Assembly: GCA_025201805.1 (NCBI GenBank)
Contig: MU619391.1
Span: 2,677-56,892, forward strand
Reading direction: 5' to 3'
Origin: Parasitella parasitica NRRL 2501
Taxonomy: Eukaryota; Fungi; Mucoromycota
DNA length: 54,216 bases
The notes beneath the pieces were generated by a model that did not search any database, was not told the DNA's origin, and saw nothing but the letters and a program-made list of their open reading frames with translations. Positions within the stretch are counted from its first letter, which is position 1; every line of letters starts with the position of its first letter. Position numbers and translations under genes: made by a program. This document shows positions 1 to 54,216 of the stretch, in pieces.

Positions 1-1477
1 ATATCTATCTTTGCTGTCGAGATATTGCCAAAACTAGGTCTTGCAAATTTTTCAGATTTTACAGCATATGGTCCTATAACAAGTACCATATTTTGCAACT
101 AAACCAAGTTCAAGTTTTTAAGTAAAGTAATAAAGCATGTTTTTTTACTCCTACTAGTTCTAAAAATGTTGTATTTAAGCTCGAAATTGAAAAGCTTGAG
201 CCAGTTTTGTCTTTTTACGTTAAACTTTGTTCTCCAGTTTCTCAACAAACCACTAAGACACTTTGGCTTGAGATATTATTAAAATCTTTTTGAAACTTGA
301 TTTTCTACTAGATGTATTAGTTTTTAACTGAATAGGTAGAAAAAAATATTTTCTCATGTGTTTTTAGCAGACGCTTATTTTATTTTCATAACTTTCAGAG
401 CAATAAATGGTATATAAAGATATATGAGAGAGCAATACAAAAATAAAGCTACAACATAGCTACCGAAGGGTTTTTGTTTTGTCAAAAAATACCAATTTTT
501 GAGGGAGAAAATCTCATAAAATGGAATCAGTTTTTACCCTTTTGAATGGCTTCATTTTGGCCCTCTAAACATAGGACCGGAATATTGTAGATTCATTTTG
601 GTCGAGACAAGATTTTGATTTTTGGCAGTAAAAATAAAGCCACAGTTGTGAACAAGATATTGATGTGTAGGTATTGACATGATGGTTTGTTTGGTCAACT
701 TTATAGAGCTGCAAGTGCTCCAAATTGTCTTGAATTTACTCAAAAACTATCAAAAAAGGCGTTTTTTGAATATTTGAAAATTGGTAATAAGAAAAGGTGT
801 TTCTGTAATGTTGTAATTTATATGGCTGGATGCAGAATTTATTTTTTGCCATAAAGCACTTAGTACACATATCCGATATACCTATTGCGTTTATGAGATA
901 TCCAGCAATGAACTATGCAACAAAAAGCTCGAAACTGGTTTCGCTCAAATGGAAACACAGTGCTGAGATTCAATCTACAGCCTCTTTTTTCAATGTACAT
1001 GAGTGCAACACCTATTTTCAATTGAAGAGAAAAGCATTGCTATAAAAATTAAAAAAAGCTTAGAAAAATACAATTATAACTCTTCTTGGTTTATTAAAGT
1101 TAAAATGTAAGTGAAGTTCTGGTTAGCTCCTTGAACTTCATCTTATTTATAGTAAAGTAAAATATAGTGAATTCAAGTTACTAATGTAATAACTTGTTAA
1201 TCTTGATTAAATTAAGCTTCATGGGAAAGCAGTAAGCAGTGCTTGATTAATGTGGAGTACAAGTTGTACAATCGTCTTCAAATGTATAATATTAATGGTA
1301 TAATTCTTATAATTAATGCTTTATTCTCGGGATCTTAGTCAAGAACTAAGATCTGCTTTACTAATTCAATATGATGTGTGAAAGACTGCCAGTAATTCAC
1401 ATCAAGCATGATTCTATAATAGGTACCTTCCGTATGTCCACATATGAATCAATAGCTGAGATACTGTATAATACGTT

Positions 1478-1885
1478 TTGTATCCATATAAATGCTACAT
1501 ATGTCATATCTAACTTAGTCATAATGCACGGATCATGATATTAATTGTTGGTAATCTTTTACAAATAAGGAATAAGCTACAAGTTGTAATATTGAACCTC
1601 TTGCAAGGTTCTGAGCTTATTCAAAGATTACATCAAAATCAGATCGCAGGTCGTCGGGGAGACATCTTGCCCATATCTTCTCTTTATTGTAAAATAGAGT
1701 AAGTCTGTTCCTGGAAATGCTGTGATTTAATAATGTTTGACACTTGCTGTCAAACATCATATGTTATGTGGAGTAACATTGATTGGGATACATTTTTGTA
1801 TAAATAGGGATGGCATCTTTTATGTCAATAAAGCTCTTCAGTTTTGTATCTGGTTCTATACAGAGAAAGTCTAATTTAGTTTTAC
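1478..1885. repeat. Dispersed repeat copy 1 (~400 bp), similar to 28255-28645; probable degenerate transposon fragment
   Basis: TTGTATCCATATAAATGCTACATATGTCATATCTAACTTAGT...CTGTTCCTGGAAATG...TATCTGGTT aligns colinearly, in the same orientation, with 28255-28645, with scattered substitutions and indels. Confidence 0.85.
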
Positions 1886-2333
1886 ACAGCATTGATGACC
1901 TATTCCACCCCTCCCTCTACAACCATAGGGAAAGAACGGAGGGGGACTCATTTCAATCGATACGAGATTCCAATTATTATTGGAAATAGTAGAGTTATGG
2001 ATGTGATCAACATATTGACGTAGAATTATTGCTTTTAAGATAGGGTATACATCCTAGGTTTTCAAGCATGTTTGAGAAGTTGTGATATCTAGCTTGATGC
2101 CAAACATTTCATCTTCCAAGAAACAACAGAAGAACATGCATCGCTTTTTATACGTCATCAACCAGAGGCAGTGATTGTTAGAGCGGCGCCTTTTATAAAT
2201 TACATTGTTTGTCGAGGGTAGGGGAAGGGCCTCTCTTCTTTCAAAAGCCCCGCATTTTTTTTTGTTTTTACTTAGCAAAAGCCCTTCTCCCCACTCTCTC
2301 TTTTCTTTCAATTATTTATTAAACAAGTTCAAA

Positions 2334-3264
2334 ATGGCTTCCTTGTCGCGCTCGTTTGCGTCTGCCATTGCTAATCGCTCTTACACAAATGCACCTGCTT
2401 CTGCAACTGCATTAAAGAGAGTTTTCGCATTATCATCCAGCAATTCCGAAGACGAACATCATGAATCTCACAGCAGCCAACCCTTGTTCACAGCCTCTGT
2501 CAAGCAAAGAGCTGCAGGTGGATTAGTCAACAAAACCAATGTCAACGGTAAGCTTTTTTTTTTCTTTTTTTTTGGAGTAAAAGCGACAAAAAAGACTTTG
2601 ATTTTTAATCAGTCTTTGTTGTAGTTGGACCCATCAACGATTTTCAACTACGTCTCAACCACACCACCTCTATCCCCGATTTTTCAAAGTACAAAAAGGT
2701 CAAGAATAGCGGTGAGGCCAGTCGTGCATTTACGTACATGATGATTGGCACCACTGGCTTGATTTCAGCAGCTGGCGCTCAAGCCACTGTCACTGATTTC
2801 TTAGCCAACATGTCTGCATCTGCTGATGTTTTGGCCCTGGCCAAGGCTGAAGTTGATTTGGCATCCATTCCCGAGGGAAAGAACGTTACAATCAAGTGGA
2901 GAGGAAAGCCTGTTTTCATTCGTCATCGCACTCAATCAGAAATTGCTGAAGCTAACGAAGTGAACGTCCAAGAGCTGCGTGATCCCCAGCAAGATTCTGA
3001 AAGAGTCAAGGATCCTGACTGGCTTGTCATGTTGGGTGTTTGTACCCATTTGTAAGTTGCTTAATTTTGGAAGAGATTGTGGTGATTAATGCATTATGTA
3101 GGGGTTGTGTTCCCATTGGTGAAGCTGGTGATTATGGAGGTTGGTATTGTCCTTGTCACGGTTCTCATTATGATATTTCAGGCCGTATTCGTAAGGGTCC
3201 TGCTCCTCTTAACCTCGAAATTCCTGAATACAATTTCTCGGATGATAAGCTTATTATCGGTTAG
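2334..3264 (+). CDS. RIP1: Ubiquinol-cytochrome c reductase Rieske iron-sulfur subunit; exons 2334-2547, 2625-3051, 3102-3264
   Basis: Spliced product contains Rieske boxes CTHLGC and [19 protein letters not shown] and [10 protein letters not shown]; both GT-AG introns keep the frame. Confidence 0.97.
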
Positions 3265-4325
3265 AATGTAATACAAAGCAATAAACTATATAAATACTAA
3301 ATGTCTATCATTTGCGTTATGCTATCATTGAGAGGAATGGCCTTTTTTTTTTTCTTCCATCATATATATATTTACGGGGGAAATAATAATATGCTCAATT
3401 GATCAGATTGAGGTAATCATTGGTGATATCGCAATGCGTTTTCCAAAAGACTGGATTGAATGCCCGTAAAATCATGTTTGGAATACGCATATCATTATAT
3501 ATTGTTAATTCAATTGGTCAGCATCAGGATGCTCAATTTGATTGTTACTGTGCATTATATTAAGCATAAGGCTATATTATCCCTATTTGATCAAAATAGT
3601 AGACTAAGCATGAGTTCGATACCAAGATTTGTTTTCACCCAATTTCATTGAAAGAAATGAGAGCTATAAAACACCGATCAGATACGAAAGAAATATAGGC
3701 AAAGCATTGCGACAAGCCGAAGCACAATCTCTTTGTTGTTATGTCGATACCCAATATGGACTTTTTAACGATACGAAATTTTGTCAGATAGCAGGTATAT
3801 ATCACTAGGACATTTAACCAAGCTCCAATCATGGTATCATCAAATTTCTCGGTTGTGTCTTGTCGAACTCGTCGAATATTTTCTATTGCAAATTTAATTG
3901 CTTTACTATATTAGGAGACACAGCTGGCTAGATCGATGATTTTATAGCGCAATTGATCTATTACTAGTAGCTTATGGGGTCTTCAAGTTAGCCTTGTGTT
4001 TCTAATCTGATCCTAAATTCTTCTTTTTCTGCATTCATTGGGCATTCCAGCATGCAAAAGTTATTTATGAGATGGAAGCAATTTATTGCGACGAGGGGGG
4101 GCAAACCTTGATAACTGTACATCTATTATATGCAGAAACAATAAAATTTATTTATACTAAATGATTGAACCCATAAAACTTGCAGGGCTGGTATTTAATT
4201 AAGGCCAAATTTAGCGCATAACTTGAGTGGATATATTAAACAATCTCTGTTGTGTACCTTGCTTCCTTTTTCTTTTCTTTTCTTCATCTGAAAACAACAA
4301 CAACCAAAAAACAAAAACAAAAACC

Positions 4326-6757
4326 ATGGACTCGGCATCCATTCACTCCTTTTCATCCAATGTGCCTTTCAAACAGCCTATTGTCATCACTCATTACATA
4401 TCAATGTTCATCACATTTCTCGGCTGCTATCCTTTACTGTTGACTCGGCAAATACGAAAACGAAAATCTCATATCCTTGGAATTTCTATATTTTTCGCTT
4501 CGGTCGGCTTCATCTCTGGCTGTTTCATCAAGGAAACAGAGCAGCAGCAACAGCAAAACACCTGGACATCTTTCATATTCAATACATCCGCCATTCTTTT
4601 ATTGTGTCTAGTTTTCACCCACATTCTACTGGTTACCTGGAGATCAAACCTTCTTGGCCATGTTCCAATAATGCAATCCATGCTAAACAAATGCTTCAGG
4701 AATGTGCCCAAATGGGTTGATCTAGCCCTTGGATGGTTTAATCTGATGGTAGCATTTGGCTATTTGATGCTGGCTGCAGTTATATTTACCGAGAGTTGTA
4801 TACAGGAAAACACGACCGCACAGTGTTTGCTGCCCGTCGCCATGGGAACAGGCTTTCTCTTGTATGGTACACTGGTGCTATTGCATTTATTAGCCATTAT
4901 TAAATTGCCGCGTCCGTCCACTCCAGAGTATTACGAAGGTGTGATTCTCACGTTCTGGGGATTCATCAGCCTACTTTTTGCAGGTAATTATTGCATTCGA
5001 TGCCTCCTACAACTATTTGTTTGTCTATGTGTTTCATTGTTGTAAACATATGATCCTTTTGTAGGAGAGAGATGTACTGACGCTTTTTTTTTTTTTTTTG
5101 ATGGATTTAGGTACGCCAATTTTGGGTTCAGAATGGCGGGCCATCAATCTAGGCCTTTTATGGTTCACAGGTGGTCTATTTTCTATAAGCTTGAGCGTAC
5201 AGACGTGGATACCCGCGTTGCGTGAAAGAAACATTATAAATTCCCTCATAGTATGTTTGACAGGAAGAGGTAAGATGACGATTTTAAGGGGGAGGGGGGC
5301 GGGCCAAAAGGTACATTAAATCTCACATCTACGAATGTGTAGCTATTGTATGTGGCATAACGCAGATAGAAGATGACTATGTGATACAAGTACATACCAC
5401 GCTGGGTTACATATTGATCATCGGTGCCACTGCCCGCATTGCTCAGATTGTATTTCGTAAATCACCCGTCGAAAATCTGCCACATCGAATGTTTCAACAA
5501 ATCACAGATACCACGAACGCTATGGATATTGAAGAAGATGAAGAGCAGGATCAACACAGCAAGAAGCAACAGAACAAGTGCAAGCATCGACTCATATTCG
5601 CTTCAATAACGCTAGTTGCCGGATTACTAGCCTCGCTCATGTCAATATGCGGGGGAATTTTATTTATGGGAGCAAATAGTGGTTGGATCAACTATATGCG
5701 CTATTACGTACGAGACTCGTCGACATATGTGAATGTTACTGTAGCTGTTGCATTCCTGTGGTCTGCATATGCATTTGGCCTCTGTACAATTTACAAGAAT
5801 TTAAGAGCCAAAAATGCCATTCATCAATACGAATACATGGAATTAGAGAACAATGCTGCTAGCAGCACTGATTTACCCCTTACGAGAAATTATGACGACG
5901 AAAGTAGGGAATGGTCATTGCCATTGAATGCTCCAAAGAGTATCAACATTAACACACAGCATAATGTGAGTGCTTTCATGACAGCAACTAGTTCACCTCC
6001 CACAGACGTTATTTTGGCTTCATCACCAGGCAAAATATCAGATATTAGCGACTTTATGGACTCTCCTACACCCCAACAGCATAAGCCTTTGCTTGAAACT
6101 GACACAACTAACACCACAGCCGAGAAAACAATCCGACCATCCGAGTACCGTGCTAAACGGCGATCGTTGCTGATCCAATCATCAATGCCAATTGTAAACA
6201 ATTCTAAAAGAGCAAGGTCCTCATCAATGTTCGGTGTAGGCGGTGTATTGCCTGATGAAATTGCGCAATTCCCAAAGACGCCTCCAGTAGCCGATGCAAC
6301 CTTCAGACGTTCATGGATGTCATCAGCATCTTCGTCTTCTGCCGGCGGTTATTACTCTGAATGCAACATGGAATCTGCACCCAATTCGCCTCCACCACCA
6401 GATCAAAGACCCTATTCTATGATATTATCTACTTTGCCTCAGGAAGATGCGTATCACCGACAGGTGCAACAAACACACAACATAAACGAAACGCCATGCG
6501 TCGAATATACCAACAGCAGCCCGTTTGAATCTCTAGTAGATGATGGGACTAGAAGGTCTGTTCATAAAACTGAAAGTGGAAAGCGCAAAGAACGCCGACT
6601 AACACCACATTATAATAATAGCAGCGAGATTGTGATAGGCAATAGCAGTGGAACAGATCGAGGTCAATTCCAGAGATGGTCACCTCACCCTCAGCCAAGC
6701 AGCAGCACATCAAATAACACAAGCTCAACTTGTCCTCAAAGCTCATCCAAACGATAA
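4326..6757 (+). CDS. YTP1-like multi-pass membrane protein with long Ser/Pro-rich C-terminal tail; exons 4326-4983, 5111-5269, 5343-6757
   Basis: Many hydrophobic helices; segments QCLLPVAMGTGFLLYG, PEYYEGVILTFWG, RERNIINSLIVCLTG and VHTTLGYILIIGATARIAQI resemble the fungal Ytp1 domain; splice junctions keep the frame. Confidence 0.7.
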
Positions 6758-7167
6758 AAAAAACCCGAAAAAGATGGCTCGAGAAAATACATATACACAA
6801 TATATACACCACATTGTTACATACACAAATTTTATATACATAGTAAATCAACCAGCACTCCCATTCACAAGTTAATAAAATACAATTGCCCAGTCTACTA
6901 TCCCCTGAGAAACAGAATTTGTTTGTTATTCATAAAAACGCAATGCTGTTTTCCCATCTCGTTAAACCAATCAGTACCTCGACTGTATTTGTAAGCGAAA
7001 CATGGTTTCCATGATTGGCATTGAAACTCCCAAACTTTTTTTTTTCTTTTTCTGAAAAGCCTATATAAGGGCATGAAATCATTTCTATATCAATGTGTTT
7101 TTCTCTTATTTGTATTCTGTTTCAATTTTACCAACGGCACTAAACTACGAGTATTACTATCATCATC

Positions 7168-8597
7168 ATGGTAATCAAATCTCAATCTAGATATCGAGAC
7201 GACGATGACTTGAGCTCAGACGGTTCGTTTGATTGGAGCAGTGATTCTGCACCCAAGACAAAGAGAAAGTCTGCTAGAAAAGGTACTTGAAGATAGTACA
7301 TGAATTCTACTACTCAACCAAGGCTCATTGAATTCTCTCTTATTTAATGCAGTGAGTCCCACCGCAAACAAAGCATCTGCGGCTGGTAAGTAAGGATGAA
7401 TTACACACCGATCGCCCCCGGTCGGCACCTGAACATCTATTTTGACATTTGCTCTCTCATACATAGCCAAGGGTCCTATCAAGAAAGCTAAAAAGCCTGG
7501 AAGAAAGCCATTGGAGTCAGTCAATGTAAGGGCGTGGGGTTTTCTCTTTTTTTTTTTTTTTGTTTTACTATGTTTGGAGATTTCTCACAAGTCTTGATTA
7601 GGTATTGCCATCTGATCCAAAGTTGAAGAGAAAAGCACAAAATCGCGCAGCACAGAGAGCATTTAGAGAGCGCAAGGAGCAGTTTGTCAGTGAGCTTCAA
7701 GATCAAATGTGTCAACTTCGAGAAGCCAAAGAGAAACGAGAGAAGGAGCTTTCTGCTGAAAATGCTCGACTCAAACAGGAAAATGAGAAGCTTAAAGAGG
7801 AAAACTATTTGCTGAAAGACGCCCAATTCACATTCCAGTTCCCATCAAAGAAAACAGATGATCCTTTGCAAGCAAGGACGGATAAATCTATGCCGATTCC
7901 TTCAGTCTCGACGCCCAACACTGACGATCAGATAATGTTATCGTATCCCGACATGGACAGTCAATCACCAACGGAAGCCTCTATATCTGGCTTTGATTGT
8001 GAAAATGGCAGTAATTGTGGCGAGTTATCAGATTATCGAGGCGATAGCACATCCGATTCCCTGCCAGAATCAAGTCTGATACAGGGAGCTGAAACTAGAG
8101 AGCCCGGATTCACACTTCATCATTCAGCAGATCTAGACTCCTCCTACAGTCTTTTCAATGGCAAGGACAGCCCACTCTTGAACGATTATTGTGTGCCTTC
8201 CACTGAAGCTGACTTTCTGATACAAGGCGAGCCCTTGCCAGCTTTATTCGGCACAGAGATGGATCTTTTTGGAGCTAATGCTTTGGAGGGAAACACCGAA
8301 TTGGACGGTTTTTTTAGTGAGCAAACGCAGGCGTTGGTAGAGCAACACACCATACGCAAATGCCGGTCTGAGAACGAGAAGCCTTGTAAGAAGAAAATTC
8401 TCGGCATGCTTCGCCGTGCTCGTGGAACAAATCGCTCTCTTGCAGAAATCAACCAAGACGTAAAGAGCTACTGCCCTGATTTCAGCCTGGACCAACTGTG
8501 TGATGATTTGAAAAAGAAAATTACATTTGATCCACACCATACCTTGACAGATGACGATGTTGACTTGTACATTGAATGTATTCAACGAAATGCTTGA
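7168..8597 (+). CDS. AP-1-like (Yap1/Pap1 family) bZIP transcription factor; three short 5' exons precede the main exon starting near 7602
   Basis: KKPGRKP...KRKAQNRAAQRAFRERKE basic region plus leucine zipper; C-terminal DFSLDQLCDDLKKK resembles the Pap1/Yap1 cysteine-rich domain; GT-AG introns join ATG 7168 in frame; TATA-like CTATATAA near 7061. Confidence 0.88.
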
Positions 8598-8869
8598 GAG
8601 TGGCACGATCTCTTTCCCTCTTCTCTTGTTTCTATATATTCAGAGCTTTTTATCACATTATTTCTTTTCTTCCTCTCCACCACCACCACCACCACCTCCC
8701 TTTGTTCTTTTAATCTTATTTTAGAATTCTAATTTACCCAAAAAGACGATCCCATAGTAAAGATCAGATAAGATTAAAGAAACGATTTGTTTGTTATTTC
8801 GAAACTGAAACTTTGGCAAATTTGGTATTTGATCGATTAGACTTGGTAATTTTATTTTTATTTTATTTT

Positions 8870-9781
8870 TTACATCTTGGGTGCAAGACGATGGAAGGGG
8901 ACATTCAAAAGTCTAACGATATCACGGTACATCTATGAGATGAATCAGTCAGTATCCTAGACGTATATACAGCATAAACATTGGCGTTTACCTCGTCCTT
9001 TAATTGCTTGTATACAATTCCTGATTTAGCCTTGGGAGCCCATTTCAAGGCGAGTTCTTTTGCTTTGTCAAACACTTGATTTTCGGGGCAAATGATATCA
9101 ACAAGCTCTTGATCCAATGCCTCTTGTGCAGTGAAGCGATGACCTTGCAAGACCATATCACGATAGGTCTTGGGGTTCATCTTGTAACGCAAAAGACCAG
9201 CCATGCCAGGAGTGAGGGGAGAGGGAAGGTCGACTTCATTCATGCACAAGTAGCCGCGGTCAGAGCGCATTACACGGTAATCTACGTTCGAAAATGTGAG
9301 TGCTATGTTGGCTTGCGATAAATTTGCAAGAGTTACCGTGAGCAAGAGCCAACATACAGCCGCCAGCAAAAGCATGGCTACAATTACCATTGTTACGATT
9401 AGTATTTTCACATTTTGGTGTTCATTCAAAACTATAGTACCCGTTGATTGCAGCCACAGTAGGGATGCAGAAAGTGACCAAGCGTCTGAGGACTGAGAGG
9501 TAAATATCCATGAAAGGGGTGTAGCTGAGGGCATGCATCAAATCTAAGCCGTTGCTATAGATTTTATCGTTGCCAAGGGTAACCAATGCCATATCAACAG
9601 GGTCTTCAGACGAAAGAAAGGCATCTTCGACAATTTGAAGTGCTTTGAGGATAGATTGACAGAATTCAGTGTTGAAGCGGTTATCTTTTTCATGCAAATG
9701 AAGGATAAAAAGAGGCCCCTCTTTGGAAAGTGTCATGAAATGACGCTCGTTGCTTGGAAGTGCTACTGGGAAATCTGACAT
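8870..9781 (-). CDS. Enoyl-CoA hydratase/isomerase (crotonase) family protein, probably peroxisomal delta3,delta2-enoyl-CoA isomerase; 3 exons
   Basis: YSNGLDL, PTVAAINGHAFAGG (after splicing), DYRVMRSDRGYLCMNEVDL; last exon 8870-8932 ends ...HRLAPKM*, a PTS1-like tripeptide. Confidence 0.9.
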
Positions 9782-10352
9782 GTTTTGCTGATGGCAATAA
9801 ATAGTGTTGAGAAAAAAAAAAAAAAAAAAGAATTATATTTTGTTTAAATAGATTCCTATACAGTTTTCACATGTATTTTGCAAAGGAAGGCTTGGGCTTG
9901 AATTTTTCACTCACGACCTGTTTAAATGACAAATCCTAAATGACTTACATTAGAGATTACCCTTTGCCAATCATGCATAACAAATATGGGAAAAAGGGCA
10001 GCTATGCATACGAACGTTATTATCATCGCAAGTGCCATCTTTCACGTGCGTTTTGCTTTGCTATAGGCCCTGTAAGATATACGGTACATGTTCAGATTCT
10101 AATTAGAATTAGAGATGAACCCCTGAAAANNNNNNNNNNNNNNNNNNNNNNNNNNNNNNNNNNNNNNNNNNNNNNNNNNNNNNNNNNAAAAAAAAAAAAA
10201 AGCATTTGTTTTAGTAGCGATGGCTGTACATCCATCATGAAGTTTGCAGATATGTAAGATAGATTGAATAAAAGAAAAAAATGAACACAAAAAAATGGAT
10301 AGAGTAGGAGGAGAACAGTAGTAGCGGTTCAAAAGCACTGAACACTGCTTTA

Positions 10353-12791
10353 CTAGTTGTCCAGAGCAGTGCGAACTAGTTGAGCCAAAAAAAAAAAAAT
10401 TAGTGTAAATGCCAATTACATGCCCACGAAAACACTTGTACTTACGGAACATGTTGATTGAAATAGCTACCACCACAAAAAAGGTCAAGATAGCAGGCCC
10501 GTATTTATCAGAGAAATCACCAAGTTCGTTTCTCTCTACTCTGTCAGCGCGATCATGGTACTTGTAAAGTGCATAAATCATGACAGACATAGAAAGAAGT
10601 GTAAATATAACTGCAGAGATACGACCCACCTTGTCAGAAAAGTTTAGCAGCCCAATAGCCAATCCACCCAACAACAATGTAAATTTGAGCCAATGCAAAA
10701 AGGTACGTTCGTTTGCAAAGTATGTTTTGGCAGGAGGAGCTTTAGTGGGGATAGGTCGTCCGCGGCCTTTTGCACCCGTTGTGGTCGTCTCTTTGCGGAC
10801 AAAAATGGTCTTGGATTTCTTGTACAAAGTCTTCAAACCGGCGGGTGATAGCTGCTTGAGCAAGCCGTCGTTGGCTTTGACATTGCGATCTCCAGTGTGT
10901 GAATTTCCATCGCCGCCAATGAGCAACGGTGTTGATTCGGTTGCCTCACGCATAGCAATTTGAACATGCTCATCAGTTGTTAATTTCGAGCCATCATAAG
11001 CACTACCGCTGCTACCAGATACTGAACTGCTAGAGAGCGCTTCAGGGCGAGACACCCCAAAGACTTTGTTACGAGGCTTGCGGATGTCAATATCCATTTG
11101 AGGCAACCAGAAAGGCAAATCATTGATATTGTCTTCCAACAAAGTAGCACAGCCGTGAATAAACTTGGAAAATTTGGGCACAGACTCTACCAAATGCGAA
11201 TTGACTAGCTCCAAAACCCATTGAGGAGGCTCCTGACCGACATGCGTTTGGAGCTTAACTTCGAGAACTGCGTAAGGGAAGCGGCAAATGTCACTCTCGG
11301 GGAGCTGCTTGAATGGATAATCCACGCCAATGTCCATCCGACGCCAATTATCGCCGGACCTGTTTCTATCAGTATTGTCCTCTCTAATAAGGCTCAGCTC
11401 AGTGTCTAAACTAATGCGGACTCGAGCATCACCGGGCAACTGGAAGGCAGTGCGGTTGTAGAAGGTCCGCATCATAGGGTGGAGGCGCTTGGTCAAGGTG
11501 GTGTATTGGACTTCCTGAGCAAGCTGCTCCAACTCTTGAATTTCCTTTTCTGATTTGCGGCCCTGCTCTCTAGTTTTAGCAAATAGTTCGTCGGTTGTGT
11601 AGGTGCCTTGAAGGAAGCTGTTTAGATACTTTTCTTTGATTGGAAAACGTGCCTTGACGGACTTTTCACCTGTCCAATCTTCATGGTGTGTTTTACGTTC
11701 CACGAAAATTGTGTTTGAATCCATCCCACCATACCAACGCATACGGATCGCCTCAGCGCCCTCAGTCTTCTCTAAGCGGCCCATATAAAGATCGAAATCA
11801 TCGTTGTCGTAATAGACACTGGTAATAGCGGAATCCTGGGCTTCGAATTCCTTGTTGGGATTAAAGACAAGGACAGGCAAGTGCTTCAGAATGACTAATT
11901 TGAGTTCGGTGATGTTGTCAGGATGAACCCTACACATTTGAGCGTTAATCCTCGGGAAAGCCAAATTTTAAACTTGTGATAAACATACCAGTACTTTGTG
12001 GTGTTTCTGACAAACGCAGATTGCTTGCCACCAGCACCAGAATCTCCGCCTCGCTCCTTTCCACGGGTGCGCACACGATCGTACAGAGTAGAGATGCGGA
12101 TGATCAATGCATCGTAATTTTCCTTGTAAAACGGCTTTGCATTCAATCGCACGCCAAACATCGGCTTTAATGGCCATCCTGTCACTTTCTATTGTTACAA
12201 TTTTTTTTTTTTGGTTCATGTTAGACGGCGATCCAAAGACACTGATTTCCCCTTTCCCCACGTGCAAATCGTGATTGGTCGGATCACTGTATTCTTTCGC
12301 ACTCCTTCTCTGTCCAAAATGTGAAACTTACATCGTGCTTCTTGATAATCTTCAAAAAGCCAGTGTAATTCAACCTTGTAAACTTTGCCAGGTCATGTAC
12401 ATCAGCAATAACGTGTCCGAGTTCAATCTCTGAGGCAGTGAATTCGTCTTCCTCGGGATTCTCGGACTGGCAAAGGATATCCACCTCTCGAGCCTCGTTT
12501 TCGATACGACGATTAATCTCTCCCAATTTGACACGCTGGAAGGTATACACCTTGTCGAGCTCCTTTTCCAACAATTCGACAAACTTACTCTCGCTTTCCT
12601 CGGACCAAACGCCACCAACAGCTTCTTTTTTGAGAATAGACTTCAGATCCTCATACGCTATGTTTAACGCATTATGTTAACCAACCGAGCCCCTTTTGTC
12701 CCTGCGACTGCAAATGTGACATTTGCTTACCAACATAATGGAAAGTCCAATCAGGATTTAACGAGGTTCTGAGGGTGTGTCCAAATTTCAT
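10353..12791 (-). CDS. VTC4: Vacuolar transporter chaperone 4 (polyphosphate polymerase): SPX + VTC + DUF202 transmembrane domain, multi-exon
   Basis: N-terminal MKFG SPX start, [71 protein letters not shown]. Confidence 0.96.
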
Positions 12792-13399
12792 TTTTTAGTA
12801 TTGATGGTAAAGAAAAAAGAAGAAAGAGTTACAAAGAAGGGAAGAGGGCTTTTTTTTAAAAAAAAAAAAAAAAAAAAGAAGATGAAACTGGTTATGGCAG
12901 ACGAACCAAATGTCAAGCTTTTTCAAGCCCTCTCTCAAGCTCTTGTCCTCTAGCGGATTCTGCTTCAAGAGCTTTTATGACACGCTGTACATATACGCGA
13001 TCAAAAAGTCTAGATCACCGCACGAGCCGTCAAGCTCTAATAAAAATCAATACAACATGGCAATGGCATTTATATCTTCCTCAACAGGTCTCTGTGAGTA
13101 ATACCGCATTTTATCAGTAGTGTCAGTAGTCGAGATGGACTTGACTATAAAAAAGTTGATCTTTTTCCTTGGGATCATGCAGCTTGCCGACCTCATAAAT
13201 CGCTGCTCACTGCATCAAGAAAGTAGCCTGTCTCACTCTGTACAAACAAACAAAAAAGATATTACAAGCCTATCCAAAAACCCGCTTCCCATTCTTTTGG
13301 CCCTGCTTTGCCTGTACAACAAGAATCAGCACTGACTACTTTCCCGCTTTCTCTTTCGTTTCCTCCTACGCATCCATGTTTAAAGCGCTCATTTATGTG

Positions 13400-14040
13400 A
13401 AGAAACTTCAGGGCAGATGCTAATAATGGTAAAAACGTTAAATGTCAATCAGACTCAAACAGTGTCGATTGTGGCAGGAAACTTTACAAAAGCATTTGAC
13501 AACTAAAAATTGTAAATGTTTAGTAAAAAAAANNNNNNNNNNNNNNNNNNNNNNNNNNNNNNNNNNNNNNNNNNNNNNNNNNNNNNNNNNNNNNNNNAAA
13601 AAAAAAAAAAAAAAAAAAGGAAGCAAACCTATAAAAGGGACAGAACCAACCATAGTACTAGCATTTTCGCAAAATGTAGACATATAGGCTATATATCTGC
13701 GAGGCTACTATTATGTTCTCAACATATATTGGGAAAGACTGAAGTTTTCAAGCTTCATCTGGGTGAAATTTGTTGATAGCTGCGTCCCTGATGAATATGC
13801 AACTTTATTAAAAGATATACAGATTCATGAATTTAAGATATCGCTTTTGCTTCTCCGAAATCACGAAAATCATCGACACTCATCGAGATGTTGGCGTTTT
13901 CGTTCGCAAACAATACAGCAAAGGTTTGGCAAAGAGACACCAACGCCGCAAACAACATGATGGCTATCTCTGGAACAATCCGGTCAGGAAGAGAAAGGCC
14001 AACTATATTTTCTCACTACTTCAGAAAACCCGACGGATGA
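13400..14040 (+). pseudogene. Frameshifted Fanzor (eukaryotic TnpB-like RuvC nuclease) C-terminal relic
   Basis: Frame starting at 13921 reads KVWQRDTNAANNMMAISGTIRSGRERPTIF (RuvC-III WxRDxNAAxNM...GxxRPxxF). Upstream, in shifting frames: K-rich tract, PTIVLAF, DEY (13790) and GVFVRKQYSK (decayed zinc finger, CxxC to RxxY). Confidence 0.72.
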
Positions 14041-16980
14041 CAGCTTGCAGAACTCAATACCCCTTGTAGCCATGGATGTATCAAGACAGAAATCTGGCAG
14101 AACTATTTTCATGTTTCAAGCAAGCTGTCGCCAGAATGGCAACTTGCCAACTCTTTTTCACCGAGGCATTTCAGCTGCTCGTTGCTATGAAAAACAAGCA
14201 AATTGTTGGGGAATGTGAGCTTTTTAGCATGTAATTTTGATTGCATTTTGATAATATCTGATGAAAATGACGAGATCCACCGTGATGCCATAATCTCGGA
14301 TATATCATGTTACACCATGAATATCAAATCATACTTCAATGGAATAAACTTCAATCTATTCATCTCATAACATTCGTGTCCTTGAAGAATATCCGTTCAT
14401 TCCTGATATAATTACCCTATCTGACGCCACCTTTTGGCGTTTGTGTCGATCTGTCCGTGACACTCACTCATTGCAAGAGAAACGACACCCTACCCAAGCC
14501 TCGATGTACTCTTTGATCAATTCAACCAAAAATTGCCATTGCCCCTGCACCCTGCGCTGTGATTGATTTTCGTATCAAATGGCATATCTGATTTTTTATA
14601 AAATATAAAGTGACAGAGTGTGGAGATAGTTATTAAAGCGTAGAGGGTTAAGAAATAGAATGTATAAAAGCAACTGGTTGAATATGTCGTTATTTCACAG
14701 TAAATGGCTGATAAAAAATCTATACAAGTATTAAGGATTAGAATTTGGTAAAATTGGATCTTTTTACTTGAGACTGGAATTCTATTATGAAGTTTAGAGT
14801 GTTGCTACAATGGATCATCTAGCTTTGAATCTGGCAAGACAAACTCTGAAACTCTTGACATCACTATTATTTGAGTGTTTAAAGCTGTATGGGGCGCTAT
14901 GCTGGTACCTCTGGCTTATGGTATTGCACCCCTTTTGAATCTGTCATGGAAATCTTGTGTGTTGGCTGCTTCCATGGTACTAATCGATAATGCGCTGCAG
15001 CCAATCACTCTATGTTGCTGTTATTTACAAGTACATGTGGTTTTTGTTTGGATAAATTCCATTCACAGAGACAAAAGTCGTAATATTGGCCAGCCCAGCT
15101 TTGATATTCTTGGTCCAATAGAAACCCTTACTCAACAAATGGCTATAACTGCCTGCCTCAGCAATAACATAAATATGCATATAAACAGAATCTAATGTTG
15201 AATATTTTTTATGAACGTGCATCCCACTTATCCTATGCATTCAACCATTCACTTGAGATATATTTCTAGTACACCCTAAAATAGATATCTGGCAGTTACT
15301 GCCGTTGGGAATCCCATCATTTGAATATAAACCGACACATACCGGTTCTCTAGTTCAGGAGTAGCTGATTACGCAACATGTGATCATTCAGCAACAAAAT
15401 AATTAAATATGGTGTCAATTGATGATGATGAGCATTGTCAACTGAAAGTCGAAAAATGTCATATATATAGCGTATATAGCGAGTGCAATGTTAAATCTCG
15501 GTTTATAATAAATGACAACGGGACTAACTGAAAAAAAACAAGTGTTGGAGCTTGTAACTCGTCATCGAGAGTTTGGCAGTACGGTATGCGTGCTATTACT
15601 TCAATATTGTAACTTCTAAAGGGTGGATTTAATATCTGCACATGCCTACCTGTATAAAATAGCAAAGCCAAGAAAGTGGCGTCTCTTTCAATACACAAAT
15701 AATGCGTCATTCAAGAAGAATAAAGAGCCACTGGTATCCGGATACATATGAAATGTAGAGAAGGAAATATCCCCTTTCATTATGACTATTTCCAATTCGA
15801 CTTTGGACTGCACCCACTTTTAGTATTTTAATGTGATCAACATGTCCATGTATATATATATTATTGCGCTTTTGATATTTAAATGTTATTTTTATATTTT
15901 GATGCATCGGCTGAGTGATGATTGTGCTACTTGGATTCAGATTAAACATTCAACTATCCTACATGAGTCATGATTGTAACATTCAAGCAAAACTATAAAT
16001 AAGATCAGCAACCAATGCAGCATTGCAACGCTCTCTTGATCTTTCTTTCTACTGGAAATTCAGAAACCAAAGCCCTTCGCGGTTATTTAATATTCTGTAG
16101 AACATTTAAAGAAACTGCTGCGTTCTGGTACATCAATTGATCAACCAATCGCCTATTTATGTATACTCTGCATCTATATTGAACGATAACAACGACTGAA
16201 ACGACATGGTGATGTAAATATATGCCTTTTAAAGTTTGTTCTGATTAAAAGAGGAAATCTAGACTTCATCAGGAGTAAAAGGGGTTGATCAGATTTTATA
16301 GCACTGTATACTATACTACACTAATAGGCTTTCAAATCATTAAGCTATTGTATATATATACATGGTGAAAACGGATTAAATGGCACGTTGTGTGCTGAAT
16401 AAATTGAGCTTTCTGTAAAGATAAAGCTAATAAAGTGTTACAATCGTGTCACCACGGAGTTTCTGTATTACAGAAAAAGAAAAAAATTTTCATGGCTTTC
16501 GTATATATATGAATTCAGGGAGCAGACATACTGTAGAGGGTAGATTTATATTTATATATATACATATATACATATATATATACATACACTCGTGCTCGCC
16601 ATTAAATTTAGATGCAACATGTATTTCACGTTTAGCCGGGACAGTAAACACATAATTGCTCTACAGCATTCTCACAAAGTCCGAAAAAAAAACGAAATGG
16701 TACCTTTTGAAAGAAGATCATCCGACATTGGGCAAAAAACAACAAAGCAGAACCCACGAGAATCGACACCAAATAGGACAAGGCTGCAAGCGCGCTTGTA
16801 ATAGAATTTTATAAATAAAAACAAGGCCATTTATATTGCTTTGTCTCACATTCTATCATTTGCTAAACGATCACATTTTTTTTTTTTGATCGACTTTAAA
16901 TTTGGGCCCACCGTTCATTTCCTTCTCTTTATTTTTTCCTCTTCTTTTTGCAGTTCTGATATATCTCCATTCCTTTAAAC

Positions 16981-17593
16981 ATGTCATCATCTAATACAGC
17001 AGCATCAGCAGCAGTGACAACTACAAAATTACCGTCTATTCAGTCCATGCTCGAAGGCATATGCTTGAGCAATGAGCAACACATTGCTAGATCTTTTGTC
17101 GGTCATCGCCGCCATGCGTCTGAGCAAAGCGCATTTGCCATGGTAAAGAACAAAGCCCCACCACTGGAGCCAAAAATTGAGCATATACCCCGCTTGACAG
17201 TAGCAGCAAATACAACAAATACAACAAATACAACTTCTGACCCTTCACCCACTTACTACTCCCGAATTACACAGCTTCAAATTCCCCATCATTCGCCTCG
17301 AAACCTCCACTCCCGCTCCTTTTCAGATTATACCCATCCATATCCTAGCTGCTCTCCTCCTCGCACAACTGGCACTCATTTGGCTCCGCTTCAGCATCGT
17401 CGTGCTGTATCCACTAATACATTGGATATTATTCTTCAACCCTTAATGCAAAGACCATTGGAAGCCGTACCCCCATTGATGCATCCCTCCTCATCGACAT
17501 CTTCCATCACAACAAACAGCATGCCAGATGAACATCATGAGGGCTATAATTCAGACGAAACGCACACCTCTACACACAGCGAGCGATCTGCGT

Positions 17594-17625
<32 letters not shown>

Positions 17626-17979
17626 GTCAGTGCTGGTACAAAGCCATCATCCACCATTGCTGCTGCTAGCAAGTCCGACAACAAATACGCCTGTCCCTAT
17701 TGCAGCAAGGGCTTCTCTCGCCCTTCATCGCTTCGAATTCATACCTACTCGCACACGGGCGAAAGGCCGTTTGAATGCCCTGAAGCCGGGTGCTCTCGTA
17801 AATTTAGCGTTCAAAGCAATATGAGACGTCATTTAAGGGTTCATCGTTTGGGAAGACCACTAAAACGCAACGGCGGGCTCATTTCTCCGGCAGACCGCGC
17901 CCAACTCATCAACAAACCTTTGGCTGCCAAGCCAATCACAACATCTTCAAACTGGTCTAGTGTCACCGTGTATCCTTAG
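16981..17979 (+). CDS. C2H2 zinc-finger transcription factor with two fingers, MtfA-like; intronless
   Basis: CPYCSKGFSRPSSLRIHTYSHTGERPFECPEAGCSRKFSVQSNMRRHLRVH; N-terminal KLPSIQSML motif. Confidence 0.92.
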
Positions 17980-18028
17980 TAAACAATGATACTTTTTTTT
18001 TTTTTTTTTTATTATTCAATAAAGAAAA

Positions 18029-21000
18029 TCAAATTCTACCGTTACATCTGTTGATGATCAATTTCTCAATTTCCACAATGATGATCTGTATGACACAGCA
18101 TATTAATATTATACACCACGATGATCCACTGACGAATGACAATTCAAGCCAAGAAGAAATGCCTAATTGTCACAGCGAAAAAAAAACACATTTAAATTAA
18201 AGAGGTTACACTTGGGGTACGTTTGCGCTGCGTGTGTATTATATATACCTGGTGCGTATATCCCAATCAACAGACAAGAGAACGATACCGCAAATGCCAT
18301 CACCATCCACCTGTTTCCAAAGAGACCAGCTACAAAGATGGACTGCAAGATTGATCTTGACAAAAACGAATGTAGTAATTGTAGTGTTGTTATTGTTGCA
18401 AATGCCTGTGTTATGTGAATTAAGGAGTAAGTAATTTCAGGAGAAACGTGGCACACAAGTTAGGTACTTGCCAACGATTGTGCTGACGATACAGAGTACT
18501 GGAAATACTGGATAGCAACAACGTAAACTGCCACTGTTAGCAGTGCGATCAGCATGGATTGTATGAATATAATCAGCCATGTTACGGTTGTAAGCACGCC
18601 TTGATTTGGATTGCGCGGCTTTCTCTTCATTAGCCCGATTTCCGCTGGCTCTACGCCTAGTGCCATGGCTGGTGGAATATCTGCTATTATATTTGCGTAT
18701 AAAATCATCATTACTGTCAAGGGCATTTCTAAATTAGCTATAGCGCAAATTAGCATCAGAAATATCTCTGCCCCATTGCAACTAAGGAGGTACACGATAA
18801 ATTTGAGAATGTTGTCGAATACATGTCTACCTTCCGCCACGGCGTCAATGATGGTTGAAAAGTTATCGTCCAGCAAGACCAAATCAGCTGCTTGCTTAGT
18901 GATTTCTGTACCAGCTTCTCCCATCGCTACTCCAACATCAGCGCATTTGATAGCAGGAGCATCTAACAACACAAGCTTAGCTGCTTGGACAAACAGACTT
19001 GCGCAGTAGAAAAGCTTACCGTTGACGCCGTCTCCTGTCATGGCGACCAATTCACCTCGTTGCTGCAGTGCTTTGACAATCTTGAGTTTATTGTCTGGAC
19101 TTACTCTTGCAAACACACACGGAAATGGCTCTAAACCAATGATGGCATCCTGCGACAATAAATCTAGTTCCTCTCCCAGAATTGCTCGGTTCTATGCCAA
19201 AAAAAAAGGGGGGGGGGGAGGGGGGAGGGGAGGGAGGACATTGGTTATTTTCAATTGTACTTTTCAATGCATCGCCCAAACCTTGTCATGCTGGTTGGAG
19301 TCGAAAATGCCCAGTTGTGTAGCAATGGCAGTTGCTGTTTTGACATGATCCCCAGTTATCATCATAACGCTAATCCCAGCTTCTTGGCATGTGGCTATTG
19401 CTTCTTTCACACCTTCTTTGGGCGGATCAATAAGTCCAATAAGCCCAATGAACGTCAGATCAGCTTCCGTGTACATTTCGTCATCCCGACACTGCTTGTA
19501 AGCAAGTCCGAGTACTCGTAAACCTTGGTTTGCCATGCGAGAGCTTTCGTGCGACACTTTTCCAACAAAGTCATCATTGTCCTCGCTGTTCTGCAGTGGT
19601 TTACTGCCATCTCCGTGGTATTTGCACTTTTTCAATAGCTCTTCAGGGGCTCCTTTGCAAAGCATGATTTTTTCGTCGGCATGCTTGTATACCACACTCA
19701 TCAATTTTCGTTCAGAGTCAAATGCTCGTTCATAGATGCGCTGATAACCGAGTTCAGACTCCCAGTAGCTTTTCCCCGACCTTGCTTTTTGGGATGCCAC
19801 TACCATTGCGATTTCGGTAGGATCTCCAACAGCCTTCCGCTCTTTTGTCACTGTATTTATGGCAATGGATGCGTTATTGCAAAGCGATGCAATCATCAAT
19901 GCTTGCTGAAGATGAAAGGGGTAATTCTGCCTTTTTTCTGTGTCAAGCTGCTTGCTACAGCCTTTAGAGATATCAGTTTGCAAAGGATTGCACAACGTCG
20001 CTTCTGTATCTACTGTATCTGTGCTATCGTTCGTCGTTACTTTGCTTTCAAATTCTTCTTCCAAACTACAGACAAGTGTAAAGGCCGATGAACTTGTGCT
20101 GCTATTGCATAATATGCTGCCCTTATCCGGATCCAAGGATATTGGGTCGGTGAATGTATACATCACGTCGTCACCTGTCCATAATTTTGCTACTCCCATC
20201 TTCCCTTCAGTCAGTGTTCCTGTCTGCAATCACAATATAAGCAACAATGGAGACACCCGTAGGGGATAATATATCCTTTTAGAAATACCTTGTCAGAGCA
20301 GATGACGGTTACACTTCCCAATGATTCAACTGCTGGCAGTGACCTTACAATACATTGGCTAGGAAAACAAAAAAGACATCAGAGACTGTGGTTTATGCAT
20401 CAGATATACTTACTTTGCTGCCATGCGACGCACACCTAGAGCCATTGTAACTGTAGTTACAGCTACCAAGCCTTCTGGAATGACCGAAACAGCCAGACTA
20501 CACATATGCGTCAGTGTATGACAAACTTTACTAATGCATTGTTCCTAAGTTCGTACCTCAATCCTACATTTAGCATGTGCTTGATGTCTTTCTTCCAAGC
20601 CAAGCCGATTGCTACAACAAGCAGACATAAAACAATTGAAAAGAACACCAGCTGTTTGCCTAAACAATCCAGTTTCTTTTGTATAGGCGTTTTTGTTTTG
20701 TGTAAGGAACCTTGTTGAATAGCAGCGCTAATTTTACCAATCTAGATAGCATTCAAGCGGTTAGTCTATACATATTAGCTTACATAGAAAACTTGCTTGG
20801 GGACGGGGCAGGGCGGGGGCGGGGGAGGAGGAGGTTTACGTACCTCAGTGTCTTGACCTATACGAACTACAATTCCAATTGCTCTGCCACGAGAAATTGT
20901 GGTAGACATAAATGCATTTCCTTTGCAATCGCCGATGGGAATGCGTCTGGTCTAGCGATACATTTGTTAGATTTAATTACGCATTTCAAACATATTGTAT

Positions 21001-22255
21001 AATCTTACTCTAGCTTTAATAGCACTGGTATTCTTTGTCACTGGTAAACTTTCGCCGGTGAGTATGCTTTCCACCACTTGAAGCTGAGAAACATCGACCA
21101 AACGCAAATCCGCTGGCACAGCATCACCTTCTTCTAAAATCACAACGTCTCCAGGCACCAGATCTTGCGATTCGATCAAAGCCTGCTCTCCATCACGTAT
21201 GACTCGAGCCTCACAAGACATAATATAAATTCTCTGATTCTTTAGACGTAAATTTGTGAAAAACTGCTTACCTTGGGAACTGACAGATTCATCAACGCAC
21301 TCAATGTTTTACTAGCCTTCCACTCTTGACTGAAACCGATTACTGTATTCAAAACAATCACAGCCAATAACACGGCCATACTGTTGAAATCTTTTTCGGC
21401 AGCTTCTATCACTGCAGCAATCAGCAGGATGATGACCATAAAGTTGGTCAATTGACACCATAGCATCTTCAATGCGCTTGGCTTGGGAGGATCAGGTAAT
21501 TGATTGTACCCATAATGATTGTGCAGCAATTCTATTGCTGATGTCGGCAATCCCGTTTCGGGCAGACTGTTGGGATACATGCGCATCAGCCTTTCAACAG
21601 ATCTGTCAAAGTGAAGCGCTTGAGGAGGCAATAAGGGTAGTAGGCTGTTTTCTTTTGTTTCTGTAAAAAACTCCTTTTTATCCATAAGCTCTTTCATGTC
21701 ATCCTGTTCGTCTTTCTTGATCAAATCCCTCCAGTCGTAAGCGCCGCCATAGTTGTTGCTAGTCAGTAGTTGAACCATGGAAACAGCCGCCTTCTTCTGT
21801 TCTACAGTCGACCAAGATTGGCACCGATAATGTATCTTCAAGCGGTCTCTCAGCTCAAACACAGGTATTTGATGGGCTGCTGTGTGAAATTCAGCTACTT
21901 GTTGCAGGAAATCAATCATCAAGAAAAAAGCCAGATCCGCCTCTACAGTACTTCGTTTTCTGATCAACTGCCCCTCAGTACGGCCTGTGTTGAGCAAAAG
22001 GCCTTTAAGCAAGCGTTCCATTAGCTCCATGTTGAGGTGCGTCTGCTGATTGCCTTTGATGCGAAGGTCCATTAGATAGCGGAGCCCCTCTAATGTCTCT
22101 TGCAAAAGGCCAATATCTTTCTTTATATCAAACAAATCATGAATGTAGACCTCGATTTGGTGCTCAATAGAGAGTCGGCCGTCAATTTCTATTTCAATTG
22201 ATGGCTGGTGATTTTGCTCTTGTTTCGTTACTTCGGCAAAAGCATCACAAGTCAT
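18029..22255 (-). CDS. P2-type cation-transporting ATPase (Ca2+/Na+-like) with long N-terminal extension; about 10 exons; true start may lie further upstream
   Basis: [43 protein letters not shown] (split by an intron), [45 protein letters not shown]; last exon ends ...NGRI* at 18029. Confidence 0.93.
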
Positions 22256-23177
22256 CAGTGTTTATGCAGAAGTTGAGATATAAGATATAAAGTTGGATCA
22301 GAGAGTTTATTTGAGATACTTTCGGAATATTTGAGAGAGCTACGGTAGGTTTGTTGATTATATTTAGTCTTTTTGGTTAGAAACTGTATTTTAGCTGTGA
22401 TATCAATTGTTTGCTTTTAGTAAAAGGCGTTCTCTGGACAGTACAGTTGTTTGAATTAGCCGACATTTGTATCTGAAGTATGCATATCTGGGCCAGAACA
22501 TCATAAAGATCCTTATCTACCTTGTTATAGTGTCTTCCAAATGACTCTTGAAAAGTACTCACAGCAAGTTGAAACATGAGAAATTTTGATATCCAATGCG
22601 GCTAGTATTTGATTTTCTATCCATAACATTCGTACTGATGTTTAAGATTGGGATTGTTTGTATAACGACAATGGCCATATATTGTGTAGAAGTTATCAAA
22701 CAATATCTATTAAAGTGAATAGATGCTTGGGACGGGTGACATTTATATCACAAATTTGCAACTTGATGTGTTTTCAGTCATAGGTAGGATATGGAAAGCC
22801 GGAAAATCGCGCTGTTTACACTTACAGGTCTTAAATGCCACTCTTTTATCGTTTGCACCCCCCCATCATTCTTTGGCTTGATTATTGCGTAAATTACAAA
22901 CACGACCCGCATCCAATTCAAAAACGATTATCATCAGCTTTACGGTTGCGGTAAAAATGATATTGCATTACAGCAATTTTTAAACAATTGAAGCATTAGC
23001 AGCAGACTGCTACTCATGGATCAACTCATGAAAATCTTCATCCACACCAAGAGCTAAGATGCAGTTGGAGATGCGTTACCTTCCATTAGCTCTATATCGA
23101 AGCCAAATTGAGAAAACAAACTAATTTCCCGCTCAACGCAAACATTTTGTTTATCGCTTATTCTGCCAGTTTATCTT

Positions 23178-23215
<38 letters not shown>

Positions 23216-23257
23216 NNNNNNNNNNTTTTTATCATTTCCCGAGAACAGAAATTCGTA

Positions 23258-24399
23258 ATGGCAACTTATTTGAAGCTCACAAACAAGACAAACTACTTTT
23301 TGAAGACTCTTCCTAAATTTGACCCTTCGCAATTAGACATTACAACCATTCGTGCTAAGCCAGATGTGGAGTTATCAAAGAGTGTGCCTCGTCCCGAGTT
23401 CGATATTGAACAAATGAGTGTTATCAGCAAATCGGGAATGGTAAACGTACATATTTATCGTCCTTCTGGTAGCCATGACACTGTTTTACCAGCTGTTGTG
23501 TACATGTAAGTATAAGCTCGTAACAAAATCTTTTTCGCACTCATTCGACGCATAAATTTGTTATACTTAAGACATGGTGGCGGATGGGCAGTTGAAACAA
23601 AAGGTTCCTATTCTTACATTTGTGCAAAGGTAATTATTTAACCCTAACCCTAACCCTAATCACCCATCCTAAATCTCAATAGCTCGCTGGTCAAGCTGAA
23701 TGTGCTGTCATTTTTGTTCATTATTCCTTGGCTCCTGAAGCTCCTTTTCCTACTGCTATCGAGGAATGCTATGCGGTCTTGGATTGGGCCAGCAATCCAA
23801 ACAATACCAGTTTCTTAAAGATTGACCCTGCTTGTGTTGCACTTGTGGGCGATTCTGCTGGCGGTAATATTGCCATTGCCGTATCTTGTAAGTAACATGC
23901 CATGTATTTTTAGCATGTTTTTCAAATTAAGCATATGGTTATAGTGCTTGCAAAACAAAGAAATTTGGAAAACAACATCAAATATCAGGTTTTGTTCTAT
24001 CCTGTCACTGATGTAAAATTCAATACTAGCTCTTACTACGAATTTGGCACGGATTACGCTTTAACCAAAAAGCACATGGAATATTTCTGGGATTTGTATG
24101 TTCCTCAGCAAGCCGATCGAGACAACATCTTGGCATGCCCTATGAAGGCAAGCAAGGAAGAGCTATCTGGCTTGCCTCCTGCCTTAATCGTCTCTGCTGA
24201 GGCCGATATTTTGCGTGATGATGCAGAGAATTTTGCTCGCAAATTGATGGATGCCAATGTCCCCGTCTCCACTACTCGTGTTTTGGGAGTCTTGCATGGC
24301 TTTGTTAGCAATCCTCAATTATTTTGTGATGAGACATTGTTTGCTTTGGATTTGGCTATTGCTGGACTTCGTAGAACATTTGCCGCCGCTAGACAATAG
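23258..24399 (+). CDS. Alpha/beta hydrolase of the HSL (GDXG, Abhydrolase_3) esterase family; 4 exons
   Basis: HGGGW oxyanion motif, YSLAPEAPFP, GDSAGG nucleophile elbow, DILRD and HGF catalytic Asp/His. Confidence 0.93.
23639..23659 (+). repeat. (TAACCC)3.5 telomere-like microrepeat inside a 53-nt intron
   Basis: TAACCCTAACCCTAACCCTAA within intron 23630-23682. Confidence 0.8.
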
Positions 24400-24504
24400 A
24401 CTGTACACATACGATAATAAGAAATTTCGACATGATCATTAAAAAAATAAAGGATTGTGCTGGTTTTTTATTGTTTTGATATATATATATGTTTGGCGAT
24501 TGAT

Positions 24505-24912
24505 TTATTGTTGATTTCCCCCTCGAGCACCAATGACTGCACCAATGTTGCTGTTACCGCCACGCCCACCACGATTTTGTCCGCGTCCACCTCTATTTCC
24601 TCTATTGTTGTAATTTCCTCCACCACGTCCACGTCCACGACCAGACATGTGTCTTTGTTTGCTCTCATCTTCCTTGACCATATCGACAATTTCCTCGGGC
24701 ACATTCAAGTATTTGATGGTGTTTCCTCTAATGTAACATTCAGGCAACTTCCAAAATTTATCGCCATCAGGAGATGTTTGGATGACCTCACGTAAGGTCA
24801 AATTCATCCAGTTATCGCAGTTGACTAGATGGCCATTAAAAGTTTCGCCACTTTTTAATTCGACAAGCATGGGGTGACCAGCGGCTGTATGTAAGAGAGT
24901 GAGCGGAAGCAT
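24505..24912 (-). CDS. LSM4: U6 snRNA-associated Sm-like protein LSm4
   Basis: [51 protein letters not shown]-rich tail. Confidence 0.97.
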
Positions 24913-25450
24913 ATTATGTTTATAAAACTATTAAAGGGTATGCGGTTAATCTATTTATGTAACTTTCGTAGTAGCTTCGTTTTACCAGCGAGGTAGATTG
25001 ATTCAGACGCAAAAAGAAGAACGCAAAAAAATATGATCAAGCCAGATTGTATGGATTTCGGACGTCACAAAGCTACTATAGTTGTATAGTACAAGACATG
25101 CTTCGACAAAATCTTGAGAAAACGCATCGCAATCAAGAGCAAAATGTAGGCTTTTCGATGAGAATGATAAATAAATGTCTAGACTTGATTATGAGAGAAA
25201 TATTAATGGGTTAGCACCCTCATGCCATCACTGTTACCAGCTTTTTTAAACTTTTAGATTACAAGGTCGACAAAAACGATCAAAACGTTGAAAAGTTTCG
25301 ACATGATACAGATCCACTTTGTAAATTACCATAGTTTGAGCATTGGTTGCTATAGTTACCATTTTAATAAAATAAAATAAATCGAAGCAAAGCATAGTTT
25401 GAACCATATGTTAAATACGAATTCAAGAGATATACGCCTTGAATATTTTA

Positions 25451-25511
25451 TTAGAAACAATGTGCATTGCTATTACCATATTGTTGCTGTTGTTGTTGCT
25501 GCTGCTGCTGC

Positions 25512-25543
<32 letters not shown>

Positions 25544-25745
25544 AGAATCTGCTATATAACCATTAGGTCCCAACATTGGACTTCTAGGATTATACATAGA
25601 TTGATTTGTTGGGTCATCATCTAAAAAGTGTCCAGGGCTAGGACATGGACTTGGCGGTAAGGGAGTGTTGACAGCTTGTTGATAACTGGGTGATAAGGAA
25701 GGACTTCTTTGATGTTGTGAAGAAAATTGGTGAATGCCTAATTGC

Positions 25746-25779
<34 letters not shown>

Positions 25780-25940
25780 GCTGTTGTTGTTGTTGCTGAA
25801 GATTTTGAGTTTGTACAGATATATGTGGGCTATTATTGTTGAGATTATTATTTGTGAGTCTGGGGGAAGATGCCGTAGACAATGGCGTATTTGGCGAGGA
25901 AGGTTGTTCATTTATGTTTAAATAAAAGTTGGGCTGTTGA

Positions 25941-25976
<36 letters not shown>

Positions 25977-27018
25977 CTGTTATCAGCAGAAGTTATAAAA
26001 ATTGGCGGGGGTGGTCTATCAGGGTCTGCTTTGAAATCAAACATGTCCAAGTTGGAAACTACTCGTGTTATCAAAACGAATTTACGTAATACGTTATCAC
26101 TTTTAGTAAAAACTTACAAGAGGCACCATACTGTTTGGACATAAAATCCATCATATCCTTCATCATTTGCTGCTGAATATCCTGCCTCTTTTTGGTTTCT
26201 GATAATTCGTTCATAGCTTGATTCAGATTCTCCTGCAAGTGTGATATTTGTTGCATCATATCTGATTGTGACATCTGCATCATAGCCATGTGTGAACTAA
26301 TATCATTAGTATCTCTTCGAACAGATTCGGTTTCTAGTGCTTTTCGTTTGATTTCATCTAATAAATCAGGCCGATTTCTCAAAAATTTGGGATGTGAGAA
26401 TTCCCAGATTTGATTCTCTGCCAGTGTGCGATGTCCTCTTGGCGATTTGTTCACTTTATGGAAACCATACCTATAATTATTTCGAGTTTAAGGATAGGGG
26501 ATTGGGTGCATATATCATACATAAACAAATAAAAATAGCACTTACATATTTAATTGTCGAACAAAACTACTGAAGTTATTGTGTTTGAAGTGCTTTGGCA
26601 ATACATCTCGAGAGAATTCTGTTATATTACACACAATGAATGAAGTGCCCGTATACGTCCAAGCGATTAGATGCTGGTATTGCTTGTCCACAACCATGCT
26701 TACATGAAACAAATTAGCTTGAAACGTTTTTAAGCTACACATCCAAAGAACATACTTGTATAGTTTATGTACAAAAGTATTCCCGCTTCCGGGCTTTGCA
26801 GCGACAGGTGGAGGCGCTGGCGAAGGCGGTTGAAGCGACATTTGCTGTGTAAACTGGTTTTGAAGTTGGTCCCAGGGAGCGTTTTCGTGTGTGAAAGAGT
26901 GTGTTGCTGGGGAAACGAGTGGTGAATTTAAAGGTGAGCTACCCGAAGATACCGAACTCCCACTAAATTGTGTGTTTATTCCTAAAGATGCCACAGAAGT
27001 TATATGGCCGTCATTCAT
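25451..27018 (-). CDS. HSF-type DNA-binding transcription factor with coiled coil and polyQ C-terminus; 4 exons
   Basis: [67 protein letters not shown]; three CAG/CAA tracts. Confidence 0.93.
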
Positions 27019-27801
27019 TTCAAAAGTGTAGAAAAAGAAAAGATAAGAAAGAAGGGTTTTTTAGAATAGAAAACCAGAAGGGATTACATTTAAATCAACC
27101 AATCATCGATGTGATATTTCCATTGCTTGCTACAGCACCAAGTGAAACTTTCTTTATCCTTGCAAATTCTGCCATTAGTTTTATATGTGCTCATATAGAG
27201 TAGCATCACCTTTATTGTATTCGCATTTCCTATACAAAAAGAAAGAAAGTTGTGCATCAACAACTGATGGAGTGGCATCTTGAAGTTGGTTATTTGGAAT
27301 TTCTGTTGAAAATAGCCCCGAAACATATTATAGAAAGCTTTTTTATTCTTTAATCGACCGAAACCATGCATCCATTACATGTTGTAGTGTTACATTTATG
27401 GTTTCTTTGTTGAGAAATTGTCCATTCCAGAAAAAACCAAGCTGAGCATTGTAGCGCATGACTTTTTATGGATCAGTAATCTGATCAAAATAAACGTAGT
27501 TTATTTAGAAGGATGGTTGGTTGATCTTCGGAGAGAAAGCCTCCACTTATGCTACAAATTTAATGACAAATTGTAACTTTCCAACTTAATTTGACTATAA
27601 AAGTAGGAATAGACCTTAAATAAAAACGGTAAAGAGCTTATACTTTCAGAAATATTTGATCGCACGCTTTATGTTTTTATTCACCATTTGTATGAATTTA
27701 TTAAGGACCTGTCTATTTTATGCAATTTTTACATATCCTCTTTTGATAATCCTTTTATATATATATAGGTATCAATAAAAAAAAAATACAATTTTTTCCT
27801 T

Positions 27802-28252
27802 CAGATAGCGCTATGATATTGAAGTTAGATCTCGGTTCAACTACGACCATTTTAACAGTAGTTATGAGCAAATATCTAATATTAAGGGTGAAGAATCATG
27901 AAAAATAAAATTGGTTTTGCAGATAACTTTTGACAGAGACATCGCCCGGTGGAAAACAAGATATGCTTAGATAGCGATGATCATGCCTGTACTTAGCGCA
28001 GCCTATCAGCGATTATATGCAATTCTGATATGAAAATTTGTGATATTATCATCTGATAATTTTATAAATATCGTTGAAAACATGGATATCAATGTTGTTG
28101 CCAGATAGTGCCAAGTCAATGTAAGTTTCCCAAGTTAGATCTTGGTTTTACGGTCATTTTAACACAAGTTATGAGCTAATATCTGATAGATATTTATGAT
28201 AAATATTGAAATATAAAACTTTTTTTACAGATAATTTTTGATAGAGACATCG
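27802..28252. repeat. Local imperfect direct duplication (~145 bp units at 27802-27944 and 28102-28252)
   Basis: CAGATAG..., AAGTTAGATCT, CATTTTAACA...AGTTATGAGC.AATATCT and CAGATAA.TTTTGA.AGAGACATCG occur twice in the same order. Confidence 0.75.
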
Positions 28253-28254
28253 TG

Positions 28255-28645
28255 TTGTATCCATATAAATGCTACATATGTCATATCTAACTTAGTTATA
28301 ATGTACGGATCATGATATTGATTGTTGGTGATTCTTTTACAAATAAGGAATAAGCTACAAGTTGTGTAATTGGACCTCTTGCAAGGTTCCAGGCTTATTC
28401 AAAGAATACATCAAGATCAGATCGCAGGGATGCTGGGAAGACATCCTACCCAATCTTCTCTTTTAATGTAAAATAGAAGAATAATTCTGTTCCTGGAAAT
28501 GTTGTTGTGATTTGATAATATTTGAACACTTTGTTGCCAAACATCAGATGTTATATGGATAAAACATTGATTAGAATATATTCTAGTATAAATAGAGATC
28601 TTCAGTTTTCTATCTGGTTTTATTCGGAAAGTCTTTATTAATTTT
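28255..28645. repeat. Dispersed repeat copy 2, similar to 1478-1885
   Basis: Colinear match to copy 1, with a deletion of about 20 bp near its right end. Confidence 0.85.
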
Positions 28646-29615
28646 CATATAACATATCCACAACATTTCGTTGCGCCTTTCATACTGGCTCAACAAATGG
28701 TACGAATCTTGTCATTCAACACTTTCACTAAATTGAAGAGCCATTCCCTGCGTGCGCAAGGTTGTAAGTGATTCTTGTCTTGGTGCATTTGGTGTGAGTA
28801 AGTGTATTCTTACTTTGCATCGGCAGTTTCCTCTGATATCGTTCAATGTCAACACAGGCATTCGGTATCTAGATCATGGCCAAAGAGAGAGGGTCCCTAT
28901 TAGCTTTTCTGAAAAAGAAAATGCAGTTGATCCGTTAATATCTGCTTCTTTAAAACCGTTACTGTAAGTTGGATGCCACAAGGACATGATTTAAATGTAT
29001 TTACTCAGAACATTGAGTCTGGGAATATTGGTTGCTTGCAAAAAAACGTTGTCGGTGTTGAAGGAAATTTACCAAGAACATAAAACTATTTTACGATCAA
29101 AGAACAAAAACTTGGCAGTAAGCATCATAAACCCAATCATTCGTTCATTGATAAATTGATAAAATTATGTGTGCAAGTACCCTCAGAGAGCTTTCTACCA
29201 GTGATGGGATCTTCTATCAATTTCATCTGCGACTTGGCCCTTTTTTTTTTTGGGAGAGGAGTAGGCTTTCATGCATTACTGCTGAATTGTGAACAGCACC
29301 CAAGACGCTGGGTAATTGCTGCAGCAAGGATAGCTTCTTGTGCTTGTAGATAAGTTTCAAGGGTTCCAATGCGGTTTGTGGATTAGTAAGATAGGCAAGT
29401 ACACCCTCCATAGGATCAACTACTCTATCTCCGTGTTGGTCGGTCACATAGTCAGTTTGTCCATCATGCTGATGAAAAGTTCATTTTTTTAATAAGAGTT
29501 TTGTTTATCTTTCAGTGACGTTTAGATTGTGCAACTTTAGTATATAAAGCAAACAGGTGGTGGTGTGCATTTATTTCTTCTTTTATTCCTCTCATTGTAA
29601 CCCGTCATCACACAA

Positions 29616-31521
29616 ATGCTCTACTGGCCGAAACTATTGATCACAGCCTTTGCAATAACCAACACATTGGAAGCATTCATACCTTTATATCTTGTAAATC
29701 AGTTGCAACTGACTGCATTGCAAGCTTCCTTTCTTATAGCCGCTGTTTATGTGTTGAGGCTATTCTCTGGCGTATGGACTTCTGTTGTGGATCATCGACC
29801 TTATATTTATGGATTTATCATCTCGCTATTAACAGCTTTATCTTCCATTGCGCTTGCTGTACTACTATCATTAACATCGCCGACATTTGCGAATTTAGAT
29901 AGTCGTTGGATTTGGACAATTTTAATCATTTGCACTATTTGTAATGGATTATTTTATCAGCCATTAGGAACATTGATTGATACTGCCATCATAAAAACAT
30001 TGGGAGATTACAGAGTGTTGTTTTATGGTAAGTTTATATATTAGGGGGCTTTATCAAGATAGCCTTGTTACAAGTGATGTGCATAATCACACTATATCCC
30101 CCTTTTCATTTATCATTGTAGGATCATATGTGCGATGGAGTAAAACCACCACTATCGTAATGACCGGAGGCATTGGCCTGCTTATCAGTGTAGTGACAGA
30201 AGATAGGTATTTAGATATCATTCTTCTGGGTGTTTACATGACTGGAATGGTATTGTTGCTTGTAATTGCGCTTGCATTTACTTCTGTGGAACCAGCCAAT
30301 GCATCACAGCTAGACATTAGTGATGAGCAAGCACCACTTTTATTGAAAAACGCACTTTATCTTACGGCTGATCAGAACAATATTGCCGCTTATCGCCCCT
30401 ATAGTATATTTGGAGAACAACTTTCACACATATCGGAGGAAGATGCAAGTCAGTTGGACCGCATGTTTACAAGAGAAGATTCATTGAGACCGATGGATAG
30501 TTACGACAGTAATGCGCCTTCGTTTTACAGCAGAAATAGCTACATGTCAGGCAGTGGCATTGCTTCTGCTGTAGAAGATAGTTATTTACCCATGACACCT
30601 GTCCCTATTTTACCAGCCAATGCGTTAGCCTTACTGCCATTACCCACACCTACTGACCCTTTAGTCGCTTTCTTTTGCTGCATGAGACCAAATCAACAAA
30701 ATACCGATGATGAACTTGTTGGTGGTTATTACTATGGACAACAGCCACCTCAAAATCCGAAAATGAATCAGTGGAAAACACAAACTTTGTCAGTTACGAT
30801 GTTGCTACTGGGAATTGCAAATGCTCTCATGGGTACATTTTTATTTGTCTATGTGTACTTTTTTATGGAATTGTCGATTTATTTCATTTCGTGTTTGATA
30901 ATGATCCATATGACCTGCGAATTGATTGTTGCGTACATTATCGAAAAGGTTTGTATTTATATAGTTTTAAAACCGATACTATATTTTAATGGAAAGAGAA
31001 GCTAGTGTCTAATCGTTATTTATCTACAGTGGTTTATTCATAGATTGAATTTGACTCTGATTACAACATTTGTACATATCATATTGATTATGTGCGCCAT
31101 CTTGTATCCATGTATGAAACCTGGTAATTTTGCAACACATGTTTCATTGTTATTACTGCAAGCTTTACAAGGTAAAGTAGATATTTGGTCTATAACGTTT
31201 GATGATTTTGAGGGGAGGGGGGAGGTTTTTTTTTTTGTAATATACTAAAGTTTTCTATCAGCTATTGCTTTTCAACTTATATGGCTTAGTGGTGCGGATC
31301 AAGTAAACCTAATTCATTGGAGTCAGAACGAAAGGATGAAGCAAAGATCCAAAATTTCAGCCCTGTTTAGTAGTATTGGACCTGCTATTGGCGCCACACT
31401 TGCTGGCTATATCTTGCAGTCGGATCAAAGTATGGAAGATTATACCCTCATTTTTAAATGCTGCGTCGCTTTATTCTCGCTAAGCTTCGTTGTGTCCTGG
31501 GGTTGGACCTCAGAAGAGTAA
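29616..31521 (+). CDS. Major facilitator superfamily (MFS_1-like/MFSD6-like) membrane protein, divergent; 4 exons
   Basis: Two blocks of hydrophobic helices separated by a long loop; WTSVVDHRP, PLGTLIDTAIIKTLGDYRVLFYG and IGPAIGATLAGY motifs; TATA-like TATATAAA near 29541. Confidence 0.75.
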
Positions 31522-32316
31522 AACAATCTTGTACATTTATATCAAAATCAGTTGAACATACATTTTCTCTTACATACCATCATTTTAACATTAAAAATAT
31601 TTTTTTCATCAAATTAATTAGTTATACTAAACCAAATCCTATAAATATACTGCATATATGCAGTTGCGAGATATTTGCCAGCACTGCATAAATGACTTGA
31701 TATTAATTTAGCTGAGTAACGCTTCTTGCGTTTGAGACAATACATGTTTACGTATAAAGAACTGATTTAATAGATATGGATTAAAAAGTATAATCTAGTG
31801 CAGTGAAGAAAAAGATTGATCCAATAGAGTGGCATACAAGTGTTGATATTATGAAAAGAAGCATTCAACATCCATCATCAAAAGAGTAGCTCACTATACC
31901 TGGATTGATGTGTCGACTCTTGAAAAAAAAAAATCAGGAATACTCTTTGAATATAGAGAAAAAAAGAAGCAGAAAAAAAAGCTTGCTTTAGATGCGGGAT
32001 GATCTATCGAGCTAAATATATTCGATATTAGGAGCTTGCAATAATAGAAACAAGGGCAACTATGAGGGCAAATGTTCATCAGCATCAAGAGCAAAGCAGC
32101 AGGGCATACGTCACACTACATTTAGATATTCCAGATTGACCCCCCTCCTTCAAAGTTATCAACCTATACTCCACACAAATAAGAAAAATAGTTGCTTTTT
32201 TTCTCTCTGCTTGTTTATATCCACTACATTAAAGCGGTAAAAGGTACAAAAAAAAGCGAGTTGATGTCAATCTAACTGCTGTCATTAGTTTGCGAACACA
32301 TTTACAATAAAGCAAC

Positions 32317-34285
32317 ATGTTGAGAGCCTCTAGATTGTGCAGCAATGGTGCTGTACGTTCAAAATTAGTACATGACTCACGACTGGCAGGATCCACCATC
32401 CTCAAGGTAGGGCCCCATACATACTTATGTGTATATATGTATATATGTATATATGTATATATGTATATATATATATATATTAGTGGATGATGAATTAACG
32501 TAAAATTCAGCGCCTTGAAAGTACGGCTGCTAGCGAGACAGTAGTTGAAAAGAAATCTGGATCGATTTCAAGTAAACTTTTCGGCTTAACTATTGTATTG
32601 GGTGCAGCATACGGTGGAGCAACATATTACGCCTTACAAGACCCTGAATTTCGCCGCCATTTCACTGAATATGTACCTGGTGCCGAAGAAACCATAAGAT
32701 TCGTACGAGATTTGCAAAAGAACCAAGATTTATCTAAAGGAACTAGTGATTGGAAACAACAAGTTGAAGAATATGCCAACACAGCCAGATCGTACGGCAG
32801 CAAAATCCAAGAAACCACTACAGACGCTATTGATTACGCTAGTGACGCATATCACGCCTTGACTGGGCAAAAAGAAGCGCTCAAGTCGCCATCGCAAGGC
32901 AATAAAGCAACTGCCAGCGAGATAGTCGCTGTCAAAGTCAATGAAAAGCCTTCGTTGATCCCAGTTCCTCCTACTACCCACACAACAACCACAGCTAAAC
33001 TCACCACCGACAAAACCGCTCAACCTGCGATTGTCAATGTCTCTATCGAAAAGCCTGAGCCTATCATTGTTAACCCAATTCGCTCTAACAACAACGTTGT
33101 TTGTGAGCTCACTCAAATCGTTACTGAATTAGCCTCCATTTTGAACGAAGCTGGCTTGTCTGCCTTGGGACGCACCATCATCAAAGAGGCTGAAACCAAG
33201 ATCAGTCAACTCAACGGTGGGTTTGAAGCATTAAGCGCTGAGGAAGCTGCTATTCTAAAGTCGCTCAAAGCATTGCGTGCTCAAGGCGATCAGTTAGAAG
33301 GAAGCCTAGAGAAATACCATGTCGAAGCCAAGCAAGCTATTCACAAGTCTCAGATCGACACTGCCGCCACTATCGTTGCTCGTGAAGCGCAATTGAAGAA
33401 TCAGTTTGAGCAGACTCGTGCAGAGATGAAAACAAGCTTTGCGCAACAATTGGCATCTGATTTACACGCTCAGAAAGAGCGTTTAGAAAGGGCCCGTGAT
33501 AATGCACTTGTACAACAAGCGCAGGAGCTGCAACGAGGATTTGTCAACCAAGTTAAATTGCTGGTTGAACAAGAGCGGGCAGGTCGCTTGGCTAAATTGG
33601 ATGTCATTGACAAGCGTTTCCAAGCTTTGTCAGCATATGCCACTCAAAATGCTCAACAATTAGATGCATCACGTCAAAACCACGTCATTCACGTTGCCAT
33701 TGATGCCTTGGCTGATGTGCTTGACCAACCTCGTCAAGAGCCATTTGCAGACGAATTGCAAGCTTTGAGCCACAATGCCAAACAAGATAAACTCATTCAA
33801 ACCGTCTTGAGCGTCGTTTCTCCAGATGTGGCCAAGCAAGGTGTCAGCACCATTAGCGAATTGTCGACTCGTTTTGCCAGTGTCTCGGATGAAATCCGCC
33901 AAGTGGCGCTTGTTCCTGAAGACGGCGGATTTGGGTCACACATTATCAGTTTTGTCATGTCCTGGCTCATGTTTAAGAAGGAGGGTTTGGTTCAAGGCGA
34001 CGATGTGGAGTCTGTTTTGGCACGTACAGATTTTTACTTGAAGAGAGATAACCTGGAATATGCTACGCGTGAATTGAATCAACTGTCTGGATGGCCTAAA
34101 AGATTAGCCCAAGACTGGATTCAATCAGCTAGACGTCATTTGGAAGTGAAACAAGCATTAGAGGTAAAAAAAAGATGACCTGAGCTTTGAACGCCAACTA
34201 GACATCAATTTTAACCTTTTTTTTTTATGTGCAAATGTAGGTAGCAGAAACACAGGCTGTTCTATTGAGTCTCTTGGAAGTTTAG
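32317..34285 (+). CDS. MIC60: MICOS complex subunit Mic60 (mitofilin); exons 32317-32406, 32511-34163, 34241-34285
   Basis: Mitochondrial presequence, transmembrane segment GAAYGG, FTEYVPGAE, long coiled coil, VEQERAGRLAKL, GDDVESVLAR, RELNQLSGWPKRLAQDWI..ARRHLEV. Confidence 0.95.
32431..32480 (+). repeat. (TATATG)n/(TA)n microsatellite in MIC60 intron 1
   Basis: Tandem GTATAT-type units followed by (TA)n. Confidence 0.85.
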
Positions 34286-34504
34286 ATTTGTTATATTTAT
34301 ATTGTTACTATACTATTGCACGCAATAAAAAAAGAAAATTACTGTAATATGCAAATTTTACATGGGATTTTTTTTGGCATGAATTGACCGAAACATCTCT
34401 CTCTCACCCCAAATCGTTTAGTTTAAAAAAGAAATGCATAAAATCAACAAAACTATACGTTTTTTTTTTTCTCTTTTTTTATCATCTAGATACTGCAATT
34501 CAAC

Positions 34505-36106
34505 ATGCCAGATTCAACAGCTACTGCCAAACTCAAAAAAGACGTGGATAACCGCATGAAAGGTGGAGTGACCATCATTGTTCTGGGTGCTTCTGGTGAT
34601 CTCGCCAAGAAAAAGACATTTCCTGCGTTGTACGCACTGTTTCGAAACAACTTTCTGCCCGAGCACGCACAAATCGTAGGCTATGCCCGCACCAAGATGG
34701 ACCGGGACGAATTCCACAAGAGAGTCATTTCTCATCTCAAGTCAGACGACCCTGCCCATGATGAAAAAGTCAAGGATTTCCTCGGCATTTGCCATTATGT
34801 TGCTGGACAGTACGACCAAGAAGAATACTGGGAGAAACTCGACAAATATGTCACAGATTTGGAGAACAAGGAATCGCTCGAGAAGGAGCAAAAGAATCGT
34901 ATCTTTTATATGGCGTTGCCTCCATCTGTCTTTGTGCCTGTGGCTTCGGGTCTGAGAAAGCATGTCTACGGCAAAGAAGCCACCACCTCGGTGGTCATTG
35001 AAAAGCCGTTTGGAAAAGACCTCGAGAGCTGCAAAGCCTTGCTCGAGGACATTAAGCGATTGTTTAAGGAGGAAGAGGTGTATCGCATTGACCATTATTT
35101 GGGCAAGGAACTGGCCAAGAACATCATGTCTGTTCGATTTTCCAACATGATATTCAGTCCATTGTGGAATGCTACCCATATTGACTCTATTCAAATCACT
35201 CTTAAGGAAAAAATCGGCACGGAGGGTCGTGGAGGTTACTTTAACGAGTTTGGCATCATTCGTGATGTAATGCAAAACCGTAAGTTGTTGTATCGAAAAC
35301 CTTTATTTGTGATGTAAATGATATGTGCTGATTCGAGTTTTTCTACAACTGCAGATTTATTGCAGCTCATGTCGCTTGTTGCCATGGAACGCCCGATTTC
35401 CCGGGATTCTGAATCAATCCGTGATGAAAAGGTCAAAGTCTTGCGTTGTGTCAAGCCGATTACAGTCGAGGACTCTCTCTTGGGACAGTTTGTCAAGAAT
35501 AGTGACAAGCCAGGTTATCTTGACGACGAAAGTGTACCTAAAGACAGTTTATGTGCTACGTTTGCGGCTCTCGTGCTTTGGGTCGACAACGAACGCTGGG
35601 CAAATGTGCCTTTCATCCTCAAAGCAGGCAAGGCTTTAGATACTGCAAAGGTAGACATTCGCATTCAGTTCAAAAAGTTACCTGGCAGCCTGTTCTGTAA
35701 TGTACCACGAAATGAGCTTGTTTTCAGAGTTCAGCCTGGAGAAGCCATGTACATGAAATTCAACAACAAATCGCCTGGTTTCTCTGATGAAACAATGATT
35801 ACCGAGTTGGATCTCACGTATGAAAATCGCTACAAGAATCTCAAGATACCTGAGGCTTACGAGACATTGATTTTGGATGTGATGCGCGGAGACCATTCAA
35901 ACTTTGTCCGAGACGATGAACTAGTCGCCGCCTGGCGCATCTTTACGCCTCTTTTGCACCGCATCGAAACCGATAAAATCAAACCCGAGCCTTACCCTTA
36001 TGGCTCTCGAGGACCTGACAAATTGGACGAATTTGTAAAGAAATATGGCGTTGAGCGATTGGCTCACGAGACCTATCAATGGCCATTACAGAAACTTGAA
36101 GATTAA
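34505..36106 (+). CDS. ZWF1: Glucose-6-phosphate 1-dehydrogenase; 2 exons with one intron at about 35280-35354
   Basis: GASGDLAKKK, EKPFG, RIDHYLGKE, GRGGYF...GIIRDVMQNH, PFILKAGKAL, YPYGSRGP. Confidence 0.98.
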
Positions 36107-36459
36107 AGGGGAAAAAAAAAAACATCTATGGTCATAAAATAAACTATTTTCAAACCAATGGTACGGCAGCCATATCCAAGATAGGACGGCAATGATTGTT
36201 TGATTTGGCAATACACATGGAACATGATGGATGAAAAATCTTGAAATTCAGTGCATTGGATTGGCTGCGCGCCAGTACTTGACATATGTTGAGCAATTAT
36301 GGGAAAAAAAGGGGGGGGGGGAAGAGGAGTCAAAAGTTGAAAAAAACGAAAGTGTTCCTCTTTCCCGCTGCGTTTTGTCTTCAGTAATATGAAGAGATTT
36401 TAAATATCCAATTCCCTTTCAGCTTCTTTCTTTTCTCGACAACTACACACAAAATAAAC

Positions 36460-37254
36460 ATGAGGAACAATTGGATTACGATTTGGGACAATACACAAGA
36501 GGCAAGGTTGATGTATGTTTCCGAAAGCGTAACTGACCATTTAGGCTGGGAGCCCGAAGAAATCATTGGAAGAGGAGGCTATGATTTATTCCATCCTGGA
36601 GACCGCGACAGTCTGCGAAAAGTCCATTTAACAAATGTTTGCAATCAAAAGATGTCTTCAATGGTATCTTATCGTGCGCTGACCAAAAGTGGCTCTGCTA
36701 TCCAAGTGGAAACCATATTGCACTACTGCCAGGATGTTCTTATTGGGTCGAACTATGTGTACGATGAAGATTCCCTAGACCACAAGGTGCGAGCAAACTC
36801 AGTCGATGAAGTCTTTGTGTGCTTGCCAGATGGTAGCCTTCAACTTGCTGGTGCTTGGAATGACAGACAAGAACATGTGCAAAATGCCATGGATACGGAC
36901 AGCTTTTCCGCTGTGCGATCGCAAGAAGATCGATTTTGTTTGATTCTGAATAGATTCTCGGAATTGCTGAATATCGTCTACGTTTCGAGACTAGCCGCAG
37001 ACCTCGTTTCATTAGATACAGCAGCAGCAATTGGCACGCCTCTCTATCAGTACGTCCAACAAAAAGATGTGCTTTCACTAAAGTCGCAGTTACGCTTGGC
37101 CAAGGAACATGGGATGGTTGTTAGACTTCGATTTGACTGGATAATAGATTCTGAAAAAGGCCTTTCTGAACCAGTGGAGGCCATTGCAAGCAGCACAGGC
37201 GATGGGATAGTTATGGTGCTGCGTTTATCCCCGCGATTCTTCGTAAATGAATGA
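36460..37254 (+). CDS. Tandem PAS-domain protein with no output domain; intronless
   Basis: MYVSESVTDHLGWEPEEIIGRGGYDLFHPGD (PAS_3-like) and a second PAS-like segment IVYVSRLAADLV...IGTPLYQYV. Confidence 0.82.
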   Translation: MRNNWITIWDNTQEARLMYVSESVTDHLGWEPEEIIGRGGYDLFHPGDRDSLRKVHLTNVCNQKMSSMVSYRALTKSGSAIQVETILHYCQDVLIGSNYVYDEDSLDHKVRANSVDEVFVCLPDGSLQLAGAWNDRQEHVQNAMDTDSFSAVRSQEDRFCLILNRFSELLNIVYVSRLAADLVSLDTAAAIGTPLYQYVQQKDVLSLKSQLRLAKEHGMVVRLRFDWIIDSEKGLSEPVEAIASSTGDGIVMVLRLSPRFFVNE

Positions 37255-38326
37255 ATCATATTCACCTCTACATTACATTTATATACATATACACATATGA
37301 TACTACACACATCAAAAGTCAGAAATAAAATACCAATTTAATGCACATTTCGTGTTCTTTATTCACATGTGGAACAAAACAATTTGGGGTGTTTGCAGTA
37401 CGCTACAAACAAGACAACATCAAAGGTTATTTGATCGCATGCATGTGTGTACTCAATATATATAACAGACAAAGCAGACAATGTAACATCTCTTGAATGC
37501 CTATGAAATACATACGTATAGATGTGTCGCATAACATCTTCCAAGTAAACGTGCCTGAATGAATTATGAGAGGCTCTATGGGTTGCATGTGGGTGGAAAA
37601 CAAGTACTTTGCGGCAACTTTTTCTTTTTTCAGACCTATTATCTCACACCAACAGCGTTGCAATCCTGCGCTTAAGAGATTCTTCAAAGAGGGTTTCTGA
37701 TCATATACATGGTAATGAGAAAAAAAAAAAAGGTACTATCTAAGGCTGGATATTAAACATTATGTACCATAATACAATATATACCAATATATAAAGCCAT
37801 CTTGTGTACAAGCAATACAAATTGAATATGCGTGTTGCTATAAAGTAATCATTTTCAAAATAAAGCATGCACTCTCAATAGGTTTGGTAAGCAAACAACG
37901 CAATTACAACAATGTGATTGTCATGACAATATCACTTCAACTTTTGTCATGTAGATTATAATTGCAATGTATTGCCCCACATTTGGTGATGCTGACTGTT
38001 CGTTGTCATTGAATGATGCTCTCACATTTAGCACTGTCGCCCTATGCATATATACAATACGTATGTCATAAGGCTTCCCATTTGTATCTCAAGAACAGGA
38101 TCCGGGGTCTGGCAAGTCGAGCCTCCAAAGAAGTGTTTTGAAAGGATCACAAGACATCAAATTTCTTATTTTGATAGATCAAATCAAATTTTCCTGTATA
38201 ATAGATAGACCTCTTACGATTGAGCCATTTATCACGGTACTTGCATGCAAAATACGATTAAAAAGAGTAGCAGCTGTTCTTGCTGAACGGCTCTCTCCTC
38301 TCCCTTTATCTTTAATATACAAAACC

Positions 38327-38599
38327 ATGCCACGAACAACTCAATATATCATTGACATGTCGATTCAATATTCACTTGTGCTTGTTACGGCTTTTGCAGC
38401 CTTTCCTATTATACTAAAAGCTGAAGGCTGGTCTCCAATCGCATCGTTCTGCACATTTGTTTTCCTGCAATGGTTCTTTCTTCGAACCGAGTTGCAAACC
38501 TTTGGAAGGGTCACTTATTCTTTATCAGTAGCAGCTCTGGGGTATAAAGTTGTTGGCTTTTACAGCGTTTATTCCTTCCAAATCGAAGAATTCCGTTAA
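38327..38599 (+). CDS. Small (90 aa) hydrophobic orphan membrane protein
   Basis: ATG in CAAAACCATG context after a CT-rich leader; about three hydrophobic segments; no recognised family. Confidence 0.5.
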   Translation: MPRTTQYIIDMSIQYSLVLVTAFAAFPIILKAEGWSPIASFCTFVFLQWFFLRTELQTFGRVTYSLSVAALGYKVVGFYSVYSFQIEEFR

Positions 38600-39646
38600 A
38601 GCGACTAAAATATATACACAACACATAGCAATGTAAAATGTCAAACTCTTGTATACAATTTACAGTAGTGCATTACTTTTGTAGATTTTTACACTCGTGA
38701 AACTCCTAATTTTTTTGATTCAACATTTCATTCCTTTTCACCAAACTATATGTAAACCTATGCAAATAAAACACACAAGCTCATGTCCGGGGAACAACAT
38801 TTATAGCTTCAAATATGCACGTTCAACGATCAACACGTTTAGGTATGACTTTTCATTCATATGCTCACTATCAATACATCAGAATTTCTCAACCGTATTA
38901 GCTATCATATACCTAGCAGTTTTTATGTAGTCTAATTGTTCAAGATGCAAAGATATATAATAAATGCAAGAGGTATTTATGTGTACAGACCCATTCTAGA
39001 CAATCTTGCTCTTTACAATATATTTTTTCTAAGAAAAAAAAAAAAAAAGCGACTTTTCGTTGATTTCTTTGGCTATCGATTTGCAATTGACAACGAAAGG
39101 CATCTAACAACAGCTATAGACGGACAAACTCTTCACCCGTACCGATGATATACTGTATTTTCTGTGAATACAGCCGCCAATGCTCGAAATATGTTATGTC
39201 GATAATCACGTTTTTAATGCATGTTACTCCATTACGAATCCCGAACCTTATTTTCGCAAGCTTCTCGGTGTAGTAGCTACTTGCAGCGTATGCAATGTAC
39301 ACCAATTTACCATAGTTGCCATCAAGATTAATTGAAAGCTCCAGATTTGAACGACATGTCTAAAAAAAAAAAAAAAACGCTGAGCTCTGTTCCTGAAAAG
39401 CGTTCCTTTACACTTATTTGACAAAAATGCTCGTTTTATATAATTCGTGTATACCATGCATCTTGATGAATACAACATACATCATGTTGCATGTTCATGT
39501 ACCAACTTATTAAACACGCACGTAGTAAAGTAATCGAGGATCATGTTGTTTTATATATATCTTGTTTAATAAAAGTATACAAACTTCACAGAAGACTATC
39601 TGATATGTCATGATAATATGCTTTTATTTTTGTATACAATCAAACT

Positions 39647-40147
39647 TTAATTCTTTTTTTTTCTACCTGGATGCGGGGCGCCTTCAACAATACGTCTTTC
39701 CAGTAAAAACTGACTCTCCGAAGAAGTGACCAACTTGTCAATCATATTAGCCATACAATAACCACCCAGATTTGCTTGCCAAAAGTAGAAATCATTGATT
39801 AGTTTCCCATCTGAATATAGTTTTTCAAGATCTCGCTGATGCTTCATGGTAAGCGGATGGAAATTCTCTTCTTTTATGACGCCCCACTCCGGATGACACT
39901 CCTTGAATGGCTGTTGTTGTTGTTGTTGTTGCTGTTGTTGCTGTTGTTGCTGTTGTTGTTGTTGATGATGCTGATGGTGTTGATGATGTTGATGATGGTG
40001 TTGTTGCTGTTGCTGCTGCTGTTGTTGCTGATATTGATCTTCGGACCAGCCCGCCAGTGCCGCCGCTAAACCCCCAATATTGCCGTTGGTAGTGTTAGCA
40101 GTGTTGTACATGTAATTATCTCGATCTTGGTCTTGCGGTTGATACAT
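39647..40147 (-). CDS. PolyQ/polyH protein with a compact C-terminal domain, possibly WWE-like
   Basis: 166-aa open frame preceded by a pyrimidine-rich leader; ordered-looking C-terminal ~80 aa EWGVIKEENFHPLTMKHQRDLEKLYSDGK...LLERR. Confidence 0.62.
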   Translation of the reverse strand: MYQPQDQDRDNYMYNTANTTNGNIGGLAAALAGWSEDQYQQQQQQQQQQHHHQHHQHHQHHQQQQQQQQQQQQQQQQQQPFKECHPEWGVIKEENFHPLTMKHQRDLEKLYSDGKLINDFYFWQANLGGYCMANMIDKLVTSSESQFLLERRIVEGAPHPGRKKKN

Positions 40148-40385
40148 CTTGTTCTATAAGGCAGCGGGAAGCAAAAAAGAAGAAGAAAGATAAAAGAGAA
40201 TAAAGAAAACAAGAAAAATGCCAAGGTTATATGTATGATTTTGTTGCGTGAAAAGTAAATTAGAGGGCATGAATCTAACCTGACGACAGAGCCATCATCG
40301 CCCCTTCCCTGTATATTAAGTTTATGCGTCATAATTGTAAGTTTCCTTGTATTTTGCAAATCCCATTTTATCTTCTTCTTTAACA

Positions 40386-40838
40386 TCATGTCGTTGCCTC
40401 ATGCATAAGATTAGCCACCTTTCTCGATATGAAATGAATAATGCTCATATGAGCAAAATCCTCGGCTTGCATGCTAAAGTAGATACGATACAGGACAAAC
40501 ATAATCCACACGATGCTGAGGGTATATACAGCTAGTTTGGGAGTACTCATAGCTGACATTTTTGAATCGGTTACAAATTGACGCGCTTTTTGCTTGTGTG
40601 TTTGTTGTTGTGGTCGATGTGGCCTTCTACACTTTACTGTCGTTGTGGTCTCTGTAGGCTGGTATCCTGTAGTTTTGCTGCTTTTATCTTTTTTGTCACT
40701 AAACATGCCGAGTAATGTTACATTCCGCCGTTCCTTGCTTGATCGCGTACTTGCTGCCGATGCAACGGACGTAGGTAAATGTCGACGTTGACGAGAAGGG
40801 CGTTTCCCCATATCAAGTATAGATTCCTGCTCATCCAT
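40386..40838 (-). CDS. Hypothetical 150-aa basic protein with one C-terminal transmembrane helix
   Basis: ATG 40838 follows a T-rich leader; hydrophilic basic N-terminus, then LAVYTLSIVWIMFVLYRIYF. Confidence 0.55.
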   Translation of the reverse strand: MDEQESILDMGKRPSRQRRHLPTSVASAASTRSSKERRNVTLLGMFSDKKDKSSKTTGYQPTETTTTVKCRRPHRPQQQTHKQKARQFVTDSKMSAMSTPKLAVYTLSIVWIMFVLYRIYFSMQAEDFAHMSIIHFISRKVANLMHEATT

Positions 40839-43432
40839 TATACAGTGTGTGTCAAAACAAAACAAAAAAAAAAAGACTAAAAAAGAAAGGGGGGCGAGCG
40901 AAGAGGAAACCCCACATCTATTTAAATCCGGAGCCGAGCATGTCCCACCGTTGTTTACTTTTTGTAAGCAGTGCGTGTTCATTCTATCATACAAGAATTA
41001 CTACGGCGTCGCAGGCAGATGGGCGCAATTTAGTGCTGTGAAAGCATGAGTTTTGCGTCGAGTTCTCCCTAAAGAATGACGATAATATTTGGTTGTTCGT
41101 GGAGAGATGAGCATACCAACCATATATTGCAGGTACAACTCCTATTAGAAGCATCCAGAATGTCTATAAGCTATTAGACATCAAGATGATGTAAACAATT
41201 GTCCTGTATCCTTTTTATTCCATTAGCCGTAAATCCTTTGAGACTCTCATCATTATTATTGATAGGAATGTCAATGATCTTGAACACTTGAGGCATTCAT
41301 GCCAAAATTGGTTCTGCAGAACTTGATTATTTTAACCAACGACTAGTTTTGTTTTTCATTCAAACAGCTGCAATGCTTGGAATCTTGCAAAGAAATACTG
41401 AACTGCTGGATGCGGATACATAACATTGCATTCATGTATATATTTTTTTTTACACAAATCCAAAAAAAAAAGTCTATCTCTAAAGCATGTTGGTTCATAT
41501 GGCACAACAAGCTGCTATGAAAATCTTCTATGATATATTATACCGTATTCATCCATCGATCTTCCTGACAAGTGACGCCAAATGTCCGCCTTTTTAACGG
41601 GGGAGAGGGGGTGCACTTTTCATGCATAGATTTACGGCAAGTTTAATAAAGTAGCACCGTGTTTAAACATCAAGCTAGACGCGCTAGAATGGCAATCAAT
41701 GTGGATCGTACATGTGGTTTACACAAATAATGGATGTCTGACCAATAAATTGGGAAGTTTGATCCGGGCTGCCAGCAAGAAGGCGCACACAAGAAGCTTG
41801 TCTAGAAATTTAGTAATTGAAAGTTTTTTATTTGTTTGTTGTTGTTTCTTAGAAGAGGAGTCGACATGTGTAAATAAAAGGAAAACTTTTGATATCAAAG
41901 GCAGAAAAAGAAGAAATCAAGGCATATATGCGATGGGAAGGAGAACAAAAAAAAAAAAAAAAAAAAAAAGAGGTTGGTGGATGCATAGAGTTGCCGTTGC
42001 TTGTTTAGATGTTGGATAGAGCATAAGATGTGTTTACTGCTGTTGTTAAGAGAAAAGGAGCGTGTAGTGATTCACTGGATTGATTTTACTTTAAAAAAGC
42101 GCACTGCTTGGGCGAATGGCCATATTTTCCACACCAGGTGCTAATGAAAAGGTTCAGTACATGTGCCAGACACTTTTGTATCATGTAATTAACTTACCAT
42201 TGACCGCCATCTAAATTCAATGGCTTAACAGTTAAAGTTACGTTGGCTTCGTGATTATGATCTTCCATTTTTTTAATGAATTGAGTAGAAGCAGAAAGTA
42301 AAGAAGCAAAATAAAGAGCCATATTGTCCATGTTTATATAGACGCAGAACCCAATCATTTACATATGGCTATTTTTAAGGAGACACCTCATCATCACTCA
42401 AAGATGCCCATCAGGGCTGGCGTTTTGTTGACAATTGTCATGGGTTGCTTGACGTGTTATTTCAGTTACATAACTGCATTGCGTTATCCCCATATCCAAA
42501 AGACTAAATATGGTGTATAGCATAGACCGTCGATATTGACATGTACAAGACCTAGATTTTTCTAAAATGGTCATTAAACAAGTTATATAACAGCATTCCC
42601 CCTAAATTCCTTTCCTCTCTCTCTCTCTCTCTTCAGCCTTTCATTACATGCAGACCATACCAAAATTAGCGAGTAGACTTTAAGAGCCAGTCTAAGCTAT
42701 TAGACATTGATTCAATGCTGCTAGTTCAATCAATTCCCTGAAAGACTTTTGTAATCAAACAAGCGAGGTGGTGATGACCAACCCTAAATAAAGAAATCAA
42801 CGATAAAGACTTGAAAAAAGGCCCATTGACCATTGTAGTCAATAATGAACTTTTACACTGGTTATACAGGACATACATTATCTTGAACAAATTGATCTCC
42901 CTGCGTTTTTTTTGTCATGAGCGAGGAATTCGATCCATTGATTTCCCCAATGATAAGGATTAAAAGGGGAATTTGATTGTATTACCCAACATATCTCGTG
43001 ATCAAATGGACATAGTTACATGTGCTGCTTGTCTGTATGAAGTGCACTCATTATAACCTTGATGGGTTTCGCGACGGGTCTAGAACTGTTCGAATGCCAT
43101 ATGCTTGCAAACAAGTTGTGAAGATCTACAATATTCCCCTTGTTTCTATCTTTATCAACTGCCATAATTGATACGTGATAATCGTTTCTCCATTGCGCAT
43201 TTTACATAAATAGATCATCCTCGCCACCCCCCTTTTTTTTTACATGTAATCTTGTCAAACAAAGCTGTAGAGTCATTTTTGCTGTTGTGCTTGTGTTTGT
43301 ACATTCGCTCGACCATAATTTTATTATTTTAACCATGTGAACTAAGAAAACATCCTTGTGTTTAAAGAAGGATTTCATACATATACGACACGAGAGGAGA
43401 GTTGGATTTGCTGTAATGAGCGAACAACGACT

Positions 43433-43844
43433 TTAGATGTTCAACTTGGTGTGGCGCCAGTTACGTCTCTTAGCATTCCAACTGCGTCAACAAAGTAAAG
43501 GACAGAGTGAGCTTCCATAATGGGCGTCTTCTATGTGAGTTTAATCTTACCGAATCTTGGTGTCAGTCTTAAGACGGAACCAGTGGGGCAAAGGGCGGTT
43601 TTGCTTCTTGGCCTTGCCAAGCTTGACCTTGGTGATGAAAGACTTTTGAGAAGGCTACATATGGCATTCAAAGAATTTCGTTAATATCTCTCTCGATTAA
43701 AGCATCTCGTTTTTTTTTTTCGCTTCAATGTCCATCAATCCATCAAGAGCTGTATGTCCAATCCATCAAACAAGTTGCCTCTCTTTTCCCTGTCCATCAT
43801 GACCTCCCCTCCCATTCTTATTAACCACTATCTATCCTTACCAT
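43433..43844 (-). CDS. RPL39: 60S ribosomal protein L39; ATG-only first exon plus two further exons; absent from the ORF track
   Basis: Spliced product [51 protein letters not shown]. Confidence 0.97.
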
Positions 43845-44533
43845 TTCGAAAGGCGATGTATGCGAGAAGAGGAGGTTCTTCACGTTTGCTGCTTACATTA
43901 CACATCAAATAACATTCGGCACTGCGGATTTGTAAAAAAGAAAAAAAAAAAACTTGTGTCTAATCGGACATGTTCCGGACCGTTTACTCACATCTATCCG
44001 GGAGGATCTGATTACTTATAATGCTCTACTCCTTTGGATATAGCTCCAGGCTCACTAGAAAAAAACATGTGTAATTCACTCGAGCTATCATTCTGCTTGT
44101 AAAAAAAAAACAAAAAATCTTAAAAAAACTGAATTAATAGCAATTTCTCAGAGTTTAATCGGAAAAATCTGCAATAGTTGTAAAAGGACCATCTGAAGCG
44201 ATTAAGCATCAACATTAGAGGGATTCAATTGAATGCAAATCATGCCCAGCACGAGTAAAACAGCCTTCATTCCGTATTGTAGCATCTTGGTATGCTTAGG
44301 TATTATTTATTTGTACATTTAAGCAATCAATGCTTCTTGCTCCAAACTACAAAAAACCTTGAAAATATGCAGTACTCTTTCGCATTCATGTATACATATA
44401 ATCTCTGTTAACTAAAAAAACACATTTGTGATACATCGAGGATGAAGTAATTCTTCTCAAAATAGCTTTTTATTATTATACCAATCTCGTAATTGATGCG
44501 TTAAAGAGGTTCATTTGAAAATTATTAACCAAT

Positions 44534-45229
44534 TTAAGCCTTGTTGGCAGCCTGTCAAAATGTAAACTTAGTCAAAAGCTGATGTGTACTGCTATATTCG
44601 AGTTTACCTTCTGGAATCTGAATCTAGGAGGAGGGAGACGGTTACGACGGTCAGTGGCAGAACGAACACGGACGACACGAGCGTGAATAGCACAAGAGAT
44701 ACAGTAGTGGAGCTTAACGTACAACTTGGGGATAGCATACTCTATATTTTTTTTTTTTTTTTTTTAAAAAAAAAATGTCGGTTAATGATCTTATTTTACA
44801 AGTTGTTTGTGCACTGAAAATTACCCTCATAGATGGAAGCTTCTTGGAGATCACGGACAGCAGCAGCTTCAACCATGTTGCGGATGGTGAAACGCTTGAT
44901 GGCCTTGTCCTTGGGGACACAACGGAAGCAGTTGATACAACGAACATACTTGTTGTGGCCACGACCGTGCTTGTTACGTCCGTTATTTCTTCTCTTGCAA
45001 GTCTATAGTAATGCTATTTAGTAACTGTGCCTTTTAATAGCAGCACGGAAAATGTCAAGACGATCAAGGGCAGTGGCATGTTCGACATCCAAATTATCCA
45101 AACATCCAATCAACGACAATCAATAATGTCTACTTTTATCATCCATCCTTTTGTATCGTTGTCTTTAATGCCCTTCATACATGCTCTTCACTTCCATGCG
45201 GTAAATCTGTTTGAACCAAAACGTACCAT
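44534..45229 (-). CDS. RPS26: 40S ribosomal protein S26; 4 exons with an ATG-only first exon; correct frame absent from the ORF track
   Basis: Spliced product [17 protein letters not shown]...[17 protein letters not shown]...[16 protein letters not shown]...AANKA*. Confidence 0.97.
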
Positions 45230-45431
45230 ATTGATAGATGAACGAAGAAGTTGAGAGAGAGTTTCCCTTGGGGTTGCCTGCTGGCTGCAACTTTACCTCT
45301 CCTCCTGACATTGCCGCTGGACAGTTTTTTTGATTCTCAACTGCAAGTTTTGCGGATCGGATTTCCTCTATGATGCTTGTCCGGATATCAATTAGGTCTG
45401 TATGCAATTGGCCAAGACGCAAAAATCTTTA

Positions 45432-47314
45432 ATGGAGCTTCAAGCAAATGCTTCTTGTTAGTACTGTTGGATAGTTTCGAGTATTATGAGTAAACAACCT
45501 CAGTATATAGTTGTTAATAGAGGAAAGAAAAAAAGGGCCGTTGCCCCTGCTGTGAAAAAACACATGGAGGTGGACAACGAAGAAGACGCATGGCCAAGCA
45601 GTTTAAAGTAAGAAAGAATGAAATGCTGCGTTGGTGAAATCTTTGTTGAGCCTTTTTGTAGAGAGTATGTTACGAATTCCTTTTCGAATTGCATGCCTGA
45701 TATGAAGAAGACATTGGAAGCACAACTAAAAGCCATCGTCAAACAAGCAAAGAATACGGATATGATGGACGTGATTGACTGGAATACCAGAGATTTACCG
45801 AGGTATTATGTCAACTTTTGTCCAGCAAAAAACCAAGTATATACTGACTATTTTTTCAGCGCATGTATAACTACCAAGAACCCCAATTCTGTGGATCTAT
45901 TTCACAAACAGTGAGCAATTTCATTATTTTCGTATGCAATTTATTTAATTTTTCTTTTATGTATACATAGAGCAAAAATAGGAACCAAAAAAGCAACATC
46001 CACTTTAGGTAACATAGAACTAACACCAACAGAAGAGAGAAAACGGCAGCTTCGTGCAATGCGATTTCAGAGCGATGTACCGGCAACACCGGCCATTGCT
46101 CAGCCAGCAAAGAAAAAGAAAAAATCGATTACGCCCATCATTTGGGGTAACGAAGCAGAAACAGACTTGAATAATGTTATTGTTGGAACAAGCACTGAAC
46201 TAGAGAAACCTTACTTTAGATTAACGTCTGTAAGTTTATCCATACTGCTTTATTAATGGAGGATGGCATTTGACTTGGGCTATATCAGGCAGCAGATCCT
46301 ACCACAGTTAGACCGCTCAATATTCTAAAGAAAGCCTTTAAAATGTTACGATCGAAATGGAGAGAAGATGGCAATTACTCATACATTTGCGAACAATTCA
46401 AGTCAATGCGACAGGATTTGACTGTAATGGATATATACAACCGTTTGAATACTTGAAATTTTGGCTAAAATAACGAGTTTTTTCAGGTACAAAGAATTCG
46501 CACTGATTTCACTGTTCGAGTATATGAAACCCATGCACGAATCGCTTTAGAAAAGGTATTTTTATACAGCAGACATTTTGCTATCAGCTTGCTCATATAT
46601 ACATGAACTAGGGAGATATTGGAGAGTATAATCAATGCCAAACACAACTAAAATACCTTTATGAACAGAATATCCCTGGTTGTGAGGATGAATTTTTAGC
46701 TTATAGAATCTTGTATATGCTGTTTTCTCAAAACCAGTCTAGTAAGAAATGAAAATGGAGAGGGACCTTTGGATATGATGACAGCAGCAAGCAGTACTTA
46801 CTTTGTGTGCAATATATATAGATATCAATGCTATGCTGGAAGAAATGTGCGATGTGGGATTAGAAAATCATGCTGAATGTGTACAGCATGCCTTAATGGT
46901 GCGATCTACACTAGCTAAAGGAAATTACCACAGGTTTTTCAGGCTGTATGAGACTGCACCTAACATGGGAGGCTATTTAATGGATCAGTTTGTTGGTAGA
47001 AAGAGAATCGACGCATTGATTGTAATGTGTAAAGCGTAGGTTTAGTTTAGTATCTATTTATATATATATATACATATCCCTTATCTTTGATGAATATCAA
47101 TTTTAGGTATAAAATGGGTATACCACTATCTTATGTTGCAAAAGAACTCTCCTTTGGTAGCATGAAAGCACTAGTAAAGTTCCTTCGAGAACATGGTATC
47201 AAGCAGTTGGCTAGCAAGATCAAAGATAGCATGCTTGATAGTAAATCTGCTCTGCCTGCATTGATGGCTCAGAGCAAAAATTATAATAAAGTGGACATTA
47301 AGGGACAGATTTAA
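45432..47314 (+). CDS. SAC3/GANP-family PCI protein, THP3/LENG8-like; many short exons
   Basis: [101 protein letters not shown]-terminal VDIKGQI*. Confidence 0.92.
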
Positions 47315-48699
47315 GTCACTTCAAATAGCCAACATTACTTCTGTTGCTAATTGTGCTATACATTTCAGTATTAGAAACACACTCAACGTCAATTACGATG
47401 TCATTCCGCAAAAGGTGCTTTATGAAAGGTCTTGCATTAAATCTGAAATGGAAACATCACTTCATATTTACTGATATACTCATGCATACCTATAAAACTT
47501 CAAGTCTGTGACGAAAACCGACTTTTGCTTCACGCAGCAAAGTGTATAACCAACAATCTGCTACTGTGAAATATCTATCGGCTATATATGAAGTATTATA
47601 ATTCTGTAAATACAAGCATAAATATCCTTAAATATCAATATTAGGCTTACTTTTTTCACGACTTGAAGGCCTAATGTCTAATCTTTTTGGTCCATTCACG
47701 AACTTAGAGTCGTACCAAATGATTTCCCAGAACTTGTAGTTCCTGTCTGATGCATTTTTACCAAGAATGAAAAATCGACAGTTTCGAGTGAGGACTTATA
47801 AACAAAAGTTGATGGATTTACTTATTTTCTGAATTTGGTCTTAAAAACGTGGATTTTTCTTATGGTATACACGGTCTTTCCATATCAAAAAGTCGCATTT
47901 TAAGATTTTTGCTTGTCGTTTTAGTATTTTAAATGAGCAATTTTAACCGAGTAGTATTTAAGGACAGGACAGAAAAGGAGGATTAAGAGATGAAGGTGAA
48001 AGGGCTTGATGTACGATTAAGGAAATTAGTTACAATGGAATATTATTTGAATCAGCTTGGATATATAAGTTGAGACGTTTTAAGCGAAGAGAAGCCAGCC
48101 GCGAATACTGATATCAAAAAGGGAAAAAAGAAATACATGTTTTATTTTGTATTCACACATACACACATGTTGTATAAATATTTAAAGATAAGACTGAAAT
48201 GAAGGTGCTTTGGGTATACATGTTGAGAGAAAGTAGCTTATAAGCTAAGTCAGCCATAATAAATACGAATTGACGATAAAGTTGAAGAAAGAACTGGAAT
48301 GAAAACGTATATAAAAAAAGAGATATATATACATAATTCTCATTTATTAAAACTTCGAATGCAAGCAAGATAACCTTACTTTTGACTGAAAACAGCGCGA
48401 AGACAGGTTAAATCAGATTCAACGCAATTGCAATAATTTTTTGTTCGTTTTCATTTTCGTTATTGTAAAAAGGCTGCCACAGGGGACAGGGGAAGGGCTG
48501 CCACTGAGGACAGAAGATAAATTACAAAATTTTGAAATAGGAAAGAGGCAACATAGGCGATTATAAATTTTAAGAATCTAATGATGAAATTTATTGCCTA
48601 CTTCAGATAAAGGTTTCCTCACAAATGCAAAATATATATGATTTGAACAAGTAATAATAAATGTTTGTTCAATTAAATAAAAAAAAAAAATTTTTAGGA

Positions 48700-49974
48700 G
48701 CAGTAGGAGACATAGCATTGTCGTAGATATTTTCCGTTAGAAGAAGATTAGCAGTTATGTTATCTAACATACTTTTACTACGCTAGTACTTGCCAAGAAA
48801 ACGATTAGCTTTTTCCGTCATTCGAGCAAACGTATTGACAAAGGTTTCGAGAGAAACGGTACTATTGTCACTTTTTAAATCGAGTCAAGTGTTTGGATTA
48901 GCATCCAAAGAAGTACAAGCAGGGATATTAATCATCTTGACACGGGATATGAGAAAGATGTGTTTACATAACCCAATTTGATCGGGAAATGAGCAAGAGT
49001 CAAGATGATTGCTTTCACGACGAAGAGAATAAAATATATCAAAAGTGGTAAACGATTTGCAATAAAAAACCTGTATAAAAAAACATACATAAAATACACC
49101 ATAAGATATAACTAAAAGCAACATACGTTATTAACATCATCTTCGGAAACCATGTGGACAGCTTCATCAATATCAATACTATCGACAAAAAAAATTGACT
49201 GGTACCATAGTAAACACGCAGAACATCTTGTCTATAATCTTAACAACCAAACTATTCAAGTGTCTGTCGATTACATTTTGAACATCATGATAGTTATTCA
49301 GAAGAGCAGGAGGAAAAGTGTTGTAAATGGAATTGGTCTCAAGGTCATAAGTTCGTCTTCATTTAAACGAATCACTCCCTTGATTGACTTCCAATCCTTG
49401 TATTTCTCGACAGCATCTTCAATTCGTTGCTTGATCTCAGAGGAAAGACGAGATGCTTTTGCTAATTCTTCAGGATCTAGGGGGCCATGGTTGATATGCT
49501 TCCATCTGTAAACAACGTCAGCATTACCATTGAAGTATTATTATTTTTTTGAAAAAGGCTAGCAGTGCAGCCAATTTCATAGAAAGGGCAACCTTTTTTT
49601 TTTGCACCTTGGCCTACTCAGCAGCAGTATTCTCTACAGAAAATGATCAAAGTGCGTTTTTATTATTTAGATGTATACTTTATCACTTTTCTTATTGTGA
49701 GGAGAAAGAGCATGATCACAGCGATAATAATTTTAAACAACCCAAAATCGACCTTCACTTGCAAATTTTTGGTCATATTTAGCTTTGGAGATGTTCTTTT
49801 ATGATAGGTCCAGGTAGCATGCTTATTCAGTACGTCTTCCTTGTAAGATGCAAATGAAGTCTCAGATTCTAAGTTAACCGTTATTTTTACTACATATGTG
49901 TATTTAGATTCTTCATGAAGTCTATATTTCGTGTTTATGATGATAATATTATTCTTTACTGAGGAGGGTAGCAT
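48700..49974 (-). pseudogene. Disrupted MULE transposase: N-terminal zinc/DNA-binding region joined to a SWIM finger; DDE core apparently deleted
   Basis: In shifting minus-strand frames: KHATWT, YYRCDHA, GCTAS..., VVYRWKHINH...RLSSEIKQRIEDAVEKYKDWKSIKGVIRL, then KSFTT..FY...DSCSFPDQIGLCKHIFL (decayed CxC..CxH SWIM). Confidence 0.75.
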
Positions 49975-50293
49975 AAACTAAGTGCAAAAAGTGCAGCAGT
50001 AACACCAGGGACACGACTATAAAATTAAGGGCGTGGTTATTTGCACATGAAAATGTACGCTACTGAGAAAAAGTGGGTACTTGAAAGTGATTATATCAAT
50101 TGGGCCGAAGTCTAGTAGTATTTTTTCTTTCTTTCGGACCACCACAATGAAACTTTGTTGTACTTGTTATGTCAAAAGTCTGATAAAATAAATCTGCCAA
50201 AGATTTACACTTTTATTCATAATACATCTCTCGATGTATTATATACACATTCATTACACTAGAGTTCTATTGTCTAGCTGCATAATGTAAATC

Positions 50294-50873
50294 ATGACTA
50301 CCCATGATTTACTGTAAGACCCTGGGACTGATCTGAGATCCTGATGTGAGACCTTGCCATGTTATTGATATAACAGTACTAATCGAAATCTTTCGGTTAC
50401 GTTAACAGAGATTAACTGTGCTGACACCGCTGATACCATCGAATCATGGCTCCGAAGCCTTGATCTTGCTGAACCCTTTGAACACTTCAGGATCTTGAAA
50501 GATAAACCGTAGGTATTCAAAATCACGGAATTTCAATGTACTTATCGCTTTTGTCGTATACTGTTCTAGATATGCGTTTCTACATTTTACAACTAAGGAG
50601 AATGCACGCAGATTCTTCCAGAGATACGGAAATAAGAAGCTTGTTGAAGGTAGGAGCACGAGGGTATTGCCATCCGTTGATTGGAATGGAAGACCAATCT
50701 CATATGAAATCCCTTTAAACATACCAGTATCAAACCCACCAACAGTGTCAAACCTACCACCAGTATCAAGTCCACCACCAGTATCAAACCGACCATCAGT
50801 GTCAAACCCATCACCAGTATCAAACCTACCAGAAATCAGAGTCAAGGCCACCATGTTAAAGTCATCTTGCTAG
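50294..50873 (+). CDS. RRM-like RNA-binding protein with Pro-rich repeat carried inside the MULE; exons 50294-50313, 50377-50508, 50570-50873; 151 aa
   Basis: Two GT-AG introns of about 60 nt splice in frame to MTTHDLLTNRNLSVTLTEINCADTADTIESWLRSL...FEHFRILKDKPYAFLHFTTKENARRFFQRYG...; KPYAFLHF matches the RNP1 pattern. Confidence 0.68.
50724..50832 (+). repeat. 18-bp coding minisatellite, about six units of CCAGTATCAAACC(C/T)ACCA encoding PVSN(L/P)P
   Basis: PVSNPP-TVSNLP-PVSSPP-PVSNRP-SVSNPS-PVSNLP. Confidence 0.88.
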
Positions 50874-51998
50874 GAGCAGATATTGATGATCTATAAAGTA
50901 AAATTCACGAGCATGAGGCAACAATACACCGTTTACGAGCAAAAATTCAGGAAGGCGAAATCAAACAACGTAAATTAAATTACTGAGCCAAATACTTTCA
51001 CACTCATGTTCAAATAAATAAATATGTGTATGTTTATGTATGTAAATGTTTTGTGATTACTTTTGAAATGGATATAAAAAAACGTGTATTTCTTTTTCTT
51101 CTTTTTGACATCAGTATTCACGGCAGGCTTCTCTTCGCTCAATAACGTCTCAGCTTATTTACCTAAGCTGATTCAAATAATATTCCATTATAACTAATTT
51201 CCAAACTCGTACATCAAGTTCGTTCGCCTACATCATTTCGACACCTTCTTCATCTCTTTATCCTCCTTTTCCGTCCAGTCCTTAAATACTACTCGGTTGA
51301 AATTGCTCATTTAAAATACTAAAACGACAAGTAAAATCTTTAAATGCGACTTGTTGATATGGGAAGACCCATATCCTTCAAGAGCAAGGCATTACCAATA
51401 TCAAATTTGGCTTTGTTAGAAATGTGAGTGATAGATAGTTATTCCTGTACCTGTATAAACTCGCCGTGTTACTTTTATTGATATCCTCAACATTACCGAC
51501 AAAATTTTGTGTACTATTTCCGTTAACGACTTTATTTTGGCAGAATTATGAACGTGAAGCTTTATAAGCTTATGAGACAAGCACTAGATTAATCACAATG
51601 CATTATTTTTAAAAGTCGTGCTGAATATTTGGGGATAATGCTCAGGGCGCATGTACATTGAAAGCAATGTTGCGTTGCATAGAAAGTTACAATGTTGATT
51701 CAAAACGAGCCAATCTATCCTCTTGTTTTTTAAATACCAGTAACCTGTCTTCTGCCTCCTTTTGTCACATGAATAAAAAAGAAAAAACAATTGTCTAACA
51801 ACTATATCTTTTTCTTTTTCTTTTTCGAGTCTTAGACCTTTTCATTTTTTTTGTATAATAGATTATCAATAGATTTCATACGTACTCCAAAAAGAGAAGC
51901 AAGACGGTTGATATACTATTTCTTGTTATATTACATCAAACAAGTTTCTTTTTTTTTTTTTTTTTTTTCTCGAGGTACTTTAAATTCTAAAATTCATT

Positions 51999-53664
51999 AT
52001 GGCGAAACAACAATCAAGCTCTGTGCCTGCCACCAAAGAAACCAACAAACTTGAAGACAACAAAACAATTCTCGATGAACCTTTATGTAAGTGTAATGGG
52101 AGGAAGACTGTATATTTTTAATGGGCTGGCTGGCTGCCCAACATGGGGTTTCTTAAACATAAGGGGAGAGCAAAATGTAAACACGTCGGGGGGTTTGGGC
52201 TTGTCAACTCAACCATCATCCACTATTCTAGTTCATCCACACACTTTAACCGCCTTGATCGTCCTATTGGTGTTGATGTTTTACGCTGCCACTAGATCAA
52301 ATTATGAGAATACAGCAGACAGTATCAAATTGGGGCTATTAGCTTCTGTAGCTTGCTTTGTGTTTATTGGCATGCTCCATTTCCCGGATGGTCCATTTGT
52401 TCGTCCCAGCAAGCCTATCTGGAGAGCCGTGCTTAGTCTAAGTGTACTCTACCAATTATTCTTGGTCTTCCTATTGTTTATGGTAAGCTAGAATACTAAA
52501 CTGTCATCTGCTTGTAGTCATCTAATCACGATGTAAATTGTACACAAGAACAAAGATGATGCTCGCAAGTTCATGGTTTACTACGACCCAAGTCTAGGTA
52601 TTAAACTGCCTGAAAGGTCTTATGCTGATGCTTGTGCTTTGACCTGGGAAAATATTACAGTAAGTTATGGATTTCCTTGACATGAGTGGGTGTGTACTGA
52701 ATGTTGATTCAGAACCAAATGGATATTTTTGTTGTCGCACATGCTCTCGGCTGGTTTGGGAAAGCTTTGATCCTAAGAGACTATTGGTTTTGTTGGATCA
52801 TTTCAATTGCGTTTGAATTGTGCGAATACTCTTTGGAGCACCAGCTAAACAACTTTGCTGAATGTTGGTGGGACCATGTGAGTTTTGTTTGAATAATGGC
52901 AAATGAGTGCGGTTACTTACTAGCGTAAGCGATAGTGGATCTTGGATGTGTTGGTGTGTAACTGGCTTGGCATTGAGGCTGGCATGAAGTTCTGTCAATA
53001 CTTCTCGGTCAAGGTAAATAACGCAAAGCAACCATATTCTGAAAGTCTTTGTATTAACATGTTGATTTAGCAATACTCTTGGGTTGGATTTAGACAAATT
53101 AAATCATTCAAAGGTAAAGCTAAACGTGCCGTTCAACAATTTACTCCTCGCGAATGGACACGTTATGAATGGAAGACAACTAGCTCACCTAAAAATTATT
53201 TTGGCACTGTCCTTTTATTGCTCGTTGTAAGTAAAACCGGTGCTCTCACAATTCTAGTGCTGTTTGTTGATTTTCTGGATTAGTTTTTATTATGCGAATT
53301 GAATTGCTTCTATCTCAAATATCTCCTTTGGGTTCCCCCAGAACATCCTATCAATACCTATCGTTTAATTCTCATCTTTTTCCTAGCACTTCCAGGAGCC
53401 AGAGAGGCTTACCAATACATTTCTGACAACACCACAGTTCGTATGGGTGCCCATGCTTGGTTACTTGTTTTCAACATTTTGACAGAAACCTTGATCTGCT
53501 TAAAATTTGCTGAAAATGAATTCCATGCTACTGCCCCCTTGGTTGTTAAGATCGGCTGGTCTGCTGCATTAGCAATTTTGTTCATCATTTTCCCCTTGTG
53601 GAGATTTGTTATCAATCCTGTAAACAAGAATGAAGGCGAAAATACTATAAAAAAGAACGACTAA
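51999..53664 (+). CDS. Phosphatidylserine synthase, base-exchange type (PTDSS1/2 family); 7 exons
   Basis: [98 protein letters not shown]. Confidence 0.95.
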
Positions 53665-54100
53665 ATACTTGCTACTCTCAATACTAAAATATTTGTGCTT
53701 GTTATATAGTAGTTTTCAAAGCAAAAAGTTATAATAAATAATTTCCAATTGCTGATAATAATAAATTTTATTACAGGTTCATGATTGATTGAGCATTTTA
53801 TATTATGTTAGCAATAGCTTGCTCACAGAGCGTGCTAGGTCAACTTTGAATAAAGGTTGATTTTCACCACAGAAAAGCCGAAGTGATAAGTTAGAAAGCT
53901 ACACAATCAGTATTTGACAAAATAGGCCCTTTCGATAACAACTTTATCTAAACTACCCTTCATCTCCTTTAAATTCATGAAGTCTCGTCTCTGCATATTT
54001 ACTTTAAAATAGATTTTGAATAATGACTCTCGTGAAAGTGCCTTTAAGGCTTGTTTAAGAAATCAGTCCATAGTCAATTAGTTGCTCTGTTATTAATAGA

Positions 54101-54216
54101 TTAGAGCATCTCCAACGGAGATGCTAAACAAAAAGCCATTTAAAGCACAACCCGGAAATGTTTTGTCTGCTTTTTTGGTAATTGTCTCTGCTTGCTTATT
54201 GTTGCTTTGCTTTTTT
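54101..54216 (+). mobile_element. Possible left end of a PIF/Harbinger (Tourist-like) element, truncated by the window edge
   Basis: TTA followed by GAGCATCTCCAAC, a terminus pattern familiar from Tourist-like MITEs with TTA/TAA target sites; the partner end is not in the window. Confidence 0.35.

Follow-up and report, generated by a model that had tools for sequence, protein, structure and literature searches.

Structure of the locus

The window analysed here is a stretch of 54,216 nt from Parasitella parasitica NRRL 2501 (assembly GCA_025201805.1, contig MU619391.1, positions 2,677-56,892 of the forward strand). It contains a 3.5-kb element (47870-51371) with a gene located between its two inverted repeats. 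An initial annotation had described this element as a Mutator-like transposon (MULE) in which a three-exon gene lies head-to-head with a dead transposase. We identified the following features.

47868-47869 (no strand): TA at the left terminus, read directly; candidate target-site duplication with the partner TA at 51372-51373
47870-48146 (+): left inverted repeat, about 277 nt, 83-92% complementary to the right arm, with weaker inverted homology on to about 48234
48170-48512 (no strand): conserved non-coding block, 79% identical to its Cokeromyces counterpart
48513-50146 (no strand): orphan AT-rich stretch of 1.6 kb, the supposed dead transposase, including a 103-aa open reading frame at 49663-49974 (-)
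50147-50164 (+): true gene start, ATG, encoding MKLCCT and severed by an LTR
50165-50375 (+): solo LTR, 211 bp, with TG...CA ends and a 5-bp target duplication, GTACT, at 50160-50164 and 50376-50380
50376-50508 (+): rest of the true exon 1, TNRNLSVTLTEINCADTADTIESWLRSLDLAEPFEHFRILKDKP, putative beta1-alpha1-beta2 of an RRM-like domain (RNA contig 50347-50508)
50509-50569 (+): intron, GT..AG, with an RNA joint from 50508 to 50570; position common to all copies of the gene
50570-50873 (+): exon 2, with an RNP1-like YAFLHF, putative alpha2 and beta4, a PVSNxP linker and, past a frameshift, a premature stop (TAG, 50871-50873)
50650-50727 (+): alternative in-frame intron, 78 nt, GT..AG, with an RNA joint from 50647 to 50726 (cut at +2)
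50723-50848 (+): 18-nt tandem repeat encoding PVSNxP units, with more units than in orthologues
50855-50986 (+): C-terminal coiled-coil relic, aligned with Cokeromyces, Mucor flavus and "Phycomyces nitens"; ancestral stop TGA at 50984-50986
51076-51371 (-): right inverted repeat, an outward-facing Tc1/mariner-like terminus, with TA next to it at 51372-51373

A solo LTR within the first exon

The segment 50165-50375 combines TG...CA ends and a 5-bp target duplication with dispersed copies elsewhere in the genome, as expected of a solo LTR. At least 40 genomic copies show 95-99% identity; a perfect 5-bp duplication flanks 18 of the 31 copies retrieved, and a polypurine-like tract lies ahead of others. 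A Pfam search of the internal region of the LTR element gave no match. The insertion lies 18 nt past the real start codon, splitting exon 1, and is missing from all orthologous copies of the gene. The position of this start is supported by alignment, as the ATG at 50147 and about 30 nt upstream of it align with the Cokeromyces, Helicostylum and P. nitens copies, and orthologous proteins start with M-x-x-C-C-T/N-x-R-N-L.

The exon lengths of the three-exon model do add up to 456 nt, i.e. 151 codons plus a stop, but its first exon (50294-50313) and first intron (50314-50376) are LTR sequence plus the first base of the target duplication, which together supply the in-frame ATG, the donor and the acceptor. 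This first exon and intron are an artefact of the LTR. The corresponding junction (50313 to 50377) was not seen among the RNA contigs, and contig 50347-50508 runs unspliced over the proposed acceptor; the other predicted junction (50508/50570) is present in spliced RNA contigs, with GT..AG borders.

A transcribed pseudogene

The locus is still transcribed, as judged from RNA contigs whose library type was guessed and whose reach excludes rare isoforms and the transcription start. One contig extends to 50967, placing the transcript end there or further. The intron at 50509-50569 has counterparts in Cokeromyces, Rhizopus and M. flavus. The alternative intron at 50650-50727, which is missing from the original prediction, excises the putative beta4 strand; both spliced and unspliced forms were seen (contig 50620-50755 is unspliced).

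The window copy is a pseudogene. In addition to the LTR insertion, alignment with the Cokeromyces, M. flavus and P. nitens copies reveals a 16-nt deletion directly after 50855, which causes a frameshift, and a GAA-to-TAA nonsense mutation at 50894-50896, while the coiled-coil relic has lost a further 6 nt in frame. The initial annotation had taken the RRM part to be better preserved than the transposase, yet the window copy is not a preserved gene. As LTR sequence is part of the transcripts and the domain is left with no initiation codon in them, the window copy presumably yields no functional protein. The solo LTR parted the ATG at 50147 from the rest of exon 1; the 16-nt deletion and the nonsense mutation then abolished the coiled coil. 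The conserved intron is still spliced, and the second, in-frame one is used alternatively.

Architecture of the encoded protein

Intact members of the family are about 170-180 aa long: an RRM-like domain at the N-terminus is followed by a Pro/Ser-rich linker and, at the C-terminus, a coiled coil. An ancestral protein of this composition had been proposed from the window, and the two intact copies indeed hold all three parts in one frame; the stretch ending at 50986, read there in a shifted frame, is in frame in orthologues. The KPYAFLHF motif and the PVSNxP repeats noted earlier are likewise present, the former in the window exon and the latter encoded by the 18-nt tandem repeat.

Support for an RRM-like fold is moderate. 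The analysis drew on single exons of the window copy and on proteins from databases. A Pfam search of the window exons for an RRM gave no match, and in a correctly spliced relative (P0005) RRM_1 reaches 14.3 bits (E=0.037) over beta2-beta3-alpha2, below the cut-off of 20.7; the gathering score of the PF00076 clan is thus not attained. A profile search of the PDB for an RRM returned only U1A, at E=4.2. AlphaFold2, run on P0005 with the family alignment, placed only two helices (pLDDT 39.4), which is below fold-search quality. With the ESM Atlas model (pLDDT 0.54), all 10 of the 10 nearest structures are RRM_1 (TM 0.57-0.63), and RRM_1 clusters make up 17 of the 30 feature neighbours. In our own reading, K-P-Y-[GA]-F-L-H-F would match RNP1. 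Trimmed rows were used for profile and fold, because MAFFT alignments of exon fragments put the YGFLHF strand on the columns of the preceding strand. For the C-terminal part, a profile search matched the coiled coil of P22 gp26 (E=1.2e-5). Through this coiled coil, intact proteins would probably form oligomers, and they would probably bind single-stranded nucleic acid to the benefit of the element.

Class of the element

The long inverted repeats that led to the Mutator-like assignment are present (277 nt), although this trait is not specific to MULEs. Their ends point to another superfamily. The outer 57 nt of the left repeat form a Tc1/mariner-like terminus, CACGGTCTTTCCATATCAAAAAGTCGC, with 81% identity to termini in Cokeromyces and M. 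flavus. The Cokeromyces terminus concerned (locus L041) is located 320-480 nt from an open reading frame with YLPPYSPELNPIEQF, the C-terminus of a DDE_3 domain (36.7 bits against PF13358, cut-off 28.6). The window termini read CA(N)GTC..., and the TA|CAGTC junction recurs in Cokeromyces, M. flavus and P. nitens loci. TA is found on both sides of the element, as in Tc1/mariner insertions, which is weak evidence alone in an AT-rich genome. A target-site duplication of 10 bp has been described for MULE-Mucorales (PMC6446971), and we searched for one of 8-11 bp in the element flanks (ttatggtata|CAC... and ...CCA|tatccttcaa): no common repeat was found, and both ends abut TA. In Mucoromycota, Tc1/mariner dominates among DNA transposon superfamilies (PMC5751038). 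We regard the element as old, decayed and Tc1/mariner-like, not Mutator-like.

Genome searches show the element to be single-copy in its genome. The sole near match to its terminus, on another contig, proved to be a chance similarity within a coding region.

The element interior

Similarity of the block at 48170-48512 to its relatives is equal in all reading frames, for which reason we consider it non-coding. It includes a duplicated GGCTGCCACAGRGGACAG motif (48437-48512), which other copies have just upstream of the gene. An Rfam search of the element returned no match at threshold.

The minus-strand transposase proposed at 48150-49974 found no support in Pfam, in MULE and Tc1 copies of the same genome, in related loci or in a word search of proteins. 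A MULE would be expected to have a MULE or Transposase_mut DDE domain (PF10551, PF00872), often with a SWIM finger. No Pfam family was detected in 11 open reading frame pieces from 48153-50145, SWIM included, and a profile scan of the genome for the MULE domain PF10551 yielded six sites elsewhere and none in the element. For the 48513-50146 stretch, no similarity was found elsewhere in the genome or in related loci, and a word search of the protein collection with the 103-aa reading frame gave no match. The only trace came from tblastx against four MULE loci of the same genome, namely a 29-aa match at 48981-49067 (-), with E between 0.2 and 0.8; this stretch resembles two of these loci downstream of their MULE domains, and might be called SWIM-like by eye only. 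Nor did we find a Tc1 transposase relic by tblastx against six Tc1-like loci of the same genome, or a DDE_3 or HTH domain by Pfam search of the element. As a Tc1/mariner, the element would therefore be non-autonomous at best.

These results bear on the initial view of the locus as a two-gene MULE, with a decayed minus-strand transposase head-to-head with a preserved RNA-binding accessory gene regulating transposition or countering RNAi. The long inverted repeats and the weak 29-aa match speak for it, as does the existence of accessory ORFs in MULEs, such as mudrB of maize MuDR, mutB of Yarrowia Mutyl and vanC of Arabidopsis Hiun/VANDAL (PMC6446971). However, PF10551 and recognisable reading frame families are absent from the element, its flanks show TA instead of an 8-11 bp duplication, its termini are homologous to an end bearing a DDE_3 C-terminus, the 1.6-kb "transposase" has no homologue in an otherwise 80% similar Cokeromyces copy, and the gene carries three disruptions. 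No transposase relic is detectable in the element, and since the element is single-copy, a two-gene family is demonstrated nowhere. We thus regard this explanation as largely refuted and very improbable, and an anti-silencing role of the RRM-like protein as pure speculation.

A gene family dispersed among Mucorales

The gene belongs to a small, previously undescribed family. Besides the window copy, we found 10 homologous copies in Cokeromyces, M. flavus, Helicostylum, P. nitens and two Rhizopus species; about 12 related representatives occur among 1.84 billion proteins, and those with a name are all from Mucorales. Nine of the 11 copies, including that in the window, are broken. Between the intact copies (Cokeromyces versus Rhizopus), the dN/dS comparison suggested earlier gives about 0.08, indicating strong purifying selection. 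No two copies are syntenic, several lineages coexist per genome, and the gene tree is at odds with taxonomy.

Sequence conservation extends beyond the gene. The window unit is 79-80% identical to that of Cokeromyces, non-coding DNA included, against 68-74% for host coding genes. Between the R. delemar copy and M. flavus copy 2, identity is 90% across a 1.1-kb stretch that takes in the intron as well as 500 nt downstream; the homology stops at ...GCACTG|TA. Similarity between copies thus appears too high for vertical descent, the Mucor-Rhizopus case being one without a genome-wide divergence baseline. The intron is retained in every gene copy, and the family therefore spreads as DNA.

A Tc1-like terminus is located 100-500 nt downstream of the gene in 6 of the 11 copies. 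The terminus shared by Cokeromyces, M. flavus and P. nitens is turned toward the gene and does not enclose it. A Tc1-like terminus is seen on one side only in R. delemar and in M. flavus copy 2, and a search for the R. delemar unit's left terminus found none within 10 kb. No terminus or inverted repeat was found near both Helicostylum copies, Cokeromyces copy 2 and two R. azygosporus loci, nor were inverted repeats found around the other gene copies. A copy with an intact transposase and the RRM-like gene inside one pair of terminal inverted repeats was found nowhere among the copies. The recurrent association with transposons that had been anticipated is therefore real in part: the gene lies repeatedly beside transposon ends at non-syntenic sites, but no copy is linked to a transposase of any kind.

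Origin of the locus

One may ask whether this is simply a fast-turnover, lineage-specific family of host RRM genes in repeat-rich regions, with inverted repeats and Tc1-like ends as unlinked neighbouring junk. Several copies have ordinary housekeeping genes as neighbours and lack a nearby terminus; an upstream block, a start context and an intron of its own are conserved with the gene; purifying selection is strong between intact copies; and a transposase is linked to the gene nowhere. Such a family would not, however, readily account for the complete lack of synteny, the conflict between gene tree and taxonomy or the decay of 9 of the 11 copies. It would also have to explain why M. flavus and R. 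delemar are 90% identical through non-coding DNA up to a CACTG|TA terminus, and why three genomes have in common a gene-to-terminus junction whose terminus also bounds the window repeat. Taken together, we consider an ordinary host origin unlikely.

A single Pack-type transduplication, in which an element of the non-autonomous kind with terminal inverted repeats took up a host gene in this lineage only, would fit a non-autonomous, single-copy element in which the gene fills the space between the repeats. Yet a parental copy is missing, since searching the genome with the individual exons, as protein and as DNA, recovers nothing but this locus, and what was captured would have to be a whole gene, promoter block and intron included, rather than a fragment. 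Moreover, the Cokeromyces copy has the same flanking inverted segment and conserved upstream block, so that the arrangement is older than the Parasitella lineage. A one-off capture is hence quite improbable.

We favour the view, with a probability of about 0.6, that the locus is a transcribed pseudogene of a small, Mucorales-restricted family, located within an old TA-flanked element with terminal inverted repeats, and that this family behaves as transposon cargo or as a selfish gene. Such behaviour would be consistent with several lineages per genome, with copies that are non-syntenic and mostly decayed, with purifying selection between the intact ones, with a cross-genus similarity reaching into non-coding DNA and with the Tc1-like terminus downstream of 6 of the 11 copies. 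Against this view stand the failure to find a copy that joins an intact transposase to the gene, the five copies with neither terminus nor inverted repeat in their vicinity, and the three genomes in which the terminus is turned toward the gene. That the family is transposon-borne and moves horizontally is plausible but not proven. Tentatively, the gene could be dedicated cargo of an undescribed Mucorales Tc1/mariner lineage, encoding an ORF1p-like protein acting on element nucleic acids or host RNAi and moved horizontally between genera as far apart as Rhizopus and Mucor; this more specific scenario is less likely than not.

In practical terms, annotation of the locus should drop the "MULE" label. 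The window also shows that an appealing three-exon model can be partly a solo-LTR artefact, in a gene copy that is dead.

Comparison with known systems

Mutator, CACTA and certain other DNA transposons are well known to carry accessory genes; to our knowledge, such genes have hardly been described for Tc1/mariner elements or in early-diverging fungi. RNAi pathways of Mucorales have been studied for drug resistance and genome defence. If confirmed, a small RRM and coiled-coil protein travelling with transposon ends through Mucorales would represent a transposon-encoded factor of a new type, and would provide a handle on how DNA transposons cope with host RNA silencing.

The disruption of the gene itself conforms to known cases of solo LTRs that interrupt genes or become exonised: the repeat, 211 bp long with TG...CA ends and a 5-bp duplication, lies in the first exon and its sequence is included in the transcript, with no unusual feature. 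Like the accessory ORFs of MULEs, the RRM-like gene is a second, non-transposase gene between long inverted repeats, lineage-restricted and of uncertain function. In contrast to them, the window element lacks a MULE transposase, a SWIM finger and an 8-11 bp duplication, and its termini and TA flanks point to Tc1/mariner; the family shows no sequence similarity to mudrB, mutB or vanC, and no two-gene copy is known for it. With non-autonomous Tc1/mariner elements that have long inverted repeats, the window element has in common TA flanks, CA(N)GTC... termini and the lack of a transposase of its own. The window element differs from them in being single-copy and in carrying a complete spliced gene of another kind, and in three other genomes the terminus points toward the RRM-like gene, not away from it.

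At the protein level, a parallel is ORF1p of LINE-1, a nucleic-acid chaperone made of a coiled-coil trimer, an RRM and a CTD (PMC5940361, PMC6428221). Both are small transposon-linked proteins in which an RRM-type domain is joined to a coiled coil for oligomerisation, an analogy which suggests that the RRM-like protein may be a multivalent binder of single-stranded nucleic acid. The order is reversed here, with the RRM first and the coiled coil last, there is no CTD, no sequence similarity was detected, and, unlike in LINE-1, reverse transcriptase was found in no locus of the RRM-like gene.

A solo LTR splits the window copy

Long inverted repeats, as claimed in the initial annotation, bound the element that carries the RRM-like gene. 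Its left end reads TA followed by CACGGTCTTTCC and its right end, reverse-complemented, TA followed by TGGGTCTTCCC. The main features are:

47870-51371: full repeat extent, from sequence read at both ends
47873-48146 and 51076-51369: repeat arms, 83-92% complementary
50147 (+): ATG (MKLCCT) of the restored gene
50165-50375: 211-bp solo LTR
50160-50164 and 50376-50380: GTACT on either side of the 211-bp piece

The element is single-copy in its own genome (32.8 Mb, 450 contigs), as the whole element, used as a DNA query, matched nothing there but its own locus and copies of the 211-bp piece. The upstream flank is an expressed host gene, since a 52-nt GT..AG intron is spliced in RNA contigs at window 47592-47645.

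The 211-bp piece has at least 40 copies in a DNA search of the same genome (95-99% identity). Its TG...CA ends, the perfect 5-bp duplications found in 18 of the 31 full copies from the fetched loci, and the polypurine-like GATTTAAAAAAG that ends a common internal sequence preceding 8 further copies, together identify it as a solo LTR. This LTR family (loci L002-L030) is young and mostly solo with 5-bp duplications, and RNA contigs cover it at very high depth (275-659). As the internal 1.5 kb adjoining a 3' LTR (L017 1712-3211) has no Pfam match, the family may represent a non-autonomous LTR element.

Expression evidence consists of the contigs of one public run that hold the locus, in which transcription start and rare forms are invisible; as these contigs carry GT..AG joints, the run is RNA. 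The proposed three-exon model does total 151 codons plus a stop, and its second intron is borne out by a joint from 50508 to 50570. An additional joint excises 50650-50727 (78 nt, in frame), which is also retained in an unspliced contig (50620-50755). The first exon and intron belong to the LTR: the ATG at 50294, the donor at 50314 and most of the acceptor sit within it, and only the G of the acceptor AG is supplied by the target duplication, as its first base. The predicted junction from 50313 to 50377 is absent from the RNA contigs, which miss rare forms. One contig begins in LTR sequence at 50347, continues without splicing past 50376/50377 into the exon and then passes through the second-intron joint; in this unspliced form, TGA 50366-50368 closes the frame and there is no later in-frame ATG ahead of the domain. 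The final contig stops at 50967, followed by adapter sequence. When the LTR is taken out, ATG 50147 joins in frame to TNRNLSV..., and this ATG, together with the preceding 30 nt, can be aligned to the copies of Cokeromyces, Helicostylum and "Phycomyces nitens". Orthologous proteins have the N-termini MEICCTDRNLSV and MKPCCNNRNLTF.

Protein architecture, fold and decay

The KP/YAFLHF motif and the PVSNxP units are visible in the exon translations, the latter encoded by an 18-nt tandem repeat. Single exons or database proteins served as queries. A word search with exon 2 retrieved Cokeromyces recurvatus BX663DRAFT_432901. With that protein as query, Mucor flavus MFLAVUS_002633 came up and, from Rhizopus delemar, RO3G_11925 and its unspliced Logan form. 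Further members with a named source belong to Helicostylum pulchrum (two), "Phycomyces nitens", a second Cokeromyces locus, Rhizopus azygosporus and a second M. flavus locus. Among 1.84 billion representatives, a profile search gave only 16 matches at E<=0.001, 12 of them family members or fragments; the others, proteins of 1,805-4,074 aa with several stretches matched in each, were taken for coiled-coil or low-complexity matches.

Two genes are intact, those of Cokeromyces and R. delemar (DNA-level reading with RNA-confirmed intron). In both, a single frame runs from the RRM-like part through the Pro-rich linker to the coiled coil (...ILLEAxIDDLESKIHEHEAAIHxLRAEI...KEGQIKRRK..Y), and the ancestral architecture initially proposed is therefore correct. 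Their public models use a later acceptor and omit the YGFLHF strand.

The family quite probably has an RRM-like fold. Pfam gave no match on the window exons. P0005, the sole database model with both domain halves, matches RRM_1 over beta2-beta3-alpha2 with E=0.037 (14.3 bits, under the 20.7 cut-off). In a PDB profile search, the RNP1-alpha2 region retrieved yeast U1A only (E=4.2) and the coiled coil matched the trimeric P22 gp26 needle (E=1.2e-5). AlphaFold2 with the shallow family alignment reached a pLDDT of 39.4, too low to be informative. For the ESM Atlas model of P0005 (pLDDT 0.54), all 10 of the 10 nearest structures are RRM_1 proteins (TM 0.57-0.63, 78-88 residues aligned), and RRM_1 clusters account for 17 of its 30 feature neighbours, at about 0.90.

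The window copy is dead, as its alignment with those of Cokeromyces, M. flavus and P. nitens shows. A 16-nt deletion directly after CCACCAT (about 50855) causes a frameshift leading to TAG at 50871, GAA has become TAA at 50894-50896, and the LTR counts as the third disabling lesion; the coiled coil also has a 6-nt in-frame deletion. Stops, frameshifts or truncations break both Helicostylum copies and those of P. nitens, the second Cokeromyces locus, R. azygosporus and M. flavus copy 1, and a stop separates the two domains of M. flavus copy 2. With counts added up across separate segments, dN/dS is 0.08 between the two intact copies (dS saturated) and 0.28 between the window and Cokeromyces copies.

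Class of the element

The element had been called Mutator-like, a class that our tests did not support. The PF10551 profile matches six genome sites, none within the element; no convincing MULE relic emerged from Pfam, from tblastx against the MULE loci of this genome or from a word search that used the 103-aa ORF (49663-49974, minus strand); and the 8-11 bp target site duplication that defines MULEs (PMC6446971) is absent from the flanks. The supposed dead transposase (48513-50146, 1.6 kb) has no homologue that we could find, even in the otherwise ~80% similar Cokeromyces copy, where a different 1.45 kb occupies its place.

Tc1/mariner is the class that the evidence favours, and this superfamily dominates the DNA transposons of Mucoromycota (PMC5751038). 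In both arms, the outer 57 nt have 81% identity to a terminus of Cokeromyces, M. flavus and P. nitens that begins TA followed by CAGTCTTTTCATATC; the Cokeromyces one is 320-480 nt away from an ORF with the sequence YLPPYSPELNPIEQF (DDE_3, 36.7 bits, over cut-off). R. delemar and M. flavus copy 2 form a second gene lineage, whose 90%-identical 1.1-kb homology stops exactly at ...GCACTG/TA. A Tc1 transposase relic was not found in the window element.

Upstream of the gene, both lineages share a conserved non-coding block that contains GGCTGCCACAGRGGACAG once or twice. Between this block and the ATG, where the window has its 1.6 kb and Cokeromyces its 1.45 kb, Helicostylum has only about 290 nt and M. 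flavus copy 2 about 75 nt. The block is 87-89% identical across genera, more than the coding part, and possibly serves as a promoter or protein-binding site:

48437-48512: window
8490-8554: L041 (Cokeromyces locus)
7527-7603: L065
9857-9942: L063 (M. flavus copy 2)

Possible transposon cargo and horizontal movement

Several observations favour transposon cargo. No pair of copies shares synteny, and a Tc1-like terminus lies within 100-500 nt of the stop codon in 6 of the 11 copies. Against this reading, no complete two-gene element was found, and around 5 of the 11 copies neither a terminus nor an inverted repeat was seen. The terminus is directed toward the gene in Cokeromyces, M. flavus and P. 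nitens but outward in the window.

Sequence similarity is also in favour of cargo. The window fungus and Cokeromyces have 79-80% identity over the unit, intron and other non-coding sequence included; host coding genes are 68-74% identical. M. flavus copy 2 and the R. delemar copy share 89-90% identity, copies from the two Rhizopus species reach only 67%, and two gene lineages occur in Cokeromyces as well as in M. flavus. The 1.1-kb unit common to R. delemar (L055 9994-11085) and M. flavus (L063 9994-11083), with 90% nucleotide identity, takes in the intron and 500 nt of non-coding sequence with about five 20-nt subterminal direct repeats, and is a candidate for horizontal transfer between families. 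Outside this unit, two neighbouring ORFs (L055 7566-8108, minus strand) stand head to head with the R. delemar gene at a distance of 1.9 kb on its upstream side and have a CENP-B/pogo-type HTH look by eye (HTH_ABP1_N weak, E=0.08).

The Cokeromyces copy is central in a 1.07-kb inverted repeat (L041 7195-8266 and 10620-11692), whose identity is 98-100% on the outside and falls to 93% further in. Each arm contains a Tc1-like DDE_3 C-terminus with the terminus directed inward, and the outer 240 nt of each match a repeat family at at least 10 sites in the window's genome. Elsewhere in this locus, a ~85-nt stretch (L041 129-215) that precedes a cysteine-desulfurase-like gene has ~40 matches in that genome (74-95% identity) and is a short dispersed repeat or tRNA-like sequence. 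In M. flavus, a Helitron_like_N ORF (L056 9149-9862, E=1e-10), with Tc1-type HTH and DDE_3 fragments immediately upstream, adjoins and truncates the 5' end of a gene copy.

The initial annotation was partly right in its observations, and its interpretation was right in spirit and wrong in specifics. The gene family, which is undescribed and looks selfish or transposon-borne, is worth following, rather than the dead window copy. The window locus itself is a pseudogene that is still transcribed; a solo LTR splits it, and it lies within a Tc1/mariner-like element that is decayed and non-autonomous.
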